Below are positions 1 through 64,000 of a stretch of 64,000 nt of DNA, in pieces; the stretch's first letter is position 1; every line of letters starts with the position of its first letter. The translations under genes were made by a program, and so were the position numbers. The stretch lies in assembly GCA_963761655.1 (NCBI GenBank), contig CAVXHI010000011.1:544935-608934 (forward strand). The letters run 5' to 3'. The notes beneath the pieces are model-generated. The model had not been told where the DNA came from. It searched no databases and was given only the letters and a program-made list of their open reading frames with translations. The stretch comes from an uncultured Actinomycetota bacterium. Its GTDB lineage: Bacteria > Actinomycetota > Actinomycetes > Mycobacteriales > SCTD01.

Positions 1-1
1 C

Positions 2-214
2 TACTTCGGCCCGGCCGCGATCGTCAACGCCCACCGCTTCATCTTCGACAGCCGCGACGACGGCGCCGAGGAGCGGCTGGAGATCCTCAACGAGAAGGAG
101 GGGGTGTGGCGCTGCCGCACCACCTTCAACTGCACCGACGCCTGCCCCCGTGGCATCGAGGTCACCAAGGCGATCCAGGAAGTGAAGCGCGCGCTCATCT
201 ACCGGCGCGTCTAG
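2..214 (+). CDS. sdhB: succinate dehydrogenase/fumarate reductase iron-sulfur subunit, C-terminal fragment (5' end outside window)
   Basis: Frame 2 reads YFGPAAIVNAHRFIFDSRDD...WRCRTTFNCTDACPRGIEVTKAIQEVKRALIYRRV, then TAG at 212-214. The C-x5-C-x3-CP cluster is typical of the third Fe-S centre of SdhB/FrdB. Confidence 0.85.
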   Translation, partial: YFGPAAIVNAHRFIFDSRDDGAEERLEILNEKEGVWRCRTTFNCTDACPRGIEVTKAIQEVKRALIYRRV

Positions 215-402
215 TCCGGTCCGGCCCCGACGGCCCCTCGCCCTCCCGGGTGGGGGGCCGTCGTCGTGTCGAGGGCGCCCCGGTCCGCCGAGCGTCCGCG
301 TCGTGCGGCCCCGCGCGGCGTGTCACCCACCCGACGCGGAAGATCACGACGGGTGCGGGCAGTGCGCGGGAACCTGACGGCCTGCTGGCGGGGGGAACAG
401 GG

Positions 403-891
403 GTGAGCAGCCCGCCGGACGACCTCGCGCAGCTGTACGAGGCCGCCTACCCGCGTCTCGTCGCGGTGGTGTCGGCGGTGTCCGGCCGGCCGGGGGAGGC
501 CGAGGAGGCGGTGCAGGACGCGTTCGTCCGGCTGCTCGGCCAGTGGGACCGCGTCGCCCGGTACGACGACCCCGAGGCGTGGCTGCGCCGGGTCGCCCTC
601 GGGTTCGCCGGCAACCGTCGGCGCAAGACCCGCAACGGCCTGCGGGCGGTCCTGCGGCTCGGCCGGCCCGACGACGTCGCCCCGCCGTCCGGCGACGCCG
701 TCGACCTGCGGCGGGCCCTGGCCGGGCTCCGGCACGAGCAGCGCGAGGTCCTCGTGCTGCAGCACTACGTCGGCCTCGAGGTCGAGGCCATCGCCCGCGA
801 GCTCGGCGTGCCCGTCGGCACCGTGAAGTCCCGGCTGGCGCGGGCCCGCGCCGCGCTGGCCCCGCTCCTGCAGGAGGTCGACCGTGGATGA
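403..891 (+). CDS. ECF-type RNA polymerase sigma-70 family factor
   Basis: Region-2-like EAVQDAFVRLLGQWDR..PEAWLRRVA and region-4 HTH EVEAIARELGVPVGTVKSRLARAR. GTG at 403 is in frame with ORF 106..891; the start is approximate. Confidence 0.8.
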   Translation: MSSPPDDLAQLYEAAYPRLVAVVSAVSGRPGEAEEAVQDAFVRLLGQWDRVARYDDPEAWLRRVALGFAGNRRRKTRNGLRAVLRLGRPDDVAPPSGDAVDLRRALAGLRHEQREVLVLQHYVGLEVEAIARELGVPVGTVKSRLARARAALAPLLQEVDRG

Positions 892-1996
892 CCTGACCGC
901 CCTCGTCCGCGACGAGGTCTCGTCCCACCGGCCGGACGTCGTGCCGCCGTTCTCCGCCGTCGTCGCCCGGCACCGCCGTCGCGCCCGACGTCGGCAGGGG
1001 CTCGCCGTCGTGGCGGTCGCCGTGGCGGTCGCGGGCGTGGTCGTCGCCGTGCCGGACCGGGACAGGGCCCCCGCTCCGGCGGCGGCTGCCGTGGTGCTCG
1101 ACCCCGAGGCCCGTCCGCGCGAGGGCGACGTCGCGCCGCCGGACTTCACCAGCCCGCGGGGCGGGCCGGCGCGCCGCACCTGCGGCAGGCTCCGGGGCGA
1201 GCGTCTCGTGGGACGTCCGGGGGGACGTCGTCTCCGGGCGGGTGCTGCTGACGCCCCCGGATCACCCCCGGGCGAGCGCCCGGTACGGGTCGGCTGCGAG
1301 CTCGCGGGGCCCGCCTCGGCTCCTGTTCAGCGGCCCGGCCGACGGTCCGGTCGGACCCGAGGGCGTCCTGGTGGAGCAGCCCGACGTCCCCAGCGCACCC
1401 GCCCGCAGCCGCTCCTCGCGGCCTCCGCCGACGGCGTCGTCGTGCCCTTCACGCTCGCCGGTTCGAACTGCGTGCTCAGGCCGACGCCGTCAACGCTTTC
1501 GGGGGGACGCCGGCCTGGTCGATCACCGCGTCCCGGAGCGGCTGCCCTGCGACCCCCTCGGCCCGACGCCGACGGCGAGCTGAGCGTCGGGATCGCCCAC
1601 ACCGCGGGGACCCCGGCGGGGCTCCTCCCGGCCGACCGCGACGACCTCCGGGTGTCGCTCGAGCTCCCGGCGTCGGTGCGCGACGGCGACCCGGTCTCCT
1701 TCGTCGCCGTGCTGAGCAACCCCACCGACGCGGACGTCCCCCTGGACCCCTGTCCCTCGTGGGGGGCCGCGCAGGGGCGCGAGGACAGCGACAGCTCGAG
1801 CTACGGCTCCCGCTCCGGACGGCTGCCCTGCGACCGGGTCCGCGAGGTCCCGGCCCACGGGGAGCTGCGCTTCTCGCTCTCCCTCCCCGACGTCGCCGCC
1901 GGCCAGCCCGGGAGGCACGACGCCGCCCGCACCACCGTCCGCTGGGGCATCGCCGGGCCGGCGGCCGCCGAGGGCACGGTGGCCTACACCCGGTGA
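884..1996 (+). CDS. single-pass membrane protein coupled to the ECF sigma gene (putative anti-sigma-like partner); internal frame inconsistencies
   Basis: GTG 884 overlaps the sigma stop (GTGGATGA). Short N-terminus, then TM segment LAVVAVAVAVAGVVVAV, then an extracytoplasmic part. Codon-position composition indicates another frame for about 1190-1395 and 1495-1560 (see findings). Confidence 0.5.
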   Translation: MDDLTALVRDEVSSHRPDVVPPFSAVVARHRRRARRRQGLAVVAVAVAVAGVVVAVPDRDRAPAPAAAAVVLDPEARPREGDVAPPDFTSPRGGPARRTCGRLRGERLVGRPGGRRLRAGAADAPGSPPGERPVRVGCELAGPASAPVQRPGRRSGRTRGRPGGAARRPQRTRPQPLLAASADGVVVPFTLAGSNCVLRPTPSTLSGGRRPGRSPRPGAAALRPPRPDADGELSVGIAHTAGTPAGLLPADRDDLRVSLELPASVRDGDPVSFVAVLSNPTDADVPLDPCPSWGAAQGREDSDSSSYGSRSGRLPCDRVREVPAHGELRFSLSLPDVAAGQPGRHDAARTTVRWGIAGPAAAEGTVAYTR

Positions 1997-2016
1997 CGCG
2001 GGGGCAGGAGCCCGGC

Positions 2017-2901
2017 ATGACGCAGACCGCACCGGACCGCCCCGGCGTCGGGTCGGACCCCGCCACCGACCCCGCCGTCGCCGAGACCGAGGTCGAGGAC
2101 GCGTTCAAGCGCTCTGTCGACGAGGGCAGGCGCCGACTGTCGCGCCGGCCGTGGCCGCTGGTCGCCACCGGCATCCTCGGCGGCATCGACGTCGGGACGG
2201 GCGTGCTCGCGCTGCTGTTCGTCGAGCACGAGACCGAGAACGTGCTGCTGGCCGGGCTGGCCTTCTCGATCGGCTTCATCGCGCTGAGCCTCGCGAAGAG
2301 CGAGCTGTTCACCGAGGACTTCCTCGTCCCGGTCACCACGGTGGTCGCCCGTCAGGCGCGGTTCCGGATGCTGCTGCGGCTCTGGGTCGTGACGCTGCTG
2401 GCCAACCTCGTCGGGGGCTGGGTGTTCACCCGCCTGATCATGCTGGGCTTCCCGCAGTTCTCCGAGACCGCGCTCAAGGCCGGCGGCCACTACATCGACC
2501 TGGGCCTCGGCCGCCGGGCGTTCGCGCTCGCGGTCATCGGCGGGGCGGTCATCACGCTGATGACCTGGATGCAGCACAACACCGAGTCCGACGGCCTCAA
2601 GCTGGTGCCCGCCGTGACGGGGGCCTTCCTGCTGGGTGGCGCCCAGCTGAACCACGCGGTGGTCAACTCGCTGCTGATCTTCGCGGCCCTGCACACCGGG
2701 CGGGCACCCTTCGGCTACGTCGACTGGCTGCAGACCGCGTCCCTCGCCGCCGCCGGCAACATGGTCGGCGGGCTGCTGCTCGTGACCCTGCTGCGGCTGT
2801 TCCAGATCCCCCACGCCGTCAAGGAGGAGCGCGACAACCCCGCCCTCGGCGTCGCCGTCGGGGACTCCCGCCGGGTGGGGGGCCGCACCGAGGGCGCCTG
2901 A
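2017..2901 (+). CDS. formate/nitrite transporter (FNT) family membrane protein
   Basis: ATG 2017 is preceded by GGCAGGAG. Polytopic sequence with FNT-like segments (AKSELFTEDFLVP, GGAQLNHAVVNSLLI, AAGNMVGGLLLV). Confidence 0.75.
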   Translation: MTQTAPDRPGVGSDPATDPAVAETEVEDAFKRSVDEGRRRLSRRPWPLVATGILGGIDVGTGVLALLFVEHETENVLLAGLAFSIGFIALSLAKSELFTEDFLVPVTTVVARQARFRMLLRLWVVTLLANLVGGWVFTRLIMLGFPQFSETALKAGGHYIDLGLGRRAFALAVIGGAVITLMTWMQHNTESDGLKLVPAVTGAFLLGGAQLNHAVVNSLLIFAALHTGRAPFGYVDWLQTASLAAAGNMVGGLLLVTLLRLFQIPHAVKEERDNPALGVAVGDSRRVGGRTEGA

Positions 2902-2957
2902 CGCGCCCGACCGGCCTGCCCGTGCAGGGCCTGCCCCGGAGGTACGGTCGCCCGACC

Positions 2958-4205
2958 ATGCGGAGTCCCCTGCGCCTGCGCGCGCTCGCCGTCGTGCTCC
3001 CCGTCGCCGGGCTGCTGCTCGCCGGACCGGCGTCGGCCTCGACGCTCGGCTCCGACGCCCCGGTCGGCGGCCCGCTGCTGACGGGCGCCGGCACGGTGCT
3101 CGGCCCGGGCGCCCCGCCGCTGCCGGCCCAGGCGGTCGCGCACGGGCTCGTCGTCGCCGACCTCGACACCGGCGCCGTGCTCGCTGCCCGCGACCCGCAC
3201 GGGCGCTACGCCCCGGCCAGCACCCTGAAGATCCTCACCGCGGTCGCGCTGTCGCCCCTGCTGGACCGCAGCCGCAAGCTCGTCCCGACGTTCGACGACC
3301 TGGACGTCGACGGCACCAAGGTCGGGCTGGTCGAGCGGGTGGGCTACCCCGTCGACGAGCTGTTCACGGCCATGATGATGGTGTCCGGCAACGACGTCGC
3401 CAACACGCTGGCGTCCGGCGCGGGCGGGCCGGCCGCCATCGAGAAGATGAACGCCGAGGCCACCCGCTTGCAGGCCCGGGACACCCACGCGGTCAACCCG
3501 AGCGGCCTGGACGCCCCCGGCCAGGTCAGCTCCGCCTACGACCTCGCCCTGCTCGGCCGGGCCGGGATGGCCGACCCCGACTTCCGCCGCTGGGTCTCGA
3601 CCCGCCGCGGCAGCGTCAGCGGCCCCGGCGGCCAGCGCATCGAGACCTACAACCACAACAAGCTGCTCGGCCGCTACGAGGGCGCCCTCGGGATCAAGAA
3701 CGGCTACACGTCGTCGGCCAAGGCCAGCTTCGTCGGCGCCGCGACCCGCGGCGGTCACACCGTCCTGGTCGCGATGATGCGCACCCAGCCCAAGGTCGAC
3801 GTCGAGGCCAGGGCCCTGCTCGACTGGGGCTTCAGCGCGATCGCCGCCGGCGCCCAGCCGGTCGGCACGCTGGTCGAGCCCGTCGACGGACCGCTCGCCG
3901 TCGCGACCGCGCCCGCCACCGACGACGCCGTCCTGCGCCTGCCCGTCCGGCCGGAGCCCGCGTCCGGGGGCGGCCTGTCCACCCCCCTGCTCACCGTGGC
4001 CGGCCTGTCCGCCCTGACCCTGCTCGTCCGACGCCGCCGCCGGACCGTGCTGGCCCGGGCAGCCGCCCGTCGCACCGTCCCGCGGCCCCGACCCGCACCG
4101 GCCGCCCGGACCGTCCTGCCGTCGACGCCGCCCCGGCCGGCACGCCAGCGCGTCCCCACCGGGCCTCCCGTGACCGAGACCCGCCGCCGGGTGCCGCGCC
4201 GCTAG
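2958..4205 (+). CDS. D-alanyl-D-alanine carboxypeptidase (serine-type, S11/PBP5-like) with C-terminal membrane anchor
   Basis: Signal peptide MRSPLRLRALAVVLPVAGLLLAGPASA. Motifs STLK, SGN and KNG (KTG-type) occur in the right order. C-terminal hydrophobic segment followed by an Arg-rich tail. Confidence 0.85.
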   Translation: MRSPLRLRALAVVLPVAGLLLAGPASASTLGSDAPVGGPLLTGAGTVLGPGAPPLPAQAVAHGLVVADLDTGAVLAARDPHGRYAPASTLKILTAVALSPLLDRSRKLVPTFDDLDVDGTKVGLVERVGYPVDELFTAMMMVSGNDVANTLASGAGGPAAIEKMNAEATRLQARDTHAVNPSGLDAPGQVSSAYDLALLGRAGMADPDFRRWVSTRRGSVSGPGGQRIETYNHNKLLGRYEGALGIKNGYTSSAKASFVGAATRGGHTVLVAMMRTQPKVDVEARALLDWGFSAIAAGAQPVGTLVEPVDGPLAVATAPATDDAVLRLPVRPEPASGGGLSTPLLTVAGLSALTLLVRRRRRTVLARAAARRTVPRPRPAPAARTVLPSTPPRPARQRVPTGPPVTETRRRVPRR

Positions 4206-4293
4206 GACGACCTGCCCCCTGCGCCCGGGCCTGCCTGCGACACTCTCCGCGGACCGGTGCCCTGCCGGCCGACACCAGCCGAGGAGCCTCCCC

Positions 4294-6620
4294 GTGCCGT
4301 CCGACGTCCCGCCCCCGCCCGACGCCCCGGGCGGCTCCTCCAGCACCGAGGAGCGGATGCGCAGCCTGTTGTCCCGCGCGGTGCAGGACCAGGTGTCGGA
4401 GCAGCGGGCGCTCACCGAGACGCTCCGCGCGCTGCAGGAGCAGCTCGACGCGGTCGCGGTCCAGGTCGGCAGCACGGCGTCCGGCGCGGCGCTGGGCGGG
4501 GGCCTGCAGGACCTCGGTCGGGCGGTCGCCGCCCTGCACGAGGACGTCGCCGGACGGCTCGGCGAGACGGCGGAGCAGCTCGCGGCACAGCAGGCGGCCG
4601 CCGGCGGCTTGCTCGACGGGGTCCGTCAGCAGGCGGGCTCCCTGGACCAGGTCCGGGTCGCCGTGTCGGACCTCGCGCCCGGCGTCGGCGAGCTCCAGCA
4701 GCAGCTGGGCGCCGTCCGCGAGCGCCTCGACGCCCTTCCCGACGCCGACGGGTCCCGCCGGACCGTCGCTGCCGCCGTCGAGACCCTGTCCGGACCCCTG
4801 GCGCGGGTCGAGGAGCGGCTCGGCAACATCGCCACCGACCAGTCGGTCCACGCGGTCCTCGAGGCGCTGACCGAGCTGCGCGGCCGGGCCGGAGCGGAGG
4901 CGCTCGGGCCGCGGCTCGACGTGCTGCTGACGGCGGTGCGTGCCCTGCCGCAGACCCCCGACCTCGCCGCCGCCGTGGGCGAGCTCGTCCAGGCCGTCGA
5001 GGAGCGGACGGACCGGCTCGAGGGCCCGCTCCAGCAGCTCCGTGACCGGCCTGCGGGCGACGCCCTGCGCGGCGAGCTCGAGCAGCTGGCCGGCACGGTC
5101 CGGGGGCAGAGCGGGGCGCTCCAGACCCTCGCCGGAGACGTCGCCCGCGCCGACGCGCTGCAGACCCTCGCCGACGATGTGTCCGGCCTTGCTCGCGCCG
5201 ACGCCCTGCAGGCCCTCGCCGAGGACGTGGCCGTCCGCACCGAGCCGCTCGCGCGGGCCGACGCGCTGCAGGCCCTCGCCGAGGACGTGTCCGGCCGCAC
5301 CGAGCCGCTCGCCCGGGCCGACGCGCTGCAGGCCCTCGCCGAGGACGTCGGCCGTCCGCATCGAGCCGCTCGCTCGCGCCGACGCGCTCCAGGCCGGCCT
5401 TGCCGACGTCCGCGAGCAGCACCGAGCCCCTCGCCCGGGCCGACGCGCTCCAGGCGCTGGCCGGGGAGGTGGCCCGCGCCGACGCGCTGCAGGCCAGCAC
5501 CGAGCCCCTCGCCCGGGCCGACGCGCTCCAGGCGCTCGCCGGGGAGGTGGCCCGGGCTGACGCGCTCCAGGCCCTGGCCGACGACGTCGCCCGGCGCACC
5601 GAGCCCCTCGCCCGCAGTGAGGCCGTCGACGCCCTGGCCGGCGCCCTCGGCAGCCTGGCCGAGGACGTGGTCCGGCGCACGGACGGCCTCGCCCGCACCG
5701 AGACGGTCGACGCCCTGGCGGTCGACGTCGTCCGTCGCGCCGACCTCGAGGCCCTCGCCGACCGCCTGAGCGGCCACGTGACGGGCCAGCTCGCCGAGCG
5801 GTTCGCCGACCTCCCGGACAGCCGCGGGCTCGCCGCCGACCTCGGCAGTCAGCTCGGCGCCCTGCACGACCGCACCCTGGACGCCGGTGCGCTCGAGAGC
5901 GGCCTGGCCCCGGTCCTGCGCCGGTTCGACGCGCTGCCCGACCGCGCCTTCGTCGTCGAGGCGCTGCAGGCCCTCGAGGAGCGGCTGGGCCAGCGCCTGG
6001 AGTCCCGGGTGCAGGCCCTCGAGGAGCGGCTGCTGGCCGCCGTCGCCCGCGGGCAGGACGAGCGCCCCGACGTCGTCGCCGTGCGCAGCCAGGTCGAGGG
6101 GCTCGAGGCGAGCGTGCTCGACGGCCTCGAAGGGGTCGTGCAGGGCGTGGCGTCCCTGGCGGCCCGCCTGCTGGACCGACTGCCCGAGGCCGGGCTGCTC
6201 CAGCGCACCGCCGAGGGCGTCCAGCAGCTGGGCCGGGCGCAGACGGAGCTCGCCAGCAGGGTCGAGGCGGGGACGACCGCCGCCGTGCCGGACGGTCTCG
6301 CGGACGACGTCGCCCGGCGGGTCAGCGCCGAGGTGCAGCAGGTCCTGGCCGCCCAGCTGCAGGAGCAGGTGGCCGCCGCGGTCCAGACCGAGCTGGCCCG
6401 CACCCGCTCGGCCACAGAGGCCGTGCCGATGCAGGACGCCCCGGTCCGGGTAGCGCCCGTCCAGGAAGCGCTGCAGCAGCCGCCCGCCCCGGAGCAGCCC
6501 GAGCCCGTCGAGCCGCCGCCTGCGGCCCCCGAGCCTGCCCCTCCGGCGCAGCCGGTCCGTCCGCCCCGCCCGGTCCGCCCCGCCGTCGACAGCGGCGTCG
6601 CGCCCCGCCTGCCCCGGTAG
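4294..6620 (+). pseudogene. large Ala/Leu/Glu-rich coiled-coil repeat protein, reading frame broken twice (+1 near 5349 and +1 near 5417); would be about 775 aa if repaired
   Basis: ORF 4294..5769 (frame 1) is protein-like only to about 5348. Frame 2 reads AVRIEPLARADALQAGLADVREQ over 5350-5416. Frame 3 (ORF 5400..6620) continues STEPLARADALQALAGEV... to a Pro-rich C-terminus. The same peptide repeat runs across all three frames. Confidence 0.7.
5149..5580 (+). repeat. nine copies of core GCCGACGC(G/C)CT(G/C)CAGGCC..GCC (peptide ARADALQALA) inside the coiled-coil gene
   Basis: Core starts at 5149, 5197, 5257, 5317, 5378, 5439, 5478, 5517 and 5556. Spacings are 48, 60, 60, 61, 61, 39, 39, 39 nt. 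Units 5221-5280 and 5281-5340 are nearly identical. Confidence 0.9.
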
Positions 6621-6623
6621 CCC

Positions 6624-7787
6624 TCAGCGGCGCCGCACCAGGCGGCGCAGGGTGCCCAGGGCGTGCAGGCCCACTCCGGCCAGCACCACGCCGCCCGCGA
6701 CCGCCGTGACCCGTGCTGCGGCCGACACCGCGTCCTCCGGCGTCCGGGCACGAGCAGCCGGGGCCGGAGCGGGCGACGTCTCCGCGGAGACGTCCTCCCC
6801 CTGCACGGCGTCGGCCAGGCGCGTCCCCGTCCCGCCCTCGGTGAGCGACGCGGCGTCGTCGTCGGCGAACTCCTCCGGGATGCCGGCCTTGCGCGCCTGC
6901 TCGCGCGACGCCGTCCCCGACGGGGCGACGTCGGAGTCGTACGGCGCCGTCACGACGAAGGCGCTGGTCAGGAGCAGGAAGCGGGTGAACAGGTTGAGGA
7001 ACAGCAGCAGACCGACCACGACGGCGAACGTGCCGTAGGTCGCCTCGCCCTTGCTGGTCGTCCGGGCGACGTAGACCCCGCCGAGGACCTTGAGCAGCTC
7101 GAACCCGACCGCCCCGAACACCGCACCCCTGATCAGCCGTCGCAGCGGGTTGGCCACCCGCGACAGCCGGCCGAACAGGTACAGGAACAGGGCGGTGTCG
7201 GCGACGAGGGCGAGCGCGTACCCGAGCAGCCGGGTGAAGACGCGGGCCGCCGTCGAGTCCTCCACGCGCAGCAGGTCCAGGACGGCACCGGTGAACGCGG
7301 TGACCAGCCCGGTCGCGACGACGGAGGCGCCGATGGTGGCGAACAGCCCGACGAGGACGACGACGTCGAGCAGCTTGCGGACCACGATGTTGCCGGCCTG
7401 CACGTTCTGGTGCCAGATGCTCCGGATCGCCTCGCGCAGGGCGTCGATCCACCCGAGCCCCGAGTACAGCGTGCCCAGCAGGCCGAGGACCCCCGCCGGG
7501 CCCTTGGCCTCCTCGAGGGTCGTGCCGAGGGTCTCGACCAGGGCGGGCGGCAGCACCCCGCCGAGGGCGTCCTGCACGCGCGCGCTGGCGTCGTCGCCGT
7601 AGACGTAGCCGAGCAGCGAGACGGCCAGCAGGACGATCGGGAACAGCGACAGGAACCAGTAGAAGGTGACGGCGGCGGCGAGCCGGTCACCGGTGTCGGC
7701 CTGGTAGCGCTGGACGGTCCGGACCAGGTGGTCGAGGAACGGACGGCGGGCACGGGCGCGGGAGAACAGGGCTGCGGGAGAGGCCAC
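6624..7787 (-). CDS. YihY/BrkB family membrane protein
   Basis: 387-aa polytopic protein. N-terminal RYQADTGDRLAAAVTFYWFLSLFPIVLL and the YSGLGWIDALREA..IW pattern are typical of the YihY/virulence factor BrkB family. Confidence 0.75.
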   Translation of the reverse strand: MASPAALFSRARARRPFLDHLVRTVQRYQADTGDRLAAAVTFYWFLSLFPIVLLAVSLLGYVYGDDASARVQDALGGVLPPALVETLGTTLEEAKGPAGVLGLLGTLYSGLGWIDALREAIRSIWHQNVQAGNIVVRKLLDVVVLVGLFATIGASVVATGLVTAFTGAVLDLLRVEDSTAARVFTRLLGYALALVADTALFLYLFGRLSRVANPLRRLIRGAVFGAVGFELLKVLGGVYVARTTSKGEATYGTFAVVVGLLLFLNLFTRFLLLTSAFVVTAPYDSDVAPSGTASREQARKAGIPEEFADDDAASLTEGGTGTRLADAVQGEDVSAETSPAPAPAARARTPEDAVSAAARVTAVAGGVVLAGVGLHALGTLRRLVRRR

Positions 7788-7796
7788 GGCGGTCGC

Positions 7797-8354
7797 CTAC
7801 CCGCCGGCGGCCGGCTCCACCGGTCCGGGCAGTCCGCCCGGCCCGAACGGGTAGTCGCGCTGCGGCCGCCAGACGCCGTCGGGCCCGCGCTCGAACAGGG
7901 TGAAGCCCCAGACCCGGAAGCGGGCGTCGTAGCTGGCGAGGGCGTCGTAGGCCTCGTCGAGCGACGCCGCGTCGAGGTCGTGCGCGACGGTGACGTGCGG
8001 GTGGTACGGGAAGGCGGTGTCGCGGGCGAGCGGGCCGCTGCGGACCTGCGCCTCGAGCCGCTCGCACTCGCTGATGCCGCGCGCCAGGGGGACGAACACG
8101 ACCGGCGAGACCGGGCGGAAGGTGCCCGAGCCGCGCAGGTGCACGTCGAACGCCTCCTCGCCCTCGGCGACCTGCCGCAGGTGCTCCTCGACCTCGGCGA
8201 GCCGCGCGTCGTCCAGCGGCGTCGGCGGCAGGAGGGTGACGTGCGGGGGGACGGCGGCGGCGTTCGGGTCGCCGAGGCGCTCGCGCCAGCCCTGCAGCTC
8301 GGTGGTGTACGGCTCGGGGATCCCGATCGACACGCCGAACTCCCGCGACGCCAT
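7797..8354 (-). CDS. 2'-5' RNA ligase / 2H phosphoesterase family protein
   Basis: 185 aa with two H-x-T-x motifs (PPHVTLLP and HPHVTVAH). The ATG shares one base with the trpS stop (TGATG). Confidence 0.75.
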   Translation of the reverse strand: MASREFGVSIGIPEPYTTELQGWRERLGDPNAAAVPPHVTLLPPTPLDDARLAEVEEHLRQVAEGEEAFDVHLRGSGTFRPVSPVVFVPLARGISECERLEAQVRSGPLARDTAFPYHPHVTVAHDLDAASLDEAYDALASYDARFRVWGFTLFERGPDGVWRPQRDYPFGPGGLPGPVEPAAGG

Positions 8355-9340
8355 CAGCGCGCCAGCAGTCCGACCCGGTCGCGCACGTCGGCCATCGTCG
8401 CGGAGGCGACCTCCCGGGCCCGCTCGGCGCCGGCGGACAGGACGGCGTCGAGGTGCGCGGGGTCGGCCACGAGCTCGGCGTAGCGCTCGCGCACGGGGGC
8501 GAACAGCGCGACGACGGCCTCCGCGACGGCGCCCTTGAAGTCGCCGTAGCCCTTGCCGGCGAACTCGGCCTCGAGCGCCTCGACGGTCGAGCCGGTGCAG
8601 ACCGACAGGACGGTGAGCAGGTTGGTGATGCCCGGCTTGTCCTCGGACGCGACGACCTCCCGGCCGGTGTCGGTGACCGCGCTCCTGACCTTCTTGGTGA
8701 GGGTCTTCGGGTCGTCGACGACCCAGAGCGTCCCGGGCCCGCCGCGGCTGGTGCTCATCTTGACGGTCGGGTCCTGCAGGTCCTTGATCCGGGCAGCGCC
8801 GGTCTGCACGTACGGGTCCGGGACGACGAAGGTGTCGCCGTAGCGGTTGTTGAAGCGCTGGGCGAGGTCGCGCGTGAGCTCGAGGTGCTGCCGCTGGTCC
8901 TCGCCGACCGGCACGGCCTTCGGGCGGTACAGCAGGATGTCGGCGGCCTGCAGGACCGGGTAGGTGAACAGCCCGACGTTGCCGCTGCCCTTCTCCTTGA
9001 ACTGGGTCATGCGGCTCGCCTCGCCGAAGCCGGTGAGGCACGACAGCACCCACAGCAGCTCGGTGTGCTCCGGGACGGCGCTCTGCAGGAACAGCGTCGA
9101 GCGCCCCGGGTCGACGCCCATGGCCAGCACCTCGGCGACCGTCTGGCGGGTCGCCGCGCGGTGCGCCTCGGGGGTCGGGAGCTCGTCGAGGGCGTGCAGG
9201 TCGGCGACGAAGTAGAAGCACTCGTGGCCGTCCTGCATGTCGGCCCAGTGGCGGACCGCGCCGAGGTAGTTGCCCAGGTGCTTGCCCTGACCGGTCGGCT
9301 GGATGCCGGACAGCACGCGGGGTCGGGCAGCGGTCGGCAT
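8354..9340 (-). CDS. trpS: tryptophan--tRNA ligase
   Basis: MPTAARPRVLSGIQPTGQGKHLGNYLG (HIGH-type), KMSTS (KMSKS-type) and YPVLQAADILLY. 328 aa. Confidence 0.95.
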   Translation of the reverse strand: MPTAARPRVLSGIQPTGQGKHLGNYLGAVRHWADMQDGHECFYFVADLHALDELPTPEAHRAATRQTVAEVLAMGVDPGRSTLFLQSAVPEHTELLWVLSCLTGFGEASRMTQFKEKGSGNVGLFTYPVLQAADILLYRPKAVPVGEDQRQHLELTRDLAQRFNNRYGDTFVVPDPYVQTGAARIKDLQDPTVKMSTSRGGPGTLWVVDDPKTLTKKVRSAVTDTGREVVASEDKPGITNLLTVLSVCTGSTVEALEAEFAGKGYGDFKGAVAEAVVALFAPVRERYAELVADPAHLDAVLSAGAERAREVASATMADVRDRVGLLAR

Positions 9341-9404
9341 CCGCAGAGTCTCCCAGAGAGCCGTCCGGGGTGACGCGTGCGGGTGCGGAGGGCAGGCTGC
9401 CCCC

Positions 9405-10568
9405 GTGGACGACGCCTGGGACCTGGCCGTGGTCGGTGCCGGGCCGGCCGGGAGCGCCGCTGCGCTGGCCGCGCTGCGGGCCCGCCCGGACGCCCGGGTC
9501 CTGCTGCTGGACCGCGCCGACTTCCCCCGCGACAAGTCCTGCGGCGACGGCATCGCGCCCCACGCCCTCGACGAGCTGGCCCGCCTCGGGGTCGCCGACG
9601 TGCTGGCCGACCGCGTGCCCGTGTGGCACCTGCGGCTGCGCTCCCCCGGCGGCACCGAGGTCGTCCGGCGCCTGCACCGTCCGGACCACGTCGTGCCGCG
9701 CACCCTGTTCGACGCCCGCCTGGTCGAGGCCGCCGTCGCACGCGGTGCGGTGCTGCGCCGCCAGACGGTCCGCACCCTCGAGGTGCGCCCGGACCGCGTC
9801 GTGCTCGACGGCACGACGTCGGCGCGGGTCGTCGTCGGGGCGGACGGGGCGAACGGCGTCGTGCGGCGCCGGCTCGGTCTCGCCGGGCAGCCCGACGGCG
9901 CCAACGCCCTCGCGGTCCGCGGCTACGTGAAGACCGACCCCGGCGCGACGCCGGAGCAGGCGATCGTCATGGACGGGCGCGACTGGCCGGCGTACGCGTG
10001 GAGCTTCGACGCCGGTGACGGCACCGCGAACGTGGGCTTCGGGATGCTGCTGCCGAGCCTGCGGAGCTTCTCCGGGTCGGGCGGCCGGGGCGGCCGGGCC
10101 GAGCTGCACGGGCGCCTGCAGGAGCTGCTCCCGGGCACCGACGCGGAGCGGCTGCGCAGCCACCACCTGCCGCTGTCGACGGCGCGGCCGGTGCAGCCCT
10201 CCGGCCGGGTGCTGCTCGCCGGCGACGCCGCCTCCCTGGTGAACCCGCTCACCGGCGAGGGCATCTTCTACGCGCTGCTGTCCGGCCGGCTGGCCGGAGT
10301 GGCGGCCGCGACGACGACGGGCGACCCGGGGTCGGCGTACCGGGACGCGCTGCGGCGCGAGCTGGGGCGGCACCTGCGGCACACGTCGGTGCTCGCCCGG
10401 GCGACCCGCCCGCCCCGGGTGGTCGACGCCGGGGTGTCGGCGTCCGCGGCCTCGCCCGCCGCCTTCGACGCCCTCGTCGAGCTGGGACTGGGGCGCGGCC
10501 TGATCACCGCCCCGCTGGTGTCCGGGATGGCCCGGCACGTCGGGAAGGTCCTGGTCCGTCGCCGGTAG
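9405..10568 (+). CDS. FAD-dependent oxidoreductase, geranylgeranyl reductase family
   Basis: N-terminal Rossmann motif DLAVVGAGPAGSAAAL, CGDGI, and C-terminal LLAGDAASLVNPLTGEGI. GTG 9405 is in frame with ORF 9303..10568. Confidence 0.75.
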   Translation: MDDAWDLAVVGAGPAGSAAALAALRARPDARVLLLDRADFPRDKSCGDGIAPHALDELARLGVADVLADRVPVWHLRLRSPGGTEVVRRLHRPDHVVPRTLFDARLVEAAVARGAVLRRQTVRTLEVRPDRVVLDGTTSARVVVGADGANGVVRRRLGLAGQPDGANALAVRGYVKTDPGATPEQAIVMDGRDWPAYAWSFDAGDGTANVGFGMLLPSLRSFSGSGGRGGRAELHGRLQELLPGTDAERLRSHHLPLSTARPVQPSGRVLLAGDAASLVNPLTGEGIFYALLSGRLAGVAAATTTGDPGSAYRDALRRELGRHLRHTSVLARATRPPRVVDAGVSASAASPAAFDALVELGLGRGLITAPLVSGMARHVGKVLVRRR

Positions 10569-10671
10569 GTGTGCGTGTGCCCTTACAACGACCGTGCAAC
10601 ATGTGACGCGCTGACGTGACGCCGTTCACAGACTCTGGTTGGGTCCCTCTCACACCGACGAGGGGAAGCGC

Positions 10672-11463
10672 GTGCTCGAAGTCCACGACCTCGAGGTCAC
10701 CTACGGCGGGGCCGTGCAGGCCCTGCGTGGGGTGACCCTCACCGTGCCGGACGGCAAGGTGGTCGCCGTCCTCGGCAGCAACGGCGCCGGCAAGACGACC
10801 CTGCTGCGGGCGGTGTCCTCGGTGCTCAAGCTGCACCGCGGCCGCATCGAGGCGGGCTCGGTCACCTTCGACGGCAACGACCTCAAGGGCCGCGACCCGT
10901 CCGCCTGCGTGGGGATGGGCCTGGTGCAGGTCCCCGAGGGACGCCGCATCTTCAGCCGCCTGACCGTCGAGGAGAACCTCCGGGCCGGCGGCATGGGCGC
11001 CCGCGACAAGAGCACGCGCAAGGCGGCCACCGACCGGGTCTTCGACCTGTTCCCCGTGCTGGCCGACCGTCGCACCGGCCGGGCCGGGCTGCTGTCCGGC
11101 GGCGAGCAGCAGATGCTGGCGATCGGCCGCGCGCTGATGGCCGGGCCGAAGCTGCTCCTGCTCGACGAGCCGTCCCTCGGCCTGGCGCCGCGGATCATCG
11201 GCCAGATCGGCGACATCGTCCGGGAGATCAACCACCAGGGGACGTCGGTGCTGCTCGTGGAGCAGAACGCGACGATGGCCCTCGGCGTCGCCGACCTCGC
11301 CTACGTGCTCGACGTCGGGACGGTGTCGCTGCAGGGCGACGCCAAGGAGCTGGCCGCGACCGACGAGGTCCGCAAGCTCTACCTGGGCGAGCACGAGGAC
11401 GGTGGCGAGGTCCTCCCCGTCACCGCGAGCAGCACCAAGACCCTCACCCGGTGGGCCGGGTGA
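10672..11463 (+). CDS. livF: branched-chain amino acid ABC transporter ATP-binding protein (LivF-like)
   Basis: Walker A GSNGAGKTT, signature LSGGEQQMLAIGRAL and Walker B LLLLDEPSLGLAP. GTG 10672 follows GAGGGGAAG. Confidence 0.85.
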   Translation: MLEVHDLEVTYGGAVQALRGVTLTVPDGKVVAVLGSNGAGKTTLLRAVSSVLKLHRGRIEAGSVTFDGNDLKGRDPSACVGMGLVQVPEGRRIFSRLTVEENLRAGGMGARDKSTRKAATDRVFDLFPVLADRRTGRAGLLSGGEQQMLAIGRALMAGPKLLLLDEPSLGLAPRIIGQIGDIVREINHQGTSVLLVEQNATMALGVADLAYVLDVGTVSLQGDAKELAATDEVRKLYLGEHEDGGEVLPVTASSTKTLTRWAG

Positions 11464-12263
11464 GCGCCACGAGCACGGTCGCGCCGCTCGAGGTCCGCGA
11501 CGTCACGGTCCAGTTCGGCAACCTCAAGGCGCTGTCGGACGTGTCGTTCACCGTCGCGCCCGGCACGATCCACGCCGTCATCGGGCCGAACGGTGCGGGC
11601 AAGAGCACGATGTTCAACGTCCTGTCCGGCGTCTACAAGGCCAGCCAGGGCGAGGTCCGCTTCGGCGACGCCGTCCTGACCGACATGCGGCCGCACCAGA
11701 TCGCGAAGCTCCGGGTCGCCCGGGCGTTCCAGAACATCGCGCTGTCGGGCACCCAGACGGTCGCCGAGAACCTCATGCTCGGTCGGCACCACCTGACGAA
11801 GGCGGGCTTCCTCGCCGCCGGCCTGCGCCTGCCGCGGGCGACCCGGGAGGGCCAGAGGCACGGCGCCCGGGTCCGCGAGATCGCCGAGTTCCTCGAGCTC
11901 GGCGACAAGCTGCACACCCCGGTCGGCGTCCTGTCCTACGGCGACCAGAAGCGGGTCGAGGTCGCCCGGGCGCTGTGCACCGAGCCGGACCTGCTCCTGC
12001 TCGACGAGCCGGTCGCCGGGATGAACGCCGACGAGACGAGACGGATGGCGGTGGCCGTCCTGGAGATCCGGGCGGCGCTCGGCATCTCGGTCGTCCTGGT
12101 CGAGCACGACATGGGGATGGTGATGGGCATCGCCGACCGCGTGACGGTGCTCGACTTCGGCCGCCGGATCGCCGACGGCACGCCCGCAGAGGTCCAGAAC
12201 GACCCCGAGGTGATCCGCGCCTACCTCGGTTCGGGCGACGACGAGAGCGAGATCCCGGCGTGA
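11451..12263 (+). CDS. livG: branched-chain amino acid ABC transporter ATP-binding protein (LivG-like)
   Basis: Walker A GPNGAGKST, signature LSYGDQKRVEVARAL and LLLLDEPVAGMN. Overlaps the livF stop. Confidence 0.85.
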   Translation: MGRVSATSTVAPLEVRDVTVQFGNLKALSDVSFTVAPGTIHAVIGPNGAGKSTMFNVLSGVYKASQGEVRFGDAVLTDMRPHQIAKLRVARAFQNIALSGTQTVAENLMLGRHHLTKAGFLAAGLRLPRATREGQRHGARVREIAEFLELGDKLHTPVGVLSYGDQKRVEVARALCTEPDLLLLDEPVAGMNADETRRMAVAVLEIRAALGISVVLVEHDMGMVMGIADRVTVLDFGRRIADGTPAEVQNDPEVIRAYLGSGDDESEIPA

Positions 12264-13150
12264 CCCTGTTCCTGTCCCTGCTCCTCAACGGGCTCTCCGT
12301 CGGCGCGCTGTACGCGCTGATCGCCCTGGGGTTCACCATCATCTTCAAGGCCAGCGAGGTCGTGAGCTTCATGCACGGCTCGCTCCTGCTGCTCGGCGCC
12401 TACACGATCGCCCGGCTGTCCGACCCGCTCGGGTTCTGGCTGGCGGTGGTCGCGGGCATCCTCATCACGGCCGGCACCGGCCTGCTGGTGGAGCGCCTGC
12501 TCATCGACCGGCTGCGCGGCAGCTCGGTCATCAGCCTGGCCATCCTGACCATCGGCGTGAACATCATCCTGGTCACGGAGCTGACCCGGCGGATCGGCTC
12601 GGACATCCCCAACGTCCCCGCCCCGTGGGGCGGCGACGTGCTGCGGATCGGCGACGTCGGCATCAGCCAGAACCGGGCCATCGCCATGGTCGTCGCCGCC
12701 GTGCTCATCTCGCTGTTCTTCCTGGCCTTCCGGTTCTCCGACTGGGGCGTCGCCATGCGCGCCAACGCCGAGGACGGCGAGACGGCCGCGCTGATGGGCA
12801 TCCGGCCGGGGCGGGTGTCCGCCGTCGCCTGGGTGGTGGGCAGCGCGCTCGCCGCCGTCGCCGGTCTGTTCCTCGTCGGGGCCCCGACCCCGGGTGTCGC
12901 CGCGCAGGTGCAGTTCACCGCGCTCAAGGCCTTCCCCGCCGCCATCCTCGGCGGACTGGACTCCACCGCCGGCGCGCTCGTCGGCGGGCTCGTCATCGGC
13001 CTCACCGAGTCGTTCTGCGCCGGCTACCAGGACTCGCTGCTGTTCCTGGGCCGCGGGTTCAGCGACATCGCGCCGTACGTCGTCATGATCCTCGTCCTGC
13101 TGGTCCGGCCCTCCGGGCTGTTCGGCACCCGGGAGCTGACCCGTGTCTGA
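12260..13150 (+). CDS. livH: branched-chain amino acid ABC transporter permease (LivH-like)
   Basis: GTGA overlap with the livG stop. N-terminus LLLNGLSVGALYALIALGFTIIFKA is typical of LivH. Confidence 0.85.
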   Translation: MTLFLSLLLNGLSVGALYALIALGFTIIFKASEVVSFMHGSLLLLGAYTIARLSDPLGFWLAVVAGILITAGTGLLVERLLIDRLRGSSVISLAILTIGVNIILVTELTRRIGSDIPNVPAPWGGDVLRIGDVGISQNRAIAMVVAAVLISLFFLAFRFSDWGVAMRANAEDGETAALMGIRPGRVSAVAWVVGSALAAVAGLFLVGAPTPGVAAQVQFTALKAFPAAILGGLDSTAGALVGGLVIGLTESFCAGYQDSLLFLGRGFSDIAPYVVMILVLLVRPSGLFGTRELTRV

Positions 13151-14345
13151 CACCCTCACGACCCTCGGCGACGAGGTCGCCGCACCGGTCATGGACCGGG
13201 CACCCGGTGCCCGCCGCAGCTACGGCAAGCTCCTGCTCGGCCTCGCCGCCGTCCTGCTCCTGCTCGCGCTGCCCTACTTCGTCGAGGCCTTCTGGCTCAC
13301 CGTCGGCTTCGGCGTCTGCGGCGCGGCCATCGGCGCCATCGGCTTGAACCTGCTCGTCGGCACCACCGGCCAGCTGTCCCTGGCCCACGCGTTCTTCCTC
13401 GCCGTCGGCGCCACCACCTACGTCTTCGTGAGCGGCGAGTCCGGCGGCACCGCGACGAAGGTCAGCGGCCTGGGCCTGCCGCCCGCCGTCGGCCTGGTCG
13501 CGGGTGTCCTGCTGGCGGGCGTCGCCGGGCTGCTGTTCAGCCCGCTCGCGGCCCGGCTGCGCGGCATCTACCTCGGGGTGGCGTCCCTCGGCCTGGTCTT
13601 CCTCGGCGAGCACCTGCTGAACGTGGTGACGCCGGTGACCGGCGGCTACAACGGCCGCGCCACCCCGCCGTTCTCGCTGTTCGGCTTCTCGTTCACCGAC
13701 TCCGACCCCGACCTGTTCGTCGGAGGCGTGCCGTTCGGCGAGGCCGAGCGCGAGTGGTACCTCGGCCTCGCCCTGCTCGCCGTCGCCTGGTGGTTCGCGC
13801 ACAACCTGCTGCGCAGCCGCCCGGGCCGCGCGCTGCAGACCCTGCGCGACAGCGAGACCGCCGCCGCGGTGATGGGCGTCAACGTCCAGGGCTACAAGGC
13901 GCGCGTGTTCCTCGTCAGCAGCATGTACGCCGGCCTCGCCGGGGTGCTGCTCGCCCTGTCGATCGGCCTGGTCTCCCCGGAGTCGTTCACCCTCGACGTC
14001 AGCGTGCTCTTCCTCGCGATGATCGTCCTCGGCGGGCTCGGCTCGGTCGGCGGCGCGGTGGCGGGCGCGGTCTTCGTGCAGGCGCTGCCACGGGTCTTCG
14101 AGCGGTACTCCGAGGCCCTGCCGTTCCTGTCCGCCCCCGGGCAGGGCGGCCTGAACGCCGCCCAGGGCGCCCGGATCCTGTTCGGCCTCGCCGTCATCCT
14201 CGTCGTGCTGTTCCAGCCCGCCGGCCTCGCCGGCCTGGCCCGCGGTCGGACCGGCCGGCGTCGCAAGGCCGCAGCGACCACCACCACCTCCACCCCGCAG
14301 ACCGACACAGACCCCCGCACGACCACACAAGGGAGCACCTCATGA
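13143..14345 (+). CDS. livM: branched-chain amino acid ABC transporter permease (LivM-like)
   Basis: Polytopic. GLNLLVGTTGQLSLAHAFF and AAAVMGVNV..YKARVFLVSSMYAGLAG are typical of LivM. Overlaps the livH stop. Confidence 0.85.
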   Translation: MSDTLTTLGDEVAAPVMDRAPGARRSYGKLLLGLAAVLLLLALPYFVEAFWLTVGFGVCGAAIGAIGLNLLVGTTGQLSLAHAFFLAVGATTYVFVSGESGGTATKVSGLGLPPAVGLVAGVLLAGVAGLLFSPLAARLRGIYLGVASLGLVFLGEHLLNVVTPVTGGYNGRATPPFSLFGFSFTDSDPDLFVGGVPFGEAEREWYLGLALLAVAWWFAHNLLRSRPGRALQTLRDSETAAAVMGVNVQGYKARVFLVSSMYAGLAGVLLALSIGLVSPESFTLDVSVLFLAMIVLGGLGSVGGAVAGAVFVQALPRVFERYSEALPFLSAPGQGGLNAAQGARILFGLAVILVVLFQPAGLAGLARGRTGRRRKAAATTTTSTPQTDTDPRTTTQGSTS

Positions 14346-15592
14346 CCCACGGCAAGCGCACGGGCGTCCTGCTCGCGGCCGCCGTCCTCGCTGCGACCGC
14401 CGGTTGCAGCACCAAGGCGTCCGACGGCGGCGGGAGCGGCACCGGAGCCGGCTCCGGCGACGTGAAGACGTCGACCGGCGTCAAGGGCAACGAGATCACC
14501 CTGGGTGTCCTCACCGACCTCACGGGCGTCTTCGCGGCCCTCGGCGCCGACATCACGCAGGCGAACACGCTGTTCTGGGAGCAGCAGAACGCCGGCGAGA
14601 AGGTCTGCGGGAAGTACACCGTCAAGCTCACGATCCAGGACACCGGCTACGTGCCGCAGACGGGCGTGCAGCAGTACCAGGGCATGAAGAACGAGATCCT
14701 GGCCCTGCAGCAGACCATCGGCTCGCCGCTGAACACAGCGCTGGCCCCGAACTTCACGACCGACAAGATGGTCAACATCCCGTCCGCGTGGGCCCGCAAC
14801 CTCACCGAGACCGAGGGCAACATCGTCGCCGGCGCGACCTACGACGTCGAGCTCTACAACGGGCTGCAGTACGCGCTCGACAAGGGCCTGATCAAGAAGG
14901 GCGACAAGCTCGGCCACATCTACTTCGAGGGCGAGTACGGCGCCAACGGCCTCGCAGGTGCGAAGGCCTTCGCGAGCAAGAACGGCCTGACCGTCGTCGA
15001 GCAGAAGATCAAGTCGACGGACACCGACATGAGCTCGCAGGTCACGGCGCTCAAGAGCCAGGGGGTCAAGGCGATCGCCCTGACCGTCGGCCCGAAGCAG
15101 ACCGGTTCGGTGGCCGCCGTCGCCGCGCAGTCGGGCCTCGACGTCCCGCTGATCGGCAACAACCCGGTGTTCTCGCCGGCGCTGCTCAAGAGCCCGGCCG
15201 CCGCCGCGCTCAAGAAGAACCTGATCGTCGCGTCGCCGGCAACTCCTTCGTGCAGAACGACCAGCTGCTCAAGGACTACACCGCCAAGTACGCGGGGGCC
15301 ACCCCGAGCCTGGGTGTCGTCGTCGGCTACGGCGGACGCCGAGGTCATGAAGCAGATCCTCGAGAAGGCCTGCGAGAGCAAGGACCTCACCCGCGACGGC
15401 GTCCTGGCCGCCAAGAAGTCGCTGACGAACGTCGACACCGCCAGCCTGCTCGTGCCGCTCGACCTGTCGCTCGGCGCGGCGAAGAGCCCGAGCCGCAAGA
15501 GCTTCATCCTGCAGCCGGCCGACGTCGCGGGTGGCGCCAAGCTGCTCGGCGACGACGCGGTCGAGGCGCCGGACGCCTCCGTCCTGCCGTAG
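14342..15592 (+). CDS. ABC transporter substrate-binding lipoprotein (Leu/Ile/Val-binding family), with an internal roughly 95-nt out-of-frame patch
   Basis: ATGA overlap with the livM stop. Lipobox LAATAGC. Periplasmic binding-protein-like sequence throughout, except 15239-15334, where the plausible peptide NSFVQNDQLLKDYTAKYAGATPSLGVVVGYG lies in the -1 frame. Confidence 0.8.
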   Translation: MTHGKRTGVLLAAAVLAATAGCSTKASDGGGSGTGAGSGDVKTSTGVKGNEITLGVLTDLTGVFAALGADITQANTLFWEQQNAGEKVCGKYTVKLTIQDTGYVPQTGVQQYQGMKNEILALQQTIGSPLNTALAPNFTTDKMVNIPSAWARNLTETEGNIVAGATYDVELYNGLQYALDKGLIKKGDKLGHIYFEGEYGANGLAGAKAFASKNGLTVVEQKIKSTDTDMSSQVTALKSQGVKAIALTVGPKQTGSVAAVAAQSGLDVPLIGNNPVFSPALLKSPAAAALKKNLIVASPATPSCRTTSCSRTTPPSTRGPPRAWVSSSATADAEVMKQILEKACESKDLTRDGVLAAKKSLTNVDTASLLVPLDLSLGAAKSPSRKSFILQPADVAGGAKLLGDDAVEAPDASVLP

Positions 15593-15605
15593 GCCCCTGC
15601 ACGGC

Positions 15606-15643
15606 GAAGGCCCCCTCCCGCAGCGTCGCGGGAGGGGGCCTTC
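15606..15643. terminator. bidirectional intrinsic terminator hairpin between convergent genes
   Basis: Perfect 16-bp stem GAAGGCCCCCTCCCGC / GCGGGAGGGGGCCTTC with 6-nt loop AGCGTC. It lies 14 nt after the binding-protein stop and 18 nt before the GGDEF-EAL stop. Confidence 0.8.
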
Positions 15644-15660
15644 GTGCTGTCCCGTGCCTG

Positions 15661-18246
15661 TCAGCGCAGCAGGCCGTCGCCGTCGCCCGCCGGGACCGGG
15701 CGCCCGTAGTGGTAGCCCTGGGCCTCGTCGCAGGACAGGTCGACCAGGCGCGCGGCCTGGTCGGCCCGCTCCACGCCCTCCACCGCCACGAGCAGCCCCA
15801 GGCTGCGGGCCAGCGCGACCAGCGCGTCCGGCAGGTTCGCGCTGCGTGCCGACGACGCGGCGTCACCCAGGACCGAGGCCGGGATCTTCACGCTGTGCAG
15901 CGGCAGCTCCCCGAGCCGCTGCAGGGGCACCGACGAGGCGCCGAAGTCGTCCAGGGCGAAGCGGACGCCGAGGTCGGCCAGCTGGCCCATAGCCCGGCGC
16001 AGCACCGGGTCCGGCTGCTGCAGCGCGGCTCCCCCGACCTCCAGCACCAGCCGGGTGCCAGGCAGGCCCGCTGCCCGCAGCGCCGCCGCGACGGCGTCGG
16101 TCAGGCCGCCGTCGCGCAGCTCGGCGTCGGTGAGGTTGACGTTCACGGCGAGGCCCGCGGCGCGCTCGTCCTCGTCCCAGGCCCGCACCTGGTGCAGCGC
16201 GGTGGTGAGGACGTCGTGCCCGAGCCCGACCATGCGTCCGAGCCGGTCGGCCAGCGGGACGAACTCGTGCGGCAGCACCAGGCCGAGGTCGGGGTGCCTC
16301 CAGCGGGCCAGCGCCTCCACGCCGACCACGCGGCCGTCCGCGGGGTGGATCCGCCGCTGGTAGTGCACCTCGAGGCTGCCGGGCAGGACCGGCGCCTGCA
16401 GGCCCTGCACCAGCACGGTGACGCGGTCGTGCACCTCCGCGCGCGGGGGCTCCTCGACCTCGGCGACGCTCCAGTGCGCCCCCGGGGAGCGCTTGGCCAC
16501 GTACATGGCCCGGTCCGCGGCGTCGAGCAGGGCGCCGGCGTCCTGCCCGGCGCGCGCGACCGCGACCCCCACCGAGGACGTCAGCCGGACCGTGGACGCG
16601 CCGTGGGTGACGGGCATCGACAGCGCGTCGACGACCCGGGCCGCGACCAGGGTGGCCCGGTCCTGGCCGTCGAGCCCACGGACGAGCACCGCGAACTCGT
16701 CGCCACCGAGACGGGCGGCGAGGTCGCCTCCGCGCAGCAGTGCGGTCAGCCGCTCCCCCGACGTCCGCAGGAACGCGTCGCCGACCGCGTGGCCCAGCTG
16801 GTCGTTGAGCTGCTTGAAGCCGTCGACGTCGATGTAGAGGACCGCGACCGAGCCCTCGGCCTCCCGCTGGGCGAGCGCCACCTCGACCTGCGCCTCGAAG
16901 GCGGCCCGGCGCAGGAGCCCGGTGAGCTCGTCACGGCCCACCAGCTCCTCGAGCCGACGTGCGTCCTGCCTCGACGCCGCGAGCTGCTCGCGCAGCAGCC
17001 GGTTGGTCAGCACGCGGCCCAGCTGGGCGGCCAGCGCCTCGAGCAGGCGCAGGTCGGCGGCGTCGAAGCGGCGGGCGCCGCGGGCGCGGCCCGAGACCGC
17101 GAGGGCGCCCACGACGTGGCCGGCGACCTGCACGGGCGCGCTCACGAGGTCGAGGTAGCCGCGGGCCAGCAGGAAGCGGGCGAGCTCGGGGGCGAACGCC
17201 GACAGGTCGGTGCCGGGCAGGGTCGGCAGCAGCAGCGGGGCCCGCAGTGCCGGCAGCGCCTGGCGGGCCAGCACGTCGGGGACCGGTGGTGCCTGCAGAC
17301 GGTCGTCGCGCAGGTGCAGCATGCTCAGCGTGCGGCCGCCCTTGCGCTTGCCCGCGGGCCGCCCGTCCAGCAGCAGCTCCCCCCGGCTCCCGCCGAGACC
17401 CTCGACGGCCGACGCGAGCAGGGCCCGCGCCGGGTCGGCGTCCGCGACGGCGTCGGTCCCGCTGAGGAGCTCGAGGTCGGCCCGGGCGCGACCGCCGCGG
17501 GCAGCCGCGAGCAGGAGCAGGGCGGCCGCCGCTGCGGGCCCGAGCAGCAGCAGCGGCAGGGCCGCCGAGCCGGCCACCCGGCCCAGCAGGACGCCCGCGA
17601 CGGCGATGCCGGACCGGAGGGTGGGGGCGGCCAGGGCTGCGGCGGCGGCCAGGACCGCGGCGGGCCGGTGCCGGCCGGCGGTCTCCTGCCCGTCGGTCAG
17701 GGTGGACAGGGCGAGGGACAGCGCGTCGCGGACGCCGGCGGCGACCAGGACCGACACGAGGACCGCCCAGGCGCCCGACCACGCCGTGCCCGTGGTCGGC
17801 ACCGTGCCGCCCCCGCGCAGGACCTGGCACAGCGCCAGCCCGGTGGCGGCGCCGAGGGCGGCGACGGCGGTGTCGCCCGCGGTGCGCCACGGGGGGACGT
17901 CGCGGGTGAGCGCGGTCGCGACGAGCGTCCCGAGGGCGACGCCGAGCAGGACCGCCGCCGGCGACGTGAGCAGCAGGCCGGCGGCGAGCACCGCGCTGTG
18001 CAGCCCGACGGCGTGCAGCGGGCGCCGCCACGGGACGGGCACGGCGAGCAGGTGGGCCGCGGCGGTGCCGACGGCGACCAGGACCAGGCCGCGTCCGACC
18101 GCGGCGCCCGGCTCCCGCAGGCCCGACCCGGCCAGCCACAGCAGCCCCGTCAGCACCACGGCCGTGACCGTGAGCAGGAGCGGCGAGAGGTCGGCGCGGG
18201 CGTCCCACAGGTCCACAGGCCTGACTCGTCGCACTGCGTCCCTCAC
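15661..18246 (-). CDS. membrane sensor diguanylate cyclase/phosphodiesterase (polytopic N-terminus, GAF-like region, GGDEF, EAL)
   Basis: RLGGDEFAVLV (intact GGDEF), GVEALARW (EAL), and DDFG and EGVE downstream motifs. N-terminal about 300 aa is hydrophobic. The start is uncertain (GTG 18246 or 18234). Confidence 0.85.
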   Translation of the reverse strand: MRDAVRRVRPVDLWDARADLSPLLLTVTAVVLTGLLWLAGSGLREPGAAVGRGLVLVAVGTAAAHLLAVPVPWRRPLHAVGLHSAVLAAGLLLTSPAAVLLGVALGTLVATALTRDVPPWRTAGDTAVAALGAATGLALCQVLRGGGTVPTTGTAWSGAWAVLVSVLVAAGVRDALSLALSTLTDGQETAGRHRPAAVLAAAAALAAPTLRSGIAVAGVLLGRVAGSAALPLLLLGPAAAAALLLLAAARGGRARADLELLSGTDAVADADPARALLASAVEGLGGSRGELLLDGRPAGKRKGGRTLSMLHLRDDRLQAPPVPDVLARQALPALRAPLLLPTLPGTDLSAFAPELARFLLARGYLDLVSAPVQVAGHVVGALAVSGRARGARRFDAADLRLLEALAAQLGRVLTNRLLREQLAASRQDARRLEELVGRDELTGLLRRAAFEAQVEVALAQREAEGSVAVLYIDVDGFKQLNDQLGHAVGDAFLRTSGERLTALLRGGDLAARLGGDEFAVLVRGLDGQDRATLVAARVVDALSMPVTHGASTVRLTSSVGVAVARAGQDAGALLDAADRAMYVAKRSPGAHWSVAEVEEPPRAEVHDRVTVLVQGLQAPVLPGSLEVHYQRRIHPADGRVVGVEALARWRHPDLGLVLPHEFVPLADRLGRMVGLGHDVLTTALHQVRAWDEDERAAGLAVNVNLTDAELRDGGLTDAVAAALRAAGLPGTRLVLEVGGAALQQPDPVLRRAMGQLADLGVRFALDDFGASSVPLQRLGELPLHSVKIPASVLGDAASSARSANLPDALVALARSLGLLVAVEGVERADQAARLVDLSCDEAQGYHYGRPVPAGDGDGLLR

Positions 18247-18314
18247 GGTCTGGTCCAGGTGTTGCCGGTGCAACGAGTCGTCCGCGTTCTGGTGACGCAG
18301 AGCGACGACCGGAG

Positions 18315-18803
18315 TCAGACGAGCGTGCGGAGCACCTCGCCCTGCCTGCCGATCAGCTTCTCGACCAGAGGGGCCAGGAAGCCCTCGGCCTTGCCGCCCA
18401 GCAGCGGGACCCCGACCTTGACGTGCCCCTCGACGACCCACCGGGCGCCCGTGCCGGACGGCTCGACCCGGGTGCTGCCCCTGATCTCGCCGGGGCTGCC
18501 GGGGAACGCGACCTCCCAGGTGCCGCTCCGCACGCCGTCGACCTCGGGGCCCCAGACGTCGGTCTGGGTCACGGTCCCGTCCTTCGGGGCGAACCTCGAC
18601 AGGAACGACGGGATCCCGGCGGGGAGGTTGCGCCGCTGCACCACCCGGACGCCGCCGTCGGGCAGCTCCTCGCGCGACACCTGGGTGCTGCCGTCCTTGA
18701 GCCGCGCGTCGTTGGCCGGCGACCAGTCGGGGCCGGTCATGGCGGCGAAGACGGTCGGGACGTCGGCGTCGACCTCGACCTCGGCGTGCAGGGGCTTGCT
18801 CAC
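18315..18803 (-). CDS. SRPBCC-fold protein (DUF2505-like)
   Basis: 162-aa soluble ORF with high third-position GC. The pattern [23 protein letters not shown]... resembles polyketide cyclase/START-like small proteins. The family call is by resemblance only. Confidence 0.55.
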
Positions 18804-18870
18804 AGGGGACCTCCGGGAAGGGCGACGGCCGCCGGACCTCTCGGGTCGGCGGCCGTCGTCGCGGGCGCGG

Positions 18871-21054
<2,184 letters not shown>

Positions 21055-21131
21055 CAGAGGCTCCAGGCCGGCTCGGGACGGGACGTGCAGAGGGCGGGGA
21101 GGGCACGTCGCCCTCCCCGCCCGGGGTGCTG

Positions 21132-22148
<1,017 letters not shown>

Positions 22149-22224
22149 TCATCGAGGGCGCGCGGTGCGGGGTGCGTGCGTCCCCGACACCCTAGGACGC
22201 GTCCCGGAGCCCGCCGACGGCGGT

Positions 22225-24420
22225 CTAGAAGGTCGGGCGCGGCCGCGGCGAGCTCGGAGCCGGACGCGGCGAGGCCCGGGTCGGGGACGGCGAGGGCCGC
22301 GGTGCCGCCGTCGTCGGGCGGGGAGCCGTCGTCGGTCGCGGGCCCGCCGCGGTCGGGCGCGGCGAGGGCTTCGGCGAGGGCTTGGGCGAGGGCTTCGGTG
22401 AGGGCTTGGGCGTCGGCTTGGGCGAGGGCTTCGGCGTGAACTGCGGCGGACGGGGGCTCGGCGGCGGGCTGGGTGCCGTCGATGCCCTGGGTGGCGGCGA
22501 CGGGCTGGGCGGACCGCTGGCCGAGGACCCGGGGGCCGCCGCGGTCGGCCCGGTCGGCGCGGTCGGCCGGACGACGACGGGGGCCGGCGGTGCCTCGACC
22601 ACGACGGGAGCCCGCGCGACGACGCCGCCGGCCCGGGCGACCACGACCGCGCGCCCGGGGGCCCGGCCGCGGACCACGCCGCCCTGGTTCTGCAGGACCG
22701 CCGGGTCGGAGGACCGGATCGAGATGCCGCGGACGGCGGCGCCGGTCGCGACCCGGCCGTCGGACAGCCGGCCGCTGACCGTGAGGCGAGCCGTCTCCCC
22801 CACTGCGAGGCGCAGCGTCGCCGGGGTGAGCGTCAGGCGCAGCAGGCGGACGGCCGGAGCAGCGCCCCGCTCGCTGTCGTACGCCCGCCGCTCCTGCTCG
22901 GCCGCCGCGGCGAGCGCCGCCAGGCCGCTCTCGGTGGTGACCGGCTCGCGGAGGTCGGCGTCGTACTCCCAGCCGCGGGCGCCTGCCGGCGGGAGCCTGG
23001 CGAGGTCGTAGCGGACGACGGGGTCGCGCCGGACGACCGTGCTCGGCTCGGGCTTGAAGCGCAGCTGCCCGACGTCGGACGCCACCACCTTCGGCACGAC
23101 CTCGTCGACGCCCGCACTGACCGTGCGCGCGGTGTCGTTGGTGACGCGGGTGGCGCTGTGCAGGTGCCGGCCGTCCAGGCTCAGGGTCCAGGTGCGGTCG
23201 ACGACCAGCCGGTCGGGCCGGACCTCGGCCGGGAACTGGTACGGCGGGACCTGCACGGGCGCGGCCGGCGGTGCGAGGGCCGCGGGGGTGCCGCTGGAGC
23301 GCGACGACACCAGGGCGACGAGTCCGGCGAGCAGGGCCAGCACCACCACGACCGCCCCGCCGACCAGGGCGGCGCTGCGGCGGCTGGTCCCTGGCCCGTC
23401 GGGATCGTCGGACCGGGGCCGCAGGACGACGGCAGGGGCGGCCAGCGGCGCGAGGGGCGCTGCTGCGGGCACGCGCAGGGGGACCAGCGGACGGGTGACC
23501 GCACCGGCAGCGGGCGCGGGCGCCGGCTCGACCCGGGTGGTCGGCTCCGGTGGCACGACCTGGGCGGCGGACGTCCTGACCGGCAGCACGGGCACCGGCG
23601 GAGCGTCCGGAGCGGGTGGCCCCACGGGCGGGAGGGCCACCAGGCGGTCGAGGCCGGGGACCGCCGCGAGGCTCCGGCGGGCCTGCTCCGCGCCGGGCCG
23701 GGCCGCCGGGTCGGCGTCGAGCAGGGGCAGCAGCGCGGCGGTGAGCGCCGACGGGACGCCGGCCTCGCGCAGGAGGCCCGGACCCGGGGCGTCGCTGCCG
23801 GTGAGCAGGACGCAGAGCAGCACCCCGGCCGCCCAGACGTCGTCGGCGGGGGACGGGACGGGTCCGCTGCCGGGCGGGAGGGGGACGTCGGTCGGGCGTC
23901 CGAGCAGGCCGGCCGCGCCGTAGCCGGTGACCCGGACGACCGTCCGCAGCGGCACGGACACGTCCATGAGGACGTCGCGCTCGGACAGCGCGCCGTGCAC
24001 GAGGCCGGCGGCATGGACCTCGACGAGCCCCGACAGCACCTCCAGCACGGTGCTCACGGCCTGCCGCGGGCTGACCGTGCCGCCCTCGGCGCGCCGGGCG
24101 TCCGCGACGACGACGGCCGGGAAGCGGTCCCGCACGAGGGCGGCGACGTCGTCGTCCCCCTCGGGGACCAGGACGTGCAGCACCCCGACGACGTGACGGC
24201 CGGCGAGGCTGCGCAGGGCGTCGCCGCCGGAGGAGAGCCGCCGACGGACCCCGGCGTCGGCAGCCAGCTCGGGACGGAGCAGCTCGACCTCGACGGGGAC
24301 GCCGTCGGCCAGCCGCGTCGCGTCGTGGCGGGCGCCGTGCGGCGTCGGGCGGCCGGCACCGGGCGTCAGGGCGTACAGCCCGCCGAGCACCGCCCCGTCC
24401 GGCACCGCCCGCTCCGTCAC
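22225..24420 (-). CDS. membrane-anchored Ser/Thr-kinase-like pseudokinase with extracytoplasmic Ig-like (Big_2-type) domain and (K/T)PSP-repeat tail
   Basis: The kinase fold is retained (DDVWAAGVLLCVLLTG, DPAARP) but the catalytic motifs are degenerate: VEVELL for VAxK, LVHGALSERDVLM for HRDxKxxN, VTGYGAA for DFG. TM segment ALVGGAVVVVLALLAGLVALV. C-terminus PKPSPKPTPKPSPKPSPKPSPKPSP. Confidence 0.75.
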   Translation of the reverse strand: MTERAVPDGAVLGGLYALTPGAGRPTPHGARHDATRLADGVPVEVELLRPELAADAGVRRRLSSGGDALRSLAGRHVVGVLHVLVPEGDDDVAALVRDRFPAVVVADARRAEGGTVSPRQAVSTVLEVLSGLVEVHAAGLVHGALSERDVLMDVSVPLRTVVRVTGYGAAGLLGRPTDVPLPPGSGPVPSPADDVWAAGVLLCVLLTGSDAPGPGLLREAGVPSALTAALLPLLDADPAARPGAEQARRSLAAVPGLDRLVALPPVGPPAPDAPPVPVLPVRTSAAQVVPPEPTTRVEPAPAPAAGAVTRPLVPLRVPAAAPLAPLAAPAVVLRPRSDDPDGPGTSRRSAALVGGAVVVVLALLAGLVALVSSRSSGTPAALAPPAAPVQVPPYQFPAEVRPDRLVVDRTWTLSLDGRHLHSATRVTNDTARTVSAGVDEVVPKVVASDVGQLRFKPEPSTVVRRDPVVRYDLARLPPAGARGWEYDADLREPVTTESGLAALAAAAEQERRAYDSERGAAPAVRLLRLTLTPATLRLAVGETARLTVSGRLSDGRVATGAAVRGISIRSSDPAVLQNQGGVVRGRAPGRAVVVARAGGVVARAPVVVEAPPAPVVVRPTAPTGPTAAAPGSSASGPPSPSPPPRASTAPSPPPSPRPPQFTPKPSPKPTPKPSPKPSPKPSPKPSPRPTAAGPRPTTAPRPTTAAPRPSPSPTRASPRPAPSSPRPRPTF
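22361..22436. repeat. 12-nt tandem repeat (about 6 units, GGCGAGGGCTT[C/G]) encoding the KPSP tail of the pseudokinase
   Basis: ggcgagggcttc ggcgagggcttg ggcgagggcttc ggtgagggcttg ggcgtcggcttg ggcgagggcttc, read directly from the plus strand. Confidence 0.9.
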
Positions 24421-24429
24421 GCGAGCAGG

Positions 24430-24690
24430 CTACGGCGGCGTCGGCACGCTGTTCGCGAGCAGCAGCACCCCCGTGCCGAGCAGCAGGAGCACCGCGGCGT
24501 CCAGGCCGCGGCTGCGGACCGCCAGCATCCCGGCCCCCCGCTCGGGCAGGCTGGTGCGCAGCGCGGCGGCGACCAGGAGCGCCACCCCGACGACGTAGCA
24601 GCCGGCCCGCCAGTCGAGCAGCGCCGCCACCGCGATCCCGGCCCCGACGGCGAGCAGCACCAGCCCGCCCGGGAGCTCCCGCACGCCCAC
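24430..24690 (-). CDS. small two-TM membrane protein (DUF3017-like)
   Basis: 86 aa with two hydrophobic helices. Its position next to folD matches the small membrane gene found there in other actinobacteria. Confidence 0.6.
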   Translation of the reverse strand: MGVRELPGGLVLLAVGAGIAVAALLDWRAGCYVVGVALLVAAALRTSLPERGAGMLAVRSRGLDAAVLLLLGTGVLLLANSVPTPP

Positions 24691-24868
24691 CCCCGCCTCG
24701 TCGTCCGCCGCGAGGACTCTACGCAGCGAGCGTGGTCACGCGGTGTGCACGGCAGCAGCATGGGTAACCGCCGACTGACAGGGGGACCTGCCCCCGCGGC
24801 ACGGTCCTGTCCCCACCGCGCCACCCCTGCCCGCCACCCCCGGGCTGCAGCACGAGGAGACGCCCACC

Positions 24869-25480
24869 GTGGACACCCCCCACCTCCGGCTCGAGGACAG
24901 CGGCGAGACCTTCCCGCTGCGGGAGGACGTCACGACGGTCGGCCGCGGCGCGGGGGTCGACATCGCGCTGTCCGACCCGAGCGTGTCGCGGCTGCACGCC
25001 GAGATCGTCCGGCGCGGCGGACACGTGTACGTGTCGGACCTCGGACTGTCGGTCAACGGGACCCGCGTCAACGGCCGGCCGGTCGGTCGGCGGGTCCTGC
25101 TCGAGGGCGACGTCCTGTCCTTCGGCGCCGCCCGCACCCGGGTCGGCGGTCTCGTCCGGGCCGACGTCGACGACACCGTCGAGGTGCGGCGCATCTCCGC
25201 TCCCGACCTCACCCGACGCGAGCTCGAGGTCCTCACGTCGCTGTGCCGGCCGGCGCTGCTGCAGGAGGCGTTCGTCGCCCCCAGCACCGCCAAGGACATC
25301 GCCGACGAGCTCGTCGTCACCGAGGCCGCCGTCAAGCAGCACCTGCTGCGGCTCTACCAGAAGTTCCGGATCGCCGAGGGCGTCAACCGCCGGGCCCGGC
25401 TGGCCAACGAGGTCATCAGCGCCGGGGTCGTGCGGCCGCTGCCGACCGACGTCGAGGCCGACGTCCGCCGGGCGGGCTAG
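24869..25480 (+). CDS. FHA domain / LuxR-type HTH fusion transcriptional regulator
   Basis: N-terminal FHA pattern ([54 protein letters not shown]). C-terminal LTRRELEVL...[33 protein letters not shown] lies before GTG 24869. Confidence 0.8.
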
Positions 25481-26331
25481 GAAGCGCTCCGCTCCGCGGC
25501 CTCGACGACGGCCGTCAGCAGCATCGCGACCGTCATCGGTCCGACCCCGCCCGGGTTCGGCGCCAGGAAGCCCGCCACGTCCTTGACGTCCGGGGCGACG
25601 TCGCCGGCGACCGTGCCGTCGGCGCGGCGCGACACCCCGACGTCGAGGACGGCGGCGCCCGGCTTCACGAGGTCGGCGGTGACGAGGTCCGCGACCCCGG
25701 CAGCGGCGATGACGACGTCGGCCGCACGCAGGTGCGACGCGAGGTCCTTCGTGCCGGTGTGGCACAGGGTCACGGTGGCGTTCTCGGACCGACGGGTCAG
25801 CAGCAGCCCCATCGGGCGGCCGACCGTGACCCCGCGCCCGACGACGACGACCTCCGCACCGGCCAGCGGGACGTCGTAGGCGCGCAGCAGCGCGACGATC
25901 CCCCGCGGCGTGCACGGCAGCGGAGCCTCCTGGCCCAGCACGAGGCGGCCGAGGTTGACCGGGTGCAGGCCGTCGGCGTCCTTGTCGGGGTCGATCCGGC
26001 CGAGGACGGCGTTGGTGTCGATGCCCTTCGGCAGCGGCAGCTGGACGATGTAGCCGGTGCAGGCGGGGTCGGCGTTGAGCTCGTCGACGACCGCCTCGAT
26101 CTCGGCCTGCGTCGCCGTACCGGGCAGCACCTTCTGGATGCTCGCGATGCCGACCTCGGCGCAGGCCTTGTGCTTCATGCCGACGTACCTGCTCGAGCCG
26201 ACGTCGTCGCCGACCAGCAGCGTGCCGAGCCCGGGGACGACGCCCTTCGCGCCGAGCGCGGTGGCCCGCTCCGCGAGGTCGGCGCGGACCTTCGCGCTGG
26301 TGGCCCTGCCGTCGAGGATCGTCGCTGTCAC
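25477..26331 (-). CDS. folD: bifunctional methylenetetrahydrofolate dehydrogenase/methenyltetrahydrofolate cyclohydrolase
   Basis: [43 protein letters not shown] and [10 protein letters not shown]. The stop overlaps the FHA-LuxR stop on the other strand (CTAG). Confidence 0.95.
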
Positions 26332-26354
26332 CCGCGCGAGCCTAGTCTCCGGCG

Positions 26355-26960
26355 GTGACCTTCCCCGAGGGCTGGTTCGACCGTCAGGACGAGCGCCCGG
26401 ACACCGAGTTCTACGCCGCCCCCCGCCTCGTGACGCACCTGGACGACGCCGCGATCGCGGCCGTGTCCGACCTCTACGAGGAGCTCGGCCTCGACGGTGA
26501 CGTCCTCGACCTCATGAGCTCCTGGGTCTCGCACTTCCGCACGCCGCCCCGGTCGCTGACCGTCCTCGGCCTCAACGCCGTCGAGCTCGACGCCAACCCG
26601 CTGGCGACGTCGCGCGTGGTGCACGACCTCAACGCCGACCCGGCGCTCCCCTTCGCGGACGGCTCCTTCGACGCCGTCGTCAACTGCGTGTCCATCGACT
26701 ACCTGGTGCGGCCGGTCGAGGTGCTCGCCGAGGCCGCCCGGGTGCTGCGGCCGGGGGGCGTGAGCGTCTGCACCTTCAGCAACCGGATGTTCTCCACCAA
26801 GGCCGTCCGCGGCTGGCTGTCGGTCAGCGAGCAGGACCGGCCGCTGGTCGTCGCCGAGTACCACCGGCAGGCGGGCCTGTTCGACGAGCCGGTCGTGCAG
26901 CAGCGCCTCGACGGCCGGCGGTCGGACCCGCTCTGGGCGGTCTGGGCGAGGCGGACGTGA
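26355..26960 (+). CDS. class I SAM-dependent methyltransferase
   Basis: VLDLMSSW (motif I-like), [16 protein letters not shown] and VLRPGGV. Confidence 0.7.
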
Positions 26961-27508
26961 CCCGCGAGCAGTTCTGGCAACTGGTCGGCGTGTCCCTGTC
27001 GGACGCGGAGGCGGTGCCCGCCGTGTCGCGCCGGCTGCTGCGCCGGTCCGTCGTCCTGCGGCCCGGGCAGCGGCACGTCCGCGCGCTCGAGCTGCTGCTG
27101 GCCGAGCTCCCCGACGCCGAGCTGCTGTCGTTCCAGACGCACCTCGACGCCCTCCGCGACGACGCCCGGACCTGGGAGCTGCACGGCGCCGGACAGCTCG
27201 CCTGCGGCGGCCTCGGCGACGACGGCTTCAGCGACCTCCGCACCTGGCTGGTGTCCCAGGGCCGGGCGGCGTACGAGCGGGTGCTCGGGGAGCCGGACGC
27301 GCTGGTCGACGTCGCCCCTCCTGACCTCGACGAGCGGATCGACGACGCCGAGGGCTGGGGCTACGTCGCCCTCGAGCTCTGGGACGCCCGGCGCGACGGG
27401 GAGATGCCCCGGCCCGCGTTCGGCGGCGACGAGGTGCGCGGCGCGCTGGTCACGGACCCGCAGGTCCGCTACCCGCGGCTGTGGGCGCGGTACGGGAGGA
27501 CGACGTGA
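26957..27508 (+). CDS. DUF4240-like protein
   Basis: GTGA overlap with the upstream stop. Soluble 183 aa. The [10 protein letters not shown]... and DDGFSDLRTWLVSQGRAAYE pattern resembles DUF4240. The family call is by resemblance. Confidence 0.55.
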   Translation: MTREQFWQLVGVSLSDAEAVPAVSRRLLRRSVVLRPGQRHVRALELLLAELPDAELLSFQTHLDALRDDARTWELHGAGQLACGGLGDDGFSDLRTWLVSQGRAAYERVLGEPDALVDVAPPDLDERIDDAEGWGYVALELWDARRDGEMPRPAFGGDEVRGALVTDPQVRYPRLWARYGRTT

Positions 27509-28119
27509 GCGCCGAGGTCGAGGTCAGCGCGGTCGGCGTCGCCTGGGCGACGCCGGACCAGGTGTCGATCAGCCTGGGCGTGGAGGTGTCGGCGGCCACC
27601 GTCGGGGCGGCCGTCGAGGGTGCGTCCTCGGCGGTGGCGGACCTGGTCGCCGGCCTCGACGACGGTGGTGTCCCAGCCAGCCGCCGGCGCACGACCGGGC
27701 TGTTCGTCCAGCAGCAGTGGGCCGGCGAGGGCGTCCCCGCGGCGCACCAGGCCCGCTACGTGCTGGACGTCGTCGTGGACACCCTCGACGGCGCCGGCCG
27801 GCTGGTGCAGGACCTCGCGGTCCGGGTCGGCGACGCCCTGCGGGTGCACCAGTTCGCGCTCGGCGCGTTCGACCTGCAGCCGCAGGAGGCCCAGGCACGG
27901 GCCGACGCCGTCCGGTCCTGCCGGGCGCAGGCGGAGCAGCTGGCCGCTGCCGCCGGGGCGCGGCTCGGCGACCTGCTGCACCTGCGCGAGGGCGGCGACG
28001 TCGTCCGCACCGGCAGGGCTATGGCGGGACGGCTCGAGTCCGGCGCCGGGATGCCGGTCGAGGGCGGCGCCCTGTCGGTGTCGGTGGTCGTGACCGGCCG
28101 GTGGGAGCTCCTGGTCTAG
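27505..28119 (+). CDS. SIMPL (DUF541)-like protein
   Basis: GTGA overlap, with GGGAGGA upstream. The layout (VSAVGVAWATPDQVSISLGVEV ... AVRSCRAQAEQLAAAAGARLG) resembles SIMPL-domain proteins. Confidence 0.55.
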   Translation: MSAEVEVSAVGVAWATPDQVSISLGVEVSAATVGAAVEGASSAVADLVAGLDDGGVPASRRRTTGLFVQQQWAGEGVPAAHQARYVLDVVVDTLDGAGRLVQDLAVRVGDALRVHQFALGAFDLQPQEAQARADAVRSCRAQAEQLAAAAGARLGDLLHLREGGDVVRTGRAMAGRLESGAGMPVEGGALSVSVVVTGRWELLV

Positions 28120-29069
28120 CCCGCGACGGCTGCGACCGGCGCGGCCGTGGCCTCGCCGGCGAGCAGGCTGTCGCGCCACGCCCCGGGGTCGTGGACGGCC
28201 GGCGACGTCTCGGCGAGGAAGCGCTCGAGCAGGGCGACGAACCGGTCGGGGTCGGTGCGGTGGGGCTGGTGACCGGCGCGGGGGACGACCTCGAGCCGGG
28301 CGGCGGGCAGCAGGTCGGCGCAGAGCCGGGCGTGGGCGACGGGCAGGACCGGGTCGCGGTCGCCCCAGACCAGCAGGGTCGGGACGCGGGCGGCGAGGTA
28401 GAGCCGGTCGGCGCTGCTGACGCTCTGCCCGCGCAGGTCGACGACGCCGCGCAGCGTCCGCAGGAACGCCGACCGCGTGGACGCGTCGCGCAGGCCGGCC
28501 CACACGTGGGTCACCTCGTCGACGTCCCACGGGTCGACCAGACCGGCCCAGGCCGCCAGCCGGGCCGCCCAGACCACGGGGACCCGGACGGGCGGCAGCA
28601 CGCTTCCGGCGATGGCCGCGCTCGCTCCGGGCAGGACGGCCAGGCGGAGCAGAGGCGTGACCTCGCTGCCGAGCCCGCCGCTGGCCACCAGCACGAGGCG
28701 CTCGCACAGCTCGGGGTACTGGTAGGCCAGCTGCTGGGCGATCCCGCCGCCGAGCGAGTGCCCGACCACGGTGGCCCGCTCCACCCCGAGCACGCACAGC
28801 AGGTCGCGCATGCCGTTGGCGAACCCGCCGACCGAGTAGTCGGCCCGAGGCTTGTCGGAGGCGCCGTGCCCGAGCAGGTCGGGAGCGACGACGGTCCGGC
28901 CGGGACGGGCGAGCCGGGGCAGGACCTCCGACCAGGTGCGGTTCGTGTCGCCGATGCCGTGCACGAGCAGCAGGACCGGAGCCGTCCCGGGCTCGGCACC
29001 CGCCCACCGGTAGGACCGCCGGTGGCCGTGCAGCACCACCGACTCCTGGCGCACCCTCGACTCCCGCAC
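28116..29069 (-). CDS. alpha/beta hydrolase
   Basis: LLLVHGIGD, nucleophile elbow GHSLGG, and late GHQPH histidine motif. GTG start is 29069 (or 29054). Confidence 0.8.
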   Translation of the reverse strand: MRESRVRQESVVLHGHRRSYRWAGAEPGTAPVLLLVHGIGDTNRTWSEVLPRLARPGRTVVAPDLLGHGASDKPRADYSVGGFANGMRDLLCVLGVERATVVGHSLGGGIAQQLAYQYPELCERLVLVASGGLGSEVTPLLRLAVLPGASAAIAGSVLPPVRVPVVWAARLAAWAGLVDPWDVDEVTHVWAGLRDASTRSAFLRTLRGVVDLRGQSVSSADRLYLAARVPTLLVWGDRDPVLPVAHARLCADLLPAARLEVVPRAGHQPHRTDPDRFVALLERFLAETSPAVHDPGAWRDSLLAGEATAAPVAAVAG

Positions 29070-29110
29070 GGGACCAGCCTGCCGCAGCCGTGTGTCGTCC
29101 GTGTGACACC

Positions 29111-29671
29111 TCACCCGACCTCCGCTCCGCGCTCGCGGGCGAGCAGCACCGCGGTCTCGACGTCGATCCGGACGCCCGCCCACTCGACGCCCGACAGGTC
29201 GGTACCGGCCAGGTCGGCCCCGCGCAGGTCCGCCCCCTTCACCCTGGCGCCGCGCAGCCGCGCCCGGGACAGGTCCGCTCCGGACAGGTCGCAGGTGCGG
29301 AGGTCGGCGTCGGACAGGTCGGCCTCCGCCAGCCGGACACCGGTGAGCGCCACCCCGCGCAGGTCGGCCCCGCGCAGCACGGCGTAGCCCCAGTCGCCGC
29401 CCTCGACGGTCATGGACCGCAGGTCGCAGCGCAGGAACGTCGTGCCGGTCGTCTTGCAGCCGCTCCACCGGGAGAACCCGAGGCGGGCCCGCTCCAGCCG
29501 GCACCCGAGGAACGCGCACCCCTCGAGCACCGCGCTGGTCAGGTCCGCACCCGACAGGTCGCAGTCCTCGAAGACGCACCGGCGCAGGACGGCCTCGGAC
29601 AGGTCGGCGTGCAGCAGCTTCTCGCCGGTGAAGCGGAGGCCGGCGTGCTCCTCCTGCGCGAGGTCGAGCAC
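29111..29671 (-). CDS. pentapeptide repeat protein
   Basis: Continuous A(D/N)LxX repeats (ADLSEAVLRRCVFEDCDLSGADLTSAVLEGCAFLGCRLERARL...). GTG 29671 is preceded by GGAGA and lies 14 nt after the purH stop. Confidence 0.8.
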   Translation of the reverse strand: MLDLAQEEHAGLRFTGEKLLHADLSEAVLRRCVFEDCDLSGADLTSAVLEGCAFLGCRLERARLGFSRWSGCKTTGTTFLRCDLRSMTVEGGDWGYAVLRGADLRGVALTGVRLAEADLSDADLRTCDLSGADLSRARLRGARVKGADLRGADLAGTDLSGVEWAGVRIDVETAVLLARERGAEVG

Positions 29672-29685
29672 GCCGTCTCCAGGTG

Positions 29686-31230
29686 TCAGTGGAAGAAGTG
29701 CCGCGTGCCCGTGAGGTACAGGGTCACGCCTGCCGCGGCGGCCGCCGCCACGACCTCCTCGTCGCGCACCGACCCGCCCGGCTGCACGACGGCGGAGACC
29801 CCGGCGTCGAGCAGGACCTGCAGGCCGTCGGCGAAGGGGAAGAAGGCGTCCGACGCCGCCACCGAGCCGCGGGCCCGGTCGCCGGCGCGGGCGACGGCGA
29901 GCTTGGCGGAGTCGACCCGGTTGACCTGCCCCATGCCGACGCCGACGGTCGCCCCGCCGGACGCCAGCAGGATGGCGTTGCTCTTCACCGCGCGGCAGGC
30001 CCGCCAGGCGAACTGCAGGTCGGCGAGGTCCGCGACGGGCTCCCCCGTGGCGAGGGTCCAGCCGTCGGGGGTGTCGCCCGGGGCGTCGAGCGCGTCGGCC
30101 TGCTGCACGAGCAGCCCGCCGCACACCTGCCGCACCTCGAGCCCGCGACCACCGTGGCCGGTCGTGCGCAGGACCCGGATGCTGGGCTTGCGGCTGAGCA
30201 CCTCGACGGCGCCGTCGGCGTAGGACGGCGCGACGATCACCTCGGTGAAGACCTCGGCCACCTGCTCGGCCATGGCCACGGTGACCTCCGCGTTGGTCGC
30301 GATGACGCCGCCGAACGCGCTGACCGGGTCGCAGGCGTGCGCCTTGCGGTGCGCCTCCGCCGTGTCTGCCCCGGTGGCGATGCCGCACGGGTTGGCGTGC
30401 TTGATGATCGCGACGGTCGGGCCGTCGAAGTCGTTCGCGGCACGCAGGGCGGCGTCGGTGTCGACGTAGTTGTTGTAGCTCATGGCCTTGCCGTGCAGCT
30501 GCTCGGCGTTGGCGAGCGTGTCGCCGAGGCCCGGCGCGACGTAGAGCGCGGCGCTCTGGTGCGGGTTCTCGCCGTAGCGCAGCACGGCGCTCCGCGTGTA
30601 CGTCGCCCCGAGGAAGTCCGGGAACGGCTCGTCCCCGGCGTCGTAGCTGCTGGTGAACCACGAGGCGACGGCGACGTCGTAGGCCGCTGTGTGCTGGAAG
30701 GCCAGGCTGGCGAGGCGGCGGCGCTGCGCGAAGGTCGAGCCCTCCGCGAGCATCTGCGCGACCTCGCCGTAGCTGTCGGGCGAGACGACGACGGCCACCG
30801 ACGGGTGGTTCTTGGCGGCCGCGCGGACCATCGTCGGGCCGCCGATGTCGATCTGCTCGACGCACTCGTCCGGGGCGGCGCCCGAGGCGACCGTGTCGGT
30901 GAACGGGTAGAGGTTCACGACGACGAGGTCGAACGGGGCGACGCCGAGGTCCTCGAGCTGCTGCACGTGGTCCGGCAGCCGGCGGTCGGCGAGGATGCCG
31001 GCGTGCACCTTCGGGTGCAGGGTCTTGACCCGGCCGTCGAGGCACTCGGGGAAGCCGGTGAGCTGGTCGACCGGGACGACGTCGACGCCGGCCTCGCGCA
31101 GCCGGGCGGCGGTCGAGCCGGTGCTGACGACCTCGACGCCGGCCGCCTGCAGGGCCCGGCCGAGCTCCTCGAGCCCGGTCTTGTCGTAGACGCTGACCAG
31201 GGCGCGCTTGATCTGGATGGTGTCACTCAC
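29686..31230 (-). CDS. purH: bifunctional AICAR transformylase / IMP cyclohydrolase
   Basis: [50 protein letters not shown] and the C-terminus [12 protein letters not shown] 31230 has GAGGAGG upstream. Confidence 0.95.
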
Positions 31231-31344
31231 AGGGGCCTCCTCGGGTGCGGTGGGGGCCCAGGCGCGCGGCGGGCGTCGAGACGACGCGGGGCCGCTCCCC
31301 GGTGGTGGTCCACCTGCAGCGCCAGTCACGGTCCCGGGAGGAGG

Positions 31345-31929
31345 TTAGAGGACGACGGTGCGGCCCTGCACGTGCCACCCGCCACGCGCCAGGCGCGCCA
31401 CCGCGTCGACGTACAGCGGCTGCTCGACGTCCTGGATCCGGGCGTGCAGGGACTGCTCGGTGTCGTGGGCGTGCACGGGGACCGCGGCCTGTGCCACGAC
31501 CGGACCGGTGTCGACGCCCTCGTCGACGAGGTGCACGGTGACGCCGGTGACCTTGACGCCGTAGGCCAGGGCGTCGGCGACGGCGTGCGCGCCGGGGAAG
31601 CTCGGCAGCAGCGCCGGGTGGGTGTTGGTGACGGTGAAGCGGGACAGGAAGCCGGGCCCGAGGATGCGCATGAAGCCGGCGCAGACGACGAGGTCGGGCT
31701 CGTGCGCGGCGACGGCGTCGGCGAGCTCGACGTCCCACTGCTCGCGGGGCTGCCGGAGCGGCACGGTGAAGGTCGGCAGCGAGCCGGCGCGCTCCAGTGC
31801 CCGGGCCCCGGGCCGGTCCGTCCCGACGGCGACGACGCGGGCCGGGTAGTCGCCGACGGCGGCGTCGAGCAAGGCCTGCAGGGTGCGCCCCTCGCCGGAC
31901 GCGAGGACGACCAGGCGGGCGGACAGCAG
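31345..31929 (-). CDS. purN: phosphoribosylglycinamide formyltransferase (start codon unresolved)
   Basis: RLVVLASGEGRTLQALLDAAVGDYPARVV, GFMRIL, NTHPALLPSFPG, VTVHLVDEGVDTGP. The first ATG/GTG/TTG is TTG 31872, downstream of the conserved LVVLASG loop. The 5' limit here is set at an in-frame CTG (31929). Confidence 0.85.
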   Translation of the reverse strand: MLSARLVVLASGEGRTLQALLDAAVGDYPARVVAVGTDRPGARALERAGSLPTFTVPLRQPREQWDVELADAVAAHEPDLVVCAGFMRILGPGFLSRFTVTNTHPALLPSFPGAHAVADALAYGVKVTGVTVHLVDEGVDTGPVVAQAAVPVHAHDTEQSLHARIQDVEQPLYVDAVARLARGGWHVQGRTVVL

Positions 31930-31991
31930 GACCTCGCGGGGTGGCGGGCGGACGGGACCTCGGCAGGGTAGCGAGGCCCCGTCGCCGACCG

Positions 31992-32426
31992 TCAGCCGGC
32001 GAAGGGCGAGCCGCCCGCGGGCGGGGTGCCGTACCCGGGGGACGGCGGCGGGGAGAAGGGCGGCTGGCTGACGTACCCGGCCGGGGAGCCGGGACCCGCA
32101 GGTCCGGCGCCGCCACCGGCGGTGAGGTGCTGGTCGATCCGCGCGGTGCTCTCGGCGATGCGGAACAGCAGGGCGATCAGCTCGAGGTAGATGCGGGCGA
32201 ACACCAGGTAGAGCAGGGCGCCGATCGGCACGAGGACCAGCGCGAGGACGGCCGAGCCGGCGCCCTGCGACGCCAGGCTGACGAACACCCCGAGGGCGCC
32301 GAGGCCGATCAGGACCATGACGATCCCGTAGATCACCTTGAGGAAGCGCAAGGTCACGAAGGTGGTGAAGCCGAAGTCGAACAGGCTCGCGAGGAAGCCG
32401 CGTTCCTGGATGCCGGGTGTGCTCAC
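31992..32426 (-). CDS. DUF4282-like membrane protein with Pro/Gly-rich tail
   Basis: GTG 32426 is preceded by GAGAGGAGA. FLASLFDFGFTTFVTLRFLKVIYGIVMVL is typical of DUF4282. Confidence 0.65.
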   Translation of the reverse strand: MSTPGIQERGFLASLFDFGFTTFVTLRFLKVIYGIVMVLIGLGALGVFVSLASQGAGSAVLALVLVPIGALLYLVFARIYLELIALLFRIAESTARIDQHLTAGGGAGPAGPGSPAGYVSQPPFSPPPSPGYGTPPAGGSPFAG

Positions 32427-32534
32427 GGGTCTCCTCTCGCGCCGCGGACGCGGCGACCGGGCGAGACTAGGGGCAGGACGGCGTCGCAGGGCAGAGCCTG
32501 TGGACAGTCCCCGCCCGACCGACCGAGGAGACGT

Positions 32535-32975
32535 GTGACCGCCCCGCAGGACCCGTTCCGGCCGCCCCTCCCGCCCGCCCCCGTGCTCACGGCGACGGAC
32601 GGCTTCGGCAGCGCCCTGCCGCCCCCGGACCGCCCGTACGGCGCGTCGACGACCGCGCCCGGGAGCACCGGCACGACCGTCCTCGTCGTGGGCGCGCTGG
32701 CCCTCCTGCTGTGCTGGACGGTCCTCGGCGGGCTGGTGCTGGGCAGTGCCTCCCTCGTCCTGGCCCGCCGGGCACGCGGGTCGGGTCGGGCGACCGGCGG
32801 CGCGGTCCTCGGCGGGCTCGGCCTGCTCGCCGCCCTCGGGCTCGTCGTCGCCGCCGTCGTGTTCCTGCGCAGCGACAGCGGTCAGCGGCTGCGCGACTGC
32901 CTCGACCGGGCGGAGGGCGACGACCGGGCGCAGTCGCAGTGCGAGCAGGAGCTCCGGGACAGCCTGGCGGGCTGA
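32535..32975 (+). CDS. DUF4190-like small membrane protein
   Basis: GTG 32535 is preceded by GAGGAG. Pro-rich N-terminus, then two hydrophobic helices. Confidence 0.6.
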   Translation: MTAPQDPFRPPLPPAPVLTATDGFGSALPPPDRPYGASTTAPGSTGTTVLVVGALALLLCWTVLGGLVLGSASLVLARRARGSGRATGGAVLGGLGLLAALGLVVAAVVFLRSDSGQRLRDCLDRAEGDDRAQSQCEQELRDSLAG

Positions 32976-32977
32976 GG

Positions 32978-34156
32978 TCAGGCCTGCAGGAGCCGTCCGC
33001 GCAGCCAGGCGGTGGCCGCCGCGGGCACGGCGACCTCGACCGCGACCGCGAGGCCCGTCTGCCACCAGGAGGCCCCGAGGTCGGCCATCCGCCCGCCGCC
33101 CGCGGCCCCCGACGTGACGAGGGCGAGCAGCGCGATCCCGGCCCCGGCCAGCGGACCGCACAGCGCGGCGTCCACGACCGGACGGCGGCCGCCCTGGCGC
33201 CCGACCAGGAGCCCGGCGAGGACACCGGCCAGCACCGGGACGAGGAGCGCGAGCGCGCCGAGCTCGGGGGTCAGCCCGTGCGCGGGGACCGCCGCGGCCA
33301 GCGGCAGGGCGGGCAGCGGCCCGACGTCGTGGGCGAAGGGGCTCAGGCCGGTGCCGGTGCCGAGGGAGAACCCGGTGCCGGCGAACCAGGAGGCGCCCCA
33401 GACGGCGACGTCGGGCACCAGCCCGAGCCCGAGCACGAGCAGCGCGGTGCCTCCGACCACCCCGGGCTGGGTCGACCGGGCGACGTCGGCGGCCCGGCCG
33501 GCGTGCAGCGCGAGCTCGAGGCCGGCCAGCAGGGCGCCCGCGGCGAGCAGCACGGCGACGACGGCGGCAGCGGGCAGGAGGAGCCGCCGCACCGGCTCCG
33601 GCACCGCCCGGTGCAGGGCGCCGTCGAGGGCGGAGGTGCGCACGACGCCGGTGCCGGCACCGAGCAGGGCGACGAGGCTGGTGGCCCCCACCGCGCCGAC
33701 GACCGAGGGCCGCGCCCAGGACGTCCCGCAGGCGGCTGCCACCGCTCCCGCGCCCAGCGCGTAGGGACCCGCGACCGCCGCGGCGAGCAGCCCGGCCCCG
33801 CGCAGGTCGGTGACGCGGTACTGCCGGGCGGCCGTGCTGCCCGCCCGCACGAGCAGGCCGAGGGGCAGCACCAGCAGGCCGAGCGGCAGGAGGGAGAGGT
33901 GCCCGTCGGGCAGCGCCAGGGGGGCGCCGTGGGCCACCAGCCACAGCTGCCCGGCGGCACGGACGGCGTGCCCGGTCCCGGCCGCGGACCGGCCGTCGGT
34001 GGCCCAGACGAGCAGCACCGGGAACCCGACCGCCGCGAGCCCCACGACCAGGGCCCACAGGGCCGCGCCGAAGCCGGCCCGCAGCGGGCTGCCCGACGGC
34101 GGCTCGGCGCGGGGCGGGGTCGGTCGGGGGACGGGGCGCAGGGTGCTGGCAGTCAT
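32978..34156 (-). CDS. perM: polytopic membrane protein, PerM-like (DUF6350)
   Basis: About 392 aa with about 10 hydrophobic segments. Located between sucCD and purN, as perM is in Mycobacterium. ATG 34156. Confidence 0.6.
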   Translation of the reverse strand: MTASTLRPVPRPTPPRAEPPSGSPLRAGFGAALWALVVGLAAVGFPVLLVWATDGRSAAGTGHAVRAAGQLWLVAHGAPLALPDGHLSLLPLGLLVLPLGLLVRAGSTAARQYRVTDLRGAGLLAAAVAGPYALGAGAVAAACGTSWARPSVVGAVGATSLVALLGAGTGVVRTSALDGALHRAVPEPVRRLLLPAAAVVAVLLAAGALLAGLELALHAGRAADVARSTQPGVVGGTALLVLGLGLVPDVAVWGASWFAGTGFSLGTGTGLSPFAHDVGPLPALPLAAAVPAHGLTPELGALALLVPVLAGVLAGLLVGRQGGRRPVVDAALCGPLAGAGIALLALVTSGAAGGGRMADLGASWWQTGLAVAVEVAVPAAATAWLRGRLLQA

Positions 34157-34262
34157 GGCCCCACGACTGTCGCCCTCGGCCAGGCCGGTCCGGGGAGGAC
34201 ACGCCGCAGTCGTGCAACCTCCGGGGCCCGGTGCGCGTGTCCCCGGTGTGGAGACCACGACG

Positions 34263-34769
34263 ATGCCCCGCGGCGGTACACCTGGGTCCGTGACGGACGA
34301 GGGCTTCGACGCGTTCTACGCCGCCCGCGCCGCTGGCCTGGTCCGGCAGCTGCACGCGATGACGGGCGACCTCGGCGAGGCCCAGGACGTCGTGCAGGAG
34401 GCCTTCGCCCGGGCCTGGCAGCGCTGGGACCGGCTGTCCGGGTACGAGGCCCCGGAGGCCTGGGTGCGCACGGTGGCCTGGCGGCTGGCGGTGTCGCGGC
34501 TGCGCCGGGTCACGAGCGGCGCCCGGGCCCTGCGGCGGCACGGTCCGGCGCCCGACGTCCCGGCCCTGTCCCCCGACCGGGTCGCGCTCGTCGCGGCGCT
34601 CGCCCGGGTCCCGGCCGCGCAGCGCCGCGCGGTCGTCCTGCACCACGTCGCCGGGCTGTCCGTGCAGGAGGTCGCCGACGAGACCGGCGTCCCGGTCGGC
34701 ACCGTCAAGGCCCGCCTGTCGCGGGGGCGCACCGCCCTCGCCGCCCTGCTCACCGAGGAGACCTCGTGA
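34263..34769 (+). CDS. ECF-type (SigE-family) RNA polymerase sigma factor
   Basis: FDAFYAARAAGLVRQLHAMTGDLGEAQDVVQEAFARAW..PEAWVRTVA and HTH SVQEVADETGVPVGTVKARLSRGR. The start is ATG 34263 or GTG 34290. Confidence 0.8.
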   Translation: MPRGGTPGSVTDEGFDAFYAARAAGLVRQLHAMTGDLGEAQDVVQEAFARAWQRWDRLSGYEAPEAWVRTVAWRLAVSRLRRVTSGARALRRHGPAPDVPALSPDRVALVAALARVPAAQRRAVVLHHVAGLSVQEVADETGVPVGTVKARLSRGRTALAALLTEETS

Positions 34770-35743
34770 ACGACCCGCTGGACGACCGGCTCGCCGCCCT
34801 CGGGGACGGGCCCGTGCCGCCGCTCGCCCCGGCGTCGGACCTGCGGGCCCGGGGCGCCCGACGCCGGACGCGGGCCCGGGCCGCCCTCGGCGGAGGCGCC
34901 GCCGTCGTCGTGCTGCTGGCCGGGGGCGGTGCCTACGCCGCGCTGTCCGGACCGCCCGAGCAGCTCGACACCGCCTCCCCGACGCCGTCGCCCTCGCCGA
35001 CGCCCTCTGACGCCTACCCCTCCTGCCCGACCGCGCCCGTCACGGAGCCGGTGGTCTGCTACGGCGGCAGCTACGAGACGGGCGTGCCGACGCCGACGCC
35101 CCGTCCGGGCAAGCCCGCGGTGTCGGCACCGCCTGCGACCGCCGCGCCCTCCACCCCGGACAGCCCCATGCCGAGCCCCTCAGCCAGGCCTGCGCGGAGC
35201 CTGACAAAAGGTGTCCTGACCCTCCAGGACGCCGACGCCGCCGAGCCCGGAGACTGGACCTTCTCCGGCAACGCCGACGAGGGCCCCGTGCTCGACCCCT
35301 GCCCGGGCGGCACCCGGTACCCCCGTGACGCCGACCGCACGGCCGACGCCTCCACGATCCTCACCGCGAAGCGCGAGGCCGGTGGCACGCAGGTGCTGCA
35401 GCAGGTCGCCCGGTACCCCTCGTCCGACGTCGCCCAGGACGCCGCCGCCGGCTACGTGCGCGCGGTCCGCGGCTGCCCCAGCACGACGGACGAGGGCACG
35501 ACGACCACCTACGAGGTCGTGCGGGTGACGACGGCCGGTCCGACGACGACCTACGTGCGGCAGGCGACGACCACCGGCGACGGGTACCTCGGCACGGCCC
35601 AGTACTACGCGGTCCAGCAGCTGGGCGACGTCGTCAGCGTCCTCGTGGTCGGGCACGGGGAGGACGGCGACCCCGGCGTACGGGTCGCCGAACCGTTCGC
35701 AGCACGGGCTGCCGCCCGGCTGGAGCGCGCCACCACCGGCTGA
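34766..35743 (+). CDS. single-pass membrane protein coupled to the sigma gene (putative anti-sigma-like partner)
   Basis: GTGA overlap. N-terminal 40 aa, then TM GGGAAVVVLLAGGGAYAAL, a Pro/Ser/Thr linker and a roughly 180-aa extracytoplasmic domain. Confidence 0.65.
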   Translation: MNDPLDDRLAALGDGPVPPLAPASDLRARGARRRTRARAALGGGAAVVVLLAGGGAYAALSGPPEQLDTASPTPSPSPTPSDAYPSCPTAPVTEPVVCYGGSYETGVPTPTPRPGKPAVSAPPATAAPSTPDSPMPSPSARPARSLTKGVLTLQDADAAEPGDWTFSGNADEGPVLDPCPGGTRYPRDADRTADASTILTAKREAGGTQVLQQVARYPSSDVAQDAAAGYVRAVRGCPSTTDEGTTTTYEVVRVTTAGPTTTYVRQATTTGDGYLGTAQYYAVQQLGDVVSVLVVGHGEDGDPGVRVAEPFAARAAARLERATTG

Positions 35744-35833
35744 CCGGCCGCGCTCTCGAGCGCCCCGCGCCCGCCCCACCCGCACCCGCGGGCCCCGGCC
35801 GCCCGCGCCGCTCCCCCTGCCCGCCCGCCGGCG

Positions 35834-35861
35834 CCCGCCCGCCCCGCCCGCCCCGCCCCCC
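35834..35861 (-). repeat. canonical G-quadruplex / i-motif-forming tract inside a roughly 180-nt C-rich (plus strand) block
   Basis: The plus strand reads CCCGCCCGCCCCGCCCGCCCCGCCCCCC, so the minus strand has six G3+ runs with 1-nt loops. In 35761-35940 I count about 121 C against 43 G. Confidence 0.8.
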
Positions 35862-35933
35862 GGCCTCCCGCACCAGCCCCCACCTGCGCCCACCTGCGCC
35901 CGCACCGCCCCCGGCCTCCCGCACCAGCCCCCG

Positions 35934-36000
35934 CCTGCGCCGAGCGCCGGCGTCTTGCGGCCCGGTACGGCGTGTCGCCGACCACATGCGGAAGATCGCC
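35934..36000 (+). repeat. 67-bp direct repeat, copy 1
   Basis: cctgcgccgagcgCcggcgtcttgcggcccggtacggcgtgtcgccgaccaCatgcggaagatcGcc. 64/67 identical to copy 2. Confidence 0.9.
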
Positions 36001-36076
36001 CAGTCTGAGGCCTGGCTCGGACGGTCGCAGCAGACGACCGGGGGCCTCGGCTGAGTCGCGCGGTCAAGAAGGCCCA

Positions 36077-36143
36077 CCTGCGCCGAGCGTCGGCGTCTTG
36101 CGGCCCGGTACGGCGTGTCGCCGACCAGATGCGGAAGATCACC
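36077..36143 (+). repeat. 67-bp direct repeat, copy 2
   Basis: cctgcgccgagcgTcggcgtcttgcggcccggtacggcgtgtcgccgaccaGatgcggaagatcAcc. Starts 143 nt after the start of copy 1. Confidence 0.9.
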
Positions 36144-36208
36144 GGCAGCAGAGGTCGGACTCGTGCGGCGGAGCCGGGCGGCGAGCCTGCCAGCCGAGCC
36201 GGCCAGCG

Positions 36209-36327
36209 CAGCCCGACCGGAGCCAGCCCGACCGGAGCCAGCCCGACCGGAGCCAGCCCGACCGGGGCCAGCCCGACCGGGTCCAGCCCGACCGGGCCAG
36301 CCCGACCGGGTCCAAGCCCGACCCGTC
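36209..36327 (+). repeat. 15-bp tandem repeat, 8 units (consensus CAGCCCGACCGG[A/G][G/T]C), one unit 14 bp
   Basis: Units start at 36209, 36224, 36239, 36254, 36269, 36284 (14 nt), 36298 and 36313. The first three are identical and later ones progressively diverge. Confidence 0.9.
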
Positions 36328-36415
36328 CAACACCGGGCGCGAGGCCGACCCCCGGACGCGCGACGGCCCGGCACCCCTCGTGAGGGGGGAGCCGGGCCGG
36401 CGGGCCGTGCTGGTC

Positions 36416-37300
36416 CTACAGGGACTTCATGATCTCGCGCATGAGCTCGGCCGTGGCGGACGGCGTCTTGCCGACCTTCACGCCCGCGGCCTCGAGGGCC
36501 TCCTGCTTGGCCTGCGCCGTGCCGGAGGAGCCGGAGACGATGGCGCCGGCGTGGCCCATGGTCTTGCCCTCGGGGGCGGTGAAGCCGGCGACGTAGCCGA
36601 CGACCGGCTTGGTCACGTTGGCCTTGATGTAGTCGGCCGCCCGCTCCTCGGCGTCGCCGCCGATCTCGCCGATCATGACGATCGCGACGGTCTCGGGGTC
36701 GGCCTCGAAGGCCTCGAGGCAGTCGATGTGCGTGGTGCCGATGACGGGGTCGCCACCGATGCCGACGGCGGTGGTGAAGCCGTACTCGCGCAGCTCGTAC
36801 ATCATCTGGTAGGTCAGCGTGCCGGACTTGCTGACCAGGCCGATCTTGCCGGGGGTCGGCGCGATCGTGGCCGGGATGATCCCGGCGTTGCTCGCACCGG
36901 GGCTGATCAGGCCGGGGCAGTTCGGGCCGATGATGCGGGTGCCCTTGCCCTGGCTGTACTGCCAGAACCAGGCGCTGTCCTGCACCGGGATGCCCTCGGT
37001 GATGACGACGGCCAGCGGGATGCCGGCGTCGATCGCCTCGACCACGGCGGCCTTCGCGAACGCCGGCGGGACGAAGATGACGCTGACGTCGGCGCCGGTC
37101 TCCTCCATGGCCTCGGCGACGCCGCCGAAGACCGGGATCGCGGTCCCGTCGATGTCGACGCTCGTGCCGGCCTTGCGCGGGTTCACGCCGCCGACGATCT
37201 GGGTGCCGCCCGCGAGCATGCGCGTCGTGTGCTTCATGCCCTCCGAGCCGGTCATGCCCTGGACGATGACCTTGGAGTCCTTGGTCAGGAAGATGCTCAT
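36416..37300 (-). CDS. sucD: succinate--CoA ligase subunit alpha
   Basis: [40 protein letters not shown] and GHAGAIVSG (the phosphohistidine loop). Confidence 0.95.
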
Positions 37301-38469
37301 CGGGCTGCTCCAGCGAGCTCGGCGGCCTTGTCGGCCGCGCCGTCCATGGTGTCGACCACGGTGACCAGGGGGTGGTTCGCCTCCGCGAGGATGCGGCGGC
37401 CCTCCTCGACGTTGTTGCCGTCGAGGCGCACGACGAGCGGCTTGCTGGCGGAGTCGCCGAGCATGCCGAGCGCCTGCACGATGCCGTTCGCGACGGCGTC
37501 GCAGGAGGTGATGCCGCCGAAGACGTTGACGAAGATGCTGGCGACGTCGGGGTCGCTGGCGATGATCTCGAGCCCGTCGGCCATGACCTGCGCCGAGGCG
37601 CCGCCGCCGATGTCGAGGAAGTTGGCCGGCTTGACGCCGCCGTGCTTCTCACCGGCGTAGGCCACGACGTCGAGGGTGCTCATGACGAGCCCGGCGCCGT
37701 TGCCGATGATGCCGACCTGGCCGTCGAGCTTGACGTAGTTGAGGCCCTTCTTCTTCGCCCGGCCCTCGAGGTCGTCGTCGGCGACGACGTCGGCGTAGGT
37801 GGTGAAGACGTCGGAGTGCCGGAACTCGGCGTTCTCGTCGAGCGTGACCTTGCCGTCCAGGGCGAGGACCTCGCCGGTGGGCGTGCGCACGAGGGGGTTG
37901 ACCTCGACGAGGGTGGCCTCCTCCTCGACGAACACGGTCCAGAGCTTCTTGAGGACCTCGACGACCTGGTCGCGGACGTCGGGGGCGAACCCGGCGGCGT
38001 CGGCGATCTCCTCGGCCTTGGCCTGGTCGACACCGGTGACGGCGTCGACGGCGACGCGGGCGAGGGCCTCGGGGCGCTCGACGGCGAGCTCCTCGATCTC
38101 CATGCCGCCCTCGACGCTGGCCATCGCCAGGTAGGTGCGGTTCGCGCGGTCGAGCAGGAAGGAGACGTAGTACTCCTTGTCGATGTCCGACGCCTCGGTG
38201 ACGAGGACCTTGCGGACCGGCAGGTCCTTGATCGTCAGCTTCAGGATGTCGGTGGCGCGCGCCTCGGCCTCGTCCGGCGTCGGGCAGTACTTCACGCCGC
38301 CGGCCTTGCCGCGGCCGCCGGCCTTGACCTGGGCCTTGACCATGACGGCCTTGCCGATGCGCTCGGCGGCAGCGCGGGCGTCCGCGGCGTTGTCGACGGT
38401 CTCACCGGCGAACACCGGTACTCCGTGCTTGGCGAAGAGCTCCTTCGCCTGGTACTCCATGAGGTCCAC
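37297..38469 (-). CDS. sucC: ADP-forming succinate--CoA ligase subunit beta
   Basis: GTG 38469 gives [19 protein letters not shown]. Also [16 protein letters not shown] and [10 protein letters not shown]-type [11 protein letters not shown]. The stop overlaps the sucD start. Confidence 0.95.
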
Positions 38470-38643
38470 GGGTGGTCCTGTCTGAGGATGATGGGGAGCT
38501 GTCTCCCGGCGAGGGTAGCCACGCTCCCGTGACCGGCCCGAGACCGCCCCGTCGCCCTCCCGCCGGAGCGTGACGCCGGGCACACGAGGCGGTCACACGC
38601 CGTTCACCCTCCAGACACCGGCCCGTAGCCCCACACTGCGCGG

Positions 38644-40656
38644 GTGACCCTCTCCCGCTGGGCCGTCCTGGCCGCCCTCGTCGCCGCACCGCTCGCCGTC
38701 GGCGCCCCTGCCGGCGCTGCCCCTCGTGCCGCCGCCGCGCCCGCCCCGACGACGTTCACCACCGTCCCGCTCACGTTCAGCGTGAAGACCGGCCCGGACG
38801 ACGCCACGACCTGCGAGGTCCTCGGCGACCTGCGCCTCCCGTCGTCGGCGTCGGCGGCGAAGCCCGCGGTGGCACTGCTGAGCACGAACGGCTTCGGCGG
38901 CAGCAAGGACGACAGCGGCACGCAGGGCAACGCCGCGTTCGCGAAGCAGTACGCCGATCGCGGCTACGTGACGCTGTCCTACTCGGGATTGGGCTTCGGG
39001 GGCAGCGGCTGCCTGATCGAGCTGGACGCGCCGGAGTGGGACGGCAAGGTCGCCGACCAGCTGGCCCAGTTCCTCGCCGGCCGCACCGGGCTCGCCACCC
39101 GCACCGACACCGGCCTGCCCTACGCCGTCCCCGGCCTGGTCCGCACGCAGCCCGGCAAGGCCTTCGACCCCGTGGTCGGCATGATCGGCGGCAGCTACGG
39201 CGGCGAGGTCCAGTTCGCGGCGGCGAGCTTCGGCCGCATCGACGCGATCGTCCCGCAGATCACCTGGAACGACCTCAGCTACTCGCTCGCCCCGAACAAC
39301 ACCAGCCAGGTCCGGCCGGCCGCGAACCCGCGGGGCGTCACCTACGCGACGCCGGGCACCGAGAAGGTCGGCTGGACGACGCTGTTCTTCGCGCTCGGCT
39401 TCGCCCAAGACCTCACGAACATGCAGCCCGAGCAGCTGGTCGCCCAGGCGACCGCGGGCGGCCTGTGCCCGAACTTCGACCAGCGGGCCTGCACCGCGAA
39501 GATCGACCTCGACGCCGACGGCGCCCCGGACCCCAGCACGCTCGCCTTCGCCCGCGGCGCCTCGGTGGCGACGTACCTCGACAAGGTGAAGATCCCGGTC
39601 CTGCTGAGCCAGGGGCAGGCCGACACCCTGTTCAACCTGCAGGAGGCCATCGCCACCTACAGCGCCCTGAAGAAGCAGGGCAACGACGTCAAGATGGTCT
39701 GGCAGAGCTGGGGACACAGCGACAGCAGCCCGGTCCCCGGCGAGCTCGACGCCAACCAGCCGGCGCAGGCGACCTTCCTGTCGAAGGTCTACGCCCAGTG
39801 GTTCGACCACTACCTGCTCGGCGTCGGACCGAAGCCCTCGCTCGACACGCAGTACTTCCGCGACTACGTCCCCTACACCGGCACCGACGTCGCCAAGGCC
39901 TACGCCAGCGCCCCGGGCTACCCGGTCGCGCCGACGCAGAAGATGTACCTGTCCGGCACCGACGCCCTCGTCAGCGACCCGAAGGGCGTCGCCGACGGCG
40001 CGGCCCGCTTCGCCAGCGTCGTGCCGGCCGGCCTGCCGAGCAGCTACAGCGAGGTCCCCGTGGCCGCGCAGGACCAGGACGTCTTCGACGCTCCCGGCAC
40101 CTTCGCGCAGTTCACGACGCCGGTCCTCACCCAGGACCTCGACCTCGCCGGGGTCCCGGCCCTGACCGTGCAGCTGTCCTCGACCTCCGCGGCGGCCGCC
40201 TCCGCCGCCGGCCCGGCCGGGCAGCTCGTGCTCTTCGCCAAGCTCTACGACCTCGCTCCGGACGGCACGATCACGCTGCAGCACCGCCTGACGGCGCCGT
40301 CGCGGATCGCCTCGTTCGACCGGCCGGTGCGGCTCGAGCTCCCCGGCGTCGTGCAGCGCGTCCCGAAGGGCCACCGGCTCGCCGTCGTGCTCGCCGCCAG
40401 CGACTCCGACCACCGCGGCAACACCCTCCCGGGCGACGTCACCGTCACGACGAGCAAGGCCGCCCCGGGCGTGCTCGAGCTGCCCGTGACGTCGAGCGGC
40501 TCGCTGGTCGGAGACACCCCGCCCACCGCGGTCCAGCCCGCCCGCCCGGTCGCGGCCCGCCCCGAGCTGCCCCGCACCGGCGGCCCCGCCGCGCTCCCCC
40601 TCGTCGGCGTCGCCCTGCTGGCCGCGGTCGCCGTCGTCCGCCGGCGTCGCGCGTGA
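38644..40656 (+). CDS. secreted CocE/NonD (S15, X-Pro dipeptidyl-peptidase-like) family hydrolase with LPXTG cell-wall sorting signal
   Basis: Signal peptide. Nucleophile elbow GGSYGG in an alpha/beta context (LSTNGFGGSKDD, YSGLGFGGSGC). C-terminal ELPRTGG, a hydrophobic stretch, then RRRRA. Confidence 0.75.
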   Translation: MTLSRWAVLAALVAAPLAVGAPAGAAPRAAAAPAPTTFTTVPLTFSVKTGPDDATTCEVLGDLRLPSSASAAKPAVALLSTNGFGGSKDDSGTQGNAAFAKQYADRGYVTLSYSGLGFGGSGCLIELDAPEWDGKVADQLAQFLAGRTGLATRTDTGLPYAVPGLVRTQPGKAFDPVVGMIGGSYGGEVQFAAASFGRIDAIVPQITWNDLSYSLAPNNTSQVRPAANPRGVTYATPGTEKVGWTTLFFALGFAQDLTNMQPEQLVAQATAGGLCPNFDQRACTAKIDLDADGAPDPSTLAFARGASVATYLDKVKIPVLLSQGQADTLFNLQEAIATYSALKKQGNDVKMVWQSWGHSDSSPVPGELDANQPAQATFLSKVYAQWFDHYLLGVGPKPSLDTQYFRDYVPYTGTDVAKAYASAPGYPVAPTQKMYLSGTDALVSDPKGVADGAARFASVVPAGLPSSYSEVPVAAQDQDVFDAPGTFAQFTTPVLTQDLDLAGVPALTVQLSSTSAAAASAAGPAGQLVLFAKLYDLAPDGTITLQHRLTAPSRIASFDRPVRLELPGVVQRVPKGHRLAVVLAASDSDHRGNTLPGDVTVTTSKAAPGVLELPVTSSGSLVGDTPPTAVQPARPVAARPELPRTGGPAALPLVGVALLAAVAVVRRRRA

Positions 40657-42602
40657 GGGCCCTCGCCCTCGCCGCAGCGCTGGTCCTCGCGGGCAGCACC
40701 TCCGCGCACGCGGAGCCCCTGGAGCCCTCTCCCGGCACGCAGACGTTCACGACCGTCGACGCGCTCGTCCCGGTGGTGGACGGCCCGACCGACAGCCACG
40801 CCGCCACGATCGACACCCGGCTGTACGTCCCGAGCGGGGCGACGGCGGCGAAGCCCCAGCCCGCGGTCCTCATGACCAACGGGTTCGGGCTGGACAAGAC
40901 CGCGAACGAGATCACCACGACGGCGACGTTCCTCGCGAAGCACGGCTACGTCGTCCTGACCTACACCGCCCAGGGCTTCGGCGGCTCGTCCGGCTGCGTG
41001 ACCCTGCAGAGCCGCACCTACGACGTCAAGGACGCCCAGCAGCTCATCACCAAGGTGCTGGAGCCCCGGGCGGACGTGAGGAAGGACGCCAAGGGCGCCG
41101 TGGTCGGCACGGTCGGGGGCAGCTACGGCGGCGGCGTCCAGGCGAACCTGGCCGAGAACGACGCCCGCGTCCGGGCGATCGTCCCGGCCCGGACCTGGAG
41201 CTCGCTGCAGTACTCCCTCGACCCCGACAACCGGGTCGTGCCCGGCGACCCCACCGGCTTCACCCAGAGCCTCAACACCCAGGGCGTGTTCAAGCAGCAG
41301 TGGACGTCGCTGTTCTTCGCCAGCGGCAACAGCAACCCGGCCATGGGCAAGGGCAGCTGCCCGCAGGACAAGCTCGCGAGCGGCGACCCCGCCACCGTCG
41401 CCGGGCTGCCCTGCCCCGGCTTCTCCCTCCCCGTCTGCAAGACGTACGCCGACCTGCTCGCCACCGGCGACACCACGGCCGACGACCGCGCCCTGGTCGC
41501 CGACGCGTCCGGGACCACGCAGATCGACCGGCTGGAGGTCCCGACGCTGCTCGTGCAGGGCCAGCGCGACACCCTGTTCACCACCAACGACGCCGTCTCC
41601 ACCTACACCGCGCTGAGGAAGCGGGGCGTCCCGGTGAAGATGATCTGGAACTGGGGCGGCCACGGCGGCTACTCCAGCCGCCCCGGCGAGTGCGAGGCCT
41701 ACGACGGCGCCGCCCGGACCCCGTCGCAGATGGACGCCTGCTACCTGCCGCTGCGCACCCTGGCCTTCCTCGACCAGGCCCTGCGCGGGACGCCCGACCC
41801 CTCCCCCGGCTTCACCTGGTTCCAGGACTGGACGCCCTACGCCGGCAGCGGCCCCGCCGACGAGCAGTACGGCAGCGCGAAGGCCTTCCCCGCCATGCCG
41901 ATGGAGCAGTTCAACCTCTCCCTCGGCAAGGACCTGGTGGCCGGCGGCACCCCCGGGCCCGGGACGGCGTCGTTCGTCAACCCGCCCGGCGGCACGCCCC
42001 AGGCGTACACGGAGACGTCGAACCAGACCGGCCCGGACAGCAGCCCGCAGGTGCCGCTGCCCCCGACCGAGCAGCCGGGGCAGCACGTGGACTTCACGTC
42101 GGCCCCCTTCCCGAAGGGCCTCGTGAGCGTCGGCGTCCCGGAGGCCGTGCTGGAGATGAGCCACACCGCTCCGACGGACCTCGTGTTCTTCGGCAAGGTC
42201 TACGACGTCGGCCCGGACGGCAGCGCCGAGCTGCTGCGCCGGCTGATCTCCCCCGTGCGGGTGCCGGCCTCCGACGTCGGGGAGCCGGTGCGGTTCCACC
42301 TGCAGGGCTTCGCGCACCGGTTCGCCCCGGGCCACCGCGTCCGGCTGACCCTGGCCGCCACCGACGCGACCTCCTACGGCAGCAAGACCCCGGACGCGAT
42401 CACCGTGACCTCGGGAGCGGGCTCGGTGTTCCGGCTGCCCGGCGTCCTGCCCGCGGCACGGGCCGTCAGCGTGCCCCCGGCCCCCAGGCCGGCCGCCGCC
42501 CCCGCCCCGCAGCTGCCGAGGACCGGCGCCTCCGCCCTGGTGCCGCTGGTCGGCGTCGGCCTGCTCGGCGTCGCCCTGGTGCTGCGGCGCCGTCGGGTCT
42601 GA
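40653..42602 (+). CDS. secreted CocE/NonD (S15) family hydrolase paralogue with LPXTG sorting signal
   Basis: GTGA overlap with the upstream stop. Signal peptide ...STSAHA. MTNGFGLDKT, YTAQGFGGSSGC, GGSYGG. C-terminal QLPRTGA, a hydrophobic stretch, then RRRRV. Confidence 0.75.
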   Translation: MRALALAAALVLAGSTSAHAEPLEPSPGTQTFTTVDALVPVVDGPTDSHAATIDTRLYVPSGATAAKPQPAVLMTNGFGLDKTANEITTTATFLAKHGYVVLTYTAQGFGGSSGCVTLQSRTYDVKDAQQLITKVLEPRADVRKDAKGAVVGTVGGSYGGGVQANLAENDARVRAIVPARTWSSLQYSLDPDNRVVPGDPTGFTQSLNTQGVFKQQWTSLFFASGNSNPAMGKGSCPQDKLASGDPATVAGLPCPGFSLPVCKTYADLLATGDTTADDRALVADASGTTQIDRLEVPTLLVQGQRDTLFTTNDAVSTYTALRKRGVPVKMIWNWGGHGGYSSRPGECEAYDGAARTPSQMDACYLPLRTLAFLDQALRGTPDPSPGFTWFQDWTPYAGSGPADEQYGSAKAFPAMPMEQFNLSLGKDLVAGGTPGPGTASFVNPPGGTPQAYTETSNQTGPDSSPQVPLPPTEQPGQHVDFTSAPFPKGLVSVGVPEAVLEMSHTAPTDLVFFGKVYDVGPDGSAELLRRLISPVRVPASDVGEPVRFHLQGFAHRFAPGHRVRLTLAATDATSYGSKTPDAITVTSGAGSVFRLPGVLPAARAVSVPPAPRPAAAPAPQLPRTGASALVPLVGVGLLGVALVLRRRRV

Positions 42603-42605
42603 CGC

Positions 42606-43022
42606 TCAGGCGGCGGGGGCGCCCACGTTCTCGTTGACCCACGCCACGATCGACATCGTGGTGGCGCCCGGGGTGAAGACCTTGGAGACGCCGAGCGCCT
42701 CGAGCTGCGGGATGTCGTCCTCGGGGATGATCCCGCCGCCGAACACGACGACGTCGTCGGCGCCCTGGGCCTCGAGCAGCTCCATGACCCGGGCGAACAG
42801 GGTCATGTGGGCGCCGGACAGCACCGACAGGCCGACGCAGTCGGCGTCCTCCTGCACGACGGTCTCGACGATCTGCTCCGGCGTCTGGTGCAGGCCGGTG
42901 TAGATGACCTCCATGCCGGCGTCGCGCAGGGCGCGGGCCACCACCTTGGCGCCCCGGTCGTGCCCGTCCAGGCCCGGCTTGGCGACCACGATGCGCAGTC
43001 GGCCGGTGGTGGGCGTGGTCAC
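42606..43022 (-). CDS. stand-alone cobalamin (B12)-binding domain protein (methylmalonyl/isobutyryl-CoA mutase small-subunit-like)
   Basis: GTG 43022 is preceded by [40 protein letters not shown] carries the DxHxxG B12-binding motif. 138 aa. Confidence 0.8.
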
Positions 43023-43056
43023 GGGAGCCTCCTGCTGCGGGGTGCGCTGACGGTCG

Positions 43057-44442
43057 GTGGGAGAGTACGCGCCCGTGAGCGACCCCTCGGACTGGACCTC
43101 CGCGCTGCTGGACGGCGCCGCCCCGCTGCCCGTCACCGCCGCTCGGCGCCCCTCGCCCTGGCCCGGCTACGTCCCCCGGCCCGCCGTCGCCGTCCACCTG
43201 CTGTCCGGCGAGCGGGCCGTCGCGGCCGTCTGGGACTTCACGGTCTACGGCGGCTCCTTCGGCGAGGACGACGCGACCGCCCTGGTCGAGGCCGCCGCGC
43301 AGGCCCGGACCCGACGGCTCCCCCTGCTCACCGTGGTGCGCTCCGGCGGGACGAGGCTGCAGGAGGGGATGGCGGCCCTGGTCGGCATCCCGCGGGCGCG
43401 GCTGGCCCTGCTCGACCTCGCCGCCGAGGGGCTGTCCCACGTGTCGGTCGCGGACGCCCCGACCACCGGGGGCGTCTGGATCAGCGTCGCGTCGGCCGCG
43501 GACCTCCGGGTGGCCGTCGAGGGGGCGACGGTCGGCTTCGCCGGGCCGCGGGTGGTCGAGGCCGTCACCGGGACCCTCCCCGACGCCGGCAGCCACACCG
43601 CCGCCTCGGCCGCCCGGGCCGGGCTGGTCGACGCCGTCCTGCCCGCCGACGCCGTCCCGGGCTGGGTCGACGCCGTCCTCACCGCCCTGACGCCCGCCCC
43701 GACGCCGGTCGCCCCGCCCGCCCCCTCGCTCGTGCCCGACGTCGTCGGGGGGTGGCAGCAGGTGCAGCGGACCCGCGCCCGCACCCGGTCGGGCGCCGAC
43801 CTTCTCGCCCTGCTCCTGGACGACCGGGTCGACCTCCGGGGCCGGGCCTCCGACCCGACGGTCGCCGCCTGCGTCGGCCGCGTCGCGGGGCGGCCCGCCG
43901 TCGGCGTCGCCCTCGCGGCACAGACCGGCCAGCGGCCGTCCCCCGACGGCTACCGGCTCGCCACGCGGGCCTACCGCCTGGCGGCCCGCCTCGGCCTGCC
44001 GGTGCTCTCGCTGGTCGACACCCCGGGCGCCGAGCCCGGCACCGCCAGCGAGGAGGACGGCATCGCCCCGGCCATGGGTGAGGCCCTCGACGCCCTGCTC
44101 ACCTGTCCGACCCCGACGCTGGCGCTGGTCCACGGCGAGGGCGGCTCGGGCGGGGCGCTCGCCACGGCCGCCTGCGACGTCGTCCTGTGCACCCCCGACA
44201 GCTACTTCGCAGCGATCGGCCCCGAGGGCGCGAGCGCGGCCCTGCGACGCCCGGCGCAGGAGTGCGCCGACCTGCTCCGGCTCACCCCGGCCGACCTGCT
44301 CGCCCTCGGGGCGGTGGACGCCGTCGTCGGGGCGCAGGAGGTCGCGGCGCACCTCGTCGTGCTGCTCGGGCAGGACGCCGGCGCGCGGCGGACGGCCCGG
44401 CGGGAGCGCTGGAGCCGGCCCCTGCCAGGGTCGCTGTCCTGA
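43057..44442 (+). CDS. fused acetyl-CoA carboxylase carboxyltransferase (beta-like N-half, alpha-like C-half)
   Basis: N-half: [10 protein letters not shown] and [12 protein letters not shown]-half: [26 protein letters not shown] and [10 protein letters not shown]. The start is approximate. Confidence 0.7.
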
Positions 44443-44710
44443 CCGGACGCCGTCTGCGCAAGGGGTCCCGGGTGTGGACAGAGCCACACCCCGACCCTGG
44501 GACGTCGGCAGCCCGCACCTCTACCTTGAGCGTTCCAGGACGCCTCTCGGCCCTCGCGCACTTGTGGCGCAGGGCGGTCTGCGGATAACGTCCTGGTAAC
44601 AGCCCGCTCCTGCACTCCCGGGACCGGGCGCTCTGCACGTGCGACTGCGACCCCGGACGGGGTCCGGAGCCGCGTGCGCCGCCCCGCCAGCTCTCGACGG
44701 AAGACGACGC

Positions 44711-45535
44711 ATGCCTGCCCGCCGCTCGGCCCTGACCCTCGCCCGGTACCAGCCGCGGCACGCTGCCCCGCGCCAGCCGCTCCGTCCCGGCGCCGTGGCC
44801 GTCCCCGCCGTGCTCCTCGCCGCCGGCGGCGGTGCCTTCGCCGGTCTCGCCGGCGTGCCCGCCGTGTCCGCCGAGCCGATGCGGGCCAGCAGCGCCTCGT
44901 CCGTCGTGCAGCTCGCCAGCACCGACCTCAGCGTGACGAGGGCCGGCAGCGCCGTCGACGTCGCCGCCGAGGCCGCGGACCAGCGCGCCGCCCGGGTCCG
45001 GGCCGAGCAGCTCCTGCAGCAGCGGGCCCGCCAGGCTGCGGCCGACCGCGCGACCCGGGCCCGCCGCGCCCTCCTCGACGCGCAGGCCAAGGCCAAGGCC
45101 GTCGCCGCGAAGGAGGCCGCCGTCGCCGCCGCCGAGCGGAAGGCGGCGCTCCGCGAGAGGTACGCGCGGCCGGCCGACGGTCCGCTGACGTCGCCGTTCG
45201 GGCACCGCTGGGGCCGCCTGCACGCCGGCCTGGACTTCGGGGCGCCCTACGGCTCGGCCATCCGCGCGGTCATGGCCGGGACCATCATCGACTCGGGCTA
45301 CAACGCCGGGGGCTACGGGAACTTCGTGCACGTCCTGCACGAGGACGGCGCCGTCACCACCTACAACCACATGAGCCGGATCCTGCGCCGCGGCGGCTCG
45401 GTCGACGCCGGCGACGTCCTGGGCTACATCGGCTCCACCGGCCACTCCACCGGCCCGCACCTGCACTTCGAGGTCCGGATCGACGACGTCCCGATCAACC
45501 CCGCCCCCTGGCTGCGGGCCCGCGGCATCTTCTAG
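44711..45535 (+). CDS. M23 family metallopeptidase (secreted, coiled-coil N-terminal region)
   Basis: HAGLDFGAPYGSAIRA, GNFVHVLHEDG and GSTGHSTGPHLHFEV (HxxxD and HxH motifs). ATG 44711 is in frame with ORF 44639..45535. Confidence 0.85.
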   Translation: MPARRSALTLARYQPRHAAPRQPLRPGAVAVPAVLLAAGGGAFAGLAGVPAVSAEPMRASSASSVVQLASTDLSVTRAGSAVDVAAEAADQRAARVRAEQLLQQRARQAAADRATRARRALLDAQAKAKAVAAKEAAVAAAERKAALRERYARPADGPLTSPFGHRWGRLHAGLDFGAPYGSAIRAVMAGTIIDSGYNAGGYGNFVHVLHEDGAVTTYNHMSRILRRGGSVDAGDVLGYIGSTGHSTGPHLHFEVRIDDVPINPAPWLRARGIF

Positions 45536-45579
45536 CCCGCCCTGTCAGCACCGCGCCGCCCCCACGTCGTCTGACCGGC

Positions 45580-46086
45580 GTGGAGGACGAGCGCGAGCAG
45601 CAGTACCTGGCGTTCGTCGCTGCCCGGGCCGACGGCCTGCGCCGCAGCGCCTTCCTGCTGACCGGCTCGTGGCACGGCGCCGACGACCTCGTCCAAGGCG
45701 CCCTGTTCGCCGGCTACCTCCGCCGGGCCCGCCTCGCCGGGCCCGAGGTGTTCGAGGCCTACGTCCGCAAGGTGCTGCTCAGCCACTTCCTGTCCGCCCG
45801 ACGACGCCGGTGGCGGGGCGAGCAGCCGTACGGCGTGCTGCCCGAGCCGGTGGCCGTGCCCGACCACGCCGCCGCCCACGCGGAGGGCGCGGCGGTGAGG
45901 GAGGCGCTCGCCGGGCTCAGCCCCCGGCAGCGCGCCGTGGTCGCCCTGACCTACTACGACGACCTGCCGCAGGCCGAGGTCGCCGCCCTGCTCGGCTGCT
46001 CCCGCGCCAGCGTCGCCACCCACCTGAGCCGGGGACTGGCCGCGCTGCGGACCGCCCTCGAACCCCTGCCCGAGGAGAGCCGATGA
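45580..46086 (+). CDS. SigE-family ECF RNA polymerase sigma factor
   Basis: EQQYLAFVAARADGLRRSAFLLTGSWHGADDLVQGAL and HTH LPQAEVAALLGCSRASVATHLSRG. GTG 45580. Confidence 0.8.
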   Translation: MEDEREQQYLAFVAARADGLRRSAFLLTGSWHGADDLVQGALFAGYLRRARLAGPEVFEAYVRKVLLSHFLSARRRRWRGEQPYGVLPEPVAVPDHAAAHAEGAAVREALAGLSPRQRAVVALTYYDDLPQAEVAALLGCSRASVATHLSRGLAALRTALEPLPEESR

Positions 46087-47015
46087 ACGACGACGACGTC
46101 CCGGCGGCCCTGCGTCTCGCCGTCGGCGACCCCCCGCCCGCGCCGGACCCCCTGGCCGGTCTGCGGCACGCCGCGCGACGGCGGGCCCGGCGTCGCGCCG
46201 TGCTGGCCCCGGCCGGCGTCGTCGTGCTCGTGCTGGCGCTGGTCGCCGGGGCCGCCGTCCTGCGCCCGAGCCCGGCGCGCGCTCCTGTGGCCGAGCCCGG
46301 CCCCTCCTCCGAGCAGGCGGCGCAGGCCCGCGCCGACGCCCTGGTCGGCGAGGTCGTCCTGCCCGACGGCGCGCGCGAGACCGACGGCCCCGGGTCGCCA
46401 CGCCTCTCCGAGCCCGGCACGACGGTCGGCACCGACTACCAGGTGCGGGCCACCCGCTTCTGGACCCTGCCGATGCCCTTCGCCGCCCTGCTGGACGACC
46501 TGAAGGCCCGCCAGCAGGGGGGACGGTCGGTGAGCAGCACGGGCACCGCCACGGACCGCAGCGGGCCGACGTCGGCGTTCGTCGAGTACGGCGAGCTGCA
46601 GATCAGCCTCGCGCCGCTGGACGACGCCACCACGGCGGTGCGGGCCGACGCGCAGGTGCTGTGGACGCCCGAGCGGTCGGCGTCGGAGCGCGTGCCGGGG
46701 CGGGTCCGGACGGCCGAGGTGACGGCCGGCAGCGGCCTCCCCGCGCAGACCACCCGGTCCGTCGTCGTGCGCGGCGCGCAGGCGCAGCACCTGGCCGACC
46801 TGGTGGACGGCCTGGTCCGCGACACCCGGGGCGTGCACGGCTGCCCGATGGACAGCGGGCGGCGGCGCCGGATCGAGTTCACGACCACGCGCGGCACCGC
46901 CGTCGCCGAAGGGTTCTCCTGCGGCAGCGTGACCCTGACCCTCGACGGCGTGCCGCAGCCTCCGCTCCTGGACGCCCCCGACCTGGACGCCGCGGTCGAG
47001 GCGGCGCTGGGCTAG
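46083..47015 (+). CDS. single-pass membrane protein coupled to the sigma gene (putative anti-sigma-like partner)
   Basis: ATGA overlap. N-terminal about 35 aa, TM VLAPAGVVVLVLALVAGAAVL, then a roughly 250-aa extracytoplasmic domain. Confidence 0.65.
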   Translation: MNDDDVPAALRLAVGDPPPAPDPLAGLRHAARRRARRRAVLAPAGVVVLVLALVAGAAVLRPSPARAPVAEPGPSSEQAAQARADALVGEVVLPDGARETDGPGSPRLSEPGTTVGTDYQVRATRFWTLPMPFAALLDDLKARQQGGRSVSSTGTATDRSGPTSAFVEYGELQISLAPLDDATTAVRADAQVLWTPERSASERVPGRVRTAEVTAGSGLPAQTTRSVVVRGAQAQHLADLVDGLVRDTRGVHGCPMDSGRRRRIEFTTTRGTAVAEGFSCGSVTLTLDGVPQPPLLDAPDLDAAVEAALG

Positions 47016-49291
47016 AGCTTCTCGACCGGGGCGTACCGCAGCAGCAGCCACTTGCTGCCGGTGCCCGCCCCGAAGTCGACCTCGGCCTGGGCCGAGTCGC
47101 CGGCCCCGCGGGTCGCCGTGACGGTGCCGAGCCCGAAGGTGTCGTGGGTGAGCCGGTCGCCGATCTCGAGGTTCGGCACGGCCCGCAGGCCGGGCCCGGC
47201 GGTCCGGCCGCGGGCGGTCCCGGCCAGCCGGTTCGCCGCCGTCGTCAGGGCGGGGGGCGGACCGGACGGCGCGGTGTCGAGGCGTCGCCAGTCGACCAGG
47301 GCCTCGGGGACCTCGTCGAGGAAGCGCGAGGCGGGGTTGTAGGAGGTCTGGCCCCAGGCGCTGCGGACGTGCGCCCGCGAGAGGTACAGCCGCTCGCGGG
47401 CCCGGGTGATGCCGACGTAGGCCAGCCGCCGCTCCTCCTGGAGCTCCTTCTCGTCGCCCAGGGTCCGCAGGTGCGGGAAGACGCCGTCCTCCATCCCGGA
47501 CAGGAACACCACGGGGTACTCGAGGCCCTTGGCGGCGTGCAGGGTCATCAGCGTGACGACGCCGTCGCCCTCGCCGGGGACCGAGTCGGCGTCGGCGACC
47601 AGGGAGACCGACTCGAGCCAGCTGCCGACGTCGCCGTCGGGCACGCGCTCGGAGTACTCGCGCGCGACACCGATGAGCTCGGCCAGGTTCTCCACCCGGG
47701 TCTCGTCCTGCGGGTCGACGCTGGCCGACAGCTCGGCGAGGTACCCGCTCCGGTCGAGCACCGCCTCCAGCACCTCGGCCGGGGGCATCCCGCCGACGAC
47801 GAGGGCCCGCAGGTCGTCCATGAGGTCGGCGAACTGCCTGACGGCGTTGGCGCTGCGCGTGGCCATCCCGGGGACCTCGTCGCACCGGGTCAGGGCCTCG
47901 TGGAAGGCGAGCCGCTCGCGGGACGCGAACGCCTCCAGGCACGCCTCCGCACGGTCCCCGATGCCGCGGCGCGGGGTGTTGATGATCCGGCGCAGGCTGA
48001 CGACGTCGGCCGGGTTGGACAGCACCCGCAGGTAGGCCAGGGCGTCCTTGACCTCCTTGCGCTCGTAGAAGCGCACGCCGCCGATGACCCGGTAGGGCAG
48101 GCCGACCCGGACGAAGACCTCCTCGAACACCCGCGACTGAGCGTTGGTCCGGTAGAAGACGGCGACGTCGGAGGGCTTGACCGTGCCGGCGTCGGTCAGG
48201 CGGTCGACCTCCTCGGCGACGAACGCGGCTTCGTCGTGCTCGTTGTCGGCGACGTAGCCGACGACCTTCTCGCCGTCGCCCGCGTCGGTCCACAGGCGCT
48301 TGTCCTTGCGCCCGGCGTTCTTCTGGATGACGGCGTTGGCGGCCGACAGGATGGTCTGCGTGGACCGGTAGTTCTGCTCGAGCAGGACGACCTCGGCGTC
48401 GGGGTAGTCCTCCTCGAACTGCAGGATGTTGCGGATGTCAGCGCCGCGGAAGGCGTAGATGCTCTGGTCGGCGTCGCCGACGACGCACAGCTCCGCCGGG
48501 CCCAGCCCGTCCACCGGGCCGGTCAGCTCCTTCACGAGCGTGTACTGCGCGTGGTTGGTGTCCTGGTACTCGTCGACCAGGACGTGCCGGAACCGGCGCC
48601 GGTAGTGCTCGGCGACGTCGGGGAAGGCCTGCAGCAGGTTGACGGCCGTCATGATCAGGTCGTCGAAGTCCATGGCGTTGGCCTGCCGCAGCCGCGCCTG
48701 GTAGTTCGCGTAGACCTCGGCGACCTGCCGCTCCTGCTCGTTCGTGGAGCGGTCGCGGGCGGTCTCGTGGTCGACCAGCTCGTTCTTGAGGTCGCTCACC
48801 TGGTTGCTCAGCGAACGGGCCGGGAAGCGCTTGGGGTCGAGGTCGAGGTCGCGGCAGACCAGGGTCATGAGCCGCTGCGCGTCGCTCTGGTCGTAGATCG
48901 AGAACGACGTCGTGAAGCCCAGCTTCTTGGCCTCGGCGCGCAGGATCCGCACGCACGCGGAGTGGAAGGTGCTGACCCACATCGCGTTGGCGCGGCGGCC
49001 GACGAGGGCGGCGACGCGCTCCTTCATCTCGCCGGCGGCCTTGTTGGTGAACGTGATGGCGAGGACCTCGCCGGGCTGCACACCGCGGGCGCCGAGCAGG
49101 TAGGCGATGCGCGTGGTGAGCGCCTTGGTCTTGCCCGAGCCGGCTCCGGCGACGATGAGCAGCGGGGTGCCGGTGTGGGTCACGGCCTGGCGCTGCTGCG
49201 GGTTGAGGCCCTCGAGCAGCCGCTCTGTCGACGCAGCGGGCTTGGCGAGGACCGCGGGAGCGTAGAGGTCGTCGAACAGCATCTCGCTCAC
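47012..49291 (-). CDS. pcrA: ATP-dependent DNA helicase PcrA/UvrD1
   Basis: LLEGLNPQQRQAVTHTGTPLLIVAGAGSGKTKALTTRIAYL, FTNKAAGEMKERV, VLVDEYQDTN, and the C-terminus ...WLLLRYAPVEKL. The start is GTG 49291 or ATG 49282. Confidence 0.95.
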   Translation of the reverse strand: MSEMLFDDLYAPAVLAKPAASTERLLEGLNPQQRQAVTHTGTPLLIVAGAGSGKTKALTTRIAYLLGARGVQPGEVLAITFTNKAAGEMKERVAALVGRRANAMWVSTFHSACVRILRAEAKKLGFTTSFSIYDQSDAQRLMTLVCRDLDLDPKRFPARSLSNQVSDLKNELVDHETARDRSTNEQERQVAEVYANYQARLRQANAMDFDDLIMTAVNLLQAFPDVAEHYRRRFRHVLVDEYQDTNHAQYTLVKELTGPVDGLGPAELCVVGDADQSIYAFRGADIRNILQFEEDYPDAEVVLLEQNYRSTQTILSAANAVIQKNAGRKDKRLWTDAGDGEKVVGYVADNEHDEAAFVAEEVDRLTDAGTVKPSDVAVFYRTNAQSRVFEEVFVRVGLPYRVIGGVRFYERKEVKDALAYLRVLSNPADVVSLRRIINTPRRGIGDRAEACLEAFASRERLAFHEALTRCDEVPGMATRSANAVRQFADLMDDLRALVVGGMPPAEVLEAVLDRSGYLAELSASVDPQDETRVENLAELIGVAREYSERVPDGDVGSWLESVSLVADADSVPGEGDGVVTLMTLHAAKGLEYPVVFLSGMEDGVFPHLRTLGDEKELQEERRLAYVGITRARERLYLSRAHVRSAWGQTSYNPASRFLDEVPEALVDWRRLDTAPSGPPPALTTAANRLAGTARGRTAGPGLRAVPNLEIGDRLTHDTFGLGTVTATRGAGDSAQAEVDFGAGTGSKWLLLRYAPVEKL

Positions 49292-49301
49292 CTGTTCGAG
49301 T

Positions 49302-49520
49302 CTACTTCCGCGACCGCCGGAACAGGCGGTACAGCTGGAGCGCGCCGAGGGCCGCGATCCCGAGCAGCAGCGCCGCCCAGACGTACTCGCCCTGCTGCAC
49401 CCCGTTGATCCCGGCGACCAGCCCGAGCACCAGGGCGACGAGGGCCTGCGCGCTGCCCGGCGGGAACCCGCGCGTGGCAGCACCGCCTCGCACCTCTGGT
49501 CGCCCCGCCATGCCCGTCAT
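49302..49520 (-). CDS. small two-TM membrane protein
   Basis: High third-position GC from about codon 15 onward. Two hydrophobic helices (ALVALVLGLVAGI, WAALLLGIAALGAL). Ends 10 nt upstream of pcrA. The start is uncertain. Confidence 0.55.
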   Translation of the reverse strand: MTGMAGRPEVRGGAATRGFPPGSAQALVALVLGLVAGINGVQQGEYVWAALLLGIAALGALQLYRLFRRSRK

Positions 49521-49534
49521 GGTGTCCTACGCCC

Positions 49535-50272
49535 ATGACCCTGCCTGCCCTGGACCTCACGACGCCGGTGGAGCGCGCCCTCGTGGTCGTCGCCCACCCC
49601 GACGACCTCGACTTCGGCGCCGGCGGCACGATCGCCCGCTGGACGGCCGAGGGCACCGTCGTCAGCTACTGCATCTGCACCGACGGCGACGCCGGAGGCT
49701 TCGACCCGACCGTGCCCCGCGACCAGATCGGGGGCATCCGGCAGGCCGAGCAGCGGGCCGCCGGCAAGGAGCTCGGCGTCGACGACGTGACCTTCCTCGG
49801 CTACCCCGACGGCCGGCTCGAGGTCAGCTTCGACCTGCGCCGCGACATCAGCCGCGTCATCCGGCAGAAGCGCCCGCAGCGGGTCCTCGTGCAGTCGCCG
49901 GAGCGGTCCTACCTGCGCATCGGCGCGTCCCACCCGGACCACCTGGCTGCCGGCGAGGCCGCGCTGTGCGCCGTCTACCCGGACGCCCGCAACCCGTTCA
50001 CCCACACCGAGCTGCTGTCGGAGGAGGGGCTCGAGGCGTGGTCGGCGCCGCAGACCTGGATCATGTCGCCGGGCGACCAGGCCACCCACTGGGTCGACGT
50101 CACCGACACGTTCGACAAGAAGGTCGCGGCCCTGCGGCAGCACGTCTCGCAGACCGAGCACATGACCGACCTCGACGGGATGCTCCGCGGCTGGCTGACC
50201 ATGCAGGCCCAGGCCGGCGGGCTCGGCGAGGGACGGCTGGCCGAGGGCTTCCGGGTCATGGACACCGCCTGA
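49535..50272 (+). CDS. PIG-L (LmbE-like) family deacetylase
   Basis: ALVVVAHPDDLDFGAGGTIA, TDGDAGG and HPDHLAAGEA, the zinc-binding motifs of the PIG-L family. Confidence 0.8.
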   Translation: MTLPALDLTTPVERALVVVAHPDDLDFGAGGTIARWTAEGTVVSYCICTDGDAGGFDPTVPRDQIGGIRQAEQRAAGKELGVDDVTFLGYPDGRLEVSFDLRRDISRVIRQKRPQRVLVQSPERSYLRIGASHPDHLAAGEAALCAVYPDARNPFTHTELLSEEGLEAWSAPQTWIMSPGDQATHWVDVTDTFDKKVAALRQHVSQTEHMTDLDGMLRGWLTMQAQAGGLGEGRLAEGFRVMDTA

Positions 50273-50293
50273 CCGGACCAGCCCGCCCGGGCC

Positions 50294-50491
50294 ATGGACG
50301 GCACCGGCCGCCGCCCCCACCCTGGGCAGGTGCTCGCCGTGACCTGCCTGACCTGCGCCGTCCAGCTCGCCCGTCCCGCGGACGGGTCCCGTGACGACGC
50401 CGACGTCGTGCGCTCCTTCCTCGTCCGGCACAGCGACGACGCGTGCGTGACCGGTCTGGACCTCCCGGCGGTGCGCCCGCACCTGGTGTGA
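50294..50491 (+). CDS. small hypothetical protein (65 aa or shorter)
   Basis: Third codon positions are almost all G/C. The stop overlaps GTG 50488 of the next gene (GTGA). Contains CLTC...H..C. Confidence 0.5.
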   Translation: MDGTGRRPHPGQVLAVTCLTCAVQLARPADGSRDDADVVRSFLVRHSDDACVTGLDLPAVRPHLV

Positions 50492-51354
50492 CCCGTACGG
50501 TCGCCGCCGTGGACACCCTCTCCGTCGACGCGGCCGGCCTGACCTTCGGCTGCCTCACCTGGGGAGCCCCCGGGGACCCGCTCGTGCTGCTCGTCCACGG
50601 CTACCCGGACACGCCGCACACCTGGCGCCACCTCGCTCCGCTGCTCGCCGCCGAGGGCCGGTACGTCGTCGCGCCGGCCACCCGCGGCTACGGCCCGACC
50701 GACGTCCCCGCGGACGGCGACTACCTCGGGCGCGTGCTCGGCGAGGACCTCGTCGCCCTGCACGCCGCCCTCGGCGGTGACGAGCGCGCCGTCCTCGTCG
50801 GCCACGACTGGGGCGCCGTCGCCACGTACGCCGTCACCGCGCACGCCCCCGACACCTTCCGCCGGTACGTGACCCTGGCCGTCCCGCCGCCGGCCGCCCT
50901 GCTGCAGGCGTTCACCTCGCCGCGCACCCTGCTCACCGGCGTCCGGCAGCTGGGCAACAGCTGGTACTTCGCCTACAACCAGCTGCCCGGCGTCGAGGCG
51001 ACCCTGGACCGGGTCATCGCGAAGCACTGGCGGGACTGGTCCCCCGGGTACGACGCCACCGAGGACGTCGCCCACGTGCTCGCCGCGCTCGACACCCCGG
51101 CTCGACGTCGGGCCGCGCTCGGCTACTACCGGCAGAACCTGCGCGGCGGCGCGCCCGAGGGCTTCCGCACCGTCCCGCGCGCTCCCGTCCTCTACCTGCA
51201 CGGCACCGACGACGGCTGCCTGCGCGCCGACCTCGCCGCGACCGCGCAGCTGCCTCCCGGGAGCGGCTTCGGCCTGGTGCCGGGAGCCGGGCACTTCCTG
51301 CAGCTCGAGCGGCCGCAGCGGGTGCACCGGCTCATCCAGGACTGGATCTCCTGA
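50488..51354 (+). CDS. alpha/beta hydrolase (epoxide-hydrolase-like)
   Basis: LLVHGYPDTPHTW, nucleophile motif GHDWGA, C-terminal GAGHFLQLERP. The start is GTG 50488 or 50509. Confidence 0.8.
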   Translation: MTRTVAAVDTLSVDAAGLTFGCLTWGAPGDPLVLLVHGYPDTPHTWRHLAPLLAAEGRYVVAPATRGYGPTDVPADGDYLGRVLGEDLVALHAALGGDERAVLVGHDWGAVATYAVTAHAPDTFRRYVTLAVPPPAALLQAFTSPRTLLTGVRQLGNSWYFAYNQLPGVEATLDRVIAKHWRDWSPGYDATEDVAHVLAALDTPARRRAALGYYRQNLRGGAPEGFRTVPRAPVLYLHGTDDGCLRADLAATAQLPPGSGFGLVPGAGHFLQLERPQRVHRLIQDWIS

Positions 51355-52178
51355 CGGTCCGCCTGCTCGCCCTCACCCTGGCTGCCCGCGAGACGAGGGC
51401 TCCCTGGAGCACCGCGACGTACGAGGCCCACCGGGCCGCGGTCGCTGCCCTGGTCGACGAGCTGGGGCCGGACCTCGCCCGCGACGACGCCCTGCAGTCC
51501 GTGCACGACGACGACCCCGCGGTGCGCGCCCTGGCCGTCGACGTCCTGGGTGCCCTCGCCGACCGCGACCCCAGGGCGCTGCCCCTGCTGCTCGCTGTCG
51601 CGGGGACGGCCGCACAGGACCCGGACGACGACGTGCGGTGGGCCGTCGCGGACGCGCTCGACCACGGCGACGACCCGCGGGTGGTGCCGGTCCTGCTCCG
51701 GCTGACCCACGACGCCGACCACGACGTCCGCTGGAAGGCTGTCACCGCGCTCCCCCTGCTGCTCCAGGACCCCGCATCGGACGACCCCGGCGTCCAGGCG
51801 CTGCTGCGGGCGTGTGCCGACGAGGACCCGGACGTGCGCGACTGGGCGGCCTTCGGGCTGGGCGTCCTGCTCGACGTCGACACCCCCGCCGTCCGGGACG
51901 CGCTGGCGACGCTCCTCGAGGACGCCGAGGCCGACACCGCCGGTGAGGCCGCCGTCGGTCTCGCCCGACGTCGCGATCCCCGGGTGCTGGCAGTCCTCCT
52001 GCGGGAGCTCGCCACGCCCGACGTCGGCAACCTGTACGTCGAGGCGGCGGGAGAGCTCGGGGACCCGGCCCTGCTGCCGGCGCTCCTGGCGCTGCAGGCG
52101 GCGGGGTGGCAGACGGACCACGAGCCGCGGCCAGGGGTCCTGGACGAGGCGCTGCGGAGCTGTCGCGGCCCCGGCTGA
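51351..52178 (+). CDS. HEAT-repeat protein (5' limit unresolved; first canonical start is GTG 51501)
   Basis: Repeated D(P/D)DxxVRxxAaxAL units (DDDPAVRALAVDVLG, DPDDDVRWAVADAL, DADHDVRWKAVTAL, DEDPDVRDWAAFGL). In-frame coding-type composition extends from 51351 with no ATG/GTG/TTG. Confidence 0.7.
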   Translation: MTVRLLALTLAARETRAPWSTATYEAHRAAVAALVDELGPDLARDDALQSVHDDDPAVRALAVDVLGALADRDPRALPLLLAVAGTAAQDPDDDVRWAVADALDHGDDPRVVPVLLRLTHDADHDVRWKAVTALPLLLQDPASDDPGVQALLRACADEDPDVRDWAAFGLGVLLDVDTPAVRDALATLLEDAEADTAGEAAVGLARRRDPRVLAVLLRELATPDVGNLYVEAAGELGDPALLPALLALQAAGWQTDHEPRPGVLDEALRSCRGPG

Positions 52179-52392
52179 CCGCCGCCCGGCTCGTCCCCGC
52201 CGGAGGTCTTCGGCCGCCGTCCGCAGGTCCTCCTGGTCGGGCGTGCCGTGGGCCTGTCCTGTTCGCCTTCGACCCCTTCAGGAGCTCCCCGCAAAGATGT
52301 TGACGTCGTTCTTCTCGGGGGTCGTTGTGGGGCCTGTTCTTGTCGGACCCGGGTGACAGGCTCGCCTCAGCGATCAGGGGGAGGGGGCAGTC

Positions 52393-54096
52393 ATGTTCGA
52401 GAAGCGTCGGTCGACGAGTGGGCTGTTCCCGGTGTGCCGTTCGGTGCTGTCGCCGACGACCCCGTCGAGGTCGCCCAGCCCGTCGTGGACCCTTCTCCCG
52501 GCGCGGACGTCGTGGCGCTCGCTGTGGCTGTGGAGCGGGCCCTGCTGGTGGTGCCGTCGGTGCTGTCGCCCCGTGCGGCGGTGGTCCGGGCGGAGGCGCT
52601 GCTGGCGCTGCAGGAACGGGTCGGCGGCGGCGGCCCTGTGTGCGGTCGCTGATGTGGAGGAGCGGGGCTTGTGGCGGGAGCGGCAGGCCGGGTCGACCCG
52701 GACGTGGCTGCGGACGCTGCCGTGCGGCGACACCGGTCAGCTCGCGCTGAGCCGGCTGCTGCGGGACCGGCCGGTGCTCGGGCAGGCGTTCGCCGACGGC
52801 CGCGTCTCGGCGAGGACGTTCGGGGCGGTCGCTCGTGAGCTCGCCCGCGTCCCGCTCCAGGTGGAGCCGGAGCAGCTCGAGGGCGTGCTCGTCGACGGTC
52901 TCGGCGAGGTGCTGCGGGTCTGGGCGGGCGCGGCGTGCCTGGACCCGACCCCGGAGCAGGAGGCGGTGTTCGACGAGCGCCGGGAGCTGCTCGCGACCGT
53001 GGTCCGGTCAGGGCTGCAGGACACCTGGTCCGACGCTGCGGGCAAGCTCGAACCGGCGTTCACGCTGGCGGCGACGGTGCTGGCTCCGGCGGAGGTCGTC
53101 TCGGGGGTGCGGCTGCTGGTCGACGCCCTGCAGCCCGAGGCGCAGACCGACCAGGCGGCCGAGCAGGCGTACCGCGACCGGGGGCTGTCGCTGCGCAAGC
53201 TCAAGTCCGGCGGCTGGTCGTTGCGGGCGCACCTGACCGACGAGGTCGGGCAGCACCTGCACGACGAGCTCGTGTCCCGCGACCCGGACAGTCCGGCCCA
53301 CAAGGCCCGCCTGACCCGGCAGCACGCCGCACCCGACCCCGACGGCGTCACCGTCGAGGACGTCCTGCGGCCCGACGCGACCGACCAGGACTCGCCGGGC
53401 AGGGCGACGGAGACCGACGGGAACGGGGACGACGACCGCATCGAGGCCGCCACGCCCGAGGACGTCGACCTCGACGTCGATGCTGCCGAGACGGACCGCT
53501 TCGGTGCCGCCGGCGCGGGCGTCGACCCCGACCCGTTCGACGGTCACGTCGAGGGCGAGGTCCTGGGCAGCCGCGACCAGCGCGCCCACGACGCGTTCGC
53601 CCAGCTCCTCGCCGACCTCACCACCTGCGCCCCCAGCGCCGGCACCCCCGCGCCCAGCCACCTCACCATCACTGCCAGCGTCGACGCCCTCGACGGCACG
53701 CCCGGAGCACCACCGGGCCGCCTCCACACCAGCAGCGGCGACGTCCCCCTCACCCCCAGCCAACTACGCCGGCACGGCTGCACCAGCCTGCTGTCCGCGG
53801 TCCTCACCGACGCGCGAGACAGACCGGTCGCAGCCTCCGGCGACCACCGGCACGCCACCGCCCGGGAACGCCGCGCCCTGCACGCCGCCTGGGGCACCAC
53901 CTGCGCCGTCAACGGCTGCACCCACACCGGCACCGTGCCGCACCACGCCGAACCCTGGTGGAAGACCCACCAGACCACCGTCAAAGACCTCGTCCCGCTC
54001 TGCCAGCACCACCACCACGACCTGCACGACGGCAGCAAGACCCTGCGCCTGCGCGACGACCGGTGCATCGACGAGTGGGGCTGGACAAGCAGCTGA
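52393..54096 (+). CDS. DUF222 / HNH endonuclease family protein (13E12-repeat-like); N-terminal about 80 codons appear out of frame
   Basis: C-terminal HNH box CAVNGCTHTGTVPHHAEPWW...LVPLCQHHHHDLH. DUF222-like AVADVEERGLWRERQAGSTRTWL. Residues about 7-80 are W/C/R-rich, while the -1 frame reads a normal sequence ending LSPRAAVVRAEALLALQERVGGGG. Confidence 0.75.
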   Translation: MFEKRRSTSGLFPVCRSVLSPTTPSRSPSPSWTLLPARTSWRSLWLWSGPCWWCRRCCRPVRRWSGRRRCWRCRNGSAAAALCAVADVEERGLWRERQAGSTRTWLRTLPCGDTGQLALSRLLRDRPVLGQAFADGRVSARTFGAVARELARVPLQVEPEQLEGVLVDGLGEVLRVWAGAACLDPTPEQEAVFDERRELLATVVRSGLQDTWSDAAGKLEPAFTLAATVLAPAEVVSGVRLLVDALQPEAQTDQAAEQAYRDRGLSLRKLKSGGWSLRAHLTDEVGQHLHDELVSRDPDSPAHKARLTRQHAAPDPDGVTVEDVLRPDATDQDSPGRATETDGNGDDDRIEAATPEDVDLDVDAAETDRFGAAGAGVDPDPFDGHVEGEVLGSRDQRAHDAFAQLLADLTTCAPSAGTPAPSHLTITASVDALDGTPGAPPGRLHTSSGDVPLTPSQLRRHGCTSLLSAVLTDARDRPVAASGDHRHATARERRALHAAWGTTCAVNGCTHTGTVPHHAEPWWKTHQTTVKDLVPLCQHHHHDLHDGSKTLRLRDDRCIDEWGWTSS

Positions 54097-54114
54097 CCCA
54101 CGAGCAGGGCGGCG

Positions 54115-54588
54115 CTAGAAGAGGGTCTCGTCGGACGGTCCGCGCTCCAGCGCCAGCAGGGCCGTCTTGCGCTCCACCCCGCCCGCGTAGCCGCGCAGGT
54201 TCCCGTCGCTGCCGATCACCCGGTGGCACGGCACGAGCACGGCGACCGGGTTGCGCCCGTTCGCCGACCCGACCGCACGGACCGCGCCGGGAGACCCGAC
54301 GCGCTGGGCCAGCTCCGCGTACGTCGCCGTCGTCCCGTACGGGATGCGCTGCAGCTCCGCCCAGACGGCCTGCTGGAACGGCGTCCCCGGCGGCCGGACC
54401 GGCACGGTGAACGCGCGGCGTCCGGAGCAGAAGTACTCGGTCAGCTCGCGCACGCCCTGGTCGAGCACGGGGCACGAGGACGGCTCACCTGCGGGCAGCT
54501 CGGCCGGCGCGAACGACACCCGCACCAGCACGCCGTCGGACTCCGACAGCAGCACGTCCCCGAGCGGCGACGGGCAGGTGGTCCACAC
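54115..54588 (-). CDS. ogt: methylated-DNA--protein-cysteine methyltransferase
   Basis: TPFQQAVWAELQRIPYGTTATYAELA, NGRNPVAVLVPCHRVIGSDG (PCHRV active site). GTG 54588. Confidence 0.9.
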   Translation of the reverse strand: MWTTCPSPLGDVLLSESDGVLVRVSFAPAELPAGEPSSCPVLDQGVRELTEYFCSGRRAFTVPVRPPGTPFQQAVWAELQRIPYGTTATYAELAQRVGSPGAVRAVGSANGRNPVAVLVPCHRVIGSDGNLRGYAGGVERKTALLALERGPSDETLF

Positions 54589-54612
54589 CCGGCCGACCGT
54601 ACTGTCCAGCAG

Positions 54613-55212
54613 GTGCGATGCGGGCCGGCAGCAGGTGGAGGCCGCTGGGTCGACGTCCCGCCGGAGCGGCTGGCCGGCTGGCTCGCCCGCTTCGCCGAGG
54701 AGCACGGGTCGGTGACCGTCGACGGCCTGGCGCACTCGGCGCAGGACGGCGCCGTCGCCGTCCTCACGCCCCCGTACCGTCCCGTGAGCGAGGAGCTGAC
54801 GCCGGACCTCCGGGTCGGGGTGCTGCTCGTCCGGCTCGGCGGGTACGCCGCCGGGGTCTTCGAAGGGACGACGTTGATCACCAGCAAGGTCGGCAGCCGG
54901 CAGGTCCACGGCCGCAGCGCGGCGGGCGGGCAGAGCCAGCAGCGGTTCGCCCGACGGCGCGACAACCAGGTCACGGTCGCCTACGCGACGGCGGCCGACA
55001 ACGCGGTGCGCCACCTGGCCGCCGAGCGGCTGGACGTCGTCGTCACGGGCGGGGAGCGCACGGCGGTCGACGCGGTGCTGGCCGACCGTCGTCTGGAGCA
55101 CCTGCGGGCGAAGGTCGTCGACCGGCTGCTCGACGTGCCCGACCCCCGGCACGCCGTCCTGCTGGGCAGCCCGGGGCTGTTCCGCGCGGTCCGCGTCACG
55201 GTCCACGCATGA
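54613..55212 (+). CDS. acVLRF1-like (Vms1/ANKZF1-related) peptidyl-tRNA hydrolase family protein
   Basis: 199 aa. VLLVRLGGYAAGVFEG...SKVGSRQVHGRSAAGGQSQQRFARRRDNQ carries the GGQ-like Gln loop plus the RFxRRR of VLRF1 domains. GTG 54613 lies 24 nt from the divergent ogt start. Confidence 0.65.
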   Translation: MRCGPAAGGGRWVDVPPERLAGWLARFAEEHGSVTVDGLAHSAQDGAVAVLTPPYRPVSEELTPDLRVGVLLVRLGGYAAGVFEGTTLITSKVGSRQVHGRSAAGGQSQQRFARRRDNQVTVAYATAADNAVRHLAAERLDVVVTGGERTAVDAVLADRRLEHLRAKVVDRLLDVPDPRHAVLLGSPGLFRAVRVTVHA

Positions 55213-55904
55213 CGCCGCCGGACAGGCTGCGCACCACCAGCACGCCCGAGGACCGCGCCCTGCTGAACGCGGTGCTCGGCGTCGTCGTCCCGGTCGACGA
55301 CGTCCCCGCGCTGCTCGACCCGCGTGGCGCCCGGTTCCAGCGCCTGGAGTGGCTGGGCGACAGCCTGCTCGACGTCCTGGTGGCCCGGGTCCGCGCGAGC
55401 GAGCCGTCCCTGCGCCGGCAGGACCTCACCAGCGACGCCGCCCTGGCCGAGAGGGTCCTGGCGACCGGGCTGCCGGAGCGGCTCGACTGGGAGCCGTCGC
55501 CGCAGCGGCTGGCCGACCTCGTCGAGGCCGCGATCGCCGCAGGCCACCGGGCGGCCGGCTTCTTCGGCGCCCGCACCGTCGCGGTGCGCCTGGTGTCGGA
55601 GGTCCTGGCGCAGCCGGCGGTGCCGAAGGGGCTCACCGCGGCCCAGGCGGCCGAGGCGGGGAGCGCCGTGATGGAGGCAGCCGTCGCGCTGCTGCTGTTC
55701 GCCAAGCACCCGGACGACGACGAGGGCGAGCTGTCGACGCGGCGGGCCGGGCTGCTCGACAGCGACCGGGTGGCGCGCCGGCACGGCGACGGCCAGGGCC
55801 CGGTCGGGGAGCAGGTCGACCGGCTCCAGGCGGAGCTCGGCCGGGTGCTGGTCATCCGGGGAGAGCAGGCCGCCGTCCACGCCGCGCTGCCGTACCTGCG
55901 CTGA
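55209..55904 (+). CDS. RNase III catalytic-domain protein without dsRBD (Mini-III-like)
   Basis: ATGA overlap with the upstream stop. RNase III signature FQRLEWLGDSLLDVLVA and second acidic motif LADLVEAAIAA. 231 aa. Confidence 0.65.
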   Translation: MTPPDRLRTTSTPEDRALLNAVLGVVVPVDDVPALLDPRGARFQRLEWLGDSLLDVLVARVRASEPSLRRQDLTSDAALAERVLATGLPERLDWEPSPQRLADLVEAAIAAGHRAAGFFGARTVAVRLVSEVLAQPAVPKGLTAAQAAEAGSAVMEAAVALLLFAKHPDDDEGELSTRRAGLLDSDRVARRHGDGQGPVGEQVDRLQAELGRVLVIRGEQAAVHAALPYLR

Positions 55905-57177
55905 CGGCCACGACCGCGAGCGCCGCCCCGTAGGACAGCCGCCCGACGAGCTGCTCGGGTCCGTCCAGGATCGTGACGAAGAACAGCGGGTAGGCGGCGG
56001 CCGCCACCGCGAGGCCGGGCCACCAGCCGGACACGCAGACCAGCGCGACGAGCAGCAGCGAGTACCAGGGCTGCACCGGCGTCAGCAGCAGGAAGACCCC
56101 GCTGAGCAGGCGCGCACCGGCGTCGGGGAACGGCAGCGACGTCCGCAGCGCCCACCCGACGACGCCGACCAGCCCCAGCGCGACCACGACGGTCGCGGCC
56201 GTCCCCGAGAGCCCGAGCAGTCCGACGAGCAGGTAGCGCGTGCCCTCGCCGTACTTCTCCTCGGCGAGGTAGCCGGGCAGGTAGCCGACGACGCGGGTGC
56301 CGACGGCGAGCACGTGCGGCAGGTAGCCGAGCACCGCGACCGCGGCCGCGACCAGCACGACCCCGACCGGACGACGGCCCCGGCGCAGCAGCAGCGGGAA
56401 CAGCAGCGCCGGGTACACCTTCACCAGCGTCGCGAGGGCGAGCAGCGCCGACGCCGGGAGCACCCGGCCGCGCCGCTCCAGCGCGACCGCCCCGCAGACG
56501 AGCAGCACCCCGAGGACGTCGACGTGCGCGTTCTGCACCGCCTCGAGCACCGGCAGCGGCGTCAGCGCGTAGACGGCGGCCCAGCGGCGGTCGCGGGCGA
56601 GGGCCAGCAGGCAGGCGAGGACGGCGAGGTCGAGCACGAGCCCCGCGCCCTCGTAGCCGCGGTCCCGCGCCTGCAGGGGCACGACCTGGTGCTCCAGCCA
56701 GAACCACGCCTCCGCCACGGGCGGGTAGATGGTCCGCACGTTCGCCCGGTTGATCTTCGTCTGCGTGTCGGTGCCGCGCAGCGAGGGCGGCCAGATCCAG
56801 TCCATGCCCTCGACGTCGCGCAGGCGCTCCAGCTGCGGCGCCTCGGGCACGTACCGGTACGGGTCGATGCCCTCGCTCTGCACGACGCCGTCCCAGGCGT
56901 ACCGGTAGAGGTCGTCGGACAGCGGCGCCTTCGGCGACAGCGCCGCGAGCCGGACGACGACGGCGCCGAGCAGCAGCAGCGCGACGGCGGTGCGGCGCGG
57001 CAGGCGCAGGACGCAGAGCACGGTGCCGGCCGACACCAGCGCCCAGACGGCGATCACCAGCAGCAGCGCGTACCGGCGCTCGATGATCCCGCCCGGGCCC
57101 GAGGACAGCCGCGCCAGCACGGCCTGCACCGCGACGCCGGCGACCGCACCGGCGAGCAGCAGCCGGTGCCGGGTCAC
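55852..57177 (-). CDS. polytopic glycosyltransferase, GT87/DUF2029 (PimE-like mannosyltransferase) family
   Basis: About 441 aa with about 10 TM segments. Early loop SDDLYRYAWDGVVQSEGIDPYRY is typical of DUF2029/GT87 enzymes. GTG 57177. The 3' end overlaps the convergent RNase III-domain gene by 53 nt. Confidence 0.7.
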   Translation of the reverse strand: MTRHRLLLAGAVAGVAVQAVLARLSSGPGGIIERRYALLLVIAVWALVSAGTVLCVLRLPRRTAVALLLLGAVVVRLAALSPKAPLSDDLYRYAWDGVVQSEGIDPYRYVPEAPQLERLRDVEGMDWIWPPSLRGTDTQTKINRANVRTIYPPVAEAWFWLEHQVVPLQARDRGYEGAGLVLDLAVLACLLALARDRRWAAVYALTPLPVLEAVQNAHVDVLGVLLVCGAVALERRGRVLPASALLALATLVKVYPALLFPLLLRRGRRPVGVVLVAAAVAVLGYLPHVLAVGTRVVGYLPGYLAEEKYGEGTRYLLVGLLGLSGTAATVVVALGLVGVVGWALRTSLPFPDAGARLLSGVFLLLTPVQPWYSLLLVALVCVSGWWPGLAVAAAAYPLFFVTILDGPEQLVGRLSYGAALAVVAVSAGTAARRGRRPALPG

Positions 57178-57192
57178 CGCACGGACAGTAGG

Positions 57193-57212
57193 CCTGTGGC
57201 AGGCGCCACAGG
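57193..57212. promoter_or_regulatory. perfect inverted repeat CCTGTGGC-aggc-GCCACAGG in a divergent intergenic region
   Basis: 8-bp arms with a 4-nt spacer. It lies 16-35 nt upstream of the GT87 start and about 100 nt upstream of lipoprotein gene 1. The function (operator or 5' stem-loop) is inferred only. Confidence 0.3.
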
Positions 57213-57309
57213 TGGACGGCGAACCGGACGGGCATCCCTGACGAACGACCTGACAAGACAGTGCACGAGCCGGCAGACCTCCTGCCGTGCGATGAGAGGA
57301 CCTGACCCC

Positions 57310-57981
57310 ATGCGCATCACCAAGAGCCGCAAGGCCTTCACGACGATCGCCCTGGCCGGCACCCTGGCCCTGAGCATGTCCGCGTGCAGCAACAACGACG
57401 CCGAGAGCGGCAGCGACAACACGCCGGCCGCCGCCGCCACCCCGGCCGCCGTCATCGCGAACCTGACCGGCACCACGACCGCCGTGAAGCTCGACCAGGG
57501 CTTCGTCGACGGCCTCACCAGCCTCAAGCTGACCCCCGGCGTCATCGGCACCGCCAAGCTCACCGACGGCAGCCTCGTCTTCCCGATCACCGGTGGCAAC
57601 GCGAAGTACTGGACGCCCGGCACGCACGAGCCGTACGTCGAGGGCTCCCTCATGCACGACGGCTCGGGCATCACCCTCGAGGACGCCGCCAAGAAGACCA
57701 AGGTCTCCCTCGAGAACTTCGTCGTCGACCCGGGCACCTCGATGCTGACCGGCAAGGTCTCCGCCAACGGCACCGTCGTCGCCGAGTCCGCTCCCCTGTT
57801 CTTCCTCGACGGCAGCACCCTCCAGCCGCTCAAGATGGAGAACGGCGCGCCCGTCCTCGAGGGCACCACGGTCTCCCTCACCAAGACGGCTGCCGACCTG
57901 CTGAACAAGACCTACGGCACCACCGCTCTCACCGAGTTCTTCAAGGTCGGCGTCGCGAAGATCACCCTCGCCGGCAGCTAG
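57310..57981 (+). CDS. uncharacterized lipoprotein (paralogue A)
   Basis: Lipobox LALSMSAC and GAGAGGA before ATG 57310. Homologous to 58135..58791 (shared FPITGGNA.Y.TPGT..PYV.G...HDGSG, NF.VDPG.SMLTG.V.ANGT.V.E..PLFFLDGSTL.PL). Confidence 0.75.
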   Translation: MRITKSRKAFTTIALAGTLALSMSACSNNDAESGSDNTPAAAATPAAVIANLTGTTTAVKLDQGFVDGLTSLKLTPGVIGTAKLTDGSLVFPITGGNAKYWTPGTHEPYVEGSLMHDGSGITLEDAAKKTKVSLENFVVDPGTSMLTGKVSANGTVVAESAPLFFLDGSTLQPLKMENGAPVLEGTTVSLTKTAADLLNKTYGTTALTEFFKVGVAKITLAGS

Positions 57982-57998
57982 TACCTCCCTGCACCTCC

Positions 57999-58033
57999 GA
58001 CACCCCGCGCAGCCACCGGCTGCGCGGGGTGTC
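57999..58033 (+). terminator. intrinsic terminator hairpin after lipoprotein A
   Basis: 15-bp perfect stem GACACCCCGCGCAGC / GCTGCGCGGGGTGTC with loop CACCG, 18 nt after the stop. Confidence 0.7.
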
Positions 58034-58134
58034 GTGCGTCACGGGTCACCCGTCCGAGTGAACCGGCCGCCGCCCGCCCGCGAACGACGTGCGACACCCC
58101 AGCGGCACCGCCGCTCCTCGAGAGGACCCACCCC

Positions 58135-58791
58135 ATGCGCAAGAGCCTGCTGACCGTCGCCCTCGTGGGCGCCCTGTCCCTGACCCTGTCCGCCTGCGGC
58201 GACGACGCGGAGGACACCGGCAGCGGCAAGGCCGACGCGTCCAAGCCGGTCGCGCAGATCGACAACCTCACCGGCAAGATGACCCAGGTGACGCTCGACT
58301 CCGCCTTCGTCACCGGCCTGAAGACCCTCGGCCTCACGCCGGGCACCGTCGGCACCGCCACCATCAGCCCCGAGGGCGTCGCGACCTTCCCGATCACGGG
58401 CGGCAACGCGACCTACTACACCCCCGGCACGAAGGACCCGTACGTCACCGGCCTGATCAACCACGACGGCTCGGGCCTCTCGCTGTCCGCCGGCGGCACC
58501 AAGGTCGAGCTGAAGAACTTCGACGTCGACCCCGGCGCCTCGATGCTCACCGGTGACGTCACCGCCAACGGCACCACCGTCGTCGAGAACACCCCGCTGT
58601 TCTTCCTCGACGGCAGCACCCTCAAGCCGCTCGACACCTCCACGGGCGACGGCGTCCTCGAGGGCACCCAGGTCAAGATCGCCCCCGGTGCGGCCGCGCT
58701 GCTCAACAAGACGTTCAAGACCGACAAGGTCCAGGACTTCGCGCTCGTCGGCATCGCCAAGATCACGCTGACGGTCCCCGCCGCCAAGTAG
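58135..58791 (+). CDS. uncharacterized lipoprotein (paralogue B)
   Basis: Lipobox LTLSAC and GAGAGGA before the ATG. About half of the positions are identical to paralogue A, by eye. Confidence 0.75.
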   Translation: MRKSLLTVALVGALSLTLSACGDDAEDTGSGKADASKPVAQIDNLTGKMTQVTLDSAFVTGLKTLGLTPGTVGTATISPEGVATFPITGGNATYYTPGTKDPYVTGLINHDGSGLSLSAGGTKVELKNFDVDPGASMLTGDVTANGTTVVENTPLFFLDGSTLKPLDTSTGDGVLEGTQVKIAPGAAALLNKTFKTDKVQDFALVGIAKITLTVPAAK

Positions 58792-58808
58792 CTCGCACTC
58801 TCCGCCGG

Positions 58809-58836
58809 CGGGGAGCAGGCGCACGCCTGCTCCCCG
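58809..58836 (+). terminator. intrinsic terminator hairpin after lipoprotein B
   Basis: CGGGGAGCAGGC-gcac-GCCTGCTCCCCG, a 12-bp perfect stem, 18 nt after the stop. Confidence 0.7.
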
Positions 58837-58864
58837 CTGTCGTGCAACGGCTCGTCCTGGGAAG

Positions 58865-59527
58865 GTGACCGGCATGACCCCGCTCCCGTGCCAGCTGCTG
58901 GTCCTCGCCAAGGAGCCGGTCGCCGGACGCGTCAAGACCCGCCTCACCCCGCCGTTCACGCCCCAGCAGGGCGCGGACGTCGCCGCCGCCTCGCTGGCCG
59001 ACACCCTGGCTGCGGTCGCCGCCACGCCGGTCGCCCGCCGGGTCCTCGTCCTGGACGGCGCCGTCAGCTTCCCGCTCCCGGCCGGCTTCGACGTCCTGCC
59101 GCAGAGCGAGGGCGGCCTGGACGCCCGGCTGACCGCCGCCTTCGCCGACGCCGCCGCCGGCTCGGACCTGCCGCTGCTGCTCGTCGGCATGGACACCCCG
59201 CAGGTCACCCCCGCGCTGCTCACCGGCGCCGTGCAGGCGCTGCTCGCGGCCGGGTCCGTGCTCGGGCTCGCCGCCGACGGCGGGTGGTGGGCCTGCGGGC
59301 TGACCGCCCCGCACCCCCGCGCCTTCGACGGCGTCCCGATGTCCAGCGACCGCACGGGCGCGGCCCAGGCCGCCCGGCTCGCCGAGCTCGGCCTGACGCC
59401 GGCAGACCTCCCGGTGCTGCGCGACGTCGACACCGCCGCCGACCTCGACGAGGTCCTCCCGCTGCTGCCTCACGACGCCGCCCTGGCCCGGCTGGCGGCG
59501 TCGCTGCCGGTCGGAGCACCGGCGTGA
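58865..59527 (+). CDS. DUF2064 (TIGR04282-like, CofC-related nucleotidyltransferase/glycosyltransferase-like) protein
   Basis: LLVLAKEPVAGRVKTRLTPPF, LLLVGMDTPQV, and DGGWWACGL, which resembles the DGGYyllG-type motif. The family call is by resemblance. Confidence 0.6.
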   Translation: MTGMTPLPCQLLVLAKEPVAGRVKTRLTPPFTPQQGADVAAASLADTLAAVAATPVARRVLVLDGAVSFPLPAGFDVLPQSEGGLDARLTAAFADAAAGSDLPLLLVGMDTPQVTPALLTGAVQALLAAGSVLGLAADGGWWACGLTAPHPRAFDGVPMSSDRTGAAQAARLAELGLTPADLPVLRDVDTAADLDEVLPLLPHDAALARLAASLPVGAPA

Positions 59528-60171
59528 CCGCGCCCACCGACGTCTACGGGCAGGCCCTGCACGGGAGCGACGTCCGCATCCGCTACGCCGACGGCGCCAC
59601 CCTCCCGCTCGACGCCCCGCGCTGGGTCCGGGCCGAGCTGCCCGGCGACGACGAGCTGCTCAGCCGCTGCGGCAGCGCCACCCTCGACGTCGGCTGCGGC
59701 CCCGGCCGCCTCGCCCGCGCCCTGCTGGCCGGGGGCATCGCCTGCACCGGCGTCGACGTCGCACCCGCCGCCGTGGAGCTCGCCCGGGCGCGGGGCGCCC
59801 AGGTGCTGCACGCCTCCGTCCACGACCCCCTGCTCGACGCCACCCGCTGGTCGACCGTCCTGCTCGCCGACGGCAACATCGGCATCGGTGGTGACCCCGT
59901 CGGACTCCTCCGCCGGGCCCGCGACCTGCTCTCCGAGGACGGCCACGTAGTGCTCGAGCTCGACCCCCCGACGACGTCGACCCGCCGCGTGCGCGTCCGC
60001 CTCGAGGCCGGCACGTCGGCCTCGTCGTGGTTCCCGTGGGCGCACGTGTCGGCCGCCGACCTCGACGCCGTCGCCCTCGGCGCGGGGCTGCAGACGGTCG
60101 AGGCGTGGAGCGCCGTCGGCCGCCACTTCGCCGTCCTGGCTCGGGCCGGCGCCGCCCGGGCCGCCGCGTGA
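59524..60171 (+). CDS. SAM-dependent methyltransferase
   Basis: GTGA overlap. Motif I TLDVGCGPGRLARAL. VLLADGNIGIGGDP. Confidence 0.7.
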   Translation: MTAPTDVYGQALHGSDVRIRYADGATLPLDAPRWVRAELPGDDELLSRCGSATLDVGCGPGRLARALLAGGIACTGVDVAPAAVELARARGAQVLHASVHDPLLDATRWSTVLLADGNIGIGGDPVGLLRRARDLLSEDGHVVLELDPPTTSTRRVRVRLEAGTSASSWFPWAHVSAADLDAVALGAGLQTVEAWSAVGRHFAVLARAGAARAAA

Positions 60172-61520
60172 CGACCCCGGACGGCGTCCCCCGCGACCAG
60201 GCGGAGCACCCCTACGGCTGGCCCGCCCCGCTGTGGCGGCTGATCGAGGAGCGCGGCCGGCCGCCGCTGCGGCTGTTCGACGCCCGCATCTGGCGCAGCC
60301 CGATCCGGGGCCCCTGGCTGACCGCGGTGTTCGCCGCAGTCCTGCTGGTCGGCCTGCCGGTCGTCATGGTCACGGGCTTCCTGTCCTACGCCGCCTACGA
60401 GCCGCGCTTCCCCGGCAACGCCTTCCCGGTCGACCCGGTGCTGCGCTTCCCGTACTTCCCCTGGCCGTCGGGCGTCTCGTGGCTGTACCGCCTCAACCAG
60501 GGGCTGCACGTCGGCCTCGGCCTCGCGCTCGTGCCCGTGGTGCTGGCCAAGCTCTGGTCGGTCGTGCCGAAGCTGTTCGACTGGCCGCCGGCCCGGTCGA
60601 TCGCCCAGGTCCTGGAGCGCCTGACGATCGCGCTGCTGGTCGGCGGGATCCTGTTCGAGCTGGCCACCGGCGTGCTGAACATCCAGTACGACTACGTCTT
60701 CGGGTTCGACTTCTACACCGGCCACTACTACGGCGCCTGGGTCTTCCTGGCCGCCTTCGCCGCCCACGTCGTCCTCAAGCTGCCCGTCATGCTGCGGTCG
60801 CTGCGGAGCAGGTCGCTGCGCGAGGAGCTGCGCACCCCGCTCGAGCGCACGGTCCCCGAGCCGCCCGACCCCGACGGCCTCGTCGCCCCCGAGCCGGCCG
60901 CGCCCACCATGAGCCGTCGCGGCGCGCTGGCCCTGGTCGGCGGCAGCGCCCTCGTCGTCACCGCGGTCACGGTCGGGGAGACCCTCGGCGACGCCGTCCG
61001 CCCGACCGCCCTGCTGTCACCGCGCGGACAGAGCTACGGCGACGGCCCGACCGACTTCCAGGTGAACCGGACGGCCTTCGGGGCCCAGATCACCCCCGAC
61101 CTGACCGACGCCGACTGGCGCCTCGAGCTCATGGGCCCGACGCCGGTGCTCCTGTCGCGGGACCAGCTGCTCGCGATGCCGCAGCACACCGTCGACCTGC
61201 CGATCGCCTGCGTCGAGGGCTGGTCGACCGTGCAGACGTGGACCGGGGTGCGGCTGCGCGACCTCGTCGCCCTGGCCGGGTCGGCCCGACCGGACTCGGC
61301 GGTCGTCACGTCGCTGGAGAAGGCCGGCGCCTTCTCCCGGGCCACCCTCGGCCGGCAGCACCTGACGAACCCGGACTCCCTGCTGGCGCTCAAGGTCAAC
61401 GGCGTCGACCTGTCGATGGACCACGGCTACCCGGCCCGCGTCATCGCGCCCGCCCTGCCCGGCGTCCACAACACCAAGTGGGTCCGCGGGATCGCCGTCG
61501 ACGAGCAGGTCCGGGCGTGA
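60168..61520 (+). CDS. membrane-anchored molybdopterin-dependent (sulfite-oxidase-fold) oxidoreductase
   Basis: GTGA overlap. N-terminal about 240 aa with 4-5 TM helices. C-terminal Moco domain: LPIACVEGWSTVQTWTGVRLRDL, GYPARVIAPALPGVHNTKWV. Confidence 0.7.
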   Translation: MTTPDGVPRDQAEHPYGWPAPLWRLIEERGRPPLRLFDARIWRSPIRGPWLTAVFAAVLLVGLPVVMVTGFLSYAAYEPRFPGNAFPVDPVLRFPYFPWPSGVSWLYRLNQGLHVGLGLALVPVVLAKLWSVVPKLFDWPPARSIAQVLERLTIALLVGGILFELATGVLNIQYDYVFGFDFYTGHYYGAWVFLAAFAAHVVLKLPVMLRSLRSRSLREELRTPLERTVPEPPDPDGLVAPEPAAPTMSRRGALALVGGSALVVTAVTVGETLGDAVRPTALLSPRGQSYGDGPTDFQVNRTAFGAQITPDLTDADWRLELMGPTPVLLSRDQLLAMPQHTVDLPIACVEGWSTVQTWTGVRLRDLVALAGSARPDSAVVTSLEKAGAFSRATLGRQHLTNPDSLLALKVNGVDLSMDHGYPARVIAPALPGVHNTKWVRGIAVDEQVRA

Positions 61521-61939
61521 GGCGGCTCTACGGCAGCTCCGTCCTGCACCTGCTCACCGTCCTCGGCTGCCTGGCGCTGGCCGGAGCCGCGATCGTCGAG
61601 CTCGCCGGTGGTCCGGCCGCCCTCAAGATCGGCGCCTGGTTCCTCGGCGCCGTCCTGCTGCACGACCTCGTGCTGTTCCCCCTCTACGCCGCGGCCGACC
61701 GGGCGGCGTCGTCGGTGCTGCCGCGCGGGTCGGTGAACTGGGTGCGCGTCCCGACCCTGCTGTCCGGCCTGCTGCTGCTGATGTTCTGGCCGGTCGTCAC
61801 GCAGCACAGCGAGGAGTCGTTCCGCTTCGCCAGCAGCCTGCGCCAGGACGTCTACCTCCAGCGGTACCTCGTCATCGTCGGCGTGCTGTTCCTCGGCAGC
61901 GCCCTGCTGTTCGCCCTGAGCAGGCTCCGCCGACGGTGA
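61517..61939 (+). CDS. small polytopic membrane protein
   Basis: GTGA overlap at both ends. 140 aa with 4 hydrophobic segments. Confidence 0.6.
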   Translation: MRRLYGSSVLHLLTVLGCLALAGAAIVELAGGPAALKIGAWFLGAVLLHDLVLFPLYAAADRAASSVLPRGSVNWVRVPTLLSGLLLLMFWPVVTQHSEESFRFASSLRQDVYLQRYLVIVGVLFLGSALLFALSRLRRR

Positions 61940-63000
61940 GGGTCCTGCTCACCGGCGGGGCCGGCTTCATCGGCGGTCACGTCGCCACGGCCCTGCTCGA
62001 CGACGGCCACGAGGTCGTCGTCCTCGACGCCCTGCTCCCCGACGTCCACCCGGGAGGCTGGCCGGCGCACCTGGACCCCCGGGTCGAGCGGGTCCAGGCG
62101 GACGTGCGGGACGGGGTGGACCTCACCGGGGTGGACGCCGTGTGCCACCAGGCCGCCGTCGTCGGCCTCGGCGTCGACCTCCAGGACCTGCCGCACTACG
62201 TCGGCGTCAACGAGCTCGGGACCGCCGTCCTGCTCGCGGCCATGGACGCCGCGGGCGTGCGCCGCCTGGTGCTGGCCAGCTCGATGGTGGTCTACGGCGA
62301 GGGCCGCTACGCCTGCCCGGTGCACGGCGTCGTCCGGCCCGGGCCGCGGGCGCGGACCGACCTCGACGGCGGCCGGTTCGAGCCGCCCTGCCCCCTGTGC
62401 GGCGCCGACCTCGCCTGGCAGCTCGTCCCCGAGGACGCCGCGCTCGACCCGCGCAGCGTCTACGCCGCCACCAAGACCGCGCAGGAGCACCTGTGCAGCG
62501 CCTGGGCGCGCGGCACGGGCGGCAGCGTCGCGGCGCTGAGGTACCACAACGTCTACGGCCCGCGGATGCCCAAGGACACCCCGTACGCCGGGGTCGCGTC
62601 CCTGTGGCGGAGCGCGCTGGCGCGCGGGGAGGCGCCGCGGGTGTTCGAGGACGGGCAGCAGCAGCGCGACTTCGTGCACGTCCGCGACGTCGCCCGGGCC
62701 AACCTGCTCGCCCTGGGCGCGGACCTGCCGGAGGGGCTGCACCCGTTCAACGTCGCGAGCGGACGCCCCGCCGGCATCGGCGACGTCGCGGACGTCCTGG
62801 CGCGCGAGGCCGGCGGCCCCGCCCCCGTCGTGACCGGGGAGTACCGGCTCGGCGACGTCCGGCACGTCGTCGCCTCCCCCGAGCGTGCCCGCCGCGAGCT
62901 GGGGTTCTCCGCGGAGGTCGGGCTCGAGGAGGGGATGGCCGAGTTCGCGGCCGCTCCGCTGCGGGGCGAACAGGACGGTTCAGGCTCCGCCGGACACTGA
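61936..63000 (+). CDS. NAD-dependent epimerase/dehydratase (extended SDR)
   Basis: MRVLLTGGAGFIGGHV, YAATKTAQE (YxxxK). It has an inserted CP..G...PPCPLCG segment. Confidence 0.8.
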   Translation: MRVLLTGGAGFIGGHVATALLDDGHEVVVLDALLPDVHPGGWPAHLDPRVERVQADVRDGVDLTGVDAVCHQAAVVGLGVDLQDLPHYVGVNELGTAVLLAAMDAAGVRRLVLASSMVVYGEGRYACPVHGVVRPGPRARTDLDGGRFEPPCPLCGADLAWQLVPEDAALDPRSVYAATKTAQEHLCSAWARGTGGSVAALRYHNVYGPRMPKDTPYAGVASLWRSALARGEAPRVFEDGQQQRDFVHVRDVARANLLALGADLPEGLHPFNVASGRPAGIGDVADVLAREAGGPAPVVTGEYRLGDVRHVVASPERARRELGFSAEVGLEEGMAEFAAAPLRGEQDGSGSAGH

Positions 63001-63051
63001 CGATGGGAGACTGAGCCCTCCCCCCTCCGCTCGACCTCAGGAGTCCGCACC

Positions 63052-64000
63052 GTGCCCGCCCTGCGCCGCACCGCCGTGAGCCTCCTGCTCGCGGCCTCGG
63101 CCCTCGTCCCGACCTCCGCCTCCGCCTCCGACCTCTCGTCGCCCGTCCCGGCCGCCAGCACGCTGGACCGGCAGGTCGCGCAGCAGCAGGCCGACCTGGC
63201 CGCGCAGGCCCGCCGTCTGCAGGACGCCGAGCGCGCGGCCGGCCAGGCCCTCGAGGCCCGGCAGGCCGCCGAGCGGGCTGCCAGCCTGGCCGAGCGGCAG
63301 GCCCGCGAGGAGGCCGTCCGCCTGCAGGCGGCCACCGTGGCCGTGACCGAGGCCCAGGACGGGCTCGACGACTTCGCGGCGGCGCTCTACCGCGGGGGCC
63401 CGTCCCTGTCCTACGTCACCGCGGCGATCGTCACCGACGACCCCGCCGGCCTGCTGCACGACGTCCAGGTCGCCCAGCAGGTCGGCGACGTCAAGGCCCA
63501 GGACTACACGGCGTTCCAGGTCGCCGAGGCCGCGCAGCGCCAGGCCGTGCAGCGCAGCCGGGCGGCGTCCGCCCGCGCCTTCGTCCTGCGCCAGCAGGCC
63601 CGCAGCGCCCAGGCCCGCGCCGACGCCGCCGCCGCCGACCAGTCCGCCCTCGTCCAGGAGCAGCAGGGCCGGCTGGCCGACCTCGTCGACGCCGCCGCCG
63701 CCGCCCACCTGCGCGAGGAGCGCCTGGCCCAGGCCGAGCAGCTCGCCCTGCTGCGCTCGAACGCCGGCATCCCGGTCAGCGCCCTCGCCGGGGCGCTCGT
63801 CCCCCGCCCCACCGCCCTCTGCGCCGGCGGGGACCTGAAGGGCTTCCCCAACGGCCAGCTGCCGGAGTCGGCGCTGTGCCCGCTGTGGGGCACCGCCGGC
63901 CAGGTCCTGCGTGCCGACGCCGCGGCCGCCTTCGACGAGATGTCGCACGCCTACGCCGCCGAGACCGGTGAGCCGCTCTGCGTCACCGACTCCTACCGCA
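63052..64000 (+). CDS. secreted D-alanyl-D-alanine carboxypeptidase family (VanY/M15B-like) protein with coiled-coil N-region, 3' end outside window
   Basis: GTG 63052 with AGGAG 9 nt upstream. Signal peptide ...TSASASD, then a long Ala/Gln coiled-coil. LRADAAAAFDEMSHAYAAETGEPLCVTDSYR matches the start of the VanY-type domain. Confidence 0.65.
   Translation, partial: MPALRRTAVSLLLAASALVPTSASASDLSSPVPAASTLDRQVAQQQADLAAQARRLQDAERAAGQALEARQAAERAASLAERQAREEAVRLQAATVAVTEAQDGLDDFAAALYRGGPSLSYVTAAIVTDDPAGLLHDVQVAQQVGDVKAQDYTAFQVAEAAQRQAVQRSRAASARAFVLRQQARSAQARADAAAADQSALVQEQQGRLADLVDAAAAAHLREERLAQAEQLALLRSNAGIPVSALAGALVPRPTALCAGGDLKGFPNGQLPESALCPLWGTAGQVLRADAAAAFDEMSHAYAAETGEPLCVTDSYR

What the first reader, a model, noticed from the sequence alone, without database searches (positions are those of the whole stretch)
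54613..55904. Translationally coupled acVLRF1-like peptidyl-tRNA hydrolase plus dsRBD-less RNase III gene pair: candidate ribosome/RNA quality-control module
The first ORF (199 aa) carries AAGGQSQQRFARRR. This is a Gln-containing loop followed by RFxRRR, as in the VLRF1 domain of eukaryotic Vms1/ANKZF1, which releases nascent chains from stalled 60S subunits. The second ORF starts in an ATGA overlap with the first stop. It has both RNase III catalytic motifs (EWLGDSLLDVLV and DLVEAAIAA) but no double-stranded-RNA-binding domain, like Mini-III-type rRNA processing enzymes. A release-factor-like hydrolase physically coupled to a structured-RNA nuclease suggests a two-component system acting on stalled ribosomes or their tRNA/rRNA. 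I know of no experimental description of such a bacterial pair. Two context features are also unusual. The pair's start lies only 24 nt from the divergent ogt start (54588 versus 54613), so at least one transcript must be leaderless or promoted from inside the neighbour. Its 3' end also overlaps the convergent GT87 gene by 53 nt.
Basis: partly seen in the sequence, partly recalled or inferred. Interest (0 to 1): 0.7.

Follow-up and report, generated by a model that had tools for sequence, protein, structure and literature searches.

The report
Release-factor-like hydrolase plus tandem RNase III
Two overlapping actinobacterial genes encode a Vms1-like peptide-release enzyme and a rare bacterial RNase III made of two fused nuclease domains with one working active site; the pairing occurs only in a small clade, so a joint role in rescuing stalled ribosomes is plausible but unproven.

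Summary
The sequence observation holds. ORF1 (54613-55212, GTG start, 199 aa) is a clear acVLRF1-family release-factor-like protein with the invariant GGxSQ-RFARRR loop. ORF2 (55209-55904, 231 aa) starts in an ATGA overlap, carries an intact RNase III catalytic tetrad and has no dsRBD.

ORF2 is not Mini-III-like. A confident AlphaFold model (pLDDT 96.6) matches the tandem RIIIa+RIIIb cores of Drosha and Dicer. Its C-terminal half is a second, degenerate RNase III domain, so the protein is a single-chain pseudo-dimer with one active site.

This family is rare: about 35 to 100 clusters among 1.84 billion representative proteins. All named members are actinobacterial and annotated as hypothetical.

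The pairing is not general. None of 80 acVLRF1 loci from other genomes has such a neighbour. It is kept in close relatives (5 of 7 members at 58-87% ORF2 identity).

In a different clade the same RNase family is coupled by a 4-nt overlap to prfB (RF2), a non-homologous release factor. That keeps the ribosome-rescue hypothesis alive. Other members follow sbcC or stand alone.

Verdict: genes correctly identified, architecture corrected, module hypothesis weakly supported. The bacterial tandem RNase III is the more novel part.

The parts
54115..54588 (-). ogt (O6-methylguanine-DNA methyltransferase), divergent neighbour, GTG start at 54588
   Evidence: PF01035 at 121.5 bits and PF02870 at 27.9 bits. 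The same divergent ogt/acVLRF1 arrangement occurs in L085 and L086.
54589..54612 (.). 24-nt divergent intergenic region with the palindrome-like ACCGTACTGT (54596-54605). TACTGT lies on + (54600-54605), 7 nt before GTG 54613. TACGGT lies on - (complement of 54596-54601), 7 nt before GTG 54588. These are inferred overlapping -10 boxes for two leaderless mRNAs.
   Evidence: Read directly. The motif is unique in the window. Among 114 loci it is found only in the related loci L085, L086 and L108, 6 nt upstream of the acVLRF1 GTG. No sigma-70 consensus promoter was found. The function is inferred.
54613..55212 (+). ORF1: acVLRF1-family release-factor-like protein (predicted peptidyl-tRNA hydrolase), 199 aa
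   Evidence: PF18859 E=4.5e-42; NF041024 at 213.5 bits against a cutoff of 125. The AF2 model has pLDDT 89.6. Foldseek gives eRF1/aRF1 M-domain, Pelota, Balon and Vms1.
54925..54960 (+). Catalytic loop and Arg helix GGQSQQRFARRR (residues 105-116; GGxSQ motif, Q109)
   Evidence: G105, G106, S108, Q109, R111, F112, A113, R114, R115 and R116 are invariant in 30 homologues. The region aligns with the GGQ region of aRF1. The motif is defined in PMC6514570.
55209..55212 (+). ATGA start/stop overlap between ORF1 and ORF2
   Evidence: The same 4-nt overlap occurs in L107, L108 and L109. L085 has a 7-nt gap instead.
55209..55904 (+). ORF2: single-chain tandem RNase III (active domain A plus degenerate domain B), no dsRBD, 231 aa
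   Evidence: PF00636 at 38.1 bits against a cutoff of 27, in two stretches. The AF2 model has pLDDT 96.6 and is all-helical. The best Foldseek PDB hits are Drosha, Dicer and DCL, with TMq 0.65-0.72.
55242..55613 (+). RNase III domain A (about residues 12-135). Signature QRLEWLGDSLLD at 55338-55373 and RLADLVEAAIAA at 55506-55541. Catalytic residues E47, D51, D103, E106.
   Evidence: The tetrad is conserved in 70 of 72 full-length family members. The domain aligns with bacterial RNase III and with a catalytic domain of Drosha and Dicer.
55626..55901 (+). RNase III-like domain B (about residues 140-231), degenerate. AEAGSAVMEAAV at 55650-55685 has G151-S152 in place of GD. VDRLQAELG at 55815-55841 has Q207 in place of Glu.
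   Evidence: The profile matches DCL3 RIIIa (i-E 6e-4) and M. tuberculosis RNase III. It aligns in register with domain A. The GD Asp is S or A in 66 of 72 members and the Glu is Q in 51 of 72.
55852..57177 (-). GT87-family glycosyltransferase, convergent. Its last 53 nt (55852-55904) overlap the 3' end of ORF2.
   Evidence: PF09594. The same convergent overlap of 50-53 nt occurs in L107-L109.

Best explanation
This is a lineage-restricted two-gene operon, probably transcribed as a leaderless bicistronic mRNA. ORF1 is an acVLRF1, a stand-alone catalytic domain of the archaeo-eukaryotic release factor type. By homology to Vms1/ANKZF1 it is predicted to release nascent chains from peptidyl-tRNA on obstructed large ribosomal subunits. 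ORF2 is translated by termination-reinitiation at the ATGA overlap. It is a compact single-chain pseudo-dimer of two RNase III domains, like the Drosha/Dicer catalytic core but with only domain A active. It should therefore bind an RNA duplex and cut only one of its strands.

The most likely joint function is an accessory one. The RNase domain pair would recognise, and nick, a double-stranded RNA element of the same stalled-translation substrate on which the release-factor-like partner acts. Candidates are the peptidyl-tRNA stem, an rRNA helix or an mRNA hairpin.

Shown here: the gene identities, the architecture, the motif conservation, the coupling and its phyletic extent. Inferred: the enzymatic activities, the substrate and the cooperation between the two proteins.
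For: ORF1 family membership and the invariant Gln/Arg motif.

ORF2 tandem architecture and single intact active site.

The 4-nt overlap and the synteny (ogt/acVLRF1/RNase III/GT87) are kept in relatives at 58-87% ORF2 identity.

Independent support for a link to class-I release factors: in another clade of the same RNase family (P0022 and P0024, 70% identical to each other), the gene overlaps by 4 nt (ATGA or GTGA) the stop of prfB. That prfB encodes RF2 with SPF and GGQ motifs, and the RNase gene sits in front of ftsE-ftsX.

So about 2 of 8 distinct contexts have a non-homologous release-factor-type hydrolase immediately upstream. The chance expectation is roughly 1e-3 per context. This is my own post-hoc estimate.

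There are no plasmid, phage or defence-system hits.
Against: None of 80 acVLRF1 loci from other genomes (46-66% identity) has an ORF2-family gene within 4 kb. acVLRF1 neighbourhoods are lineage-specific.

ORF2 homologues at 69-71% identity (P0013, P0011) and at 43-46% identity (P0026, P0018) have no acVLRF1 next to them.

Other members are coupled to sbcC. Overlap with whatever gene lies upstream may therefore be a habit of this family rather than a sign of partnership.

In the acVLRF1-adjacent clade P0015/P0016 the domain A catalytic residues are replaced (E47A, D51R, E106R). Cleavage therefore cannot be essential to any shared role.

There are no experimental data for either family. PMC6514570 describes prokaryotic VLRF-1 proteins as stand-alone.
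Confidence: 0.42

Rival explanations
1. Neighbours by descent only. The tandem RNase III is an independent RNA-processing enzyme acting on rRNA, mRNA or antisense duplexes. It tends to ride at the 3' end of unrelated operons, and the acVLRF1 adjacency is clade-specific synteny without functional cooperation.
For: Upstream partners are variable: acVLRF1, prfB, sbcC, LMWPc phosphatase or none. None of 80 other acVLRF1 loci has the pair. The whole block ogt/acVLRF1/RNase/GT87 is syntenic in close relatives, as expected from shared ancestry alone. The conserved 50-53-nt convergent overlap with GT87 would itself generate a dsRNA, which is a typical RNase III substrate (this point is inference).
Against: Two independent couplings to non-homologous release factors are unlikely by chance. 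The adjacency survives to 58% identity, although it was lost in an intermediate lineage.
Confidence: 0.35
2. ORF2 acts mainly as a non-catalytic duplex-RNA-binding adaptor. It would dock the minimal acVLRF1, which lacks the ribosome- and codon-binding domains of eRF1 and Vms1, onto an rRNA or tRNA helix. Cleavage would be dispensable.
For: P0015 and P0016, which are still adjacent to acVLRF1 in L085, have lost E47, D51 and E106. [quoted passage not shown]
Against: The catalytic tetrad of domain A is conserved in 70 of 72 members, including the window protein. That argues for selection on catalysis in most lineages.
Confidence: 0.12
3. One reading: ORF2 is a Mini-III-type homodimeric, dsRBD-less RNase III that matures 23S rRNA.
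For: There is no dsRBD and an intact RNase III signature is present.
Against: At 231 aa the protein holds two RNase III-like domains in one chain. Foldseek prefers Drosha and Dicer tandem cores (TMq about 0.7) over single bacterial domains (TMq about 0.4). The family is far too rare to be a general rRNA maturase.
Confidence: 0.05
4. The pair is a toxin-antitoxin or anti-phage defence module.
For: It is a small, overlapping two-gene unit with a nuclease, and its distribution is patchy.
Against: There are no PADLOC hits and no homologues on plasmids or phages. acVLRF1 is a widespread chromosomal family with more than 7,000 homologous clusters. The context is housekeeping-type (ogt, GT87).
Confidence: 0.03

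Closest known systems
acVLRF-1 family (Burroughs & Aravind 2019, PMC6514570; Pfam PF18859, NCBIfam NF041024)
   Same: ORF1 scores far above both curated cutoffs. It has the GGxSQ loop, the Arg-rich helix and the short conserved N-terminal extension, and it has no stop-codon-binding domain.
   Different: Nothing about ORF1 itself differs. What is new is the neighbour. The defining paper calls prokaryotic VLRF-1 proteins stand-alone and never mentions RNase III.
Yeast Vms1 / human ANKZF1 (eukaryotic VLRF-1; releases nascent chains from 60S-peptidyl-tRNA in RQC)
   Same: Same superfamily and catalytic-loop logic. Vms1 on the 60S subunit (6r84) is among the structural matches.
   Different: ORF1 is only the catalytic domain. 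It lacks the Rei1 zinc finger, ankyrin repeats, VIM motif and Cdc48 link. Its closest structural matches are the eRF1/aRF1 M-domains, not Vms1. No activity has been shown for any bacterial member.
Drosha / Dicer catalytic core (RIIIa+RIIIb intramolecular dimer)
   Same: Two RNase III domains in one chain are predicted to pack as an intramolecular dimer. These are the best structural matches (TMq 0.65-0.72, E about 2e-5).
   Different: ORF2 is bacterial and only 231 aa. It has no PAZ, helicase, dsRBD or other accessory domains. Its second domain lacks the catalytic carboxylates, so one cut is expected rather than two. Sequence identity is 12-18%, which is compatible with an independent duplication.
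Mini-III (MrnC) and canonical bacterial RNase III (Rnc)
   Same: RNase III signature and acidic tetrad. Like Mini-III, there is no dsRBD.
   Different: Those enzymes are homodimers of single-domain chains with two active sites. ORF2 is a fused heterodimer-like chain with one. TIGR02191 scores 38.8 bits against a cutoff of 166, so ORF2 is not an Rnc orthologue.
RNase III heterodimers with one inactive subunit (engineered E. coli heterodimers; RNase III-like protein pairs of mitoribosomes). This comparison is from my own knowledge and was not tested here.
   Same: An active or inactive pairing of RNase III folds on one RNA duplex, giving single-strand cleavage or pure RNA binding.
   Different: Those cases are engineered or are separate polypeptides. 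A mitoribosome chain appears only as a weak hit (6ywe_9, rank 50).

Membership tests
acVLRF1 (PF18859 / NF041024) | Profile score above the curated cutoffs | tested here: met
   PF18859 at 143.8 bits against 27.1. NF041024 at 213.5 bits against 125, covering residues 11-197.
acVLRF1 (PF18859 / NF041024) | GGxSQ catalytic loop followed by a conserved Arg-rich helix | tested here: met
   The sequence is GGQSQQRFARRR. G105, G106, S108, Q109, R111 and R114-R116 are invariant in 30 homologues. The motif is defined in PMC6514570.
acVLRF1 (PF18859 / NF041024) | Stand-alone RF-PH (RNase H-fold) domain with a short N-terminal extension and no stop-codon-binding or Pelota C-domain | tested here: met
   The protein is 199 aa. 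The AF2 model matches only the middle domain of eRF1/aRF1, over about 125-130 aligned columns. The N-terminus PAAGGGRWV is conserved.
acVLRF1 (PF18859 / NF041024) | Peptidyl-tRNA hydrolase (or tRNA nuclease) activity on large-subunit complexes | not testable with these tools
   This is a biochemical property. No experimental paper on bacterial VLRF1 was found.
RNase III superfamily (PF00636) | Profile score above the gathering cutoff, with the signature motif and four catalytic carboxylates | tested here: met
   PF00636 at 38.1 bits against 27. E47, D51, D103 and E106 are present and conserved in 70 of 72 family members.
Canonical bacterial RNase III (Rnc, TIGR02191) | Equivalog score and a C-terminal dsRBD | tested here: not met
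   TIGR02191 at 38.8 bits against 166.25. There is no dsrm hit. The model is entirely helical.
Mini-III | A single RNase III domain per chain that acts as a homodimer | tested here: not met
   Two RNase III-like domains lie in one chain.
Drosha/Dicer-type (class 3/4) RNase III | Two RNase III domains in one polypeptide forming an intramolecular dimer | tested here: met
   The best PDB matches are Drosha, Dicer and DCL, with TMq 0.65-0.72. Single bacterial domains give about 0.4. This rests on a predicted structure only.
Drosha/Dicer-type (class 3/4) RNase III | Both domains catalytically competent, with accessory PAZ, helicase or dsRBD modules | tested here: not met
   Domain B has S152 in place of Asp and Q207 in place of Glu. 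No other domains are present in the 231 aa.
Conserved acVLRF1 + RNase III gene pair | Adjacency conserved across the acVLRF1 family | tested here: not met
   None of 80 loci from species-representative genomes has an ORF2-family ORF within 4 kb.
Conserved acVLRF1 + RNase III gene pair | Adjacency conserved among relatives of ORF2 | tested here: inconclusive
   Present in the window, P0003, P0004, P0005 and P0016. Absent in P0011, P0013, P0018, P0026, P0037 and P0042. Replaced by prfB in P0022 and P0024.

The most novel reading that the evidence does not exclude
The tandem RNase III family is a dedicated nuclease partner of class-I release-factor-type hydrolases, either acVLRF1 or RF2. It would make a single-strand cut in a structured RNA at terminating or stalled ribosomes: an mRNA hairpin roadblock, the peptidyl-tRNA or an rRNA helix. 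That would be an undescribed RNA-cleaving arm of bacterial ribosome rescue, built on a bacterial Drosha/Dicer-like intramolecular RNase III dimer.
Probability: 0.2. Interest if true: 0.85.

Novelty: new variant of a known kind. Interest (0 to 1): 0.55.

Why it matters
Tandem RNase III domains in one chain are textbook eukaryotic features of Drosha and Dicer. A compact bacterial version with one dead domain would be a natural dsRNA 'nickase' and a minimal model for how intramolecular RNase III dimers arise.

acVLRF1 is a widespread actinobacterial family, including in genera that produce antibiotics, and it has no experimental characterisation. A partner gene gives a concrete handle for testing whether bacteria have a Vms1-like release step.

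The parallel coupling of the same RNase family to RF2 suggests a testable link between RNA cleavage and peptide release. If the link is not real, the finding reduces to a correct annotation of two genes plus a new RNase III architecture.

Tried and rejected
1. Conservation of the pair across Actinomycetota. I fetched 80 acVLRF1 loci from species-representative genomes and searched all six frames with a profile of the ORF2 family. There was no hit.

2. A first home-made gene caller based on GC3 picked antisense frames. I replaced it with a codon log-odds caller and masked acVLRF1.

3. The metagenome scan with the ORF2 profile returned mostly canonical RNase III. Only 4 hits were true family members, and 3 of them were in the sbcC context.

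4. Mini-III analogy: rejected on architecture.

5. Defence or mobile-element origin: no PADLOC, plasmid or phage hits.

6. Sigma-70 promoter and intrinsic terminator scans found nothing in 54300-56200.

7. No structured RNA or tRNA lies near the pair.

8. Literature searches found no paper on bacterial VLRF1 function and none on bacterial tandem RNase III proteins. The library is incomplete, so this is absence of evidence only.

9. The upstream ORF 52654-54093 looked like a DUF222/HNH protein. It gave no Pfam hit and only a weak HNH-motif similarity to a DUF222 protein, so I did not pursue it.

10. hhalign of the two halves of ORF2 against each other is weak (probability 10%, P=0.003). It is in register, but I use it only as supporting evidence.
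Full report
**1. What is in the sequence**

The window is 75% G+C. On the + strand, a GTG at 54613 opens a 199-codon frame that ends with TGA at 55210-55212. An ATG at 55209 opens a 231-codon frame that ends at 55904. The two frames share the tetranucleotide ATGA.

Both frames have the composition of real high-GC genes. GC3 is 0.94 and 0.98, and codon log-odds scores are 72.9 and 113.3. The antisense frame over ORF1 scores 26.5.

Homologues start at the same positions and are conserved from their first residues. This supports both start codons. It also shows that the public gene call for ORF1 (P0047, 166 aa) is truncated.

The divergent gene is ogt (PF01035 and PF02870), with a GTG at 54588. 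The convergent gene is a GT87 glycosyltransferase that ends at 55852.

**2. ORF1**

ORF1 is a member of the acVLRF1 family. PF18859 scores 143.8 bits against a cutoff of 27.1. NCBIfam NF041024 scores 213.5 bits against 125.

The loop GGQSQQRFARRR (54925-54960) fits the GGxSQ motif that Burroughs and Aravind give for this family (PMC6514570). G105, G106, S108, Q109 and the RFARRR helix are invariant in 30 homologues. Position 107 varies among Q, W and T.

A profile of the family aligns this region with the GGQ region of archaeal aRF1.

The AlphaFold model has pLDDT 89.6, with the loop itself at low confidence. It matches the middle domains of eRF1 and aRF1. More weakly, it matches Pelota/Dom34, the mycobacterial hibernation factor Balon, and yeast Vms1 on the 60S subunit.

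The family is large, with more than 7,400 clusters among the candidates scored. I found no experimental work on a bacterial member.

**3. ORF2**

Pfam Ribonuclease_3 passes its gathering score (38.1 bits against 27), but in two separate stretches, residues 43-77 and 151-189. The Rnc equivalog model fails (38.8 bits against 166), and no dsRBD is detected.

With an alignment of 31 family members, AlphaFold gives an all-helical model with pLDDT 96.6 and pTM 0.93.

Its best PDB matches are Drosha, Dicer and plant DCL proteins, with E from 2e-5 and TM-scores of 0.65-0.72 normalised on the query. Single bacterial RNase III catalytic domains cover only about 0.4 of the model.

At the sequence level, the C-terminal half of the family profile matches the RIIIa domain of DCL3 and M. 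tuberculosis RNase III. It also aligns in register, though weakly, with the N-terminal half.

Domain A keeps the tetrad E47, D51, D103, E106 in 70 of 72 full-length members. In domain B, the Asp of the GD pair is Ser or Ala in 66 of 72 members, and the last Glu is Gln in 51 of 72. No member has a complete set.

ORF2 is therefore a single-chain pseudo-dimer of RNase III domains with one catalytic centre. It is not a Mini-III-like homodimer. By established RNase III mechanism, where each domain cuts one strand, it should nick one strand of a duplex. This is inference.

**4. How rare the family is**

A full scan of 1.84 billion representative proteins found 35 clusters at E<=1e-30 and 104 at E<=1e-10. 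About 60-70 of the listed proteins show full-length, single-stretch coverage.

All named members are actinobacterial 'hypothetical proteins': a Frankiales MAG, Aquipuribacter, Geodermatophilus and Blastococcus.

There are no homologues in the plasmid or phage collections and no PADLOC hit.

I found no paper describing bacterial tandem RNase III proteins. This is absence of evidence only.

**5. Is the pair conserved?**

Starting from acVLRF1: 80 loci from species-representative genomes (46-66% identity to ORF1) contain no ORF2-family ORF within 4 kb. Their neighbours differ by lineage. They include a LysE translocator, an EAL/CBS protein, an ABC exporter, a Zn-peptidase, a DUF3516 helicase and an ABC-F ATPase.

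Starting from ORF2, the results were as follows.

| Member | Identity to ORF2 | Context |
|---|---|---|
| P0003, P0004, P0005 | 79-82% | acVLRF1 upstream with 4-nt overlap, plus the overlapping convergent GT87 gene |
| P0016 | 58% | ogt / acVLRF1 / RNase, with a 7-nt gap |
| P0011, P0013 | 69-71% | no acVLRF1 nearby |
| P0018, P0026, P0042 | about 40-46% | no acVLRF1 nearby |
| P0037 and three metagenomic relatives | about 40% | follows sbcD-sbcC with an overlap |

The adjacency is therefore probably ancestral to one subfamily and has been lost at least once. It is not a property of acVLRF1 in general.

**6. An independent hint**

In P0022 (L111), the homologue overlaps by ATGA the stop codon of a 373-aa PCRF+RF-1 protein. 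That protein carries SPF and GGQ motifs, so it is RF2.

In P0024 (L113, 70% identical to P0022), the contig begins with the same RF2 C-terminus. A GTGA overlap precedes the RNase gene, and ftsE, ftsX and an M23 peptidase follow.

So in two separate clades this rare RNase is translationally coupled to a class-I release-factor-type hydrolase, and the two hydrolases belong to unrelated folds. With three or four such genes per genome, the chance of this for 2 of about 8 contexts is of the order of 1e-5 to 1e-4. This is my own rough, post-hoc estimate.

This is the main reason I rank functional cooperation slightly above coincidence.

Two things weigh against it. The family also overlaps sbcC. And P0015/P0016, which are still next to acVLRF1, have replaced E47, D51 and E106. 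Any shared role there must be non-catalytic.

**7. Expression signals**

No sigma-70 consensus promoter or intrinsic terminator was found.

The 24-nt spacer contains ACCGTACTGT (54596-54605). Read on the + strand, it gives TACTGT 7 nt before GTG 54613. Read on the - strand, it gives TACGGT 7 nt before GTG 54588.

TANNNT at this distance is the arrangement known for leaderless actinobacterial mRNAs. That is from established knowledge and was not tested here.

The 10-mer is unique in the window. Among 114 loci it occurs only in the three related loci that include the region upstream of acVLRF1, each time 6 nt before the GTG.

No Shine-Dalgarno-like sequence precedes the ORF2 ATG. This is consistent with reinitiation at the ATGA.

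**8. Verdict**

The gene identifications are right. The Mini-III comparison is wrong and is replaced by a more unusual architecture.

The 'two-component quality-control module' is a lineage-restricted possibility with one independent line of support and several counter-indications.

The most novel element is the bacterial single-active-site tandem RNase III family itself.

Noticed in passing
L011, L016, L017, L030, L039, L042-L044, L046, L055, L068, L071, L079, L080 (downstream of acVLRF1, about 4.8-6.5 kb in locus coordinates): In 14 of 85 acVLRF1 loci, a 532-aa ABC-F-type ATPase (two ABC_tran domains plus the ABC_tran_Xtn linker) lies downstream on the same strand. The loci are mostly Streptosporangiaceae, with some Micromonosporaceae and MAGs. 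Yeast Vms1 was solved on the 60S subunit together with Arb1 (PDB 6r84 title); to my knowledge Arb1 is an ABC-F ATPase. This could be a more general acVLRF1 partner than the RNase III.
   Followed up: partly
L111 3883-5735; L113 1-2699: In another clade, the tandem RNase III gene is inserted between prfB (RF2) and ftsE-ftsX. Its start overlaps the prfB stop by 4 nt (ATGA or GTGA).
   Followed up: yes
L112 2-4583; L088 2-3780; L089; L090: A further subfamily of the tandem RNase III follows sbcD-sbcC (DNA hairpin nuclease) with an overlapping start. This gives a link to DNA repair rather than translation.
   Followed up: partly
P0015, P0016 (L085 1801-2496): These acVLRF1-adjacent homologues have lost the domain A catalytic residues (E47A, D51R, E106R) but keep full length. 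They look like nuclease-dead versions of the partner.
   Followed up: partly
Alignment A2, columns about 82-88 and 170-178; not in the window protein: Most distant family members carry a conserved Cys pair (CC or CxxC) after the first signature helix and a third Cys before domain B. This may be a metal site or a disulfide. The window's subfamily lacks it.
   Followed up: no
window 54596-54605: The near-palindrome ACCGTACTGT lies in the 24-nt ogt/acVLRF1 spacer. It is unique in the window and conserved in related loci. It could be a pair of overlapping -10 boxes for two leaderless mRNAs, or an operator.
   Followed up: partly
window 55852-55904: The 53-nt convergent overlap of ORF2 and GT87 is conserved at 50-53 nt in L107-L109. 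Convergent transcripts would form a dsRNA, which is the classic RNase III substrate.
   Followed up: no
window 57310-57981 and 58135-58791 (+): Two tandem paralogous predicted lipoprotein genes are 56% identical. Each has a signal peptide with a lipobox-like SAC motif and neither has a Pfam match. The same pair follows GT87 in L107 and L108.
   Followed up: partly
window 31249-31339 (-): A ZMP/ZTP riboswitch (RF01750, 45 bits against a gathering score of 39) is the only Rfam hit in the window.
   Followed up: no
window 52654-54096 (+): This large ORF has a C-terminal HNH-like Cys/His motif. It has no Pfam hit and only weak motif similarity to a DUF222 protein that neighbours an ORF2 homologue in L001.
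   Followed up: partly
window 54613-54711: The public gene call for ORF1 (P0047, 166 aa) starts 33 codons too late. The conserved N-terminal extension PAAGGGRWV shows that the GTG at 54613 is the start.
   Followed up: yes
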